From: Obrimoposthia wandeli
Taxonomy: Eukaryota
Direction: 5' to 3'
NCBI GenBank assembly: GCA_977020255.1
Contig: CDROCS010001564.1
Location: 62,001-120,849 of the forward strand
DNA: 58,849 bases
Shown here: positions 1 to 58,849 of the stretch, piece after piece
Layout: each line of letters begins with the position of its first letter
Position numbering within the stretch: the stretch's first letter is position 1
The notes under the pieces: model-generated
The model's input: the letters and a program-made list of their open reading frames with translations, nothing else
What the model was told of the DNA's origin: nothing
The model's database searches: none
Made by a program: the position numbers and the translations under genes

Positions 1-242
<242 letters not shown>

Positions 243-259
243 TCAAAGAGGCGAATACT

Positions 260-688
260 ATGACCATGATATCTGTCCATTGTGACATAGTCAGCGCAGA
301 GGAAAGCATTTTCTCTGGGTTGGTAGAAATGGTAGTAGCAGCCGGTGAGTTGGGTGACCTGGGTATTTCCCGTGGTCACGCTGCTTTGCTTACTGCATTG
401 AAGCCAGGTCCGGTTCGCATCATCAAACAAGGTGGTGAGGAAGAAGTGATCTACGTTTCAGGCGGTTATTTAGAAGTTCAGCCAAACAATATATCTGTTT
501 TGGCTGATACCGCCTTGCGTGCTACAGACCTCGATGAGGCTGCAGCATTAGAAGCACAGCAACATGCTCAGAAAGCGTTAGAAAATCAGAGTGCAGACTT
601 TGACTACTCTCGTGCTATGACCCAGTTGGCAGAAGCCGCAGCTCAGTTGCGTACTATCCAGCAGATTCGTAGTAAGTTGAGCAGATAA
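260..688 (+). CDS. atpC: F1 ATP synthase epsilon subunit
   Basis: CDIVSAE...GELGDLGI...[12 protein letters not shown]...SGGYLEVQP; last gene of atp operon. Confidence 0.98.
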
Positions 689-716
689 TCTAGTTTAACT
701 AGTGATCTTGCTTCAT

Positions 717-753
717 AAAAAACCGGACTCCAGTAATGGGGTTCGGTTTTTTT
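717..753 (+). terminator. Intrinsic terminator of atp operon
   Basis: AAAAAACCGGACTCC-agtaat-GGGGTTCGGTTTTTTT stem-loop with U tract. Confidence 0.85.
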
Positions 754-955
754 ATGTCTTTAAGAAATGCAAGCTTAGAAGTAAATGCTAATGAACTTTG
801 CATCTATCAAGTGTAATAATTCAGTGTTAAGTTGATACAAATTAACCTGCGTATGAAAAAAGCTAAGATTTCGAATCTTATACATTATGAATAATGTAAG
901 GGTGTGATTACTTTAATAAACATGTATTTTTCAGTTTTATAATAATGCCTATTTC

Positions 956-1414
956 ATGCGGGAGGTATATATCGAAATGGTGATGATATGGGTTATATCT
1001 GCTATACCAATGGTTATTGTTAATGCTCTTTTAATCATGCAGTTAATAGGATTTTCACTTACTGGTGACTTTCATACTCAGATTGAAATTATTTGGGTAC
1101 TGTATTTATTCTTAATTATTTATGCCGTCATTCAGCATCGCTCTATATATAGATTATTGATGAATAGAAAATCTTCTAAACCGCGACTAATACCGGAGTA
1201 CTTTTATTACATACGGCATAACATTTCATTAGTATGGAATAGAAAGTTTAATTTACTTGAAACAGTTTGGAGGTACTTATTTTTTGTCTACTTTAATGTT
1301 CTATTGTTTTGGTTACTAGATTTTAAAGTAATTTCTTTAGCGGCTCTTATCTTGGTTTATATTCCAGTAGTACTAAAATCATACGCTCTGTTTTTAGTAA
1401 CAAGGAAGAAATAG
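956..1414 (+). CDS. AT-rich hypothetical integral membrane protein (about 4 TM segments)
   Basis: 152-aa ORF with hydrophobic stretches; visibly AT-richer than flanking genes; no family recognised. Confidence 0.6.
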   Translation: MREVYIEMVMIWVISAIPMVIVNALLIMQLIGFSLTGDFHTQIEIIWVLYLFLIIYAVIQHRSIYRLLMNRKSSKPRLIPEYFYYIRHNISLVWNRKFNLLETVWRYLFFVYFNVLLFWLLDFKVISLAALILVYIPVVLKSYALFLVTRKK

Positions 1415-1992
1415 TGTATTACGTATTATATTTTGTTGTGATCATCACTACATTATGGAATGAAGTTTTGAATGATCCACCGACATATTATCACTTTCAA
1501 AGTAGATTGATAAAAATAGACTCTGTTGAATTATTAATCTCAATAGATAGTTATATCCTTGGTATTAAATATGCTTCTCGGAAGATTGAAATCTCTGAAG
1601 GTTTCGAAAATAAACTCTCAAATGGTTTACTAAGGCTGTCACAGTTGAAAAGTGATAAATATGAATATTTAGATAGTGATTTATCGGTAATAGAAGAAAA
1701 TGTAAACTTTGATTTGTTGCTGAATATCGAAAATAGTTACCCAGAATATAAATTAAATGCAGACGTTAAAAATATTAAACCGGACTTTAGTGAAAGTTTA
1801 AACGTTTCTATTCGATATTTTGATAAAGAAGAATCAATTTTTGATAAGCATCTAGTTGCTCCTCATTACCCTGACTATTTTTGTAGAAGAGATGATTTTG
1901 GGAAGTTTAATGATTTCATTTTCTCCTGCACGCTCGAAAAAGGCCTTTTTCTTTCGGGGTATGAAACAATATTACGAAAGTTTTATGAGTAG
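1414..1992 (+). CDS. AT-rich hypothetical protein with N-terminal hydrophobic anchor
   Basis: GTG start overlaps the upstream TAG (TAGTG), suggesting translational coupling; no family recognised. Confidence 0.6.
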   Translation: MYYVLYFVVIITTLWNEVLNDPPTYYHFQSRLIKIDSVELLISIDSYILGIKYASRKIEISEGFENKLSNGLLRLSQLKSDKYEYLDSDLSVIEENVNFDLLLNIENSYPEYKLNADVKNIKPDFSESLNVSIRYFDKEESIFDKHLVAPHYPDYFCRRDDFGKFNDFIFSCTLEKGLFLSGYETILRKFYE

Positions 1993-2112
1993 TTGTTTTG
2001 ATTATGTAATTTAACTGCATTGGCTATTAACTTGAAGAGATAAATACCAATAGGTGAGGTTAATTATTCACACAGAATTTGAAGTGTAAAAATAATCGAT
2101 TATCTTAATTAG

Positions 2113-2286
2113 ACTATAGCGCAAAACACATCAAAAACGCTCAGAAAAATAGTAGGCCTGCGTAATATTGCAGTTCATGATTACCAAGCCTTAAATATAG
2201 ATATTGTCATTGCGGTAGTGAAGCATCACTTAACAGACTTCGAGCTATTTTGCGCAGAGATCAAAGTATTAAAGCAGCAAGACTAG
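2113..2286 (+). pseudogene. hepT: C-terminal remnant of a HepT (DUF86, HEPN RNase) toxin
   Basis: My translation: TIAQNTSKTLRKIVGLRNIAVHDYQALNIDIVIAVVKHHLTDFELFCAEIKVLKQQD*; has the RX4HXY motif; in-frame TAG at 2110-2112 and no start codon. Confidence 0.85.
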
Positions 2287-2297
2287 CCTTATTTATG

Positions 2298-2897
2298 TTA
2301 ACTGGGCGCTTGATGAATCAGTTCATCCGACCAAGCATCCAGTACCTTTCTAAAAGGCTTATCGAGCAACTCTAAATCAAACTGATCGAAAAGATTTTTA
2401 ATCTCTAATCCCAGTTCCGTATCCCCAGTAATCTTCAATTTACGATTAAAGAATAAGGTATCAGGATCGACCTTTTGTGATGCCATCAATACCAGGGCAT
2501 CCACAGACGCACTGAAAACCACATCAGGTTCTGTGCTGATCGATAAGGACTCAGCTTTGTCCATCATCACCAACTGTTGGCCTATTTTAGTGAAATACCA
2601 CTTTGCAGATAAATCTTTAATTTCAACTTCAACAACCTTGTCATTTAAAAAGTCGATCTCTCCATCCTCCATAAATGGCTGACTTAAGCGTTTAACTTGA
2701 TGTAAGACAAAGTAGTTCTCGACCTTAGTCGGCATAATCTTGTGCGCTACCGATAGCAGTGAAGCAGAATTTTCTACGATCTTTTGCTTAGCCCTCTTTA
2801 ATATTCGGCTTTCTTGTAGAAGGCGGATTGGTATTGCTTCATTAAGTAAAACACTATTTAAAACAGCCCTATTTGGCATCAGTTTTTGTAATAACAT
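2298..2897 (-). CDS. ubiT: SCP2-domain accessory factor of O2-independent ubiquinone synthesis
   Basis: GEIDFL...DPDTLFFNRKLKITGDTELGLEIKNL; divergent from ubiUV. Confidence 0.9.
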   Translation of the reverse strand: MLLQKLMPNRAVLNSVLLNEAIPIRLLQESRILKRAKQKIVENSASLLSVAHKIMPTKVENYFVLHQVKRLSQPFMEDGEIDFLNDKVVEVEIKDLSAKWYFTKIGQQLVMMDKAESLSISTEPDVVFSASVDALVLMASQKVDPDTLFFNRKLKITGDTELGLEIKNLFDQFDLELLDKPFRKVLDAWSDELIHQAPS

Positions 2898-2963
2898 AAA
2901 AGATCCACACGGCTCAAGGAGTTAGAATTTGAGTTTAGTCTACTGGACCTTGTTGTTGATGCC

Positions 2964-2977
2964 TTAACCAAGATCAA
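2964..2977. promoter_or_regulatory. FNR/Anr-like box in the ubiT-ubiU divergent promoter
   Basis: TTAAC-CAAG-ATCAA vs consensus TTGAT-N4-ATCAA; extra TTGAT half-site at 2956-2960; E. coli ubiTUV is FNR-controlled. Confidence 0.55.
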
Positions 2978-3027
2978 GAAACAGTATGGCGTTTTTAGGA
3001 ACTCTATAAGGCTAATATGGAATTGAT

Positions 3028-4020
3028 ATGGAACTATTAAGTCCCGCAGGCAGTTTACCTGCCCTTAAGGCGGCAGTTGATGAAGGCGCCGATGCGATTT
3101 ATCTCGGTCTAAAAGATGATACCAATGCGCGTCACTTCGCAGGTCTAAACTTTACCGATAAAACGATGGCTCAAGGGGTTAACTACGCCCATGATCGGAA
3201 TCGCCGAGTACATGTTGCGGTGAATACCTTTGCTCATCCAGACCGTAGTCAGGCCTGGTTCGACGCGGTAAAGAAGACTCATGATATGGGAGCTGATGTA
3301 TTAATAGCTTCTAATATCGCCGTTTTAGAATATGCCGCGACTCATTATCCTGATCTCGAATTACACCTATCCGTGCAAGCGGCCGCGACCAATGTAGCCG
3401 CGATTAACTTCTTCAAACAATTTGGTGTAAGCCGAGTTGTTTTACCCCGTGTGCTTTCTTATCAGCAGGTCGCCAATCTTGCTAAAGATACGGATATAGA
3501 ATTAGAAGTTTTTGCCTTTGGCAGTCTTTGCATCATGGCTGAGGGGCGCTGCTACCTATCGTCTTATATGACGGGAGAGTCTCCTAATACTGTAGGCGCT
3601 TGTTCTCCGGCTAAATTTGTTCGCTGGCAAGAAACGGATCAAGGATTAGAAAGTCGCTTAAACGATGTCTTGATCGATCGTTTTGCTGAAGGGGAAAACG
3701 CCGGTTATCCCACCTTATGCAAAGGCCGCTTCAATGTCGAAGGGGAAGTAACCCACGCCTTAGAGGAACCCACTAGTTTAAATACCTTAAGCCTATTACC
3801 TCAGCTGAATAATATCGGCATCAGTGCCTTGAAGATCGAAGGTCGTCAGCGTAGCCCAGCTTATACCCGACAAGTAACTAAGACTTGGCGCGCAGCGATT
3901 GATGCAATGAAGAAAAGCCCTGAAACTTTCAAAGTGCAGAAAGAGTGGGATCAATGTTTGAGTAGTTTGTCGGAAGGTTCGCAAACCACCTTAGGCGCTT
4001 ATGAACGGACTTGGCAATAA
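3028..4020 (+). CDS. ubiU: U32-family O2-independent ubiquinone hydroxylase subunit
   Basis: MELLSPAGSLPALKAAVDEGADAIY; Fe-S cysteines in FGSLCIMAEGRCYLSSY, GACSP, YPTLCKGRF; KIEGRQRSPAY. Confidence 0.95.
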   Translation: MELLSPAGSLPALKAAVDEGADAIYLGLKDDTNARHFAGLNFTDKTMAQGVNYAHDRNRRVHVAVNTFAHPDRSQAWFDAVKKTHDMGADVLIASNIAVLEYAATHYPDLELHLSVQAAATNVAAINFFKQFGVSRVVLPRVLSYQQVANLAKDTDIELEVFAFGSLCIMAEGRCYLSSYMTGESPNTVGACSPAKFVRWQETDQGLESRLNDVLIDRFAEGENAGYPTLCKGRFNVEGEVTHALEEPTSLNTLSLLPQLNNIGISALKIEGRQRSPAYTRQVTKTWRAAIDAMKKSPETFKVQKEWDQCLSSLSEGSQTTLGAYERTWQ

Positions 4021-4029
4021 GGAGTGGGT

Positions 4030-4902
4030 ATGGAATTTTCGATGGGTAATATCCAATTTTATTGGGATAAAGAAACGACATCCGACTTCTACCAAAAAGT
4101 TGCAGATTCAAGTGTTGAACATGTTTATCTAGGTGAGTCCGTTTGTTCAAAGCGGCGTGAACTCAGGCTGGATGATTGGATTGAGATAGGCCGTGAGCTA
4201 ACGAGTAAAGGCAAGTCTGTAGTGCTTTCGAGCCTCGCGTTATTGGAAGCTAAAAGTGAATTAGCAACGCTAAAGAAGGTATGCCTAAACGGTGAACTGA
4301 AAGTTGAGGCTAATGACTTTGGTGCGATAGAGATTTTATCTGAAGCTAAGATTCCCTTTATTGCGGGTGCGGCACTGAATATTTATAACCAGCATGATTT
4401 AAAAGTCTTATTAGATCGTGGTATGCAGCGTTGGGTCATTCCGGTTGAGTTATCCAGAGACTGGTTAGTGAATGTGATTGCGGGTTGCGAAGAACTGGGC
4501 ATTCGTGAACAGATAGAAACCGAAGTTTATGGTTATGGCTATTTGCCGTTAGCGTATTCAGCACGTTGTTTTACCGCGCGTTCGGAAGACAGGCCGAAAG
4601 ATCAATGTGCCCTTTGCTGCATTAAATATCCCGAAGGTCGCAAGATCGATAGTCAGGAAGGTTTGGAGCTGTTCCGTATGAATGGCATTCAAACCATGTC
4701 GGGCTCAATTCAAAACTTAATCAATGATTTACCCTCTATGGAAAGTTTAGTGGACATAGTACGAATTAGTCCACATTCGATGGAGGCGATTGATTGGGTT
4801 GATAAGTTTAGGAATGCTTTAGAGGATAAAACTCGTATTCCTCTAGAAGGCTTCTGCAATGGTTATTGGCATAAAATAGAAGGTATGAAGGCGATTCAAT
4901 AA
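4030..4902 (+). CDS. ubiV: U32-family O2-independent ubiquinone hydroxylase subunit
   Basis: YLGESVCSKRR; PLAYSARCFTAR; QCALCC; ends FCNGYWH. Confidence 0.95.
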   Translation: MEFSMGNIQFYWDKETTSDFYQKVADSSVEHVYLGESVCSKRRELRLDDWIEIGRELTSKGKSVVLSSLALLEAKSELATLKKVCLNGELKVEANDFGAIEILSEAKIPFIAGAALNIYNQHDLKVLLDRGMQRWVIPVELSRDWLVNVIAGCEELGIREQIETEVYGYGYLPLAYSARCFTARSEDRPKDQCALCCIKYPEGRKIDSQEGLELFRMNGIQTMSGSIQNLINDLPSMESLVDIVRISPHSMEAIDWVDKFRNALEDKTRIPLEGFCNGYWHKIEGMKAIQ

Positions 4903-4953
4903 TGCGAGATAGCCTTAAAATTGCCTAGTACCCTTTAGCAGCAACTAAAGCGA

Positions 4954-5889
4954 TTAGCCGTCTTGGTTAATTCGCTTTGTTAGTTCACTTAAAACATCAG
5001 AGTACTTGTCATTATTTACCTGACAGGTCCCTGCATTTCTATGACCGCCACCTTCATGCTCTAGGCAAAGTTCACCGATATGGGTTTTATGACTGCGGTT
5101 GATAATTGAACCGCCAATAGCGAATACTGTATTTTGCTTTTTCAGACCCCAGAGGACGTGGATTGAAATGTTCTGCTCAGGAAAAAGGGCATAAATCATA
5201 AAGCGGTTACCCGCATAGATGATTTCTTCATCACGTAAATCTAATACGACTAAATTATTATGCACAGAGGTACAGCGTTTTAATTGATCTTCAAATTGCT
5301 GTCGGTGGCTATTGTAGAGTTCGACCCTTTCTTTGACGTCTTCTAATTGTAAAATTTGCTCGATGTTATGGTCACGGCAATAATCAATAAGTTCCATCAT
5401 GAGCTGATAGTTGCTGACGCGGAATTCACGGAAACGGCCTAAACCCGTACGGGAATCCATCAAAAAGTTGAGTAATACCCAATCCTTCGGGTGAAGAATC
5501 TCTTCTTTACTAAACTGCGCAGAGTCGGATTTATCGACAGCATCCATCATCTCAACTGAGATTTCAGGGAAGCGTGTTCCACCGCCGTAATAATCGTAAA
5601 CAACGCGTGCCGCAGATGGGGCATCAACATCTATAATATGATTATCGGGATCGTTATCACCACGGCGTTTTATTTCGGATGCATGGTGGTCAAAGCTTAA
5701 ATGGCAGCCAGCAACATAAGGCAAGTTGGTGGTGATATCGTTGGCGCCAATATCAATAATGCCATCTTGCATATCTTTGGGATGAACAAAGAGAATGTCG
5801 TCGATCATCCCCAAGTCCTTGAAAAGAACGGCACAGACTAGGCCATCAAAATCACTGCGTGTTACTAACCGAAACTGTTGTTTTGCCAC
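4954..5889 (-). CDS. DHH-family phosphoesterase (exopolyphosphatase/nanoRNase-like)
   Basis: RSDFDG, FDHH and GGGHRNAGT motifs; GTG at 5889 preceded by GGAGAG. Confidence 0.85.
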   Translation of the reverse strand: MAKQQFRLVTRSDFDGLVCAVLFKDLGMIDDILFVHPKDMQDGIIDIGANDITTNLPYVAGCHLSFDHHASEIKRRGDNDPDNHIIDVDAPSAARVVYDYYGGGTRFPEISVEMMDAVDKSDSAQFSKEEILHPKDWVLLNFLMDSRTGLGRFREFRVSNYQLMMELIDYCRDHNIEQILQLEDVKERVELYNSHRQQFEDQLKRCTSVHNNLVVLDLRDEEIIYAGNRFMIYALFPEQNISIHVLWGLKKQNTVFAIGGSIINRSHKTHIGELCLEHEGGGHRNAGTCQVNNDKYSDVLSELTKRINQDG

Positions 5890-5991
5890 ATTGCTCTCCA
5901 AAACTCTGCTCTTAAAAACTAAGACTCTTTCGATTTAGCATAGACGGTTATTTCTAAATAGCAGGTATTTATCCACGAGTTTTAACGTTGC

Positions 5992-6726
5992 TTATAAGGC
6001 ATTCCACAAAGTATCGAACATCATTTGGTGCGTTCCAGAGATTGCCTCGCTATCAATAACAACAGCCACCGGAAAATCATTCTTAGTTAGGCTGATCATG
6101 GCAACCTTAGGTGGATAAATGGCAATATATGAAGCGTCGCCTTCACCTTTCATCCATTTACGCTCTGCTAGCTCTGCTTCGTCGCCGCCTTCACCAATGG
6201 CGAGTACACGAACAAAAATGCCTTTTGAGATACGTTGTTTAGTGAAGGTTGGGAAGGGGCGGTATAGATGCTCACGCAATGCTTGAGTAGAAATGACAGA
6301 GTAAGATTTATCCGCTTTGTCGGTAGAGTTGAGAATGTCTTTCAATACATATTCAACACCTTCATCCCCTTCGTAGAAGCGAACATTACTGGTCGCAAAC
6401 TCGGGCTTCAGGTGACGAAGTGCAGGAATAATTTCAGTCTTTAAGCTGATGAGGGTAGCCTCAAGTTCTTGCTGTTTTTCTTCAGCCAGAGCTAATAATC
6501 GTGAAGGATCTTCCGCCTGGAAAATGCGACGTTTACCTTTGGGTAAATAGTTAACAATGCCCTTTTTAACGAGTACTTTAAGGGTTTCGTAAGTACTGCC
6601 CCGGTTGATGCTCGATTTTTCAGCTAAATCTCGGATGGATGCTGGACCTAGCTCTAGTAGGGCAAGATAAATAGCAATTTCTCGATCACTGAGGTCGAGA
6701 GATTTTAGTGATGATAAATTCATCAT
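5992..6726 (-). CDS. TrmB-family transcriptional regulator (wHTH plus effector domain)
   Basis: LSDREIAIYLALLELG...INRGSTYETLKVLVKKGIV HTH; VRFYEGDEGV linker motif. Confidence 0.85.
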   Translation of the reverse strand: MMNLSSLKSLDLSDREIAIYLALLELGPASIRDLAEKSSINRGSTYETLKVLVKKGIVNYLPKGKRRIFQAEDPSRLLALAEEKQQELEATLISLKTEIIPALRHLKPEFATSNVRFYEGDEGVEYVLKDILNSTDKADKSYSVISTQALREHLYRPFPTFTKQRISKGIFVRVLAIGEGGDEAELAERKWMKGEGDASYIAIYPPKVAMISLTKNDFPVAVVIDSEAISGTHQMMFDTLWNAL

Positions 6727-6797
6727 GTGTCCTATTAAGCGGTCAAATAATAATGGCTGATAGCCTATGATAGTAGATATATCATTTATTGTTAATC

Positions 6798-6820
6798 ATT
6801 GTCATTTTTTTTGTGACAAT
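6798..6820. promoter_or_regulatory. Palindromic operator candidate between the TrmB-type gene and glmU
   Basis: Perfect inverted repeat ATTGTCA-N9-TGACAAT in an AT-rich divergent intergenic region. Confidence 0.5.
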
Positions 6821-6949
6821 TAATATTGTAAATATAAATTAATTAATTAAAATAATCAGCTATCAAAATTTTATGACATTTGTTGTGTGTTTCAATATTC
6901 AAATAAACAGCAAATATCTATATTCGTTACATGGAAGCAAATAATAATA

Positions 6950-8338
6950 ATGACTATTGATGTCGTAGTACTCGCAGCTGGTCAAGGCTCGCGTATGAAA
7001 TCCCAATTACCGAAAGTCCTTCACCCAATCGCTGGCAAGCCAATGTTGGCACACGTATTAGACAGCGCAAAAGCGATCAATGCGGATGCAATGCATGTGG
7101 TTATTGGTCATGGTGCCGAAAAAGTGAAAGCCGCGTTTGCTAACGAAAAGAACCTAACGTGGGCGATACAAGCCGAGCAAAAAGGCACGGGCCACGCTGT
7201 TATGATGGCTTTGGATTCTTTGGCTGCTGAAGGGACGACGTTAATTCTTTATGGTGATGTTCCGCTAACTCAGCCAGAAACATTGCAAACACTGATTGAA
7301 CTAGCCACTGATAAGCAATTGGGTTTATTAACAGTCAATATGGCCGATAGCACAGGTTATGGCCGTATTGTTCGTGATGCCGATCATAAAGTAATCGCCA
7401 TCGTTGAGCACAAAGATGCCAATGCTGAGCAGCTTTTAATTAAAGAAGTGAATACGGGTATCTTGGCTGTTCCAACCGCCAAACTGCATCAGTGGTTACC
7501 TGAGCTAAGTAACGACAATGCCCAAGGCGAATATTACCTGACAGACATCATTGCAATGGCAGTGAAAAATGGTCTGACGGTAGAAACATTACAGCCTGCT
7601 AATGAGCAAGAAACCTACGGTGTTAATAACCGACAGCAGCAAGCAGAACTTGAACGCTGGTATCAAACTCAGCAAGTAAATGCCTTGATGGCGCAAGGGG
7701 TGACTGTTTTAGACCCTAGTCGTTTGGATATTCGCTTGGGTGCTGCTGCAGATGCGGGTTTGACCGTCGGTAATGATGTTGTCATCGATATAAACGTGAT
7801 CATTGAAGGTCAGGTTGTCCTGGGTGACGGAGTAGAGATTGGTCCTAATTGCATTATCAAAAATTCTACTCTGGCAGCAGGTACTAAAGTTGAAGCCTTC
7901 TCTCATATAGAAGATGCAACGGTGGCGTCTTCGTGTGTAGTCGGCCCTTATGCGCGCTTACGTCCAGGTGCCGATCTTGCTGACGGTGCCAAGGTTGGTA
8001 ACTTCTGTGAAGTGAAAAAATCTCAAATTGGTAAGGGCGCTAAAGTGAATCACCTTACTTATATTGGTGATGCTGTTATTGGTGCGAATGCCAATATCGG
8101 CGCAGGTACCATCACGTGTAATTACGATGGTGTGAATAAATTCAAAACGGAAATTGGTGAAAATGCCTTTATTGGTTCCAATTCTTCGTTAGTAGCCCCA
8201 GTAAAAATTGGTGCTAATGCAACCGTCGCAGCAGGCTCAACAGTCACTAAAGAAGTGGCGGCTGAAGAACTTGCAGTCGCTCGTGGCAAGCAAAGAAATA
8301 TCAGTGGCTGGCAGCGTCCAGTGAAAACTGAAAAATAA
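6950..8338 (+). CDS. glmU: Bifunctional UDP-GlcNAc pyrophosphorylase / GlcN-1-P acetyltransferase
   Basis: [18 protein letters not shown]; hexapeptide repeats; [11 protein letters not shown]; start placed at MTIDVV. Confidence 0.98.
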
Positions 8339-8375
8339 ATAGAAATATACGTTGTATTAAACGGAAGATAAAAAA

Positions 8376-10217
8376 ATGTGCGGAATTGTTGGTGCTATTG
8401 CACAGCGTAATGTTAGTGAAATTTTATTAGAAGGCCTTCGTCGCCTTGAATACCGTGGTTATGATTCCGCGGGATTGGCTATTTTAAATGCAGAGGGTGA
8501 TATTCAGCGCACCCGCGCATTAGGAAAAGTAATCGAATTAGAAAAAGCCATTACCGCCGAAACGGCGGGTGAAGGCTTGGCAGGTACTATCGGTATTGCT
8601 CATACACGTTGGGCAACCCACGGTGTTCCTAGTGAAGCGAATGCGCATCCACACATGTCATCAGACGATGTGGTTTTGGTGCATAACGGCATCATTGAAA
8701 ATTACCAAGATTTAAAAACAGAGCTTAAAGCACAAGGCTATGTGTTTAATTCTGAAACCGATTCAGAAGTTGTTATTCACCTAATTCATCGGGAATTACA
8801 GCAGCACGATTTTGGCCAAGCGGTTAAGAATGCCATCACGCATCTTTCTGGTGCGTTTGCTTTAGCGATTATGCAAAAAGGCAATCAAGATGAACTTTGG
8901 GTTGCTCGCCAAGGTTCTCCGCTAGTGATCGGCGTCGGTATGGCCGAGTTTTATGTTGGCTCAGATCCATTAGCCTTATTACAAGTTACCGACCGCTTTA
9001 TTTATCTTGATGAAGGCGACTTGGCCCACATCACTCGTGAAAAGCTTACGATTCTAGATAAAGATCATAATATTGTTGATCGTGAAATCACCGTATTTGA
9101 TCACAAAATCGGTACCGCGGATAAAGGTGAATATAAGCATTTTATGCTGAAAGAAACCTTCGAACAGCCAACGGTGATTAAGCAATGTTTAGAAGGCCGC
9201 ATTTCAGCAACCAAAGTTTTAGATCAGGCTTTTGGTGTGAGTGCGGGAGAGTTATTAGACAAAGTTGAAGCGGTTCAGATCATTGCTTGTGGTACCAGTT
9301 ACCATTCAGGCATGGTGACAAAGTATTGGATTGAAAAATATGTCGGTATTCTTTGCCAAGTTGAAGTCGCTAGTGAATTCCGTTATCGCCATACTGTATT
9401 AGCTAAAAACACTCTGTTGATTACCATTTCTCAATCAGGTGAAACCGCTGATACGTTAGCCGCTTTACGCAAAGCAAAAGAGAAAGGCATCTTAGCCAGC
9501 ATGGTAGTGTGTAATGTACCGGGATCTTCTTTGGTGCGTGAATCAGACCTTTGCTTAATGACCAATGCGGGCCCTGAAATCGGAGTTGCTTCGACCAAAG
9601 CCTTTACTACTCAGTTAACGTCTTTGTTGCTTCTTACGGTTGCGCTAGCGAAACGTAATGGTATGACTGAAGCGGCTGAAACTGAAATAGTTGAAGCACT
9701 GCATCAATTGCCCGGCTTAGTCGAACAGGCTCTTTTATTGGATCCAGTGATTGAGAAAATGAGTCAGTTATTTGCTGACAAGCACCACAGTTTATTCTTA
9801 GGTCGCGGGCCCATGTTCCCGATCGCCCAAGAAGGCGCTTTAAAGTTAAAAGAGATTTCTTACATTCACGCGGAAGCTTATCCAGCCGGTGAACTGAAGC
9901 ATGGTCCATTAGCCTTGGTCGATGAAGACATGCCGATTGTGACGGTCGCGCCAAAGAATGACTTATTAGAAAAGTTGATTTCTAATTTGGAAGAAGTGAA
10001 AGCTCGCGGCGGTGAGTTGTTTGTATTTGCTGATGAATCTGTGAGCTTGCATGATCTCGATGAGCAGCACTTAGTGTCTTTGCCGACAGTGCCAAGTTGT
10101 CTTGAGCCGATTGTTTATATCGTTCCATTACAGTTGTTGTCTTATCATGTTGCCGTTTTGAAGGGTACTGATGTTGATCAGCCGCGTAACTTAGCGAAAT
10201 CAGTTACCGTCGAATGA
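8376..10217 (+). CDS. glmS: Glutamine-fructose-6-phosphate aminotransferase
   Basis: MCGIVGA N-terminus; [11 protein letters not shown]; ends [15 protein letters not shown]. Confidence 0.99.
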
Positions 10218-10250
10218 GTGAGATAAAGGTTGATTGAATAATCAATCAGC
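10176..10250 (+). other. attTn7 site, unoccupied
   Basis: glmS 3' end encoding [12 protein letters not shown] is the TnsD recognition site; downstream is a short hairpin and the terminator, no Tn7 end. Confidence 0.6.
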
Positions 10251-10270
10251 TTTCTTATCCCCAGAAACAC

Positions 10271-10300
10271 AAAAGCCCAGTTCAGTGACTGGGCTTTTTT
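10271..10300. terminator. Bidirectional intrinsic terminator after glmS
   Basis: AAAAGCCCAGT-tcagtg-ACTGGGCTTTTTT. Confidence 0.9.
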
Positions 10301-10378
10301 GTATTTCTTACTTTATAAAGCAACCAATTAAAGCTGCATTCATAAAATCAGAATAATGTAATCATTAGCAAGTATCGT

Positions 10379-10582
10379 TTAGATACCTTCGAAAGAATAT
10401 TCGTCTAAATGTTTTTCTAATGATTTTCGCTCTAAATGCGCTTCAATTGCGCGTCGAGCCATTAATTTATTGGATGCTGAAGATTTTTTATTAACGACCA
10501 CATTGCCTTCTTTATCAAAAGAAACAACTTGCTCTACAGATTTCTCATGTGCGCTTAATGCGCTTTTAGCTGCCCTAGCCAT
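10379..10582 (-). CDS. Small protein, PA3496-like family
   Basis: C-terminal ARRAIEAHLERKSLEKHLDEYSF resembles the PA3496-type motif; start placed at MARAAK. Confidence 0.55.
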   Translation of the reverse strand: MARAAKSALSAHEKSVEQVVSFDKEGNVVVNKKSSASNKLMARRAIEAHLERKSLEKHLDEYSFEGI

Positions 10583-10696
10583 ATCCATCTCCTTGGTCTT
10601 ACTGATTCGTAGTATCAAATAATGCTTATTTGAGTCTACGATTGTTATTTTTATTGTTGACAAAATCATGACAGTATTTGAGTTAATTGCAATAGG

Positions 10697-11575
10697 TTAA
10701 TTGTCTAATCTTAAGGACTTAATGCTTTCCTTAATAGCGTTCAGATGTTCAATAAAATCAGGCCCTCGGCGCTGTGTGACAGCAATGGCAAGCATATCAA
10801 TCACCATTAGGTGGGCAATGCGCGATGTCATAGGCGTAAATTGATCGGTATCTTCGTCAATATTAATATAAATCGGGATGTCGGCGGCCATACTGATAGG
10901 GGTGCCTTCTGGCGCCAAGCAGATCACGCTGGCGCCATAAGTCTGAGCGAGTTTAATAGAATGCAGTAAATCTTTAGTGCGACCGCTTTGCGAAATAGCC
11001 ACAACGACGTCTTTTTCATTCAACGTAACCGCTGACATTGATTGCATATGAGGGTCGCTATAAGTGGCGGTAGCAATCTGTAAACGGAAAAATTTGTGCA
11101 GGGCATCCGTAGCAACCGCAGCGGATGCTCCAAAACCATAAAATTCTAATCGCCGAGCCTTACTGATAACAGAAGAGGCTTTGGCAACTTGATGAGGCAG
11201 TAGTTGGGCTTTAACCTCGTGCAAACGTTGAATGGTGGTATCGGCTACTTTCTTACAAATATCTTCAATCGAATCATCTTCAGCAATGGCAAATTGGCCA
11301 ATGTTATTGGCGACCGCAAGATCTTGCGCTAGCTTAACTTTAAATTCTTGAAAGCCATTACAATGAATCGCACGACAGAAGCGGACAATGGTCGGTTCAC
11401 TGACCAACGCTTCTTGGGCAAGATCGACAATACGCATGTGGATAACTGAAGGCGAGTTGAGAATAACGTAATTCGCTACTTTAACTTCAGACTTTCGCAT
11501 GCTGCTGCGGCACTTCTCAATGGTCGCTAAGATTCCATGACCGCTACTGGCTGTGTTTGACACTGTATTGTCCAT
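10697..11575 (-). CDS. RpiR/HexR-family regulator (HTH plus SIS), syntenic with Pseudomonas RccR-type regulators near uvrD
   Basis: LAQEALVSEPTIVRFCR...GFQEFKVKLAQ; FYGFGASAAVA; ISQSGRT; PMTSRIAHL. Confidence 0.9.
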   Translation of the reverse strand: MDNTVSNTASSGHGILATIEKCRSSMRKSEVKVANYVILNSPSVIHMRIVDLAQEALVSEPTIVRFCRAIHCNGFQEFKVKLAQDLAVANNIGQFAIAEDDSIEDICKKVADTTIQRLHEVKAQLLPHQVAKASSVISKARRLEFYGFGASAAVATDALHKFFRLQIATATYSDPHMQSMSAVTLNEKDVVVAISQSGRTKDLLHSIKLAQTYGASVICLAPEGTPISMAADIPIYINIDEDTDQFTPMTSRIAHLMVIDMLAIAVTQRRGPDFIEHLNAIKESIKSLRLDN

Positions 11576-11689
11576 TTTAGAGATGGAGTCAGTATAGCAG
11601 GGCTCTGCCAAATACGAGTCTGTATAAATAACCAGTCTTTTCTAAGTCAGCTCTGGAGCTAGGCCAGCATTCTGGTACACTGCTGAGTT

Positions 11690-13957
11690 ATGGACGTATC
11701 AAGTATTTTAGATCATTTAAATGATCCGCAACGCAACGCCGTTGCCGCTAATAGCAAGCATCAAATGGTTCTCGCCGGAGCTGGAACGGGTAAGACTCGA
11801 GTTCTTGTGCACCGTATCGCCTGGCTTTTGCAGGTGGAGAATATCTCGCCATTTTCAATAATGGCAGTGACCTTCACCAACAAAGCCGCGAAAGAAATGC
11901 GTGCACGTTTGGAAAGCCTGATTCAAGTGCCGGTTAACGGTCTTTGGGTAGGCACTTTCCATGGTCTTGCACACCGCTTATTAAAGCAGCATTGGCGCGA
12001 AGCCAACCTGCCACAGAATTTCCAAATTCTTGATAGCGATGATCAGTTACGACTGGTTAAGCGTATCTTAAGAGCGACGGGTGTGGATGAAACTAAATTC
12101 CCGCCTAAACAGTTGCAGTGGTATATCAACGGCCAAAAAGACGAAGGTCGACGTGCCGCTCATGTTGTTCCGTCTGCCGATCCTTTTAGCCGAACTCAGC
12201 TGCAAGTGTATCAAGCCTACGAGCAAGCGTGTCAGCAAGGCGGCATGGTCGATTTTGGTGAGATTCTATTACGTGCTCATGAGCTTTGGTTACATCACCC
12301 TGATTTATTAGCGCATTACCAAGGTCGCTTCCGTAACATTCTAGTGGACGAGTTCCAGGATACCAACGACATCCAATACGCTTGGATTCGTATGTTGGCC
12401 GGTGATCAAATTTCGGTAATGGCAGTAGGTGATGACGATCAGTCTATCTACGGCTGGCGTGGGGCAAAAATTGCCAATATTCGTAATTTTCAAACGGATT
12501 ACCCCGGCGCAGAGCTGATTAAGCTCGAGCAGAATTATCGTTCCACCGCGACCATTCTTGCGGCGGCCAACGCGGTTATTGAAAACAATACCGGCCGTAT
12601 GGGTAAAGAGTTAAAAACCGATGGTGAGTTGGGCGAGAAAATTTCAGTCTACTCGGCGTTTAATGAACAAGATGAAGCCCGTTATATTGCCGATCAGATT
12701 GAGACGTTTTCGAATACCGGTCGCGCACGTAAAGACATCGCTATTCTGTATCGATCGAATGCTCAATCTCGTACCTTAGAAGAATCATTAATTCGCCAAG
12801 GAATACCTTATCGGATTTATGGCGGTCAGCGATTCTATGATCGTTTAGAAATCAAAAATGCGTTGTCGTATTTGCGTTTGTTATTGAACCGCCATGATGA
12901 CGCAGCAGTTGAGCGCGTTATTAATGTTCCTGCGCGTGCCTTAGGCGATAAAACGGTTGCCACTATTCGAGCTCATGCTCGTGAACAGGGTTGTTCAATG
13001 TGGCAAGCCGTTTGCGAGTCAGCTACTCTCGGTATTTTGCCTAAACGTGCAAGCGCAGCAGCCCAAGGTTTTGTCGATTTAATCAACTCTATGGCGGAAG
13101 GTGCAGGCGAATTAGAACTGCATGAAATTATGGATCAGGTCATCACCCAGTCGGGCTTGATTGAGCACCATAAAAAAGAGAAGGGTGAAAAAGCGCAAGC
13201 GCGTTTGGATAACCTCGATGAATTAATCAATGCCGCACGCCAGTTCATTACCCAAGACGGTGTTGATATGGCGATGATGGCAGAAGAAGCCGCTGCAGAA
13301 ACAGGCGAAGACCCTGAAGCCTTAATGGAAGGTGCGGCTGATAGCCTATATGATCTTGCTGTATTCTTAGATACCGCCGCACTAGATGCCGGTGATACTC
13401 AAGCCAGTGAGCATGATGATGCCGTGCAGCTAATGACGTTGCACTCTGCTAAAGGTTTGGAATTTCCATTGGTTTTCCTTACCGGCTTAGAAGAAGGTTT
13501 ATTCCCGCATAAAATGTCGATGGACAGTGCGGATGGCTTAGAAGAAGAGCGTCGCTTAGCGTATGTGGGTATTACCCGTGCGATGGAGCGTTTGGTGATT
13601 ACCTATGCCGAAAATCGTCGTTTACATGGCCAAGAAAACTTCAGTACTCCTTCACGATTTATTCGTGAAATTCCTAATGAATACGTTCAGGAAGTCCGTT
13701 TAAAAAATACAATTACACGACCCGTGACGGCCTCGAAATCCTCTAGTTTGAGCTTTGCTGAGGATGCTCCAGAAGGCGTGCCATTTAAGTTAGGCGAGCG
13801 AGTCTTCCATGCGAAATTTGGAGAAGGGCAAGTTCTGCAATTTGAAGGCAGCGGTGCCAGTGCGCGTATTCAGGTGAACTTCGAATGGGAAGGCACTAAA
13901 TGGTTAGTAGTGGCTTATGCCAAGCTGCAGTCATTGGACAATAATGATGACTTCTAA
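11690..13957 (+). CDS. uvrD: DNA helicase II
   Basis: AGAGTGKT, VDEFQDTN, GDDDQSIYGWRGA, LEQNYRS, TLHSAKGLEF, EEERRLAYVGITRA. Confidence 0.97.
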   Translation: MDVSSILDHLNDPQRNAVAANSKHQMVLAGAGTGKTRVLVHRIAWLLQVENISPFSIMAVTFTNKAAKEMRARLESLIQVPVNGLWVGTFHGLAHRLLKQHWREANLPQNFQILDSDDQLRLVKRILRATGVDETKFPPKQLQWYINGQKDEGRRAAHVVPSADPFSRTQLQVYQAYEQACQQGGMVDFGEILLRAHELWLHHPDLLAHYQGRFRNILVDEFQDTNDIQYAWIRMLAGDQISVMAVGDDDQSIYGWRGAKIANIRNFQTDYPGAELIKLEQNYRSTATILAAANAVIENNTGRMGKELKTDGELGEKISVYSAFNEQDEARYIADQIETFSNTGRARKDIAILYRSNAQSRTLEESLIRQGIPYRIYGGQRFYDRLEIKNALSYLRLLLNRHDDAAVERVINVPARALGDKTVATIRAHAREQGCSMWQAVCESATLGILPKRASAAAQGFVDLINSMAEGAGELELHEIMDQVITQSGLIEHHKKEKGEKAQARLDNLDELINAARQFITQDGVDMAMMAEEAAAETGEDPEALMEGAADSLYDLAVFLDTAALDAGDTQASEHDDAVQLMTLHSAKGLEFPLVFLTGLEEGLFPHKMSMDSADGLEEERRLAYVGITRAMERLVITYAENRRLHGQENFSTPSRFIREIPNEYVQEVRLKNTITRPVTASKSSSLSFAEDAPEGVPFKLGERVFHAKFGEGQVLQFEGSGASARIQVNFEWEGTKWLVVAYAKLQSLDNNDDF

Positions 13958-13983
13958 ATATTAAAATAAAAAGGAAAAATATC

Positions 13984-15105
13984 ATGCAGGCAAAGAATGC
14001 CTTTTCAATCATTAAACTGTCTTTAATCAGCTTAGTGGCGGCGACCTTGATCGCTTGTGGACCCGAGAAGCAAACCGCATCTACTGGTACTTCTAGTATT
14101 AAAGACAGTGCTCCTCAGCAAACTTTTAAGTGGAAAATGGTTACCTCTTGGCCAAAAAACTTTCCGGGCCTAGGAACTGCTCCAGAGCGTCTTGCTGTAA
14201 TGGTTGATGAAATGTCGGCTGGTCGCTTAAAGATTAAAGTCTATGGTGCGGGTGAGCTCGTACCGGCATTACAAGTATTTGATGCCGTCTCTCAAGGTAC
14301 CGCAGAGATGGGTCACAGTGGTGCGTATTACTGGAAAGGAAAAATGGCCGCTGCGCAGTTTTTCACCTCAGTGCCTTTTGGTTTAACAGCACAAGAAATG
14401 AATGGCTGGATTTATCACGGTGGTGGTCTTGAACTGTGGCAAGAGTTGTATGCGCCGTTCAACTTGATTCCATTAGCCGCGGGTAATACCGGTGTACAGA
14501 TGGCAGGTTGGTTTAATAAAGAAATCAATTCAGTGGATGACCTTAAAGGTCTGAAAATGCGTATTCCTGGTTTGGGTGGAGAAGTTCTGAAACGTGCAGG
14601 TGGCACACCTGTGACGCTTCCGGGTGGTGAATTATTTACCTCGTTACAAACCGGCGCTATTGATGCAACTGAGTGGGTTGGTCCTTATAACGATCTTGCG
14701 TTTGGCCTGTATAAAGCCGCGAAGCATTATTACTACCCAGGTTGGCATGAGCCGGGCTCTATGATGGAATTAACAGTTAATAAACCGGCGTTTGAATCAT
14801 TACCTAAAGACCTGCAGGCCATCGTTACTACGGCGGCCAAAGCCATTAATGCAGATATGCTAGCAGAATATACCGCGCGTAATAATGCGGCGTTGACTGA
14901 GTTGGTAGAGAAGCACGGTGTAGATCTGCGTGAATTGCCTGCTGATGTGATCAGCAAGTTGCGTGAACTGTCTGAGGAAGTTGTGGCGGAAGTCGCAGCT
15001 CAAGATCCAGCATCACAGAAAATTTATGATTCTTATAAGAAATTCCGCGATGGGGTCGTGAAGTACCACGCGATTAGCGAGCAGTCTTTTATAAACGCAC
15101 GCTAG
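13984..15105 (+). CDS. TRAP transporter substrate-binding protein (DctP/TakP-like), probable lipoprotein
   Basis: Lipobox LIAC; KWKMVTSWPKNFPGLG; KMRIPGLGG; DATEWVGP. Confidence 0.92.
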   Translation: MQAKNAFSIIKLSLISLVAATLIACGPEKQTASTGTSSIKDSAPQQTFKWKMVTSWPKNFPGLGTAPERLAVMVDEMSAGRLKIKVYGAGELVPALQVFDAVSQGTAEMGHSGAYYWKGKMAAAQFFTSVPFGLTAQEMNGWIYHGGGLELWQELYAPFNLIPLAAGNTGVQMAGWFNKEINSVDDLKGLKMRIPGLGGEVLKRAGGTPVTLPGGELFTSLQTGAIDATEWVGPYNDLAFGLYKAAKHYYYPGWHEPGSMMELTVNKPAFESLPKDLQAIVTTAAKAINADMLAEYTARNNAALTELVEKHGVDLRELPADVISKLRELSEEVVAEVAAQDPASQKIYDSYKKFRDGVVKYHAISEQSFINAR

Positions 15106-15167
15106 TACTAATTAGTACAAGCTCATTCGAGCAAATATAAAACTGCAGTCGTTTAACACTAGCGGCT

Positions 15168-16097
15168 GTGGTTTACACTTCCTTTCTTTCTTACGATATT
15201 CATAATGCCAATTTTTTGCTGATTGGTGGTATGCTTCCTCGCTTATTCTTTCACTTTTTATTAATACTGCTAAGTACTCAGACCATGTTATTAATGACAG
15301 AACAGACCCTACAAACAGATAAGTTAATAGCTCTTCGTTCTTATCTAATCATGATTGCAGCGGTCGTCGTCGCTTTTATTTTACTTCAGGCTCTCGACCT
15401 CAATCAGCCTTTATTCTTTACCCTCAACGAAGCTTCTAAAAACCTTATTCCAGATACGTTAGCCGCTCATCTAACCGAATTGGGTAATGGTTCAATTGTC
15501 GGTATTTTAGCCTTAGGGTTAACGGTGAAATATCCTGTGATAGCTAAGCGTTTTTTACTTATTACTATCATTGCAGGTATTTGTATTGCTGGCCTTAAGC
15601 AGTTTTTTGCAGACCCTAGACCGGCAGGTGTTTTGGCACAAACAGATTTTCACATCATTGGTGACGTACTCAAAAAATACAGTTTCCCTTCAGGCCATAC
15701 CACTACGGCTTTTGCTATGGCGGGGTTTATTATGCTGACGTTTTCTAGTCTGCCTTTAAGAATCTTTGTTTTGGTACTGGCCGTATTAGCAGGGCTTTCT
15801 CGTATATCTGTAGGCGCTCATTGGCCAGAAGATATATTAGCCGGCGCGGCATTAGGGTTATTGATAGCGTATGTTGGCAGTTTGCTGAGTTTGAAACCGT
15901 TTACCCTCAAGGGTAGTTATTTTGCTGGGGCTTTCTTAGCACTAGCCGCCTTGATTGGAAATCTTACAGCACCTGCTGATTTTCCTGAAATTTCGACAAT
16001 TGCTGATGTACGTTTGTTGTGTGCAGGGCTGGCGATAGCCGCAATGGTTTATTATGTGGCTCGCCTAGGGCAACTGTACTCATCTAAGACGGAATAG
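15168..16097 (+). CDS. PAP2-family membrane phosphatase (start uncertain, probably downstream of ORF start)
   Basis: KQFFADPRP, SFPSGH and SRISVGAHW motifs; multiple TM segments. Confidence 0.9.
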   Translation: MVYTSFLSYDIHNANFLLIGGMLPRLFFHFLLILLSTQTMLLMTEQTLQTDKLIALRSYLIMIAAVVVAFILLQALDLNQPLFFTLNEASKNLIPDTLAAHLTELGNGSIVGILALGLTVKYPVIAKRFLLITIIAGICIAGLKQFFADPRPAGVLAQTDFHIIGDVLKKYSFPSGHTTTAFAMAGFIMLTFSSLPLRIFVLVLAVLAGLSRISVGAHWPEDILAGAALGLLIAYVGSLLSLKPFTLKGSYFAGAFLALAALIGNLTAPADFPEISTIADVRLLCAGLAIAAMVYYVARLGQLYSSKTE

Positions 16098-16143
16098 CGC
16101 AGGTCTAAATTATTAGCTCTCGGCATCAGCTCAAATAAAAGCG

Positions 16144-16599
16144 CTAGCGCGGTACGTTTCTGATGCGACCGTGCTCGTCGATTGCAACATAAACGAACAT
16201 GGCATCAACCACCTTACGTCTTTCCTGCTCTCCAAGATTACGCGTCCAAATTTCGACATTGATCTTAATCGACGATTTTCCGATATCTTCTAACTGTGTA
16301 TGAACACAGACAGCGGCTCCTACCCGGATAGGGGACATAAAAACCATCGATTCCATCGATACGTTGGCGACTCGGCCATGGGCGATTTTGCTCGCCACAC
16401 TCTCAGCGGCTTCATCCATGCGTGCAGTTACCCAGCCACCTGAAATACCGCCATGGATATTGGTATCTTGGCGACCAGGAATCAAGCGTAAGCTCAGTTC
16501 CCCACGGGGTACTGGTTCTTGATCTTCAGAAGATTGTTCTTCTACGGCTGAAGAGGTCGCATCTTGACTATTGCTTTTGTTACTGGCGAAAATGGTCAT
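16144..16599 (-). CDS. Acyl-CoA thioesterase, hot-dog fold (YciA-like)
   Basis: DTNIHGGISGGWVTARMD; FMSPIRVG; FVYVAID. Confidence 0.88.
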   Translation of the reverse strand: MTIFASNKSNSQDATSSAVEEQSSEDQEPVPRGELSLRLIPGRQDTNIHGGISGGWVTARMDEAAESVASKIAHGRVANVSMESMVFMSPIRVGAAVCVHTQLEDIGKSSIKINVEIWTRNLGEQERRKVVDAMFVYVAIDEHGRIRNVPR

Positions 16600-16663
16600 T
16601 TTTCTTATTATTCCTAAGGCCTATTTATATCAGGGCCTATCGATAGAAGGTTATTTGTAATTT

Positions 16664-18037
16664 TTATCCGTATATTTTATCGGGCAACCAGGTTGCTAGT
16701 TCCGGTATAAAACTCAATAACACCAGCACGCCAATTTGAATGGCAATGAACGGCACAACCCCGCGATAAATGGCGCTGGTGGGAAGTTCCTTTGGTGCGA
16801 CACCGCGTAGATAAAATAGGGCAAAACCGAAAGGGGGCGTTAAAAATGAAGTTTGTAGATTGATTGCAATCATAATGCCTAACCAGACAGGATCAATTCC
16901 CATCGCAAGTAAAATAGGGGCAACAATTGGCACAACAACAAAAGTGATCTCAATGAAGTCGAGAATGAAGCCAAGCAAAAAGATGATTAACATCACGACC
17001 AGCATCGCACCGACTTTACCACCCGGCATAGCCTCGAATAAAGCCTGAACTTGTTCATCCCCACCAAAGCCTCGAAAGACGAGTGAGAAGACAGCGGCAC
17101 CGATAAAAATCATAAAGATCATGCTGGTAACTTTTAGCGTGCCGTCCATCACTTCTTTTAAACGGGGCAAAGAAAGCTGGCCATAGGCTAAGGCCAGAAT
17201 AGTGGCTCCAGCAGCGCCCACCGCCGCAGCTTCTGTCGGCGTAGCAATACCGCTAAGAATAGAGCCTAAGACGGCAAGCATTAAACCAAGAGGAGGCAGT
17301 AAGCCTGCGAGCAACTGTTTAGCAAATTTAAAGTCGAGCTCTGGGCGATCAACCATCGCAGGTGCTGCTTGAGGCTTGAGCCAGGCCGTCATTCCCATAT
17401 AAGTCATATACAGCACAACAAGCAATAAGCCCGGGATCAATGCTCCAACAAATAAATCAGCCACAGAGATAGTTTCAGGGCTGAAAATGCCCATGCTGAG
17501 TTGTGCTTGCTGGTATGCATTTGATAAAACGTCACCAAGCAGAATCAGTGCCGTTGAAGGCGGGATAATCTGACCTAAAGTTCCTGTTGCGCAGATGTTT
17601 CCGGCTGCGAGTGAGGGACTGTAACCACTCTTCAGCATGGCCGGTAATGAAATGAGGCCCATTGTCACAACCGTTGCGCCAATGATTCCAGTACTGGCTG
17701 CCATGAGCATGCCGACTAAAATAACTGAAATGCCTAAACCACCCCGTAGCGGGCCGAATAATAATGCCATGTTGTGCAGCAGACGCTCAGCAATGCGAGA
17801 CTTTTCTAGCATGATTCCCATGAAGACAAAGAGGGGCACAGCGATTAAAATTTGATTGCCCAAAATGCCAAAGATGCGATTTGGTAAAGCGCTAAGGAAA
17901 GCACCATCAAAAGTTCCCGCGAGATAGCCAAAGCCCGCAACGATCAAAGAGGTACCTGCTAATGAAAAAGCGACAGGGAAACCCAGCATTAAGACCAAGC
18001 AAATAGAGATGAATAAAACCAGTGGCATCCATTCCAT
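16664..18037 (-). CDS. TRAP transporter large permease (DctM)
   Basis: AVPLFVFMG, GTLGQIIPPS, TPTEAAAVG, TSFLTPPFG motifs. Confidence 0.95.
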   Translation of the reverse strand: MEWMPLVLFISICLVLMLGFPVAFSLAGTSLIVAGFGYLAGTFDGAFLSALPNRIFGILGNQILIAVPLFVFMGIMLEKSRIAERLLHNMALLFGPLRGGLGISVILVGMLMAASTGIIGATVVTMGLISLPAMLKSGYSPSLAAGNICATGTLGQIIPPSTALILLGDVLSNAYQQAQLSMGIFSPETISVADLFVGALIPGLLLVVLYMTYMGMTAWLKPQAAPAMVDRPELDFKFAKQLLAGLLPPLGLMLAVLGSILSGIATPTEAAAVGAAGATILALAYGQLSLPRLKEVMDGTLKVTSMIFMIFIGAAVFSLVFRGFGGDEQVQALFEAMPGGKVGAMLVVMLIIFLLGFILDFIEITFVVVPIVAPILLAMGIDPVWLGIMIAINLQTSFLTPPFGFALFYLRGVAPKELPTSAIYRGVVPFIAIQIGVLVLLSFIPELATWLPDKIYG

Positions 18038-18603
18038 TATGAATTCCCTCCACGGTGATCGGGGCTCGAGTCTTCTGCAGTAGAGTCTTCGGCAATCGGC
18101 AGCGGAATATTGAAAATACTCGCGAGTACGTTGCTCGTCGCTTGAATCAGTAACAATATCGGTAAGACGATAATCAGAGTCTTAAGTAGGTATACAAAGG
18201 GTAGGCCGCCAGCCTCGTGAGATTTTTCACCATTAGCCCAAGCCATCCAGACATAATCCCAACTGATAAAAATTAAAAATAAGCAGGTAGGTAATAATAA
18301 AAATAACGTCCCGAATAGATCGATTCGCTGCTGAATGAATGTGGGCCACTTGTGATAAAGAACATCAACGCGAACATGCCCTTGCTGTTGCCAAGTATAA
18401 GCAGCGCCAAGCATGAAGAGAGAGGCGTGTAAGTACATGACAGTCTCTTGCATAGCAATGGAGGAGTAATCAAAAACATAGCGCAGGATGACAACTAAGC
18501 AGGTCACGATAACCATCGCCAGTGAAAACCAGCGGCAGGTCATACCAACAAACTTAGTGAAAGCTTGTAAGTCTGAAATAAAAGAGAGCATAGACAAGGG
18601 CAT
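18037..18603 (-). CDS. TRAP transporter small permease (DctQ)
   Basis: HVRVDVLY motif; 4 TM; stop overlaps dctM start. Confidence 0.93.
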   Translation of the reverse strand: MPLSMLSFISDLQAFTKFVGMTCRWFSLAMVIVTCLVVILRYVFDYSSIAMQETVMYLHASLFMLGAAYTWQQQGHVRVDVLYHKWPTFIQQRIDLFGTLFLLLPTCLFLIFISWDYVWMAWANGEKSHEAGGLPFVYLLKTLIIVLPILLLIQATSNVLASIFNIPLPIAEDSTAEDSSPDHRGGNS

Positions 18604-18783
18604 GGTATGAATTAATAAATCTTATTATTGAATGCGCGGAATTATACCTAAGCTGGGCTTGTATCCCAGAAATAACGCGAATTTTACTGATATATTGTGA
18701 GTCGTTGAGATAACAATAAGGGAATCAACAGGTTAGCTATTCGGCCGGAAAGAATAAATGATAGAAATAAATGAAGAAAGACG

Positions 18784-18812
18784 TTGACGAGATAGGGGAT
18801 GCTCTATATTAT
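18784..18812 (+). promoter_or_regulatory. sigma70 promoter of tRNA-Thr
   Basis: TTGACG-N17-TATTAT just upstream of the tRNA. Confidence 0.75.
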
Positions 18813-18824
18813 TCGCTCCAGTTA

Positions 18825-18840
18825 GCCGACATAGCTCAGC

Positions 18841-18872
<32 letters not shown>

Positions 18873-18900
18873 CCGAGTTCGACTCTTGGTGTCGGCACCA
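18825..18900 (+). tRNA. tRNA-Thr (anticodon TGT), CCA encoded
   Basis: GCCGACA/TGTCGGC acceptor stem, AGCTGGTAGAGC D arm, CTGAC-TTGTAAT-CAG anticodon arm, GTTCGA T loop; 76 nt. Confidence 0.97.
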
Positions 18901-18906
18901 AAATCT

Positions 18907-18942
18907 AAAAACCTCGTTATCGTAAGATAACGGGGTTTTTTT
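18907..18942 (+). terminator. Intrinsic terminator after tRNA-Thr
   Basis: AAAAACCTCGTTATC-gtaa-GATAACGGGGTTTTTTT. Confidence 0.9.
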
Positions 18943-18991
18943 ATGTCTGGAATTCAGGCAAGGGTATGCCTGCCATTTGCGGTGTCTTTTA

Positions 18992-19483
18992 CTAAAAATG
19001 CATTTTCATAGAAACAGAATAGCCATCCCCTGAATCTTGCTTTGATAAAGCGTATTGCCACTCCCCCGCTTCTGGTTCTCCTTGATAAATCCCCCATGCG
19101 GCTTCAGCTGCGACTTTAAGCACATCAACACTCACCACTTGGTCGCTGTTCAAGTGCACGTTATCAGCCCAATTACTGTAGGGATCATTTTGTTCCGACC
19201 ACTGCTGTTGCAAGTTATCGTCAGAAAGCTCATTGGCAAAGCAAGGCGAGAAGGTAAAAGGCGCGCATAAACAGGTTAAGCAAGCGGCACAAGGCTTAAG
19301 CCAGCTTTGACGACGTAGGGCTCTGTTGAGGTCTTTCTGCTCAATAAATCCTAGTGCCATTAAGCAATGGCCTACAGGTTGAGCATGCAGAGCTTGATAT
19401 GCAAGTGCGAGCTCTAGTTGTTGCTTTGAAATGACCTGGCGAGCTAATAATATTTGGCCTAGACGTATCTTAATATCAGCCAT
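18992..19483 (-). CDS. Hypothetical protein with N-terminal MshEN-like (c-di-GMP-binding-type) domain
   Basis: RLGQILLARQVISKQQLELALAYQ-ALHAQ-PVGHCLMALGFIEQKDLNRALRRQ fits the tandem 24-aa MshEN motif with some degeneracy. Confidence 0.7.
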   Translation of the reverse strand: MADIKIRLGQILLARQVISKQQLELALAYQALHAQPVGHCLMALGFIEQKDLNRALRRQSWLKPCAACLTCLCAPFTFSPCFANELSDDNLQQQWSEQNDPYSNWADNVHLNSDQVVSVDVLKVAAEAAWGIYQGEPEAGEWQYALSKQDSGDGYSVSMKMHF

Positions 19484-19677
19484 TTTGGTCCCTTTAATAA
19501 GTTAATAAAATCCTTGTTTCTACAGACTGGCACACGACCAAATTTTCACCAGTTGCTTTACTTAACAATTAGTAACTCAATGTAATGGCAAAGCCTTAAT
19601 TGGGACGCTAAGCTTTGTTGTGTAATGATTACGTCTCTGAGTGGAACAATTCCGAGATAAACTGAGGTGAGGGGACG

Positions 19678-20019
19678 ATGATATCAACAAGCTGGCAGCA
19701 ACCCATAATATGGTTGGCTGAAAACATGCGCCCGCATAATAAAGAAATTGCTTTAGCGATGGTGGCGACCTTGTTGGTTATATTCGGAGATGTTATTAAT
19801 GGAGTGCTTCGGCGATTAGTCAGAAAACAGCCAATAATCTTAAGAATTTCTGCGTTTATTGCATTATGCGCATTTGGCTATGGCACATTATCCGTTTGGT
19901 TAACGCCACTATTATCTGACTTTTTACAAAGGCAAAGTTCGCAGGCTTATGTCGCAACAGTAGTCTTAAGCTTTTTAATCGTAGGGATCTTAGCGGAGCG
20001 TTTTCAGAAGACAAAATGA
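19678..20019 (+). CDS. DUF3392-family small membrane protein
   Basis: EIALAMVATLLVIFGDVIN...FIALCAFGYG; 3 TM, 113 aa. Confidence 0.75.
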   Translation: MISTSWQQPIIWLAENMRPHNKEIALAMVATLLVIFGDVINGVLRRLVRKQPIILRISAFIALCAFGYGTLSVWLTPLLSDFLQRQSSQAYVATVVLSFLIVGILAERFQKTK

Positions 20020-20075
20020 TTCAGATTAGGTATGGGAAGATAAAAAGAGGAAGTAGCGCATTATTCTAATCCGTT

Positions 20076-20218
20076 AGAAAATAAGACGGGAGAACATCCT
20101 GTTCAACCCGTCTCAGCACCCTAGCAGCCATCCAATAGCTAACATTCTTCCTTGAAGCAGTCCGTGGCAATATTGTTATCCTTAACCGTTACATCCTGTA
20201 ACGCTGCCGTCCTTGTGT
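20076..20218 (-). ncRNA. CsrB/RsmY/RsmZ-like CsrA(RsmA)-sequestering sRNA, copy 1 (ends approximate)
   Basis: Seven GGA motifs, mostly in hairpin loops (e.g. CGUUAC-AGGAU-GUAACG); terminator GAGACGGG...CCCGUCUU-AUUUUCU; extended -10 TGcTAACTT at 20224-20232. Confidence 0.8.
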
Positions 20219-20309
20219 GATTAAAGTTAGCAGAATGTAAAAAAGTGAAAAGGATGTATTTTCAAACAACATCTAGATAGTTAATTATATCAGTAATAAT
20301 ATCGTTTAA

Positions 20310-20322
20310 AATCAATATGTTA
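20310..20322. promoter_or_regulatory. IHF site upstream of sRNA copy 1
   Basis: AATCAA-TATG-TTA matches WATCAANNNNTTR; conserved in copy 2 while flanks diverge. Confidence 0.6.
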
Positions 20323-20386
20323 ACAATTATATTATTAATATTTGGCGAATAGATATAGGTAATTAGAGGGTTATTCCCACTCACTG

Positions 20387-20404
20387 TGTGAGATATATCG
20401 CACA
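20387..20404. promoter_or_regulatory. UvrY/GacA/VarA-like 18-bp inverted-repeat box, copy 1
   Basis: TGTGAGATATATCGCACA resembles the E. coli csrB UvrY box (TGTGAGAGATCTCTTACA, from recall); ~170-185 bp upstream of the predicted start. Confidence 0.6.
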
Positions 20405-20680
20405 CGCTAATCGGCTTATTTCGCACAAGTAAAAACCGGTTATTTGATGAAAAGGTAGCATAATGTAGTAACCGCATGTATCTGAGACTTACTGGGAAAA
20501 TTAACAATATTGGGATTTGCCAGTTTCATACCGTATGGATATCAATAATGTGAGCCTACGTTGAAGCAGATGCGTTAGGTTTTTGATTAGAAATACAGTT
20601 AGCGGAATATTTTTAGAAATTTAAATAGAATCGAAAGAGAGAAGGTAAAAAGAGGAAGTAGTACATTATTCTAATCCGTT

Positions 20681-20824
20681 AGAAAATAAGACGGGGAGAA
20701 CATCCTGTTCAACCCGTCTCAGCACCCTAGCAGCCATCCAATGGCTAACATTCTTCCTTGAAGCAGTCCGTGGCAATATTGTTATCCTTAACCGTTACAT
20801 CCTGTAACGCTGCCGTCCTTGTGG
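20681..20824 (-). ncRNA. CsrB/RsmY/RsmZ-like sRNA, copy 2 (ends approximate)
   Basis: Same seven GGA motifs and terminator; about three differences from copy 1, one turning a U-G pair into C-G. Confidence 0.8.
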
Positions 20825-20915
20825 GATTAAAGTTAGCAGAATGTAAAAAAGTGAAAAGGATGTATTTGATAATATTATCTGGCATGTTAATCCTATAAAT
20901 ATAAATATCCTTTAA

Positions 20916-20928
20916 AATCAATAACTTA
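20916..20928. promoter_or_regulatory. IHF site upstream of sRNA copy 2
   Basis: AATCAA-TAAC-TTA matches WATCAANNNNTTR. Confidence 0.6.
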
Positions 20929-20992
20929 ATATAAATATCAGTAGTTTTCGGCTAATCGAGTTAAGCAATTAGAGGGATATTCCCACTCGCCG

Positions 20993-21010
20993 CGTGAGAT
21001 ATATCGCACA
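20993..21010. promoter_or_regulatory. UvrY/GacA-like box, copy 2
   Basis: CGTGAGATATATCGCACA, 17/18 identical to the copy 1 box. Confidence 0.6.
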
Positions 21011-21102
21011 TGGTATGAGGCTTATTTCTTACAGGTAAAAAACGGTTGTTTTATGAAAGTTGACCATAATGTAGTAACAGCATGTATTTAAGGCACTACT
21101 GA

Positions 21103-21927
21103 GTGAATTCATTATATTGTTATTTAGCATCTGAAGGTCTCGTTTTTCTTAAACGCGGCTATTTACCGCTCATGATGCCAGCGCAATTACCTGAGCCTTG
21201 GTTACAAGATGGAAGCTGTTATCAAGCCATCAGTAAACCGACGTTATCGGCACAAGACTTTCGTCATTACTTGCAGCAGCAATATAAAAAGCTGCCGGAT
21301 CATTTACGTGAAATGGTTAATTTTGAGTATTTTGAAAAGCAGTCTCAAGGCCAACGCGCGAAAATAGAGCAATCTATGTTGGCACAAAATCAGTCGCTGC
21401 AAAGTGTGCAGCCTTTCTCATTAAAGCGAGTTAAAGACTGGCGCATATTATCGCTATTCAATCATTGGGATAGTGTGTCTTTATGGCATCGAAATGCCGC
21501 TGCTGGGCAAGGACTCGTTATAGAGTTTAATGTTGCAGAAAGTGGTTTTCAAACATCATCTTATAACGATCAAGCTCAGCACCTAGCGCCTGTTCAAGCA
21601 ACAGATAGCTGGCAGCCATTGGATGACCTGTATTATTTTTTTAATCGCCCTGAAGCTTTCGCTATGAGCAATGCAGATGTTGAATGGCGTCTATTGCGGA
21701 ATGTTAAGGCTGCAGATCGAATTATTGCGGTACAAAATGCAGAGCGAGCAATGTATCGGCTGCCGGCAAAATCAGTTAAGCGAATTATATTGGGCTATCG
21801 TTGCTCGACTGAATATTGCCTACAGGTGAAGACGTATCTTAGTCAGGATATTAATTACCGTCATGTAGCTTGCTTACAAGCTCAATTGGATCCAAGCACC
21901 CTGCGCTTACAGCAGGTCGCTATTTAA
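21103..21927 (+). CDS. Hypothetical protein, divergent DUF2971-like
   Basis: SLWHRNAAAGQGLVIEF, EWRLL and KRIILGYRC loosely match DUF2971 blocks. Confidence 0.5.
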   Translation: MNSLYCYLASEGLVFLKRGYLPLMMPAQLPEPWLQDGSCYQAISKPTLSAQDFRHYLQQQYKKLPDHLREMVNFEYFEKQSQGQRAKIEQSMLAQNQSLQSVQPFSLKRVKDWRILSLFNHWDSVSLWHRNAAAGQGLVIEFNVAESGFQTSSYNDQAQHLAPVQATDSWQPLDDLYYFFNRPEAFAMSNADVEWRLLRNVKAADRIIAVQNAERAMYRLPAKSVKRIILGYRCSTEYCLQVKTYLSQDINYRHVACLQAQLDPSTLRLQQVAI

Positions 21928-21943
21928 CTCAGTAAGGTGTTCG

Positions 21944-22666
21944 CTATCTAAAGCGCTTCCCTGAGGCATTAACCCTTCTTGAAAACTCTTGCGGATCAGC
22001 CAGTTCGCCTTCTTCATCGGTTTCCGGATACTCCCAGCCTAGATCTTTACAGATGCGGGCATACAGGGGATGACTCCATTTAAATAATAAATGCTCATAT
22101 TCATCATTCGGGATGCGGCACTTATCGAACATGCCTTTCAATGAGCGCTGACGCTCTGCTTCGCTTAATAATAAGGCGGCAGCGACGGATACATTGAAAG
22201 ATTGAACCATGCCTAGCATTGGAATTGTTAGGTGCTCATCGGCCATCTCTGCGGCAACATCAGTAACCCCAGTCAATTCATTACCCATCATAATGGCGGT
22301 GGGCTGAGTGAAGTCGTATGCTCGAAAATCAATCGCGCGTTCGCTGAAATTAGCGATACACACTTTGAATCCCTGTCCTTGAAGCTGATTAACAGCATCT
22401 TCTGTGGTGCGATACGTCTCTACATCAACCCACTGCTGGCTGCCTTTGGCTTTACCGCGAAAAGTTCGGTAATCGTCATAAGGCCAAATCGCATGAACCT
22501 TGGGTACGGCAAATGCGTCGCAGGTGCGAATAATGGCGGATAAATTGTGGGCTTTATGGACTTCATCGGTAACCACAGTTAAGTCAGGCTGACGACGGTT
22601 CAGAGTATCTTTAAGGCGCGCATAGCGTTCTGGTGTCATGGAATAAGCCTTTTCGCTAGCCATCAT
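21944..22666 (-). CDS. trmH: tRNA Gm18 2'-O-methyltransferase (SpoU family)
   Basis: RRQPDLTVV...HNLSAIIRTCDA; MGNELTGV; IPMLGMVQSFNVSVA. Confidence 0.93.
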   Translation of the reverse strand: MMASEKAYSMTPERYARLKDTLNRRQPDLTVVTDEVHKAHNLSAIIRTCDAFAVPKVHAIWPYDDYRTFRGKAKGSQQWVDVETYRTTEDAVNQLQGQGFKVCIANFSERAIDFRAYDFTQPTAIMMGNELTGVTDVAAEMADEHLTIPMLGMVQSFNVSVAAALLLSEAERQRSLKGMFDKCRIPNDEYEHLLFKWSHPLYARICKDLGWEYPETDEEGELADPQEFSRRVNASGKRFR

Positions 22667-22723
22667 TACGGCAGGTATTGTATAAAAGAGCGCGATTTTA
22701 GCGATTAGAGCAATAAAAAGGAA

Positions 22724-23464
22724 ATGAATATGCGCGGCAACCCCCTACTTGGCATTCGGTATTTTGGCCGAGGCTTTGCTTTGTTATCAAATAAAGGCTT
22801 AAAACGCTTCGTGGCTTTTCCTATTTTGATTAATGCCCTACTGATGAGCGCGCTCATATATTTTGGTGGTGGCTATCTATTGGAGCAAATTCAATGGGTC
22901 GTGGATTGGTTCCCAAGTTGGTTATCTTGGCTTACGTGGATCATCACCCCTGTGGCCGCGCTGACGTTGATTTCCATCACCTTGTATTTTTTTAGCGCAA
23001 TATTAAACCTTGTGGCCAGTCCTTTTAATGGTTTATTGAGTGAAGCGGTAGAAACTAAAATTACCGGTGCAGATATTCCTGAAGAGCCGATCGCTCAACA
23101 GGTATCACGGACCTTGTTACGTGAAGTGAAAAAGCTGGGGTATTTCATTCCTCGCTATCTAGGGCTGTTGGTGATCAGTTTTATTCCGGTGGTTAATATC
23201 GTGAGTCCAGTACTTTGGTTTGTGTTTGGTGCATGGATGCTAACCCTTCAATATCTTGATTATGCCCTCGATAATAACGGCCATAGTTTTGCCGACTTAC
23301 ATCAGGCACTGAAGCTTCAACCCTTAACTACACTGGGTTTTGGTTTTATCGTTGCGGTTGGCTTCATGATTCCAGTGGTGAATCTGTTTGTAATGCCGGC
23401 AGCGGTATGTGGTGCAACGCTCTATTGGAGCGAGCAAATAAAAGATGAATTCAAACCTACCTAA
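22724..23464 (+). CDS. cysZ: Sulfate transporter CysZ
   Basis: LNLVASPFNGLLSEAVE; LQYLDYALDN; IPVVNLFVMPAAVCGAT. Confidence 0.92.
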   Translation: MNMRGNPLLGIRYFGRGFALLSNKGLKRFVAFPILINALLMSALIYFGGGYLLEQIQWVVDWFPSWLSWLTWIITPVAALTLISITLYFFSAILNLVASPFNGLLSEAVETKITGADIPEEPIAQQVSRTLLREVKKLGYFIPRYLGLLVISFIPVVNIVSPVLWFVFGAWMLTLQYLDYALDNNGHSFADLHQALKLQPLTTLGFGFIVAVGFMIPVVNLFVMPAAVCGATLYWSEQIKDEFKPT

Positions 23465-23516
23465 GGACTACATTAGGCTATGCTAAAAAGAGTATTAGCT
23501 TAATTTAGGGGGTGCG

Positions 23517-24425
23517 ATGAAGGCGCTCAATGTACTGGTTGTGGATGACGCGGCATTTATCCGCGACTTAATCAAAAAAGCGATGCGGGATAACTATCCA
23601 AGTTTCAAAATTCATGAAGCGATGGATGGCCGTAAAGCTCAAGGTGTTCTGAAAAGTAATCCTATTGATCTTGTTCTGTGTGACTGGGAAATGCCCGAGA
23701 TGTCGGGCCTCGAGTTGATCACTTGGATGCGGTCTGAAGAACGCTATGCAAAAACACCGTTTATGATGATTACCAGCCGCGGCGAGCGTGATCATGTGAT
23801 TAAAGCGGTGACGGCGGGAGTCAGTGATTATATTGGCAAGCCATTCACGCGAGAAAACTTTTTAGCTAAGGTAAATAAACTATTAACCAAGCACTTGGGC
23901 CTTTCAGCGAAAGATGCTCAGCAAGCATCAACTCAGCCCCTAGATGCAAGTGTTTCTGCGTTAACGGGCGGTTCTGCGCCGCCGCAAGTAAAACCTGCGG
24001 CCAAGCCAGTAAGTCAAAGCTCTGCATCGGCATTGATGGGAAATCCGCTAGTCGCTCAGGCTGAGCAGTCTGTTAAACCGGCAGTAAAACCAACGGCTAA
24101 GAGTGGGGCAAAAGCAAAAGGCATAGCAGAACTACGCTTTGGCTCGGGAGGAAGCGCGAAGTGCGTTATTAAAGACATTAACTTGCAGGAAATGTCGGGT
24201 GTCTTTAAGCGTGACGGAGACATTCCTCAGCTGCTAGAGCAAGCAGTATTAGACATAGTTGATCAAGAAGCAGGTCAGGTAGCGCGCATTAATTGCTATG
24301 TGCGCATGTTACAAGCGATTGAAAATAATGCTGATGCGGAGACGATCAAGATCGTCATCCGCTATGTCGATGATGATCCTGTCAAGCTGGACACCTTATC
24401 CCGTTTTATCGCCAAAGTGCGCTAG
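23517..24425 (+). CDS. Response regulator: receiver domain, A/P/K-rich linker, PilZ-like C-terminal domain
   Basis: VVDD, LCDWEMP and KPF receiver motifs; C-terminal beta-rich segment CVIKDINLQE...RYVDDDP. Confidence 0.8.
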   Translation: MKALNVLVVDDAAFIRDLIKKAMRDNYPSFKIHEAMDGRKAQGVLKSNPIDLVLCDWEMPEMSGLELITWMRSEERYAKTPFMMITSRGERDHVIKAVTAGVSDYIGKPFTRENFLAKVNKLLTKHLGLSAKDAQQASTQPLDASVSALTGGSAPPQVKPAAKPVSQSSASALMGNPLVAQAEQSVKPAVKPTAKSGAKAKGIAELRFGSGGSAKCVIKDINLQEMSGVFKRDGDIPQLLEQAVLDIVDQEAGQVARINCYVRMLQAIENNADAETIKIVIRYVDDDPVKLDTLSRFIAKVR

Positions 24426-24445
24426 CGTGTCTGATTAAGGAGCTA

Positions 24446-25144
24446 CTAAGCAATTTTGGTAGAAAACCGATAACCCGTGCCTCGAACAGTTTGGATAAGG
24501 TGTTCGTGAGCACTGCCTAACGCTTTACGTAGCCTCCTAATGTGCACATCAACGGTTCTTTCTTCAACATACACATTACCACCCCATACTTGATCTAAAA
24601 GCTGTGTCCGCGAATACGCGCGCTCTTGGTGCGTCATAAAGAATTGTAATAAACGGTACTCCGTAGGACCTATATCCACAGGGTTCTGGCTAGCGGTAAC
24701 ACGGTGGCAGGCAGGATCAAGAATTAAACCTTCGACTTCAATAGCTTCTTCAATGCCCAAAGGTGTTGCTCTACGTAGCACGGCTTTTAAGCGTGAAACG
24801 AGCTCTCTTGGAGAAAAGGGTTTGGTTATGTAGTCATCAGCGCCGGAATCAAGGCCTTGGACTTTATTATCTTCTTCACCTTTGGCGGTTAATAAAATAA
24901 TAGGCATTTCTTTGGTGAGGTCATCGCGCTTTAAGCGACGAGTAAACTCAAGGCCGCTTGTGCCGGGTAACATCCAATCGAGAAGAATCATGTCAGGTTT
25001 ACTATCAATTATACTGGCATGGGCGTCCTGACAGTTACTGGCTTCTATACAATGATAGCCCGCCATCTCTAAGGCAACGGCGATCATTTCACGAATAGCG
25101 GCTTCATCATCAACGATTAATACGGTCTTGCCAGGTATAGTCAT
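24446..25144 (-). CDS. phoB: Phosphate regulon response regulator
   Basis: LLDWMLPGTSG, LTAKGEEDNKVQGL, WGGNVYVEERTVDVHIRRLRK; pho box upstream. Confidence 0.96.
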   Translation of the reverse strand: MTIPGKTVLIVDDEAAIREMIAVALEMAGYHCIEASNCQDAHASIIDSKPDMILLDWMLPGTSGLEFTRRLKRDDLTKEMPIILLTAKGEEDNKVQGLDSGADDYITKPFSPRELVSRLKAVLRRATPLGIEEAIEVEGLILDPACHRVTASQNPVDIGPTEYRLLQFFMTHQERAYSRTQLLDQVWGGNVYVEERTVDVHIRRLRKALGSAHEHLIQTVRGTGYRFSTKIA

Positions 25145-25199
25145 AGGCTGGTCGTCACATTGCTGTCATAAATTGAGAGCTTTATTACAACCGAACTTT

Positions 25200-25217
25200 G
25201 TTACAGCTATATGACAA
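25200..25217 (-). promoter_or_regulatory. Pho box in the phoB promoter
   Basis: Minus strand TTGTCAT-ATAG-CTGTAAC matches CTGTCAT-N4-CTGTCAY. Confidence 0.8.
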
Positions 25218-25266
25218 AGTCAGACTAAATCGATATTTCGATCGATCTACTACTTATTGCCTATAT

Positions 25267-26163
25267 CTACAGATAGGCGAGCATAAGGCCTATCCATACA
25301 GCAAGACCGACCCAGTGGCTGTTAATAAAGCCGGCAAAGCAGCCCGCTTTGTCACGTGCACGAATGAGCCAATGTTGGTAAATCATTAAGCCGATGGCGA
25401 TAGCTAATCCAAGATAATAGAAAGCATTTAACGCAAGCTCTGAACCGAGCAAAAATAAACAGAAAATGGTGATGCTTTGTAAAATCCCAATCATTACTTT
25501 ATCGGCATCGGCAAAGAGAATAGCTGTCGATTTGACCCCGATTTTGATGTCATCATCACGGTCGACCATGGCGTACATAGTATCGTAAGCAACCGTCCAA
25601 CTCAGGTTAGCCATATAAATTAACCAGAGATATTTAGGCAATTCATCGGCTTGAGCGGCAAAAGCCATAGGAATCGCCCAAGAAAAAGCGGCTCCTAAAA
25701 AAACTTGAGGTAGGTGAGTATGACGCTTCATAAAGGGGTAAATGGCGGCTAGCGCAGCGCCTGCAAAAGACAGCTGTATCGTGAGGGTATTGGTGAACAG
25801 TACCAGTAAAAAGGAGGTGGCTAATAAGCCAAAGAACAAAAGAAGGGCTTGCTTGCTGGTTACCGTGCCAGTGATAAGCGGGCGGTTCACGGTGCGGCTT
25901 ACATGACCATCGACTTTACGGTCGGCATAATCATTAATGACGCAGCCTGCTGAGCGCATAAATATGACACCTAAGGTGAAAATTAGCAGGACGGAAAAGT
26001 CAGGGACTCCTTTAGCAGCGACCCAGAGTGCCCATAGAGTTGGCCATAATAAAAGATAGATACCTACCGGTTTGTTAAGGCGCATTAATTCGATAAACGG
26101 TTGTATTTTTGGCCAGTATTCGGCAATAACGGGTTGTTTTAGCAAGTTCTGAATAGGTGTCAT
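25267..26163 (-). CDS. ubiA: 4-hydroxybenzoate polyprenyltransferase
   Basis: LMRLNKPVGIYLLLWP; NDYADRKVDGHVSRT; YDTMYAMVDRDDD. Confidence 0.97.
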   Translation of the reverse strand: MTPIQNLLKQPVIAEYWPKIQPFIELMRLNKPVGIYLLLWPTLWALWVAAKGVPDFSVLLIFTLGVIFMRSAGCVINDYADRKVDGHVSRTVNRPLITGTVTSKQALLLFFGLLATSFLLVLFTNTLTIQLSFAGAALAAIYPFMKRHTHLPQVFLGAAFSWAIPMAFAAQADELPKYLWLIYMANLSWTVAYDTMYAMVDRDDDIKIGVKSTAILFADADKVMIGILQSITIFCLFLLGSELALNAFYYLGLAIAIGLMIYQHWLIRARDKAGCFAGFINSHWVGLAVWIGLMLAYL

Positions 26164-26191
26164 GGTAGTTCTTTTTCTGTTATTCAGTGGG

Positions 26192-26770
26192 TTATTGTGT
26201 GGGAAGAGGTTGAGTAAACGCTTCTGTTACGAGTATGGGTTTTTCTTGTAAATAGAATACTGAACGCCGAGCCCAAGACAAAGATAGTTCATTATTGGGG
26301 ATACGATAAGCACTCATTTTGCCACGACGCATACGTGGGTGATTGAATAAGTAAGCACCTAGGGGCTTATTACCTAAGTTTTTCAACTGACTTTCGTGTC
26401 CTGTTAAGGTGCTTTTAGGCATGCAGGTTCGTGCATAAACACGAGCTTCGCCTTTTATCTTAAGCGCGACATCACGACACCAGGCAACGTTGTTGTTATG
26501 GGTGCAGTTTAATAGCAGCGCTTCTTGTTGACTCATCTTTCGCCACCCTTGCCATAAGACTTGAACAGAGAAATCGCCATCGCTAATGGCGATGAGTTGA
26601 GCCGTTAAAGAGCCCGTATCAAATAATGTATTACGCCAGTCTAAGGGAATGGTGAAGTATTCACGCTTATTCCGCGAAGACCACAATGGAAAAGATTGTG
26701 ATAAATATTGGCTGATAATGGACTGATGTTTCATGGCGCGGAGCATGGATGAAAAGTAGATCAAAGGCAA
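26192..26770 (-). CDS. ubiC: Chorismate pyruvate-lyase (start uncertain)
   Basis: LFDTGSLTAQL; VYART; LGNKPLGAYLF; WARRSVF...ILVTEAF; upstream of ubiA. Confidence 0.9.
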   Translation of the reverse strand: MPLIYFSSMLRAMKHQSIISQYLSQSFPLWSSRNKREYFTIPLDWRNTLFDTGSLTAQLIAISDGDFSVQVLWQGWRKMSQQEALLLNCTHNNNVAWCRDVALKIKGEARVYARTCMPKSTLTGHESQLKNLGNKPLGAYLFNHPRMRRGKMSAYRIPNNELSLSWARRSVFYLQEKPILVTEAFTQPLPTQ

Positions 26771-26863
26771 GATTCCTAATCATTTGGGTTGATTTTTTAG
26801 CCGATGAACAGTAGGTTACGCCTGCTTTAACAGCGATATCATAAACAGAAGAGAGTTGTTCTG

Positions 26864-27028
26864 ATGAAAAAGTGGGAATGTGTAGTTTGTGGTTGGGTAT
26901 ACGATGAAGAAGAAGGTTGCCCAGAAGAAGGTTTAGCGCCAGGTACTGCTTGGGCTGATGTGCCTGATGATTTTATCTGCCCAGACTGTGGCGTAGGTAA
27001 AGACGATTTTGAAATGGTCGAGATTTAA
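26864..27028 (+). CDS. rubA: Rubredoxin, 54 aa (absent from the ORF track)
   Basis: MKKWECVVCGWVYDEEEGCPEEGLAPGTAWADVPDDFICPDCGVGKDDFEMVEI; two CXXCG motifs. Confidence 0.97.
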   Translation: MKKWECVVCGWVYDEEEGCPEEGLAPGTAWADVPDDFICPDCGVGKDDFEMVEI

Positions 27029-27077
27029 TCTCAGCTTTTTCCAGTAAACCACTCCACCGATACGAAGATAATAAATT

Positions 27078-28229
27078 ATGTCTCAAGCCAATGCCCCTGT
27101 GATTGTAATCGGAACAGGTTTAGCGGGTTATAACCTCGCTAAAGAATTCCGCAAACATGATGCTGAAACCCCTGTATTGATGATTACCGCTGACGATGGC
27201 AGTAATTATTCAAAGCCGATGTTATCCACAGGTTTTACTAAGGGTAAAAGCGCGAGTGACTTGGCGATGGCAGATGCGGGTAAAATGGCTGAGCAGTTGA
27301 ATGTCACCATTCGTACCAATACTCGAGTAACGGGCATTGACGCTGAAGCACATAAAGTCTTTATCGGAGAGGAGCCCGTTGAATACAGCAAACTTGTACT
27401 TGCTTGGGGTGCAGAGCCGGTTGCTGTGCGTATTGAAGGTAATGCTGGCGAACATATTTTTGCCATCAATGATCTACAAGATTACGCGAACTTCCGCGCT
27501 GAATTAGACGGTAAAAAGCGCGTATTGATGATGGGTGCTGGCCTTATTGGGTGTGAATACGCCAACGATTTAACCAACGGTGGTTATGAAGTTGAAGTCG
27601 TTGCGCCAAGCAGTCAGATTTTACCGAACCTATTACCTGAAAAAGCGGCAGTGGCAGTGCAGCATGGGTTAGAAGGCTTAGGGGTTAAGTTTCACTTAGG
27701 TCCTTTGGTGACTCGAGTAAACCAAGCTGATAAAGGCTTAGTGGCTGATTTATCGAATGGCGAGAAAATTGAAACAGATATTATTGTCTCGGCAATTGGT
27801 CTTCGACCTCGTTTAGATTTGGCGGTTAAAGCCGGCTTGCAAGTGAATCAAGGCATCTGTGTTGATCGTTTGTTGCAGACCACAGAAGCGGATATCTATG
27901 CTTTGGGAGATTGCGCTGAAGTTGAAGGTAAGGTTCTTTTATACGTAATGCCTCTAATGGCGAGTGCTCGTGCTTTGGCTAAAACCTTGGCTGGCCAGCC
28001 AACGGAAGTCAGTTATGGTGTGATGCCGGTTGCTGTTAAAACCCCTGTAGTTCCTGTCGTTGTATCACCTCCTGCAATGGACGGACAATGGGAAGTTGAA
28101 AGTAATGGTGTTGATGTAAAAGCCTTATGTCGAGATGATGAGGGCGTATTATTAGGGTATGCTCTCACCGGAGCCTGCGTTGCTGATAAATTAGCACTTA
28201 ATAAAGAGCTGCCAGCTATCTTGAAATAG
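27078..28229 (+). CDS. rubB: Rubredoxin-NAD+ reductase
   Basis: IGTGLAG; YSKPMLS; [13 protein letters not shown]; GDCAE...LYVMPL; follows rubredoxin. Confidence 0.93.
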
Positions 28230-28263
28230 CTTATATAAGAAAACAAAAATTAAGGATTAAGAC

Positions 28264-28536
28264 ATGCGTAAACCTGAACTAGCCGCTGCGATTGCAGAAG
28301 AAACTGGTCTAACTAAAGAAAAATCAAGTGAAGTGATTACCGTTATTACTGATCTAATCGGTAAGACATTGAGCGAAGACGATACCGTTAGCTTGATTGG
28401 TTTTGGTACTTTTAGCCGTCGTTCACGCGCTGAACGTAAAGGTAAAAATCCTCAAACAGGTGCTGAGTTAATTATTCCTGCGAGTAATACCGCTGCATTT
28501 AAGCCAGGTAAAGGGCTGAAGGAAAAAGTTCAATAA
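28264..28536 (+). CDS. HU-family DNA-binding protein
   Basis: MRKPEL...GFGTF...RKGKNPQTG...FKPGKGLKE. Confidence 0.93.
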   Translation: MRKPELAAAIAEETGLTKEKSSEVITVITDLIGKTLSEDDTVSLIGFGTFSRRSRAERKGKNPQTGAELIIPASNTAAFKPGKGLKEKVQ

Positions 28537-28538
28537 TC

Positions 28539-29135
28539 GTGACTGACTCTGTATTGAATGACGCAGTTGCTGATGAAGCACTGTCGAACAAAGCTTTAAC
28601 CCATTTATGGGTAAAAAAGCTGGTGGTGGGGGAAGGACTTTGTCCTTTCGCTCATCCAGTTATGGAAAAACTCCATATCGAAGAATGTACAAGCGAAGAT
28701 TTAGAGAAAGTAACTCGTGCATTTTTGTCGCTGCTGAATGAAATGCAGTTAGCAGACGATGACGACCTGCCAACGGCATTGTTTATTGTCACTGCGGCCT
28801 TAGCGGACTTTGATGACTACCTCGACTGGTTATTCTTATGCGAAGACTTGTTAGAACAATCGGGTCTTGAAGGCGATATTCAGCTAGCCAGTTTTCATCC
28901 TCATTACGAGTTTGAAGGTGAAGAGGCTGAGGCAATGACAAATTATTCTAATCGCTCGCCCTTTCCTATGATTCACTTCATTCGAGAAAACCACATTAGT
29001 GAAGCGTTAAAAACGGTGACTAAGCCAGAAGCGATTCCTGAGCGTAATAAACGTCACATGCAGCGTTTAGGCAAAGAAGGGTTATTGAACTTGATGCCTG
29101 AGTTGGCGGATAGTGCAATTTTTGTGAAAAAGTAA
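28539..29135 (+). CDS. DUF1415-family protein
   Basis: VVGEGLCPFA; QLASFHPHY; NRSPFPMIHFIRE. Confidence 0.85.
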   Translation: MTDSVLNDAVADEALSNKALTHLWVKKLVVGEGLCPFAHPVMEKLHIEECTSEDLEKVTRAFLSLLNEMQLADDDDLPTALFIVTAALADFDDYLDWLFLCEDLLEQSGLEGDIQLASFHPHYEFEGEEAEAMTNYSNRSPFPMIHFIRENHISEALKTVTKPEAIPERNKRHMQRLGKEGLLNLMPELADSAIFVKK

Positions 29136-29216
29136 GCAAGTATTGTTCAATAACTTGCCGATTATTAGATGCAATTCGATTAGATACTAACTGATTAGAA
29201 ATAAGGTAAATATTAT

Positions 29217-29597
29217 ATGAAATTTCGTATGTTGCTTTGGGCCCTTGGCCTAATGATGAAAAAAGCCAGTAAGAACAACCCAGAGTTTAAAAAACAACTG
29301 ACCGGTAAAGATTTTTCTTTTCTGATTCAGACTCAAGATGAAAAGGCAGCTCGTCACTTTATTGTTAAGGATGAGCGTATTAAGTCGAAAGGCGGCGCTG
29401 TAGCAGATCCCGCTTTCAGCATCTCTTTTAAAGACGCAGAGACGGGCATGTACATCATGACCGCTAAGGACAAAAATGCCTTTATGAAAGGTATTCAAGA
29501 AAAAGACATCAAGATCGATGGTGATCTATCATTAGTTATGTGGTTCCAAAGCATTGTGAAGCACGTTAAGCCTAGAAGCAAAAAGAAGAAATCTTAA
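29217..29597 (+). CDS. SCP2-like sterol/lipid-binding-fold protein
   Basis: MKFRMLLWALGLMMKKAS...FMKGIQEKDIKIDGDLSLVMWF. Confidence 0.7.
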   Translation: MKFRMLLWALGLMMKKASKNNPEFKKQLTGKDFSFLIQTQDEKAARHFIVKDERIKSKGGAVADPAFSISFKDAETGMYIMTAKDKNAFMKGIQEKDIKIDGDLSLVMWFQSIVKHVKPRSKKKKS

Positions 29598-29689
29598 ACA
29601 GAAGTGAAGAGAAATAGTTTTTTCTCATTTACTCTGCGCTTATTAGGCGATAATAATACCCGCTAGACTCAATACATAAGGATGGCCAG

Positions 29690-30997
29690 ATGAATCTTAC
29701 CCAACGGATTTTGTTGGCGATGGCAGCAGCCATCTTGTTAGGCAGTGCGACACAGCAGTTATTATTATGGCCTGAGATCCCTTCTTGGCTAGCCACGACC
29801 TTAAGTGATGGCCTAGCAGGGGGTGTTTTTTATGTCGGTGGCCAAATATTTGTTGCTAGCCTAAAAGTTCTGGTGGTTCCCCTAGTATTCATTTCCCTAG
29901 TCTGTGGTACCTGTCAGCTGCAAGGGCAAAGTTCGCTTGGGCGATTAAGCTTAAAAGCGATTGGCTTGTATCTATTAACAACGGCTATCGCGATCTCCAT
30001 TGCTATTTTCGTCGCCGAATTATTGCAACCCGGCATGGGCATTGAAATGACCACAACCGCCGATTTCATTGCGCCTGCATCTCAGCCTTTGAGCCAAGTA
30101 TTTATTAATATTTTCCCCAACAATCCTGTCAAGGCTATGGCCGAAGGCAATATGCTGCAAGTCATCGTATTTGCTATCTTGATTGGCTTGGCAATTAGCC
30201 GCAGCGGTGCGCATGGTGAAAGACTTTCTCAGCAGTTTAATGACTGGAATGAGATTATGATGACGCTTGTCACACTGCTCATGAAGTTAGCGCCTTATGG
30301 TGTCTTCTGCTTATTGTTCAGCCTCTTCGCGAAACAAGGCTTAGGCGTTATTGGTGATCTTGCTTTGTATATGGTGACGGTCTTATTGGTCTTAGCGATA
30401 CACGCTCTTGGCGTATATCCATTATTACTGAAAGCTTTTTCTGGGCTGAATCCTATTATGTTTTTACGCAAAATGCGTAATACCCAATTATTTGCCTTTA
30501 GTACTGCCTCTAGCTCAGCAACGATTCCAGTGACGCTGCGTGCCGTTGAGCAGCGCTTGGGTGTCAGCAACCGCATAGCGTCTTTTACTGTGCCATTAGG
30601 CGCTACCATCAACATGGATGGTACGGCGATTATGCAAGGTGTCGCTACGGTCTTTATTGCGCAAGCCTTTGGCTTAGAATTGGGATTAACCGATTATTTA
30701 TTAGTGATCGCGACGGCGACATTGGCTTCAGTGGGCACAGCGGGTGTGCCGGGAGTAGGTCTAGTAACACTAGCCATGGTTTTACAGCAAGTTGGCTTGC
30801 CTGTAGAAGGTATTGCTTTAATTATTGGCGTAGATAGAATTCTTGATATGGTTCGCACTGCAGTGAATGTCACGGGTGATGCGACGGTATCGTGTATTGT
30901 GGCGAACTCTGAAGACGCCATGGATAAAACAATTTTTAATGATCGTAATGCGGGTCTAATCGATTCGCAGGCGAGTGCAGTGGAAACTAAATATTAA
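29690..30997 (+). CDS. Dicarboxylate/amino acid:cation symporter (DAACS)
   Basis: AFSTASSSATIP; PLGATINMDG; GTAGVPG; GVDRILDMVRT. Confidence 0.95.
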   Translation: MNLTQRILLAMAAAILLGSATQQLLLWPEIPSWLATTLSDGLAGGVFYVGGQIFVASLKVLVVPLVFISLVCGTCQLQGQSSLGRLSLKAIGLYLLTTAIAISIAIFVAELLQPGMGIEMTTTADFIAPASQPLSQVFINIFPNNPVKAMAEGNMLQVIVFAILIGLAISRSGAHGERLSQQFNDWNEIMMTLVTLLMKLAPYGVFCLLFSLFAKQGLGVIGDLALYMVTVLLVLAIHALGVYPLLLKAFSGLNPIMFLRKMRNTQLFAFSTASSSATIPVTLRAVEQRLGVSNRIASFTVPLGATINMDGTAIMQGVATVFIAQAFGLELGLTDYLLVIATATLASVGTAGVPGVGLVTLAMVLQQVGLPVEGIALIIGVDRILDMVRTAVNVTGDATVSCIVANSEDAMDKTIFNDRNAGLIDSQASAVETKY

Positions 30998-31836
30998 TGT
31001 TACGCCCATCTTTTTTGCTTTTAGCGAGTCTTTTTTCTGTCTGTTCATCAGCTCAGATAGAGACTCAATCGACTTTGGCCCAGCAGTCTGATACATCAGG
31101 GGTATTACAGCCACTTGAATTAGCAGATGAGCTGGTTGAGTATACTGAGCTGGAATATCAGTTGATTGAAGCTTCGGGCTTATTAAGCTTATCGCAGCAA
31201 GTGAAGAGTAACGCTCAGAGGTTAATTGCACTTTCGCTAGAGCAGTCTGAAGTAGACGTATCTGGAGCCAAGACAGCGACTGAATTAACGACTGAAAAGA
31301 AAATGGTGCTTATTAATCATGCGCAACATTTTGCTATTGCTAAAAATCTAGCCAAAAACTGGACCGAAGAAGTTTGGCAGCAGCGCTTATTAGAACTAGT
31401 ACACGTCATTCCTGAGGAAACTCAAAAACTCATTCAGAAGCAACTTAGCGAACCTATGTTGCAAGCATCACAGCGTAAAGAACAAGCAGCCATCAATGTG
31501 CAGCACAGTCCTGAATATCGGCTTTATATGAATAAGCTTAGACAGCGTCCACCTTCAGCAGCACGCTGGCAGTTAGTTGAGAACCTAGATAAGCAATCAG
31601 GTTTTTCAAGTGTGATCATTCAGGCTAGGCTGGCGGTGGTTAAAGAGATTCAGTGGCAGGTTAAGGATTGGCAGCCAGAAGAACTCTGGCAAAACCAAAC
31701 ACGTCAGGAGGTATTAGAATTCCTATTTTATGCTTATCGTAAAACGCCTAATAGTGAATTAAAGCACATAGCTCAGAGCTTCAATCAACCAGAATTACAG
31801 CAGTTTTATGCTGACGTGCGCAAAACGATCGATTAA
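30997..31836 (+). CDS. Hypothetical exported helical protein
   Basis: Signal peptide-like N-terminus; start overlaps upstream stop; no family recognised. Confidence 0.65.
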   Translation: MLRPSFLLLASLFSVCSSAQIETQSTLAQQSDTSGVLQPLELADELVEYTELEYQLIEASGLLSLSQQVKSNAQRLIALSLEQSEVDVSGAKTATELTTEKKMVLINHAQHFAIAKNLAKNWTEEVWQQRLLELVHVIPEETQKLIQKQLSEPMLQASQRKEQAAINVQHSPEYRLYMNKLRQRPPSAARWQLVENLDKQSGFSSVIIQARLAVVKEIQWQVKDWQPEELWQNQTRQEVLEFLFYAYRKTPNSELKHIAQSFNQPELQQFYADVRKTID

Positions 31837-31878
31837 ATCTCTAGGCTATCTATACGGATATTTATAAGCCCAGCCGAG

Positions 31879-33291
31879 CTACTTATTCAGCATTTGAATA
31901 AGCTCGCTTAGATCATCAGCTTTCTCTAGAAGATTGTCAGTGACACCATTAACAGCTTCGGCAGTGATGCCGAGGCGCTCAAGAACATCCTCTCTAGGTT
32001 CTTCCCAGGCACCATCTCCAAAGCCACGACTGCGTAATGAACGAGTTGCAACATATAGCAGGTTTGCACAGGTACTGTATTCGCCTTCATAACTTGGGTT
32101 ATGTTGGCTTCGCAGGGCTGTTACGACCTCTTCTGGCATGCGCCATTGCTGCATCAATAGACTACTCACCTGCTCTCGAGTTAATCCTATGATATGTTTT
32201 TCAACCAGGCTGCGGTTAATGTGGGGATTTACTTCGATATGGCGATTGACCAGAGAAAATTGAGGTGGAAATATGTGACCTAAAATGAGGTAGCCAAAAT
32301 TATGCAGTAAGCCGCAGAGATAGGCTGTGCCTGTATTAGGGCGCTCTTTTGCAGGAATTAATCGGGCTAGCTCTCCCATTAATGCGGCAGTGACGACGGC
32401 TTGTTGCCAGAAGGGTGCATAACCATTCGGACCTTCTTTAGGTACGGATAGCGTGCGACCTAACGCTAATCCTAGAGCTAGGTTAATAACCAGATCAAAG
32501 CCGAGTACACGAATGACTGCATCTTCAACTGATTTTATTTCACCCTTTACTCCATAATAAGGAGAGCGCGCCCAGCTAACCACTTGTGCTGCCATACCAG
32601 GATCCATCTCGACGACATTGGCGAGCTCAGTCGTATCGGCATTAGGATCGACACGCAGTTCGATAATCTTACGGGCGGTCTCTGGAAGGGGTGGTAAATC
32701 TAGAGTCTCTTCTAGGCGTTGCTTAATTCGTAATGGGGTAAATTGCTTAATTGCCGAATGCACATCGTCTAGGTCTTGAGTTGAGGTTTGTTGATAGCTA
32801 GGAGTCGGCAATGGAACCGAAAACTCTCCCATAGTCGAGCTAGACGTGAGCGATTTGAAGCAATCTCTAGGCAGTTTAATCCACTCATGGCTATCACCAC
32901 TGGTAATAAACAACTGCTCTTCATCAAGTAGACGTTCGTCCACTAGGCTATCAATTTGAGTCACTTGAGGTAGAGCAGGAAAGTCTTCAATGCCGAACTT
33001 ATTTTTAAGCTTTGTTAGCTCATCAAAGGTTAAGGCACTGAACTGACGACCACACTGCTGCGATAGCCGATTCAAATCAAGAATGCGGTTACTAGGAATG
33101 ACGACCTGAACTTGGCCAATACTATCTTTTAGAAAAATTACACGAGCTAGTTTACTCGAATAATCTGTTATTGGATTGCCCTGCATAAGATGGAAGGTAT
33201 CCTCATCGTCAGTCAATTGGTAGTCAACTTGCCAGTCATCTAATACTTTCAACACCGTGGCTGGAATAGTCATTAATTTAGCCTTTATCAT
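31879..33291 (-). CDS. YbaK-like domain plus HDOD domain protein (SadB-like)
   Basis: LKDSIGQVQVV...GIEDFPALP (YbaK-like); LPPLPETARKI...DPGMAAQVVSWARSPYY...GLLHNFG (HDOD); next to recG as P. aeruginosa sadB is. Confidence 0.85.
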   Translation of the reverse strand: MIKAKLMTIPATVLKVLDDWQVDYQLTDDEDTFHLMQGNPITDYSSKLARVIFLKDSIGQVQVVIPSNRILDLNRLSQQCGRQFSALTFDELTKLKNKFGIEDFPALPQVTQIDSLVDERLLDEEQLFITSGDSHEWIKLPRDCFKSLTSSSTMGEFSVPLPTPSYQQTSTQDLDDVHSAIKQFTPLRIKQRLEETLDLPPLPETARKIIELRVDPNADTTELANVVEMDPGMAAQVVSWARSPYYGVKGEIKSVEDAVIRVLGFDLVINLALGLALGRTLSVPKEGPNGYAPFWQQAVVTAALMGELARLIPAKERPNTGTAYLCGLLHNFGYLILGHIFPPQFSLVNRHIEVNPHINRSLVEKHIIGLTREQVSSLLMQQWRMPEEVVTALRSQHNPSYEGEYSTCANLLYVATRSLRSRGFGDGAWEEPREDVLERLGITAEAVNGVTDNLLEKADDLSELIQMLNK

Positions 33292-33370
33292 AAAATCTTC
33301 TCTATAGAATATAGATCAAAATCGATTTTTTGCTGGCGAAGTCATGCTATTTCAACCTCTATTTCTTTAC

Positions 33371-35491
33371 TTATGCTTGGGCGAACTGTTCAGCATCCCC
33401 CATCCAACGTTGAATGATGGCATCCACATGTTGAGGATGCTGGCTAACGAGCTGCTCAGCCATCGCCTTTACTTGGGGTAATAGATGCCCATCGCGCTCT
33501 AAATCAGCGACTGATAATTGTTGGAGCCCGGTTTGTCGACTGCCCAGTAACTCGCCAGGGCCGCGGATTAATAGGTCTTGCTCCGCAATATAAAAACCGT
33601 CATTACTTTCTCGCATAACGGTCAAACGTTGCTTACTCACATCGCCTAAAGGGGATTGGTACAGCAAGACACAATGGGATTGCTGATTACCGCGGCCGAC
33701 TCGGCCTCGTAATTGGTGTAACTGAGCTAAGCCAAGGCGTTCGGGGTTCTCGATAATAATTAGATTAGAGTTAGGTACATCAACGCCGACTTCGATCACA
33801 GTGGTCGCGACTAATAAGTCCAGCTCGTGGCCTTTGAAGCGTTGCATAATGTCGGCTTTTTCTTGAGATTTCATACGACCGTGAATCAAGCCAATGCGTA
33901 GCTTCGGTAACGCATCAGTGAGCTGTTGAGCGGTGACTTCAGCAGCCTGACATTGCAGGCTTTCGCTTTCTTCGATCAAGGTGCAAACCCAATATGCTTG
34001 TGTTCCGCCCTGACAAACTTCGTTAATGCGTTGAATTATTTCGTTACGTCTTTGATTGCTGATAACAGAGGTATTGATTGGAATTCGACCTGGAGGTAAT
34101 TCATCAATAACAGAAACATCTAAATCAGCATAAGCGCTCATCGCTAACGTTCGAGGAATGGGGGTTGCTGTCATGATCAACTGGTGTGGTGCCAGTTCTT
34201 TGCCTTTGCCTCTCAGCGCTAAACGCTGGTGGACGCCAAAGCGATGCTGCTCATCAATGATGGCTAGACCGAGTTGCTGAAATTCTACTTCAGCCTGGAA
34301 CAAGGCGTGGGTGCCAATAATTAGCTTGGCTTCACCGCTGGCAATTTCAGCCAAGACCTTTTCTCTAGCTTTACCTTTTACTTTACCGGTTAACCACGCG
34401 ATTTTTTTCTTCTTACCGTCACTATCAAGGCCTTGCTGCTCGAATAGCGGCTCAAACCATTGACTGAAATTAACCAGATGCTGCTCGGCTAATATTTCCG
34501 TCGGCGCCATAATCGCCACTTGATAACCTGCATCGACCATTGGGGCGGCAGTCAAAGCGGCTACAAGAGTTTTCCCAGAGCCAACATCTCCTTGCACTAA
34601 GCGCAGCATTGGATGAGGTTGGCTAAGGTCAAATTGAATTTCTTCTACTACCCGAGTTTGTGCATCAGTAGGGGTGAACGGCAATGCATCCATAATGCCT
34701 TGCTGACTGGGACCCATGAATTGAATCTGGGCCGCATTCTCTTGCTTTGCCTTTAACCTTGCTCGGTGCATTGATAATTGATGGGCGAGTAACTCTTCCA
34801 ATATCAGACGTCTTTGGCAGGGATGTTGTCCTGCTTCCAGCTGCTCTAAATTTGCTTCTGTCGGAGGCTGATGCAGGTATTGCAGCGCCTGACTTAAAGA
34901 GGGTAATTGCCATTCTTGCAGCCAACTTATAGGCAGTAGCTCGCGTAACTGAAATTTATCCTCGGCCAACATTTCTAATGCTTGGCTGATCATTGTTCGC
35001 AGTCGGCCTTGGCTAATACCATCAGTTGCGGGATAGACCGGTGTTAGAGTTTGCTCAAGGTCATCTTCATCAGCAGATACCAACTGATATTCAGGGTGAT
35101 AGATTTCCAAACCACTGGCACCACGGCGGGCTTCTCCGTAGCAGCGTATCTCTGCACCATCATCGAACTGTTTTTTCTGGCTGGCAGTAAAGTGATAAAA
35201 ACGCAGGCCGAGGCTGCCGCTTTGGTCTTGAATTCTCACGCTGAGACTGCGTCTTTTACCAAATAAGATTTGTGAACTCTTCACAAATCCTTGAACCACA
35301 TAGGTTTGCTGAGGGCGCATGGCGGCTATTGGAGTAACGCGGGTTCTATCTTCATAGCGAAACGGTAAGTGAAACAACAAGTTCACTAGATCGTGAATGC
35401 CCCAGTCAGAGAATTGCTGGGCCAACTTAGGGCCGACACCTTTTAATTGCGTGAGCGCTATTTGCTTCTCAATTAAGGATTTATGAGACAT
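33371..35491 (-). CDS. recG: ATP-dependent DNA helicase RecG
   Basis: QGDVGSGKT, DEQHRFGV, MTATPIPRTL, QLHQLRGRVGRG. Confidence 0.98.
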   Translation of the reverse strand: MSHKSLIEKQIALTQLKGVGPKLAQQFSDWGIHDLVNLLFHLPFRYEDRTRVTPIAAMRPQQTYVVQGFVKSSQILFGKRRSLSVRIQDQSGSLGLRFYHFTASQKKQFDDGAEIRCYGEARRGASGLEIYHPEYQLVSADEDDLEQTLTPVYPATDGISQGRLRTMISQALEMLAEDKFQLRELLPISWLQEWQLPSLSQALQYLHQPPTEANLEQLEAGQHPCQRRLILEELLAHQLSMHRARLKAKQENAAQIQFMGPSQQGIMDALPFTPTDAQTRVVEEIQFDLSQPHPMLRLVQGDVGSGKTLVAALTAAPMVDAGYQVAIMAPTEILAEQHLVNFSQWFEPLFEQQGLDSDGKKKKIAWLTGKVKGKAREKVLAEIASGEAKLIIGTHALFQAEVEFQQLGLAIIDEQHRFGVHQRLALRGKGKELAPHQLIMTATPIPRTLAMSAYADLDVSVIDELPPGRIPINTSVISNQRRNEIIQRINEVCQGGTQAYWVCTLIEESESLQCQAAEVTAQQLTDALPKLRIGLIHGRMKSQEKADIMQRFKGHELDLLVATTVIEVGVDVPNSNLIIIENPERLGLAQLHQLRGRVGRGNQQSHCVLLYQSPLGDVSKQRLTVMRESNDGFYIAEQDLLIRGPGELLGSRQTGLQQLSVADLERDGHLLPQVKAMAEQLVSQHPQHVDAIIQRWMGDAEQFAQA

Positions 35492-36372
35492 TTACCGGCG
35501 GTATCCAATAATAAATCGATGGCTTTACCGCGGGGGAAGCTTGCTCGCCAAGCTAATGCAACGGTGCGATGGGGGGCTGGGCTAGCAAAAGGCCGAGTAG
35601 TTATTAAGGCCGAGTCTAGGTTGCCGACAGCCGATTCTGGTAATACGGTAATGCCTAAGCCTGTCGCGACCATGTACTTTAATGTCTCTAGTGAGCTGCC
35701 TTGGGTCACGCTACCGATGCGATTATTTTGTTGCTGACTTAACGCTGGGCAGAGTTCGAGCACTTGATCGCGGAAGCAATGACCTTCCCCTAGCAGTAAT
35801 AGATCCTGATTAGGCAGCATATCAGCCTGTATATGTTTGAATTTTGCTAAGGCATGATCTTTAGGCATAACGACAACAAAAGGCTCATCATAGAGTGGAC
35901 GGGTCATTACGTCAGGTTCGTTAAATGGCAACGCTATGATGATGGCATCAAGTTCTCCTTCTCTAAGTTGGCGGCGCAAAACCGCGGTATAGCTTTCCTC
36001 AATGAACAAAGACATTTGAGATGCTTGTTTGTGAATTTGCGGAACTAAGTGAGGAAAAAGATACGGGCCAATTGTAAAAATAGCACCGACTTTGAGAGGG
36101 CTATTCAGCTGATCTTTACCGACGTCTGCCAGTTCTTTAAGGGTGCGAGCTTCAGCCAAAATCTTTTCTGCTTGCTGGATGATTTTTTCACCTAACGGCG
36201 TCGGTCTGACCGAAGATTTACTGCGCTCAAAGATGGAGATTTTTAATTCGCCTTCTAACTTTTTTACCGCTACGCTCAAAGTAGGCTGACTGACAAAGCA
36301 TTTTTCTGCCGCGCGACCAAAATGGCGTTCTTGAGCTAGCGTCACGATATAGCGTAATTCAGTTAGGGTCAT
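35473..36372 (-). CDS. oxyR: H2O2-sensing LysR regulator
   Basis: GHCFRDQVLELC carries both redox cysteines; oxyR-recG synteny. Confidence 0.93.
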   Translation of the reverse strand: MTLTELRYIVTLAQERHFGRAAEKCFVSQPTLSVAVKKLEGELKISIFERSKSSVRPTPLGEKIIQQAEKILAEARTLKELADVGKDQLNSPLKVGAIFTIGPYLFPHLVPQIHKQASQMSLFIEESYTAVLRRQLREGELDAIIIALPFNEPDVMTRPLYDEPFVVVMPKDHALAKFKHIQADMLPNQDLLLLGEGHCFRDQVLELCPALSQQQNNRIGSVTQGSSLETLKYMVATGLGITVLPESAVGNLDSALITTRPFASPAPHRTVALAWRASFPRGKAIDLLLDTAGKCLINP

Positions 36373-36549
36373 GATGCCTCGGCCATTAAAAGAGCGCTGT
36401 TCATTCAGCGCACTTAACTAGGAGCTCTAATTAGCAGTACTTAATTAGAGAGTATGTTTCGATTTATATTAACTATTACGATAGCAAATAGAAAGCCTGC
36501 TTTTCGCTAAACTAAATTAATCATATTGAGTGTATTTAAGGAGTTGTAA

Positions 36550-37404
36550 ATGGCGAGAATTTTAGTCGTCGGCGCAGGAGATATTGGTGGCCAGTTGGCT
36601 ATCAAGATGGTTTCTGCAGGTCATGATGTCTGGGGTATGCGTCGTTCTGATAAGCCCATTGGCCATGGCGTTCAAACTATCATTGGTGATGTCTCTGAAC
36701 CTGAGAGCTTGCTAGAAATCCCCGACAATATCGATATTTTGGTATATACCGTGGCCTCTCCTGAGTTTTCAAAAGAGGGCTACCATAAGTATTATTATCA
36801 GGGTATCAGCCATGTATTACATGCGTTAAAGGCTCAAGGACAAGTCCCGAAACACGCTTTTTTTACTTCAAGCACCAGTGTTTATCATCAAATGGACGCA
36901 TCTTGGGTTGATGAAGAAAGCCCAACCGAACCACACAGTTTTGCTGGCATGGAGTTATTGCAGGCCGAGGCCGTATTAGAGAAAGGTTATATACCTTCGA
37001 CGTCAGTACGCTTCCCTGGCATTTATGGCCCTGGTCGTAATCGCATGGTTGAGCAGGCTAGGCAAGGCGGTCATTGTGATCCTGCCCCTGAGGTATGGAC
37101 CAATCGAATACATCGAGATGATTGTGTCGGAGTATTGAAATTTTTGATCGAAAAAGTGCTCGCGGGCGAGTCAATCGAAGAAATTTATCTAGGTTGTGAT
37201 TCCCAACCTTCGACATTATTTGAAGTTCTAGAATGGATGAAAGATAGAATTGGGGATGTAGAGCCAGACTATGAATTGCCCGAAGCAACTCGACGAGCAA
37301 ACCGACGCTGTAGCAACAAGCGCTTAATTGCAGTGGGTTATCAATTCCAATTTAATAACTATCAAGAAGGCTATGAGTTTGTTCTGCAGGAATTAGGACT
37401 GTAG
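36550..37404 (+). CDS. NAD-dependent epimerase/atypical SDR
   Basis: GAGDIG; SSTSVY; RFPGIYGPGR; NRIHRDD. Confidence 0.88.
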   Translation: MARILVVGAGDIGGQLAIKMVSAGHDVWGMRRSDKPIGHGVQTIIGDVSEPESLLEIPDNIDILVYTVASPEFSKEGYHKYYYQGISHVLHALKAQGQVPKHAFFTSSTSVYHQMDASWVDEESPTEPHSFAGMELLQAEAVLEKGYIPSTSVRFPGIYGPGRNRMVEQARQGGHCDPAPEVWTNRIHRDDCVGVLKFLIEKVLAGESIEEIYLGCDSQPSTLFEVLEWMKDRIGDVEPDYELPEATRRANRRCSNKRLIAVGYQFQFNNYQEGYEFVLQELGL

Positions 37405-37479
37405 TTGCAAAGTACGACGTACAGCCCCTTAGCGATTAATGGTTAGTTGCTAATCGTTGCCGAGCAGCGATTAGCCGTC

Positions 37480-37863
37480 TTAATCTAGTTCAACAATGCC
37501 ATCCATTTCCACATCTGCATCCTTCGGCAGCTGAGATACACCAATGGCGGCACGTGCTGGGTAAGGCTGTTCAAAGTACTCAGCCATTACTTTATTAACC
37601 GTCGCGAAATTACTCAAATCAGTTAAGAAAATGTTTAACTTTACGATGTCTTTCAACTTGCCGCCGGCCGCTTCACAAACAGCGGTTAAGTTTTGAAATA
37701 CTCGATGGATTTGAGCTTCAATATCACCTTCTACCATTTCCATAGTCTCAGGAACCAATGGGATTTGGCCAGAAAGATAAACGGTATTATTAACTTTAAC
37801 GGCTTGTGAATAAGTACCGATGGCCTGTGGAGCTTTGTCTGTATTAATAATGGTCTTAGCCAT
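37480..37863 (-). CDS. RidA-family enamine/imine deaminase
   Basis: [11 protein letters not shown]; SGQIP; [10 protein letters not shown]. Confidence 0.95.
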
Positions 37864-37906
37864 GATATATCCTTAATAATGTTTAATATGTTGATTAAAA
37901 CCGTGT

Positions 37907-40045
37907 TTAACTCTTGATTCGAACAATTTTATTCACACCACGAATGGCGCGCAAGCGTCGAATCACGCGTGCAAGATGCTTACGACCTTGAACGCTGAGT
38001 TGCAATTGAGTAACACTGAGTTGAGCATCACGATCTTCGACGCTTATGCCTTCAATGTTGGCATCTGCTTGGGTAATGGCTGACGCGAGTTCAGCGACAA
38101 GGCCTTTACGATTCTCCAGATAAATTCTCAGGTCGACAGAGAATTCTCCGTCGATATCTTTGTCCCAACTGAGAATGACGCACTTCTCAGGGTTACCTTG
38201 AATATCCTTCACGTTTTTACAGGATTCGGTATGAATCACTAAACCACGACCAGAGCTGACGTTACCCACAATCGGATCACCAGGAATCGGACTACAGCAT
38301 TTTGCAAAGCTGACGACTAAACCTTCGGTGCCTTTGATTGCAAGAGGCGCATCGTCGTTCATATTTTCGAGGTCGATATCGGTGTCTTTATTGGCAACCA
38401 ATAAACGGCGAGCAACCAAAGAGGCCATGCGGTTACCTAAACCAATATCTTCCATGATGTCTTCGACGAAGCCTAGCCCCGTTTCTTCTAATACTAAATC
38501 AATATGGGCTTGGTCTATGTCGTCCATCGATTTGCCAAGCGAGGCAAGTGCTTTATGCAGCAAGCGCTCGCCGAGTGATACCGATTCAGATCGACGCTGG
38601 CTCTTTAGGAAGTGACGAATGTTGGAGCGTGCTTTACCGGTAACTACAAAACTTAGCCAAGCAGGGTTTGGTTGTGCACCGGGAGCTGTGACGATTTGTA
38701 TCGTCTGGCCATTTTGTAATTTTGAGCTTAAGGGCGCGAGTTGGCGATCAATACGACAGGCAATGCATGAGTTACCCACATCGGTATGAATCGCATAAGC
38801 AAAATCGACGGTGGTTGAACCTTTAGGCAATTCGAAAATACGGCCTTTAGGCGAGAATACGTAGATCTCGTCAGGGAATAAATCGACCTTAACGTGCTCA
38901 ATGAACTCTATCGGGCTACCAGCACTTTTTTGCAATTCAAGTAGATTCTGAACCCATTGCTGAGCACGCTGACTACCACTGGTATTAGGTGATGAATTAG
39001 CCGAAGTACTGCTATCCGACTTATACAGCCAATGAGAAGCAATGCCGTGTTTCGCCATCGCATCCATTTCTTCAGTACGTATCTGAATCTCAATAGGAAC
39101 GCCACTGATGCCAATTAAGGTGGTATGCAGTGATTGATAGCCATTTGTTTTTGGAATGGCAATATAGTCTTTAAAGCGTCCAGGAATCGGTTTATAGAGG
39201 TTATGCACGGCGCCTAATATGCGATAACACATATCAACGGATTCAACGACGATGCGGAAACCATACACATCAAGAATATCATTTAAGGATTTACGCTGTT
39301 CTTTCATCTTGCTGTAGATGCTGAACATGTGTTTTTCTCGGCCTATCACTCGACTAGGCAAGTTTTCTTCATTCAAGCGCTTGCGCAACGAGGTGGCAAT
39401 TTTATCCACAAGCTCTTTACGATTGCCGCGCGCATTGGTTACAGCTTTGCGGATTAAGGTAGAGCGCATTGGATACATAGCGTCAAAACAGAGCTCTTCC
39501 ATTTCAACGCGAACACTATTCAAGCCTAAGCGGTGAGCTACCGGAGCATAAATATCCAACGTTTCACGCCCGATACGGCGACGCTTATCAGGTCGTAGAG
39601 CGCCTAAAGTCCGCAAGTTATGCAAGCGGTCAGCCAGTTTAACCAGCATCACGCGGATATCTTTGGCCATTGCCAGAACCATTTTCTGAAAGTTCTCGGC
39701 TTGCTGCTCTTCTTTACTCTCAAACTTTATGTGCGTCAGTTTACTTACGCCATCCACTAATTCAGTAACAACATCACCAAATTGTTCGGCTAAAGCAATT
39801 TTTGGAATTCCAGTATCTTCAATCACATCATGCAGCATTGCTGCCATTAAGCTTTGATGATCGAGGCGCATGTCAGCCAAAATACTGGCAACGGCTAAAG
39901 GATGGATTATATAAGGTTCGCCACTACGACGGCGTTGCCCTGTGTGGGCTTGCTCAGCGTAAAAGTAGGCGCGACGCACCAGCTGAACTTGTTCGGTAGA
40001 AAGGTAGGTAGAAAGTCGATCAGATAAGGCGTCTATAGTTGGCAC
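37907..40045 (-). CDS. spoT: (p)ppGpp synthetase/hydrolase
   Basis: Intact HD motif LHDVIED; KLADRLHN; YQSLHT; TGS and ACT domains; downstream of rpoZ. Confidence 0.96.
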   Translation of the reverse strand: MPTIDALSDRLSTYLSTEQVQLVRRAYFYAEQAHTGQRRRSGEPYIIHPLAVASILADMRLDHQSLMAAMLHDVIEDTGIPKIALAEQFGDVVTELVDGVSKLTHIKFESKEEQQAENFQKMVLAMAKDIRVMLVKLADRLHNLRTLGALRPDKRRRIGRETLDIYAPVAHRLGLNSVRVEMEELCFDAMYPMRSTLIRKAVTNARGNRKELVDKIATSLRKRLNEENLPSRVIGREKHMFSIYSKMKEQRKSLNDILDVYGFRIVVESVDMCYRILGAVHNLYKPIPGRFKDYIAIPKTNGYQSLHTTLIGISGVPIEIQIRTEEMDAMAKHGIASHWLYKSDSSTSANSSPNTSGSQRAQQWVQNLLELQKSAGSPIEFIEHVKVDLFPDEIYVFSPKGRIFELPKGSTTVDFAYAIHTDVGNSCIACRIDRQLAPLSSKLQNGQTIQIVTAPGAQPNPAWLSFVVTGKARSNIRHFLKSQRRSESVSLGERLLHKALASLGKSMDDIDQAHIDLVLEETGLGFVEDIMEDIGLGNRMASLVARRLLVANKDTDIDLENMNDDAPLAIKGTEGLVVSFAKCCSPIPGDPIVGNVSSGRGLVIHTESCKNVKDIQGNPEKCVILSWDKDIDGEFSVDLRIYLENRKGLVAELASAITQADANIEGISVEDRDAQLSVTQLQLSVQGRKHLARVIRRLRAIRGVNKIVRIKS

Positions 40046-40072
40046 GGCTGAGCCCTGAAATGAGAAAAATTC

Positions 40073-40103
40073 AAACCGAGCAGGCTAGGCCTAAGCTCGG
40101 TTT
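40073..40103 (-). terminator. Terminator-like hairpin between rpoZ and spoT
   Basis: AAACCGAGC-N13-GCTCGGTTT followed on - strand by GAATTTTT. Confidence 0.5.
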
Positions 40104-40116
40104 GTGACGACAAAAA

Positions 40117-40338
40117 TTACTCTGCGTCTTCAGCTTCTTGAGCTTCCATACTTGCAGTCGATACAAGGCCTGCTGCGATTTCACGTAAAGCAACTACTGT
40201 AGGCTTATCGCCTTCAACAGGAACAAGTGGTTCAGCACCTTGAACAGCAATTTGGCGAGCACGCTTAGTGGCCAACATGACCAATTCAAAACGGTTATCA
40301 ACGTTTTCTAGACAATCTTCAACGGTTACGCGAGCCAT
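40117..40338 (-). CDS. rpoZ: RNA polymerase omega subunit
   Basis: [20 protein letters not shown]...[11 protein letters not shown]. Confidence 0.98.
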
Positions 40339-40474
40339 GAATTAACTTCCTGCGGGTTACAAAATTTGGGTTCGTTGCCTGCATGAGTTACTCATCGGCA
40401 ATGATGACCCTGTAGTTTAGCGAATGCTGGGCCATCATAGAAGTATTAGAATGCAATAATTGATTGTTTTTTAG

Positions 40475-41098
40475 TTAATTCAGCAAGTTTTGCAATAATA
40501 CTTGCTGAATTTGACTCTGAGCAGCCGTTCTTTGGCGACGAGCCAGAACAATTGAGCGTAATTCTTGTAATGCCAGATCAAAATCATCATTAATGATCAA
40601 GTAGTCGAATTCGCCATAATGACTCATTTCGCTTTCGGCATCTTGCATGCGACGGTCGATAATTTCTTGAGAATCAGTGCCGCGGCCTGTTAATCGCTTC
40701 AGCAGTTCTTCTCGGCTAGGAGGAAGAATAAATACGCTGACCATGTCAGGCATTTGTTGGCGAATCTGATCAGCACCCTGCCAGTCGATTTCTAAAATAA
40801 CGTCACGACCGGCGTCTAATTCTTGTTCAACCCAAATCTGTGAAGTACCGTAAAAGTTATCAAAGACTTGAGCGTGCTCTAAGAAAGCGCTTTGCTCAAT
40901 CAAACTTTTAAAGTCGTCTTGGCTAACAAAGTTATAGTCTTTGCCACTGCACTCGCCTTCGCGCGGTGCTCGAGTCGTATGGGAAACCGATACGCCAATA
41001 TCCCCTGTTTGCTCTAATAGTGCTTTTACTAAGGTTGTTTTACCTGCGCCTGAAGGTGCGGAGAAAACATAAAGGGTACCCGTGGAAATTTTTTGCAT
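40475..41098 (-). CDS. gmk: Guanylate kinase
   Basis: SAPSGAGKT; SHTTRAPR; LEIDWQGA; start placed at MQKIST. Confidence 0.97.
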   Translation of the reverse strand: MQKISTGTLYVFSAPSGAGKTTLVKALLEQTGDIGVSVSHTTRAPREGECSGKDYNFVSQDDFKSLIEQSAFLEHAQVFDNFYGTSQIWVEQELDAGRDVILEIDWQGADQIRQQMPDMVSVFILPPSREELLKRLTGRGTDSQEIIDRRMQDAESEMSHYGEFDYLIINDDFDLALQELRSIVLARRQRTAAQSQIQQVLLQNLLN

Positions 41099-41287
41099 GT
41101 GAATCTCAAGTCTTGATCGAACATCATTAGTTATCGCTATTTTAACCTGTAATAGACGATGCACAAATACGTTGTTACAAAATGAGGTGAAATAGCTTTA
41201 ATCAGCGTAACTATCTTATGAATATGCCGTTATAATGCGCGCTTTTTATTGACTGTAGATTTATAGATTCTTATTGGAGAACGTTGT

Positions 41288-42004
41288 ATGAGACCTAGTG
41301 GCCGCCAAGTAAACGAATTACGTGAAGTTCGCATCACTCGAAATTTTACTAAACACGCAGAAGGTTCTGTATTGGTCGAATTTGGCGATACCAAAGTGAT
41401 CTGTACTGCCAGTGTTGATAAGGGCGTGCCTCGTTTTATGCGTGGAGAAGGTAAGGGTTGGGTATCGGCTGAATATGGCATGTTACCTCGGGCTACCGGT
41501 AAGCGCATGATTCGTGAAGCTGCGAAAGGTAAGCAAAGTGGGCGTACGGTTGAGATATCTCGCCTAATAGCTCGTTGCTTGCGTGCGGCGGTCGATATGA
41601 AAGCATTGGGAGAATTTACAATTCAGTTGGATTGCGATGTGATTCAGGCTGACGGCGGCACACGTACTGCCGCCATTACCGGTGCTTTTGTGGCATTACA
41701 AGATGCGCTTAATGGTTTGATTGAAGCGGGCAAGATTAAAACGAATCCGATTAAGAGCCCGATAGCCGCTGTTTCAGTGGGTATCTATAAAGGAACAGCC
41801 GTATTGGATTTGGATTATGCAGAAGACTCTGTGGCAGAAACAGATTTGAACGTGATCATGACGGCAGCGGGTGGCTTTGTAGAAATTCAAGGTACTGCTG
41901 AACAAGAGGCTTTCTCGCCGGAAGAGTTAGCGGCTATGTTAGCGCTGGCAAAAGACGGTATTACTGAATTGTGCGAAAAGCAGCAGGCTGCATTGAGCGA
42001 GTAG
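41288..42004 (+). CDS. rph: Ribonuclease PH
   Basis: MRPSGR; AEYGMLP; QADGGTRTA; LDLDYAEDS. Confidence 0.98.
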
Positions 42005-42062
42005 AGTTATTCATTGGTTATCACGAGTGAATTAACCCTTTTGTGAAAGGGTGATATCAATA

Positions 42063-42102
42063 CAAAAAAGCCCACGTTAGTTAACTAACATGGGCTTTTT
42101 TG
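42063..42102. terminator. Bidirectional terminator between rph and crc
   Basis: CAAAAAAGCCCA...TGGGCTTTTTTG. Confidence 0.9.
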
Positions 42103-42147
42103 ATATTGAATAAGACTCAATATTTAAGGCTTTGTGTTCAGTTAGCC

Positions 42148-42924
42148 TTACTCTTCATCATCAAATTCGTATTCTACAAGTACCGGTGCATGGCTGCTAA
42201 ATACTTGGTTTTTCAGAATTTTAGATTCCACCACATACTGACGCAAATCGGGAGTGCAAATCTGATAATCAAATCTGAAACCTTCTGTATTGCGACGGCG
42301 TGCTTCTTCATTTGGCCAATAGGTGAATTGATTCTCACCAAAATTAGCCTCTCGAAATGCATCGACAAAGCCGACGGGTCCAAAGGTCTGATCCAAGAAT
42401 GCACGTTCTTCTAACAAAAAGCCCGATTGATCTTGTTGCTGTCGCCAATCAGCGACATCAATCGTTTTGTGAGCGGCTTCAAAGTTGCCACAAAAAATAA
42501 AATCACGACGCTTACGACGAGTCTTCTTCAAGTGGTTTAAGAATTCTTGCTGAAAGGCAAGTTTGTCTTCTAGGCTATGAAAAGCATCTTCTTTTGGAAA
42601 AAGAATACTGCCGATGCTGACATTTTCAAAGTCGGCTTGAATGTAGCGACCCTGAAAATCACATGCGGGGAAGCCTAGCCCAGTCATAATTGCTTTTGGC
42701 AATTCACGGGTATAAATAGCGACGCCTGAATAATCGTCGGTTTCACCTTCGAAGAAATATCCATTATATCCATCAGGATATAATACGCTGTCAGGCAGCT
42801 TATACTCTCTATCTAGGGTGTTCTGGATGCACACAACATCCGCTTGCTCTTCATTCAGCCATTCGAAGAGCCCTTGTTCGGCGGCTTTTTTTAAGCCGTC
42901 AACGTGTAGGCTGATAATCCTCAT
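42148..42924 (-). CDS. crc: Catabolite repression control protein Crc (catalytically degenerate ExoIII fold)
   Basis: MRIISL...GLGF...GRYIQADF...RRKRRDFIFCG...GFLLEERAFLD resembles Pseudomonas Crc; between rph and pyrE; ExoIII catalytic motifs altered. Confidence 0.8.
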   Translation of the reverse strand: MRIISLHVDGLKKAAEQGLFEWLNEEQADVVCIQNTLDREYKLPDSVLYPDGYNGYFFEGETDDYSGVAIYTRELPKAIMTGLGFPACDFQGRYIQADFENVSIGSILFPKEDAFHSLEDKLAFQQEFLNHLKKTRRKRRDFIFCGNFEAAHKTIDVADWRQQQDQSGFLLEERAFLDQTFGPVGFVDAFREANFGENQFTYWPNEEARRRNTEGFRFDYQICTPDLRQYVVESKILKNQVFSSHAPVLVEYEFDDEE

Positions 42925-43040
42925 ACATGGTTCCTGCATACTGAAGAGTGTATGATACCTGATCCTAGGGGATCTAGGGTAACTCTGGTTAGGATTCTTT
43001 GTTGCTGAAACCAGAACAGCAATATTTATTAAGGCTTATT

Positions 43041-43685
43041 ATGCAAAATTATCAACGTGACTTCATCGAATTCGCTATTAAACAGGGCGTATTGAAGTTT
43101 GGCGAGTTTACTCTTAAATCGGGTCGAGTAAGCCCATACTTCTTTAATGCTGGATTGTTCAATACCGGTAAAGCACTTGCAGAAATTGGCCGTTTTTATG
43201 CTGCTGCCCTTGAAGAAGCTGGGGTTGAATATGATGTTATTTTTGGCCCAGCTTATAAAGGTATTCCTCTAGCAACTACGTTGAGCGTAGCTCTTTTTGA
43301 CAAATATGGAAAAGATGTTCCGTATGTTTTTAACCGTAAAGAAGCAAAAGCTCACGGCGAAGGCGGCACATTAGTCGGATCGGCGTTAGAGGGCCGAGTA
43401 TTGATTGTAGATGACGTGATTACGGCAGGTACGGCTATCCGTGAAGTTATGTCTATGATTGAAGCTGCACCAGGTGCTGTACCGGCGGCTACCTTGATTG
43501 CATTGGATCGCCAAGAAAAAGGCAAAGCAGAAGAATCTGCAATCCAAGAAGTTGAGCGTGACTATGGTATTCCTGTAATTAGTATTGTTAAGTTAGAGCA
43601 AGTATTGGCTTATGTTGCTGATCAGCCAGAATTAACGCAATATGCAGCATCAATTGAAGCATATCGTAAAAAATACGGAGTATAG
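43041..43685 (+). CDS. pyrE: Orotate phosphoribosyltransferase
   Basis: [14 protein letters not shown]; GPAYKGIP; VDDVITAGT. Confidence 0.98.
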
Positions 43686-43687
43686 GT

Positions 43688-44326
43688 ATGAGGCTCGTAA
43701 CGGGCGCATTAATTTTAGCGTTAATAAGCCCAATGGCTTTTGCTGTTAAACTTTATCGTTTTGAGGTGGATGGTCGGATAATCCTTAAGGATCATATTCC
43801 ACCAGAATATGCGCAGATGCAGTATGACATTTTAAATGACCAAGGTTTGGTTGTTAGGCGTGTTCAGTCAGCACCTACGGTATCTGAGTTAGCTGAAATT
43901 GCTGCTAAAAAAGCAATAAAATCAGCGCTCATTGAGCGTATTCGTATTCGACGCGAAGCCGATCAAGCCTTGTTACGAGTCTATTCTAAGCCTGCCGATG
44001 TTGAGCGCGCGCGTAAACGCAGCACGGATAACATTGATGGCTATATTAGTCTGCAAAAACGCCGAATCGTTAGTTTGACTGAGAAACTTGAGCGGGCTCA
44101 AGGGCGCGCAGCTAATCAAGAGCGTGCAGGTGCAGAAATTCCAGCGGATATGCGCCTGGAGATTGCTCAGTTGCAGAATCAGATTCGTGAAAGCCATGCC
44201 AATGTTAAAATTCGAATTGTTGAAAAAAGTGATAATATTAAGGCTTATGCTGCTGAATATGCTCGTATGCAGATATTATTGAAATATCCACCAGGAACGT
44301 TAGATAGTGATATTCCGCTTGAATAA
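43688..44326 (+). CDS. Exported coiled-coil protein (DUF4124-like N-terminus)
   Basis: Signal peptide; KLYRF...DHIPPE; DQALLRVYS; conserved position after pyrE in Pseudomonas-like genomes. Confidence 0.65.
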   Translation: MRLVTGALILALISPMAFAVKLYRFEVDGRIILKDHIPPEYAQMQYDILNDQGLVVRRVQSAPTVSELAEIAAKKAIKSALIERIRIRREADQALLRVYSKPADVERARKRSTDNIDGYISLQKRRIVSLTEKLERAQGRAANQERAGAEIPADMRLEIAQLQNQIRESHANVKIRIVEKSDNIKAYAAEYARMQILLKYPPGTLDSDIPLE

Positions 44327-44383
44327 TCTTCTATCAGTGATAACGACTGTGAGTAATGAGAGTTATTACTAGAGAGATCAAAT

Positions 44384-44421
44384 AAAAACAAAAAAGGAGC
44401 CTTTGGCTCCTTTTTTGTTTT
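44384..44421. terminator. Bidirectional terminator
   Basis: AAAAACAAAAAAGGAGC-cttt-GGCTCCTTTTTTGTTTT. Confidence 0.9.
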
Positions 44422-44443
44422 GATCATGTCACGTAGGTATATT

Positions 44444-45046
44444 CTAGCCAGTGCTACGAAGCATCTGCTGGTTAATTAACTTCCATTGTTCTTGCCAGTG
44501 CAGAGTAGGTGAAGTGCTGAACTCGGTGCGTACATATTGACGAATACGACCTTCAATCAAAGCGGTAAGCATATTTGCGGTGGCCGCCAATGGAATGGTC
44601 GTTACTTTCTGTTCGCGTAATTCTGCTTCACGCAAAATCTGTTTGAACTGAGTTTCTAAGCGTTCAAAAAACTGATGAATGCGTTGGCGTAAGCGATCTG
44701 TTTCCCCTGCCAATGCATCCCCTGCTAACAAACGGCACATACCTGGGTTTTTATCTGCGAAGGTTAAAACCAAAGTCATTGTTTTTTCGCAGCGAATATC
44801 CGCTTCAGGAAAGTCTTGTAGAATTCGATTGGTGCGCGAAAAAATAGCGTCCTCGATGAATTCAATTAAGCCTTCGAACATTTTCGCTTTGCTTGGAAAA
44901 TGGCGATACAGCGCGGCCTCTGAAACCCCTACCGTTTTAGCGATATTAGCGGTCGTGATTTTGCCACCAGGGTTGATTTCCAACATGTGGACAACCGCTT
45001 GTAATATCTGCTCGCGGCGTGAAATTTTCACTTCAGCTTCGCTCAT
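44444..45046 (-). CDS. slmA: Nucleoid occlusion factor (TetR family)
   Basis: SRREQILQ...KITTANIAKTVGVSEAALYRHFPSKAKMFEGLIEFIE. Confidence 0.92.
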   Translation of the reverse strand: MSEAEVKISRREQILQAVVHMLEINPGGKITTANIAKTVGVSEAALYRHFPSKAKMFEGLIEFIEDAIFSRTNRILQDFPEADIRCEKTMTLVLTFADKNPGMCRLLAGDALAGETDRLRQRIHQFFERLETQFKQILREAELREQKVTTIPLAATANMLTALIEGRIRQYVRTEFSTSPTLHWQEQWKLINQQMLRSTG

Positions 45047-45070
45047 AATAATTCCCAATTCTTGTTATTA

Positions 45071-46042
<972 letters not shown>

Positions 46043-46130
46043 TTAGTAGAATCATCTACCGAATGAAGATGATCAGTAAAAACCTGCAATGATATTGATA
46101 TCACCGCAGGGTTACCTGTCTGAGGAGTGT

Positions 46131-48623
46131 TTAGAAGGGAATTTGAAGTTCAGGTGCGTGGCGCTGTAAGGCACTTTTGTACAAAAGCTGAATGCGTTGC
46201 AAGGCTTCGTCATCATCACCCGCGAAACGTAGGGTCAGCTTTGGTGAGGTATTAGACGCTCTTACCAATCCCCAGCCATCTTGGAAGTCAGAGCGAATGC
46301 CATCGATTGTCGATACGCGAGCTCCTTGTTGCAGGCTGGGTTCAGATGCCAATCTTTGGATGATGGCAAACTTGGCCTTATCATCTGTATTGATTGTAAT
46401 TTCAGCCGTTGAGACATCGTCAGGGAATTCAGAGAAAATCTGTGAAACAGAGTCCATTTGGTGGCTTAATAATTCTAATAAACGGGCGCTAACATAAAGG
46501 CTATCATCGAAACCATACCAGCGATCCCGGAAATAAATGTGGCCGCTAAGTTCGCCGCCTAAGGTTGCCTTTAATTCTTCCATCTTGGCTTTCATCAGGC
46601 TATGGCCAGTTTTCCACATTGTTGGGCGGCCACCAAACTGTGAAATAACGTGATTCAAACGACGTGAAGACTTGATGTCATAAATCACATCGCAACCCGG
46701 TTGACGGCTGATGATGTCTTTGGCTAAAAACATGAGAATACGATCGGGTAATATAATCATACCCTGTTCATCGACAAGACCTATTCGGTCTCCATCGCCA
46801 TCAACGGCGATACCTAGGTCGGCCTTTTGTTCAACGACTGCTTTTTGCAATGCGAGCAAATTCTTGGGATCACTCGGGTCTGGGTGATGATTAGGAAAAC
46901 TACCATCGACATCACAAAATAATGGAATGACGTCGAGGCCCATTGTTTTTAGTAATCGAAGGCCAATAGGGCCTGCAATGCCGTTGCCGGCATCAAAAAC
47001 AACTTTAAGAGGTCTGCTTAGCTGAATATCGTTTTGAATTCGCTCAAGGTAAGGCAGGCTGAGGTTCTTTTCTTCAACTTGGCCTTGTCCAGAACGGTAA
47101 TCTTTACGCTGCACTCTATGGTAAAGAGCCATTAGGGATTCTTTTGATAGCGTATTGCGTCCCATGACAATTTTAAAACCGTTGTAATTGGCAGGATTAT
47201 GGCTGCCCGTTACCATGATACCGTTAGCGCTATCCAGCTCATGACAGGCGTAATAAAGCATACCAGTGACAACAGAACCGATGCTTATGACATCGCATCC
47301 CGTGGCGAGCAGGCCTTTCTGCAAGGCTTCCGCAAGTTCAGGGCTCGATAGGCGGCCATCCCAACCAAGGATGATTTTATTTTCTCCACGGATCAATAAA
47401 TCGCTACCCAAAGCGAGGCCAATTTGTTCAGCCGTCTCAGCCGTTAAACTTTCGCCTACAATGCCTCTAATATCATAAGCGCGGAAAATGGATGAATCTA
47501 TTTTAACAGCATCATGCTCAACCTCTTCTACCATGACCTGAGGGATTGCTGCATTGCTCTGGCTACCGGAGGGGCTTTTTGTAATCGATTTTGGAATACT
47601 TTGTGTCAGTTCAACTTGTTGCTTTTCTCGTTCGAGTACGAGCTCTTCAGTATTTTTTATAATGCCTTTTGAATTAGCGAGGTGCTCCATGGCTTTACCT
47701 AAGTCATGAAAAACCTTGATATTAAACTTAGGCCATTCATTTTCGCCTTTGCGATAAAGTTGGCGAACATAATTTATGAGCATTAGTTGGTTATAATCGA
47801 CTTCGCGCTTTTGCAGCCAAGTGATTATGATTAAAGTAATCAGTGTACCCAATAGAGCAAAAATCCACGGTGTTACGATGGATGCCGTTGCTAACTGTGG
47901 GCGGGTATCTGCGGGGATGAAGGTTAAAAACCAATAATCATTAATCGATTCTGTCACGACAGTTAGCTGCGAATTACTTTTAGAGCCAATTTCAAAAACT
48001 TGTAAACCTTTACTCGGGTCATCCCGCAATACTTGGCGGGTTGAAATCAAACCATGTTTCACCGCCGCACCTGAGCGCAACTGGTCGAGCCAATCAGTGC
48101 CGTATTCGATTAATAAAATACCTTTGATTGTTTGCGAGTAATCTCTGATCGGAGTTGCTAAGTAAAAATGAATCTCACCATTTCGCTGCACAGCTTCTAG
48201 TGGGAATTCCTTGCCTTTTAAAGTGCTCGTAGCAAGCTCTTGCACGGCATAACCTAGCTTATCTTGTAGTCCTAAAGCGCTTAAATTATCAAGGATGAAT
48301 ATTTGCTCTGAGCCAGTGATTAATGCTTTGAGTGTGCGTTTCCAGCTGAGGTCTTTTTGTTCAAGGTAGTCGATGGTTTGTGCGTGGCGAGCCGCATTCT
48401 TTTGCTGTATCTGGGTTTCAGCGAGTTTGATTTTCAGGCTATGAGCCATTTGCTGAGCCATTGCTTGGGCGTATTCTTTATCCAAGCTTGCTTGTTCAAA
48501 CAAATTTACTTGCAGGCTTTGCATTGATAGGCCAAGAGAAATGAACAGCAGGGCTACCCAAATTCCCAGTCGATTATAAAACGCCAGTGTACGCTTTGGT
48601 GCTTTCATTTCCACAGCCATCAT
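46131..48623 (-). CDS. algC: Phosphomannomutase/phosphoglucomutase with N-terminal two-TM periplasmic extension
   Basis: SIFRAYDIRG, TGSHNP, DGDGDR and GELSGH motifs in the C-terminal ~460 aa. Confidence 0.9.
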   Translation of the reverse strand: MMAVEMKAPKRTLAFYNRLGIWVALLFISLGLSMQSLQVNLFEQASLDKEYAQAMAQQMAHSLKIKLAETQIQQKNAARHAQTIDYLEQKDLSWKRTLKALITGSEQIFILDNLSALGLQDKLGYAVQELATSTLKGKEFPLEAVQRNGEIHFYLATPIRDYSQTIKGILLIEYGTDWLDQLRSGAAVKHGLISTRQVLRDDPSKGLQVFEIGSKSNSQLTVVTESINDYWFLTFIPADTRPQLATASIVTPWIFALLGTLITLIIITWLQKREVDYNQLMLINYVRQLYRKGENEWPKFNIKVFHDLGKAMEHLANSKGIIKNTEELVLEREKQQVELTQSIPKSITKSPSGSQSNAAIPQVMVEEVEHDAVKIDSSIFRAYDIRGIVGESLTAETAEQIGLALGSDLLIRGENKIILGWDGRLSSPELAEALQKGLLATGCDVISIGSVVTGMLYYACHELDSANGIMVTGSHNPANYNGFKIVMGRNTLSKESLMALYHRVQRKDYRSGQGQVEEKNLSLPYLERIQNDIQLSRPLKVVFDAGNGIAGPIGLRLLKTMGLDVIPLFCDVDGSFPNHHPDPSDPKNLLALQKAVVEQKADLGIAVDGDGDRIGLVDEQGMIILPDRILMFLAKDIISRQPGCDVIYDIKSSRRLNHVISQFGGRPTMWKTGHSLMKAKMEELKATLGGELSGHIYFRDRWYGFDDSLYVSARLLELLSHQMDSVSQIFSEFPDDVSTAEITINTDDKAKFAIIQRLASEPSLQQGARVSTIDGIRSDFQDGWGLVRASNTSPKLTLRFAGDDDEALQRIQLLYKSALQRHAPELQIPF

Positions 48624-48720
48624 ATTTCCTTTTATTATTATAGATTAGCAGGAGGTGCTGATTTAGCGCTCTTCTGGCGCTTTTAAATTTCCTGCTAAGT
48701 GGAAACTCTTACCCGAAGGA

Positions 48721-49176
48721 TCAATCACGACCGGAGTGGCCAAATCCTCCTTCACCACGATCAGTGGCTTTAAACTCTTCAACGATATCGAATTTAGCTT
48801 GTATAACAGGGACGATAATTAATTGGGCTAACCTTTCGCCGATTTCGATTGTAAACGCTTGTTGCCCACGGTTCCAGCAAGAAACCATCAACTCTCCCTG
48901 ATAATCAGAATCAATCAATCCCACAAGGTTTCCCAGTACGATTCCATGTTTATGACCAAGACCTGAGCGAGGCAGAATCATAGCGGCGATCGAAGGGTCT
49001 TCAAGATAGATAGAAAGCCCTGTTGGAATTAATTGCGTCTCACCTGGATGCAGTACTAACGGTGCATCCAAACAAGCGCGAAGATCTAGACCAGCGGAAC
49101 CGGATGTTGCATATTCTGGCATTGGGATTTCGTTGCCAAGGCGAGGATCGAGTACTTTAACTTGTAGTTGTTTCAT
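48721..49176 (-). CDS. dut: dUTPase
   Basis: GSAGLDL; PRSGLG; IDSDYQG; [10 protein letters not shown]. Confidence 0.98.
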
Positions 49177-49180
49177 TAAT

Positions 49181-50407
49181 TTATATCTTCTTTAAATTTG
49201 TGTTGTCAGTATATTGATGAGCGATTAATTCGATTAATTCATTCGACAAAGCGGACTTAGACATACGTGGAAAGTCTTGCTGATTTTGTCCCCAGAAAAC
49301 AGTGACCGAATTACTATCACTGTTGAAGCCAATATCGGTGTTTGAAACATCGTTAGCGATGATCATGTTTAAATTTTTCTTTTCTAGTTTTCCGCGTGCA
49401 TACGTCGCGACATCTTGAGTTTCAGCTGCAAATCCTACAACAAAAGGCTTGTCTTCTAATTGAGCGATGGTCGCGACTATATCTGGGTTTTTAATTAAGG
49501 CTATTTGAATTTGCTCACCCGATTTTTTGATCTTCTGCTGAGCAACTTGTATTGGGCGATAATCAGCAACGGCCGCCGCGGCGATGAAAATGTCACAATT
49601 CTTTTGACGATCAAGACTGGCTTCTAACATTTCACTCGCGCTTTCAACTTGAATAACAGTCACTTTTTCAGGCGCAGATAAACGCACTGGCCCACTAATG
49701 ATCGTTACTCGTGCACCCGCATCTCGGGCCGCTTCTGCTAAAGCGTATCCCATTTTCCCAGAGCTATGATTGCTGATGAACCGCACAGGGTCGATCGCTT
49801 CACGAGTCGGGCCCGCAGTAATGACAACATCTAAGCCAGCCAATGTATTACTGGTAAATAGTTTAGCGCAGTGTTCAGCGATCAATGTGGGTTCTAACAT
49901 GCGGCCAGGACCAATGTCACCACAGGCTTGTTCTCCGTCAGCGGGCCCGAAGTAATGAAAGTTTTTCCCTTTCAGGTCTGTTAAGCGCTGGATGTTGGCT
50001 TGAGTCATTTCATCGCGCCACATGGCTTGATTCATCGCTGGGCAAATTGCTAAAGGTGCATCACTCGCAAGACAAAGCGTTGTTAATAGATCATTGCCCA
50101 TGCCTTGAGTTAGGCGCGCAATGAAGTCTGCACTGGCCGGAGCTACTAAAATAATATCAGCCCAGCGTGCTAATTCGATGTGTCCCATGCCAGCTTCCGC
50201 TTCAGGGTCTAGCATAGAATAATGGACTGGATTTCCTGATAGGGCTTGCAAGGTGAGCGGTGTAATAAATTCTTGTGCGGCAGAGGTCATCACGACGCGG
50301 ACTTCTGCTTTGGCTTTACGGAATTCGCGAACCAGTTCGGCGGCTTTATAGGCAGCGATGCCACCAGTAATGCCCAGAAGAATACGTTTATTACAAAGTT
50401 GTTGCAT
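49181..50407 (-). CDS. coaBC: Phosphopantothenoylcysteine decarboxylase/ligase
   Basis: [10 protein letters not shown]; [10 protein letters not shown]; PAMN; TAGPTRE; GFAAET. Confidence 0.98.
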
Positions 50408-50522
50408 TAGGAGTGCCCTTTAAATATCTGTTTTGAGTATATCAGTCGAAGCAGGCTATTCAAAAAGGGGATATGGATTTTTGTTAAGGGCTGAGAATAG
50501 GGCCCGATTTTAAGGGATTAAT

Positions 50523-51197
50523 ATGTCAATTATAGACTGGCCAGCGGATGAAAGGCCGAGAGAGAAGTTATTAGCGCGCGGTGCTGAACACTTGTCGGAT
50601 GCCGAACTACTGGCGATCTTTCTTCGAACGGGGGTGAGTGGCAAAAGTGCAGTCGATTTAGCACGAGACTTATTGATAGGTTTTGGCGGCTTACGTCAGT
50701 TACTTGTGGCAGACCAGGCATCATTTACTGACATGCACGGCTTAGGCCCAGCGAAATACGCTCAGCTACAGGCCGTCTTAGAAATGGCTAATCGTCACAT
50801 GGAGCAGACGTTAGAGAAAGAGGGCGCGTTGACGAGTCCACAACTAACTCAGCGCTATTTAATGGCTCGTTTACGAGATCGGCAGAGTGAAGTATTCGTT
50901 GCGCTCATGCTGGATAGTCAGCACCGAGTAATCGAGTATGTAGAGTTAGCACATGGCACGATCGATGGTGCGGCGGTTTATCCAAGGGAGGTGGTGAAAA
51001 TGGCGCTGGCGAAGAATGCCGCTGCGATAATTTTTGCACACAATCATCCGTCAGGTATTTCTGAAGCGAGCCAAGCTGATAAAGCGATTACTGAGCGCTT
51101 AGTTAAGGCACTTTCTCTGCTTGATATTCGAGTTTTAGACCACCTAATTATTGGTGATGGTGAATTCACATCTTTTGCTGAAAAAGGATGGTTATAA
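50523..51197 (+). CDS. radC: RadC/UPF0758 JAB-domain protein
   Basis: PREKLL...[14 protein letters not shown]; AHNHPSG; LDHLIIG. Confidence 0.96.
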
Positions 51198-51269
51198 CGC
51201 TTGTTCATGACTAACATGACGAAATAAGGATGAAAAAGGCCTGTTTGAGTAAAAAACAGTCCGCAGTCC

Positions 51270-51299
51270 TTGCACTCGACCCCAATTTTTTGGTATAAA
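51270..51299 (+). promoter_or_regulatory. sigma70 promoter of rpmB-rpmG
   Basis: TTGCAC-N18-TATAAA with TGn extension. Confidence 0.6.
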
Positions 51300-51452
51300 G
51301 CGCAACCCTTTTTTAAGGTCGTTGTGTTTCCATTTCGATAGGATGAGAACTAACTGATTTCAGCTGGCACTCATTTAAGACCAGTTGATAACAAGATTTT
51401 TTGGATTCTTCGTAACGAAGATCTAATATTTATTGACTCGGGGCGAGTAACA

Positions 51453-51692
51453 ATGTCTAAAGTTTGTCAGGTTACAGGTAAGCGCCCTGTAACAGGAAAT
51501 AATGTATCTCACTCAAACATCAAAAGTAAGCGTCGTTTTTTGCCGAACTTACAATCCCATCGTTTTTGGGTTGAGACTGAGAATCGTTTTTGGTGTTTCG
51601 TTTTACGCTTATCTACTAAACTATGCGTATCATCGACAAAGAAGGGCATCTGATGTTCTTAAAGAAATCCGCGCACGCGGCGAAAAATTTAA
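51453..51692 (+). CDS. rpmB: Ribosomal protein L28, frame disrupted after about codon 46 (probable sequence errors)
   Basis: [21 protein letters not shown]...[10 protein letters not shown]; later L28 pieces ([23 protein letters not shown]) lie in shifting frames. Confidence 0.85.
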
Positions 51693-51705
51693 AGGGGAGA
51701 AGATT

Positions 51706-51868
51706 ATGCCCACGCATTAAAGATTCGTTTAGTTTCTAAAGTGCCGGTACTGGTCACTTCTACACAACTGATAAAAACAAACGTACGATGCCTGAAAAAA
51801 TGGAAATCAAAAAGTTTGATCCAGTTGTTCGTAAGCACGTAATGTATAAAGAAGCTAAAATTAAGTAA
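51706..51868 (+). CDS. rpmG: Ribosomal protein L33, 5' end disrupted by indels (probable sequence errors)
   Basis: KIRLVS, then [40 protein letters not shown] in another frame; ATG at 51706 after GGGGAG. Confidence 0.85.
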
Positions 51869-51883
51869 GCTTTTTTATCATTG

Positions 51884-51933
51884 AAAAACCCAGTCTTGTT
51901 GGCTTGTAAGAGTTAACAACACTGGGTTTTTTT
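51884..51933 (+). terminator. Intrinsic terminator after rpmG
   Basis: AAAAACCCAGT...ACTGGGTTTTTTT. Confidence 0.85.
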
Positions 51934-52011
51934 ATGTCTGCTGTTTGAGTAATTAAGATTTATAATACAGTGGTGCTGATATTTAATATCGAATGAAACG
52001 CCGTAATTAGA

Positions 52012-52142
52012 GAGTTTTGCACGCGTAGCATTAGGTCATTCGTTCCTGGGGACGCAGCAAGTACTTCCCTGTATGCTCTCCACAGCTCCCTGCTGCGGGA
52101 AGCCCCTGCAACAAACAACCTAATACTTCGGCACGAGAACTG
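52012..52142. repeat. Long imperfect hairpin element (REP/MITE-like), core on - strand
   Basis: Arms TAGGTCATTCGTTCCTGGGG / CCCCTGCAACAAACAACCTA; loop core rc = GCAGGGAGCTGTGGAGAGCATACAGGGA. Confidence 0.6.
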
Positions 52143-52261
52143 TTCCAGATTAGGAACTTTCAACTCTCAGAATAACGACGGCTTTGAATTTATGGGTAAG
52201 CCGTCAGATGTTATTTATTTTCCTGATGTGAAATCTAAGAAGATATTTAGGCTACTGTGCG

Positions 52262-52376
52262 GATCGGTATTGGGTGTTTTATTTAAGGCCTTCTGAGGCA
52301 GGAGCCGAGGAGAGCTACAGGGAGAGCGAAGCGGCGTATTCACGCGTGCCGCAGAATGAAATACCCAATGGCGATC
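52262..52376. repeat. Second long imperfect hairpin element, core on + strand
   Basis: Arms GATCGGTATTGGGTGTTTTATT / AATGAAATACCCAATGGCGATC; core GCAGGAGCCGAGGAGAGCTACAGGGA at 52298-52323. Confidence 0.6.
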
Positions 52377-52442
52377 TTGAGCTCAGTTGCGAGAATGCTC
52401 TCGCGTATCGGCGCTTTAGAGTAAACCAAACGAGAGACTAGA

Positions 52443-53258
52443 ATGCCAGAATTACCCGAAGTAGAAACCACCAAACGTGGCATCGAAAGTTATCTCAAGG
52501 GATATGCCTTAGAAGCCGTAAAAATCCGTCAGGGGCGTTTACGTTGGCCTGTAGGTGAAGAGATTCAAGCTTTGGAAGGTCAGGTTATCAAGTCGGTGAC
52601 CCGTCGTGCTAAATACATCTTGGTTGAGTTTGAAGCGGGTTATGCACTTTGGCATTTGGGCATGTCTGGATCACTGCGTTTAGTCGAGCCAAGTGAAGCG
52701 GAAAATTACGGCAAGCATGATCATATCGACTGGCAGCTTTCTAGCGGTAAGATTTTACGCTATCACGATCCTCGTCGTTTTGGAGCTTTGCTCTGGGTTG
52801 AAGATCCCGTGGATAATAACTACATCAACCATCTTGGCCCTGAGCCGCTAACCGATGAATTTGACGCTGCCTATTTGTACGAGAAAAGCCGAGGCAGAAA
52901 AGCTCCGATTAAAACCTTCATAATGGATGGTAAAGTCGTTGTCGGTGTCGGTAATATTTACGCCAATGAAAGTTTGTTTCTAGCAGGAATCAAACCCACG
53001 GCACCCGCAGGAAAAGTCAGCAAAATAAGAATGGAAAAGCTGGTTCTCCATATTAAACAAGTGCTAGCGGCCGCTATTGAGCAAGGGGGAACTACCTTAA
53101 AAGACTTTGTTGGAGGTGATGGCAAACCTGGTTACTTCGCTCAACAGCTCAATGTATATGGCCGCGGTGGTGAAGAGTGCGTGACATGTAAAAAGACCTT
53201 GAAGGAAATTCGCCAAGGTCAAAGGGCAACGGTGTATTGTCCTGCCTGTCAGAAATAG
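52443..53258 (+). CDS. mutM: Formamidopyrimidine-DNA glycosylase
   Basis: MPELPEVET; HLGMSG; GVGNIYANE; C-terminal CVTC...CPACQ zinc finger. Confidence 0.98.
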
Positions 53259-53333
53259 TGTGTTAAAAGTAAGCAGTCAAAATTAAGACGTTAGATTTAA
53301 GATAGTTAAAGTAAAAAAATTAAAGGAATAAGT

Positions 53334-54342
53334 ATGCTGAACAAGGGATTGTTGCTCAAAGTATTGGGCTTATGCGTTATTTGCTCTAGCCATGTTGCCG
53401 TGGCAGACGATGAAATCGGTATACCCACTCGTCAGGATGTATTGGAAGAATATGCGAAGGGCTTGGATTACCTTGATGATAAGGTATTTATTTATCAGGT
53501 TGATTTGAGTGGAAATGGTTATCAAGATCTGCTTTTGACAACCTCTAATGATACTTATGCAGATTTGAATCGTTTTGGTTTAAGAGCATTTGCATTATAT
53601 CCAAGGTTGGCAACTTCAACTGAATATTATTTGTCAGCGGCTAATATCTCATTATATGTTAGTGATGAATTAGGGGTGTCTTCTGAATTTAGCGCTCAGC
53701 AGGTGATATTGAAGAGCTACGGAACCCATCATAAAAATTCGCCAACGCCAGAGTATTATTATTGGATGGACAGCGAATATAAAATACATACGAATAACAA
53801 ATTAAGAGTGGCGGGTGAAATCTATATCGATATGAATGTAGATATAGAGAATAAAGTTAAAGAATCGTTTGTAGGTAAGGTGAGACTAAGTCAGTTATTG
53901 AAAAAAACTTTAACAGTTGGAGAGATATTGCCTGAGCAACTGAAGTCTACTAAGCAGACCTATGAGGATTCAATGGAGAGTAAATTATGGATTTCAAGCT
54001 CAGAATACTTAGTGGAAGGTAAAAGAACTTCTTCTAATAAATATGAATGGGTTGAAGATGAGGCGCGCACTTATTTAGGTGATTATATTGGATCGAAAGG
54101 AACTATATACCAGTGTGCGAGGTCGCAAGAATTTTACCACCATAGCTGCTACACAGCATGTAGCACTTTTAAAGTTAAATGATGATGGAACTGTTCGCTG
54201 GAAATATAAACCCATTCTAGCTCCTGAATGGGCAAAGTCCCATCCTGAAGCAGCGACTAAAATAAAACTCTTATCTGAAAGCTGTTTACCGCGAGAAGTT
54301 TGTGAACCAACAAATATCGAGAATTCAATTAATATAACGTAA
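53334..54342 (+). CDS. AT-rich exported hypothetical protein, probably one gene split by a frameshift (ORFs 53334-54182 and 54079-54342)
   Basis: Signal peptide ending VAVA-DD; two overlapping ORFs in different frames; no family recognised. Confidence 0.5.
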
Positions 54343-54472
54343 TTTTGAGCAATTGCCAAGCAGACCATACCCGGCTTTGCATGCAAACAGAGCTAGAGCG
54401 CTAGTTTGGGGCCACCAATTTGAAGATGCTTGTTGTGAAGCAAAATAGGCAGGGGCAGCAATAGGCTGTCGA

Positions 54473-54503
54473 TCAGATCAAGGGGTCAGAGTACTTGATC
54501 TGA
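54473..54503 (+). repeat. REP-like hairpin, copy 1
   Basis: TCAGATCAAG-GGGTCAGAGTA-CTTGATCTGA. Confidence 0.75.
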
Positions 54504-54586
54504 ACCTTTTCTAAACTACCCCAATGATGCGTATGTAATTTTTTGTTTCTACAAAAAATATCATACAGACTTTCCCAAATAATTTG

Positions 54587-54610
54587 AATCAAGTACTCTG
54601 CCCCTTGATT
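54587..54610 (-). repeat. REP-like hairpin, copy 2 (inverted; overlaps lipase stop codon)
   Basis: rc = AATCAAG-GGGCAGAGTA-CTTGATT. Confidence 0.75.
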
Positions 54611-55988
54611 AACGTGCTTTCATCAGGTCGGCAGCCGCCTGAATTAACTTCCCCCCCTGCCTGACTGAGCGATAAACTGCCTCTGCTACACCAATGTGAG
54701 TACTATCAACAACTTCTGAAGCAGACTTAACAACAGGGATTTTTTTAAGTATTACATGAGGCTCTTTAGCAATAGAGAGATGTACTTTTTCTACGGCATC
54801 AATGGTTTTTTCAAATCCTACCGCCATTAGGTCAAGCGCGCCAGCTATCATCTCTTGTTTTGAAGGTGAGGAAGAGGGCGATGGTGTAGCCTGGCTATTC
54901 TCACTCACTATCGACAGTACGGTTCTCTGAACGCTAAAGTCTATATCCGCATCATCATAAACAACTAATTCGTGTGTTAACCCTGCTTCATCGATCCACT
55001 GTTTCATTTGCTGATACACACGTTCCGTATGCGCTAGAGGCATATGGGGAATTCCTTCAAAGTGAGCAAATTTACTATTTTCAGGCGCTGACTCAGGGTT
55101 TGCACTTTTATGTGTGACCAATGCGTCACCAAAAACCTTATTCAATAAGCTATCTGGTTCTTCAGAAAGAGAGCCACTGATAAAGCAATGAAGCGCCCCC
55201 TTATAAAAACTACCACAAGGCCCGCTTTCATCGTCTTCAGCATCCGCATCTCTTAAATGGGCTAAGCCATGCTTAAGGTCCTGAATGCCTTCACTACGAA
55301 CATCAATCCAGTCTGCCCAATGGTTTATATAGTCCTTCGGAATTGAGCGCACAATAGAGCTTGCTAAATGTCCAAACTTCTCAAAATATGAGCCTTCATG
55401 TGGTGTTCCCAAGTAAAAACAATGACTTAATTTATCAAGCCAGGGAGTCTCTGCTTCGCTAGCTTCTTGTTGGGCATAACGCATTAACAAGCCCCCCATA
55501 CTGAAACCAACAAAAACAATTTCATCAATGGGCTTAGGGTAGGCCGACTCTAGTTTATTCATTAATTGTGTAAATAGGCGCCCATTTTCTTCAATAGATA
55601 AACCCGTGTTATAACGCAAAAATAAAGGGGTGTAGCCAAAATCTTTTTGTAAATGAAGACCATAATTTGCAACAGGAGCGGCTTCTGATTCTGACTTAAC
55701 CGTTTCTTCAGTTTCAATATCCCAAATAGTTTCGAGATTGGTTAAACCATGCAACAACACTACAACCTTGTTCGTCAGCCCTACATCTGAGTTAGACTTC
55801 GACAAAGCATCAAGCGATAACAACGGAGAACCTTGGTGATAAAAACCCATTTCTATAGCCAAAGGGTTATTTTGCTTGGCAAGGTAGTCACCAACCACAC
55901 CGTTGAGCACTGCTCGACTAATATTCCCCCAACGCTTGTAGTCAACGTTAAATTGCTCTTTGTTATCTACGCTATTCATGTCATCCAT
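54609..55988 (-). CDS. Alpha/beta-hydrolase, PGAP1-like lipase/esterase
   Basis: LLHGL; PLFLRYNTG; nucleophile elbow GFSMGG; LGTPHEGS; GDALV; HMPL. Confidence 0.85.
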   Translation of the reverse strand: MDDMNSVDNKEQFNVDYKRWGNISRAVLNGVVGDYLAKQNNPLAIEMGFYHQGSPLLSLDALSKSNSDVGLTNKVVVLLHGLTNLETIWDIETEETVKSESEAAPVANYGLHLQKDFGYTPLFLRYNTGLSIEENGRLFTQLMNKLESAYPKPIDEIVFVGFSMGGLLMRYAQQEASEAETPWLDKLSHCFYLGTPHEGSYFEKFGHLASSIVRSIPKDYINHWADWIDVRSEGIQDLKHGLAHLRDADAEDDESGPCGSFYKGALHCFISGSLSEEPDSLLNKVFGDALVTHKSANPESAPENSKFAHFEGIPHMPLAHTERVYQQMKQWIDEAGLTHELVVYDDADIDFSVQRTVLSIVSENSQATPSPSSSPSKQEMIAGALDLMAVGFEKTIDAVEKVHLSIAKEPHVILKKIPVVKSASEVVDSTHIGVAEAVYRSVRQGGKLIQAAADLMKAR

Positions 55989-56154
55989 AGTTCACTCCTC
56001 TCTGAAACAAAATCAAGTGTACAGCTGTACACTAAGTTAATGTCATACAGATAAAAAAGCAACCATCATTGTGTCAACCGCTGAACTAATTAAGCGTTAG
56101 TGCTAACAAAAAGGCTAGCAATGTAAAAGCGCACCTAGATCAAGGGTCAGTTGT

Positions 56155-56176
56155 TCAAGGGGTCAGAGTACTTGAT
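56155..56176 (+). repeat. REP-like hairpin, copy 3 (partial copy at 56137-56150)
   Basis: TCAAG-GGGTCAGAGTA-CTTGAT; ~30 bp upstream of the mutM fragment. Confidence 0.75.
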
Positions 56177-56208
56177 TTTAGACTTTTTCCTGATTGCCTG
56201 ATTGATTA

Positions 56209-56739
56209 GAGCCCAGTGAGACTGAAAACCTCGGTAAGCATGATCATATTGATTGGCAGCTTTCTAGCGGTAAGATATTACGTTATCACGATCCTCGTCG
56301 TTTTGGCGCGCTGCTGTGGGTTGAAGATCCGATGGATAATAACTACATCAGCCATCTAGGCCCTAAGCCATTAACCTATGAATTCGATGCCGCTTATTTG
56401 AATAAGAAAAGGCGAGGTAAGAAAGCCCCGTTAAAACTTTCATTATGGATGGTAAGGCCGTGGGAGTTGGCAACATCTACGCAAGCGAAAGCCTCTTTCT
56501 AGCAGGTAAAATCAGCAACGTTGGTTCTCCATATCAAGCAAGTACTTGCGGCACCAATTGAACAAGGTGGTACAACGCTAAAAGACTTTGTCGGTGGTGA
56601 TGGCAAGCCTGGTTACTTTGCGCAGCAGCTTAATGTATATGGTAGAGATGGTGAAGAGAGAGTGACCTGTAAAAACATTCTGAAGGAGATTCGCCAAGGT
56701 CAAAGAGCAACGGCTTATTGCCCTGCTTGTCAAAAATAG
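56209..56739 (+). pseudogene. mutM: Decayed duplicate of the 3' ~70% of mutM
   Basis: Aligns with 52686-53258; 1-bp deletion near 56430, internal deletions, first Zn-finger Cys changed to Arg, no 5' end. Confidence 0.95.
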
Positions 56740-56768
56740 GCTGTCAGGAATAGATCCCTAAAAATTAG

Positions 56769-57524
56769 CTATCCCTTAATCATTGCCCAAGCCTTCCCTA
56801 ATAATTCATACCAAGTGCGCTCTGTTTTCAGCAGAGCGCTAGTCTCTATTTTCCAATTTGATGTTTCCGTTGGAGCACCAAAATGTGCTGGAGCTGCGAT
56901 CGGTGCTAAAGCCTTTCCTTCGATACTCTGTTGTTCAAACCAGTTTATCGAACGCTGCATGTGAGATGCCGACGTCACTAGAGCAAACGTTTTACCATTA
57001 AGAAAAGGTGCGGTCAGTTCGGCTTCTTCCTGAGTATCCTGAGCGGTAGGGAATAAACGGATTTTCTCTTCCGGTACACCTAGACTTAAAGCTATTTCTC
57101 CAGCCACTTCGGCATAAGGCCGGCTCTCATTACCGGCATAGCCCGATAGTAAAAGCTCAGCGTCTGGGTTAGCTTGCCAAATACGGTAGCCTTCCATTAA
57201 ACGATATAATCCTGTGCCGCAAAGCTGGGCCATCGGTGGAATTTCTTCGCTTACTGTATGGCAGTTTCCTAATACGACAATGGCATCCACGGGTTGTGAT
57301 AGATCAAAGCTAGGGTATTGGTGCTCTAGTGGATAGAGCACTGAGTTAGCAAAAGGCTGCCAGCTGAATAGCATGAGTAAAGCAACTCCAGAGAAGGCAA
57401 TTATGCGGCCGATGGCTACCTTCCAGAAACTCAGAATTAATCCAAAGAGAATAATTAAGCAGCAAAAAGGCAGAGGCATGAGCCACATGCTAATTAACTT
57501 TTTGATGATAAAACCGAGTTCCAT
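56769..57524 (-). CDS. ElyC/YdcF (DUF218) envelope protein
   Basis: MWLMPLP TM; AIVVLG; LLLSG; DTQEEA; LVTSASHMQRS; WYELLG. Confidence 0.85.
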   Translation of the reverse strand: MELGFIIKKLISMWLMPLPFCCLIILFGLILSFWKVAIGRIIAFSGVALLMLFSWQPFANSVLYPLEHQYPSFDLSQPVDAIVVLGNCHTVSEEIPPMAQLCGTGLYRLMEGYRIWQANPDAELLLSGYAGNESRPYAEVAGEIALSLGVPEEKIRLFPTAQDTQEEAELTAPFLNGKTFALVTSASHMQRSINWFEQQSIEGKALAPIAAPAHFGAPTETSNWKIETSALLKTERTWYELLGKAWAMIKG

Positions 57525-57579
57525 GCGCTACCTTAATTTGAGTTCATTCTGACTATTTAGAAAATAATTTTACAAGCCG

Positions 57580-58849
57580 TTATTCTGAAATTTGAGCCTG
57601 ACCAAACGCTCTAGGATCAGAAGCCGCTGTCACCGCACCTGTTTTCTTATCCCATAAAACTGCCTGCATATTGCCGTATTCACGACCAATATTTTTCAGC
57701 TTATGACCTTTGCTTTCAAGAGCATTAATTTCTGCGGCACTGAAAGTATTCGGCTCGTGCTGAATCACATCCGGCAGGTATTGATGGTGAAAGCGTGAGC
57801 GGCCAACCCAATCACTAACAGGCTGCTGATCAATGTGCTCTAGCATGCCGAGCATTACCATGGTGATAATACGACTTCCGCCAGGAGTGCCGATTAACGC
57901 AACGGCATCATCACTTTCAACAAATGATGGACTCATGCTGGAAAGAGGACGTTTGTTGGGTGCAATAGCGTTAGCTGCATTGCCGACTAAGCCATAAGCG
58001 TTTGGCTCACCAGGCTTAGCAGAGAAATCATCCATCTCGTTATTTAATACCACGCCGGTATTGGCCACGGTAAAAGCAGAGCCAAAAGGAAGGTTAATAC
58101 TTAATGTGGCTGAAACGCGGTTGCCTGCTTTATCGATCACAGAAAAGTGAGTGGTATGGAAGCCTTCCTGAATATTCTTCGGGCCTTTTAGGCTCAAGCT
58201 GCTGGTGGCCTTGTTCATGTCGATGCTCGCGATATAGATTTTAGCCCGTTCTAAACTGATCAACTCGGCCGTTGGTACATCTACAAAATCAGGGTCGCCT
58301 AAAAACTCAGCGCGATCTTTATAAGCTCGGCGCATAGTCTCCACAATTAAGTGAGTTTTATCGGCGTTATTGAGTGTCTTGAGATCGTATTGTGAAAGCA
58401 TATTGAGCATGGCTGCAATCGCGATTCCGCCAGAAGAAGGGGGCGGAGCGCTGACGATTTTATGGCCTTTGTATTCAATCTCAATCGGCTGGCGTTCTAC
58501 AATATTGTAGTTGGCTAAATCTTCAGGTCAGAAATACCGTTGGCGGCTTGTACCCCAGCGATTAAGCGGCGAGCGCTTTCGCCTTTGTAGAAGCCATCAA
58601 AGCCTTTATCGGCAATTTGTTGCAGTGTCAGGCAAAGGTCCGGGCTGGCAATTGGGTAATCAATTGCGAGGGATTTTCTGCTCACTGTCTAAAAGATACT
58701 CGCGCTGGTTGGGTAGCGTTTAAAGATTCTCAAGACTGATAGCTTTGATAGTGATGATAAACAGGGGAAGCCTTCATTCGCTGATTGAATCGCAGCGGCT
58801 AAAGGTTTTTCTTTAACGGCAGTTGGCCGTATTTTCAACTAGGTGAACA
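57580..58849 (-). CDS. ggt: Gamma-glutamyltransferase, 5' end outside window; several frameshifts at ~58500-58849
   Basis: HTTHFSV, NNEMDDFS, PLSSMSP, GTPGGSRI; upstream pieces QIADKGFDGFYKG and APPPSSGG lie in shifting frames. Confidence 0.9.

Follow-up and report, generated by a model that had tools for sequence, protein, structure and literature searches.

The closest described systems are the genes of the Csr/Rsm sponge RNAs. In Escherichia coli and Salmonella, phosphorylated UvrY binds an 18-nt palindrome, TGTGAGAGATCTCTTACA, centred at -183/-182 of csrB; an IHF site separates this palindrome from the promoter, and a further conserved element follows 5 bp downstream of the palindrome (PMC4682653). 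A tandem duplication is known in Pseudomonas, where rsmX-1 and rsmX-2 each possess their own upstream activating sequence (PMC7911923). For Vibrio (e.g. V. tasmaniensis LGP32), a published account describes a duplication of csrB and sibling Csr sponge RNAs (PMC6262261). A literature search retrieved no account of Csr sRNAs in Oleispira or its relatives, and no binding or genetic data for the genus.

The window (the whole stretch of DNA analysed here, 58,849 nt) carries on its minus strand two tandem repeats, each of which is very probably an independent gene for a Csr/Rsm-type sponge RNA of Oleispira of ~143 nt. The resemblance to csrB covers the regulatory layout: a TGTGAGA...TCTCACA-type 18-nt palindrome stands about 180 bp upstream in both cases (-177.5 in Oleispira, -183/-182 in csrB), an IHF-type site precedes the promoter and a further element is found 5 bp past the palindrome. 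In E. coli csrB this extra element is partly conserved, with the spacing observed here for AGTGGGAAT (PMC4682653). GGA motifs are numerous in the hairpin loops of either RNA, and CsrA is encoded by both organisms; csrB is activated by BarA-UvrY. They are unlike in size, the Oleispira RNA having about 143 nt and 7 GGA whereas the CsrB model spans 356 positions with many more sites. The size class is rather that of the Pseudomonas RsmX/Y/Z RNAs (RF02144, RF00195 and RF00166), with 133 model positions for RsmZ, 121 for RsmY and 110 nt for rsmX-2 (PMC7911923). Several unpaired GGA and a palindromic upstream activating sequence, that of Oleispira being a candidate, are also shared with these RNAs, although no sequence homology to them is detectable. 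The palindrome of the Pseudomonas rsm genes stands much nearer to the promoter than in Oleispira. Members of rsmX pairs are 75-81% identical, as compared to about 98% for the two Oleispira copies. The Vibrio case, likened here by its description, is also that of a marine gammaproteobacterium with sponge siblings derived from gene duplication (PMC6262261).

The window is contained in contig C1564 of a 1.35 Gb assembly of 6912 contigs, and the gene set around the sRNA pair is bacterial (TRAP transporter subunits, TrmH, CysZ and response regulators). The TrmH protein is 98% identical to that of a MAG named Oleispira sp. and 83-92% identical to those of ten other Oleispira/Thalassolituus genomes; the sRNA pair is therefore located on an Oleispira contig carried within a larger assembly. 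Other bacteria are included as well, because the six CsrA matches of the assembly fall on six different contigs, two of them at megabase-scale coordinates. The contigs named for the bacterial content of the assembly are C4441, C506, C253, C1295, C2171, C2834 and C3916. A second Oleispira strain is represented by C4441, which displays a single sRNA copy and the same flanking genes. Two further genes were noted near the pair: a tRNA-Thr(UGU) and, between this tRNA and the DUF3392 gene, the gene of a 163-aa protein whose MshE-type cyclic-di-GMP-binding motif domain scores 51 bits (cut-off 38). On the other side, a 274-aa ORF divergent from copy B lacks any Pfam or NCBIfam match; since relatives share 65-85% of its nucleotides, it is probably a genuine gene whose product matches no family. 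The coordinates of all features are collected in Table 1.

Table 1. Features of the tandem sRNA locus and of related loci (window positions unless a locus is named; distances in the last column are relative to the predicted start).
Feature	Position	Strand	Remarks
sRNA, copy A	20076-20218	-	about 143 nt, predicted 5' end; 193.8 bits to model R1
GGA motifs of copy A (first G)	20212, 20196, 20181, 20163, 20151, 20133, 20099	-	n = 7
sRNA, copy B	20681-20824	-	about 144 nt; 7 GGA; 191.1 bits to model R1
Core promoter block, copy A	20220-20252	-	33 nt; same in both copies; nearly invariant across the genus
Core promoter block, copy B	20826-20858	-	identical to the copy A block
IHF-consensus-like TAACATATTGATT, copy A	20310-20322	-	about -98; between inverted repeat and promoter
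IHF-consensus-like TAAGTTATTGATT, copy B	20916-20928	-	about -98
Conserved AGTGGGAAT element, copy A	20373-20381	-	5 bp downstream of the inverted repeat
AGTGGGAAT element, copy B counterpart	20979-20987
18-nt inverted repeat TGTGCGATATATCTCACA, copy A	20387-20404		candidate GacA/UvrY site; centre -177.5
18-nt inverted repeat, copy B	20993-21010		17/18 bases as in copy A; centre -177.5
Conserved half-site-like TGTGCGAAAT, copy A	20418-20427	-	13 bp upstream of the inverted repeat
Half-site-like TGTAAGAAAT, copy B	21024-21033		counterpart of TGTGCGAAAT
Small 3' hairpin UUCUAA-CGGA-UUAGAA, copy A	20064-20079	-	overlaps the terminator U-tract
Small 3' hairpin, copy B	20669-20684
Pyrimidine element CUUCCUCUUUUUA, copy A	20041-20053	-	downstream of copy A
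CUUCCUCUUUUUA element, copy B	20646-20658		downstream of copy B
Decayed duplicate of the DUF3392 3' end, with downstream spacer	20545-20640	-	unit B
tRNA-Thr(UGU)	18825-18900
163-aa protein, MshE-type motif domain	18992-19483	-
274-aa ORF	21103-21927	+
Double R1 hit in genome G044	G044:C29, L048 1501-1649 and 2405-2516		same strand
124-aa CsrA-like ORF in genome G048	L055, G048:C1:928008-928295		second CsrA-type ORF
Aligned DUF3392 end, tandem metagenome lineage	L064 2693-2805; L065 1934-2046

The first-pass annotation, made from the letters of the window, had described two tandem and near-identical minus-strand repeats, each with seven GGA motifs in ~145 nt that lie mostly in hairpin loops, and about three sites differing between the copies. 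Both repeats were found where it had placed them, as a direct repeat with a period of 605-606 bp whose RNAs are about 98% identical. The GGA count was reproduced, each copy (143-144 nt) holding 7 as compared to a window-wide mean of 1.1-1.2 per 145 nt. When both strands of the 58.8 kb window were scanned, stretches with at least 7 GGA per 145 nt were confined to the two copies; with 7 GGA reached in about 3% of dinucleotide-preserving shuffles, the enrichment is moderate. Alignment of the copies in the RNA sense yielded three differences, namely the first base (A in copy A, C in copy B), an AGCU (A) versus AGCC (B) in a hairpin stem where pairing is kept as U-G or C-G, and the 3' arm of the terminator, in which copy B has one additional C. 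In the consensus fold, two short 5' hairpins with GGA loops are followed by a third GGA-loop hairpin and by the terminator. Four of the seven GGA thus occupy hairpin loops (terminator loop included) and two are found in unpaired linkers, while the seventh lies at the 5' end inside a closing helix of weak support. The sequence ACAGGAUGU is read in two of the four GGA hairpin loops and constitutes the inner loop of the terminator hairpin; such loops are close to the high-affinity CsrA ligand. When a single sequence is folded, its gain in stability over shuffles is only modest (z = -1.1 to -1.6).

The intrinsic terminator proposed at first reading is supported as well. Its stem displays three compensatory pairs in the genus alignment, although a simple promoter/terminator consensus scan overlooked it because the stem holds an internal loop; the U-tract is interrupted (UUAUUUUCU). 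No conserved ORF extends over the sRNA, and the neighbouring genes are convergent and divergent. ORFs of 81 aa (20262-20507, minus strand), 58 aa (20745-20921, minus strand) and 46 aa (20758-20898, plus strand) were considered as genes and rejected, their DNA diverging with indels or having no counterpart in the other copy.

The sRNA promoter was called on conservation in place of the consensus scan, which had passed over it; its hexamers match weakly. An extended -10 had been proposed upstream of each repeat. This reading is plausible, the sequence TGcTAACTT being present in the core promoter block, but it is one of two plausible promoter readings, with TTTAAT as an alternative -10 in the same block. 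Further upstream, the palindrome was searched with up to 3 mismatches: a single occurrence was found in the single-contig 4.4 Mb Oleispira genome G048 and a single one in genome G001, in both cases solely upstream of the sRNA. It is retained with 0-1 half-site mismatches in 14 of 17 distant orthologues. This box is a candidate site through which GacA/UvrY would drive the sRNA gene. The element at about -98 of copy A, TAACATATTGATT, matches YAANNNNTTGATW, the IHF consensus; the site fits this consensus in 12 of the 14 aligned sequences.

Eleven full Oleispira/Thalassolituus loci, reached via TrmH, possess one sRNA copy each, with 88-97% identity to the RNA of the window and a constant position between the convergent DUF3392 gene and the divergent 274-aa ORF. 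The RNA and the 33-nt block are nearly invariant, and the upstream DNA between the palindrome region and the core promoter is 52-76% identical. A covariance model built from the genus sequences, R1, returned one hit per genome in 58 of the 86 genomes of the GTDB family. As an exception, a genome of another genus of this family (G044) gave two R1 hits on the same strand, 900 bp apart, which may reflect an independent tandem duplication at the same locus. Covariation across related genomes had been suggested as a check in the first-pass annotation and was indeed observed, in the terminator stem as well as in a model-fitted alignment of 33 hits, where 93.7% of cells pair (about 40% with slid partners) and both sides change in 32 of 42 pairs; the latter is to be read as support and not as proof, because an alignment fitted to the model structure favours that structure.

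Distant hits have a tRNA-Thr and DUF3392 neighbourhood in common, the tRNA being located within about 0.5-1.2 kb of the sRNA. The matched part of the distant orthologues contains 4-12 GGA, with at least 6 in 16 of 17 sequences, and a common 3' module accompanies hairpins which are otherwise unlike in sequence. As judged from these alignments, the feature conserved across orthologues is the GGA motif. A family-wide model, R2, was then run against 151 genomes of the order. Its hits stay within the GTDB family of the sRNA, apart from two weak cross-hits in other families, and wider homology is therefore not supported; both cross-hits are GGA-rich RNAs, have a GacA-type palindrome upstream and reach sub-threshold RsmZ scores.

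The duplicated unit measures 606 bp: about 300 bp of it precede the RNA and about 130 bp follow it, and the DUF3392 3' end is thereby included. The decayed duplicate of this end in unit B is about 50-73% identical, per alignment block and with indels, to its counterpart at 19945-20040. The divergence of the upstream spacer seen at first reading was recovered, with about 63-82% identity between the regulatory spacers of the units as compared to about 98% for the RNA and 100% for the core promoter. The palindrome-to-promoter stretch is about 69% identical between A and B, and the 3' extension about 94%. A gapped search pattern that joined a terminator loop to the 5' end of the following copy retrieved two metagenome contigs with the same tandem arrangement. 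Over 2 kb, these contigs are colinear with the window (85% identity), and the nearest single-copy genome is no closer to it than they are. They carry the same marks, i.e. AGCU without the extra C in copy A and AGCC with the extra C in copy B; one metagenome copy also displays a compensatory terminator change. Because two independent metagenome contigs share both the arrangement and the copy-specific marks, the duplication is inherited and not a product of mis-assembly, and the local duplication initially proposed is real, being present in three independent assemblies. The shared marks therefore place the duplication before the split of the lineages, with copies that were not homogenised. On the available sequences, the event is assigned to the common ancestor of this strain and of one metagenomic lineage. 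The 13 other species representatives of the genus are all single-copy (13/13), repeat collapse being possible in short-read MAGs. Both copies are probably expressed, since promoter, palindrome and RNA are intact in each. In the tandem metagenome lineage, alignment of the DUF3392 gene is confined to its last 114 nt and the distance to the next gene is about 190 bp shorter; DUF3392 may be truncated there.

When the window was compared with Rfam, no Csr/Rsm family matched, either at the gathering threshold or at E<=10; matches to snoR99 and Chlorobi-RRM were discarded as chance. Three Oleispira genomes were also queried: the CsrB model (RF00018, threshold 71 bits) gave no match, and the RsmZ (RF00166, 44 bits) and RsmY (RF00195, 57 bits) models yielded at most one 23-bit match, located elsewhere in the genome. 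In sister genera, longer orthologues from the same locus scored 55.7, 31.2 and 25.9 bits with the CsrB model (threshold 71). On sequence grounds, the sRNA most likely belongs to the Csr/Rsm sponge functional class (Rfam clan CL00106) and, by score, to no curated family, and this absence of any curated match fits the poorly described family that had been announced.

The partner genes are at hand. A canonical CsrA is encoded in Oleispira G001 and G048, and CsrA matches are present in the host assembly, where they are not assigned to Oleispira contigs; CsrA scores 91-93 bits in the three. A UvrY/SirA/GacA equivalog adjoins uvrC in Oleispira (305.7 bits, cut-off 280), with an 88% identical homologue in the host assembly. 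Genome G048 contains a second ORF of 124 aa with two partial CsrA-domain matches, resembling a CsrA-like protein that is split or duplicated internally. The computable predictions of the Rsm/Csr-sponge reading of the first-pass annotation were all borne out, with a GGA-rich conserved unit, compensated helices, a palindrome with an IHF-like site, the genes for CsrA and GacA, no coverage by a curated Rfam family and a local duplication.

Two elements are located just downstream of the U-tract. The loop of the small 3' hairpin would provide an eighth GGA, if transcribed. About 10 nt past this hairpin, the pyrimidine element CUUCCUCUUUUUA is complementary to an AGGAAG motif of the sRNA. Both the hairpin (CGGA or AGGA loop) and CUUCCUCUUUUUA are conserved within the genus and not beyond. 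The long-range AGGAAG:CUUCCU helix proposed by RNAalifold was rejected, being without compensatory support and broken in the two most divergent sequences, and was excluded from the covariance models. A pairing of GGUGC with the segment following the small 3' hairpin was rejected as well, as it is not kept in other species.

Signals of expression were searched in public data. The exact strain is absent from all sequencing runs searched. Marine metatranscriptomes contained 24-32% of the sampled words, a figure that fits the conserved RNA of relatives. Logan contigs from four marine metatranscriptome studies, placed on 19900-20450, span the RNA body, with no coverage upstream of 20236; such contigs originate from relatives and carry neither strand, ends nor level, and DNA carry-over into RNA libraries is possible. 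In run X3, the summed depth of the strand-less contigs amounts to 1500-5300 on 20128-20222, with a peak on the 5' half of the sRNA. Contigs in two runs end at 20206, abutting the Illumina adapter, which resembles the end of a molecule, 12 nt inside the predicted start; the same two contigs also run through the terminator into the convergent DUF3392 region. This coverage is consistent with, and does not prove, an abundant transcript. In one high-depth X3 contig, 20216 is linked back to 20174 through 18 intervening foreign letters, which suggests a relative whose sRNA has an extra repeated GGA-hairpin module.

The mechanism that we propose can be summarized as follows. Phosphorylated GacA/UvrY would bind the 18-nt palindrome centred at -177.5, and an IHF-type bend at about -98 would bring the response regulator to the invariant core promoter. 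The transcript, ended by the hairpin terminator, would display 7 GGA, four of them in hairpin loops, and several CsrA dimers would be titrated off their mRNA targets by the sRNA. The second copy would permit a higher maximum sponge output or some regulatory divergence. In this scheme we infer CsrA binding, the control by GacA and IHF, the exact transcript ends and the dosage effect.

A real RNA that is not a CsrA sponge, e.g. an Hfq-type base-pairing sRNA or the ligand of another protein, in which the GGA motifs would be incidental, is improbable. No Rfam Csr/Rsm model recognises the sRNA, the GGA enrichment reaches only about p=0.03 against dinucleotide shuffles, and a conserved pyrimidine element is located downstream, all of which would suit such an RNA. 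The GGA are nevertheless kept across orthologues whose hairpins otherwise differ, the only GacA-type palindrome of the genome stands upstream of the sRNA and the loops match ACAGGAUGU; a resemblance to CsrB and RsmZ is seen in orthologues and cross-hits, and CsrA is present while the CsrB, RsmY and RsmZ models found no other sponge candidate in three Oleispira genomes. Even less credit can be given to a conserved block that acts mainly in cis, as a bidirectional terminator, a 3' UTR or an antisense element for the DUF3392 gene. This gene is convergent on the sRNA across the whole family, and the two metatranscriptome contigs that pass the terminator into its region would be in keeping with such a role; but copy B has no intact DUF3392 gene downstream and is conserved in two lineages regardless, transcription of the minus strand is indicated by the promoter and palindrome conserved upstream, and the X3 depth peaks on the 5' half of the sRNA.

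The tandem arrangement calls for separate consideration. Mis-assembly, which the first-pass annotation had itself raised against the pair, was checked. An artefact in which one locus is represented twice, or in which the alleles of two strains are joined head to tail, is hardly conceivable, even in an assembly holding at least two Oleispira strains and with 13/13 species-representative genomes of the genus being single-copy: the units differ by 18-37% across the regulatory spacer, the decayed and indel-ridden DUF3392 3' fragment of unit B would not occur in the allele of another strain, and the two independent metagenome contigs, colinear over 2 kb at about 85% identity, carry the same marks. 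The metagenome contigs and the divergence between units lead to the rejection of this explanation. A more serious possibility, though we do not favour it, accepts both copies as functional sponges and proposes that they are kept through diverged regulation or stability instead of a simple doubling of dosage. The copy-specific differences are fixed and common to two lineages, the palindrome-promoter stretch is only about 69% identical between the copies, and differential expression is known for rsmX-1/rsmX-2 (PMC7911923) and for the Vibrio csrB copies (PMC6262261). On the other hand, palindrome, IHF-like site and core promoter are the same and the RNAs differ at three positions.

With two sponge genes of the Csr/Rsm type as the preferred reading, a broader and speculative scenario, rather unlikely as a whole, can be formulated. 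The locus would be the single ancestral Csr sponge gene of a marine Oceanospirillales-type family, composed of a csrB-type promoter and a fixed 3' module (CUAGGGUGCUG and the GGA-loop terminator), before which GGA hairpins would have been gained or lost; in one Oleispira clade, tandem siblings would have been long held apart by copy-specific changes, and the 3' extension of the genus (eighth GGA hairpin and anti-GGA CUUCCU) would tune CsrA capacity. If true, an ancestral single sponge locus would offer a compact natural system for the evolution of sponge capacity. The gene itself is, as read from its sequence, of an ordinary kind and leaves the understanding of Csr/Rsm unchanged, tandem rsm duplication being already known in Pseudomonas. 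In practice, R2 is usable for sRNA annotation across the GTDB family, and single-copy and tandem-copy lineages constitute a natural pair for the effect of a second sponge gene. Oleispira and Thalassolituus are key cold-water oil degraders. An arm of a global regulatory circuit was missing from their annotations, because CsrA and GacA are encoded and curated RNA families find no sponge; the locus described here likely supplies this missing Csr component of Oleispira/Thalassolituus.
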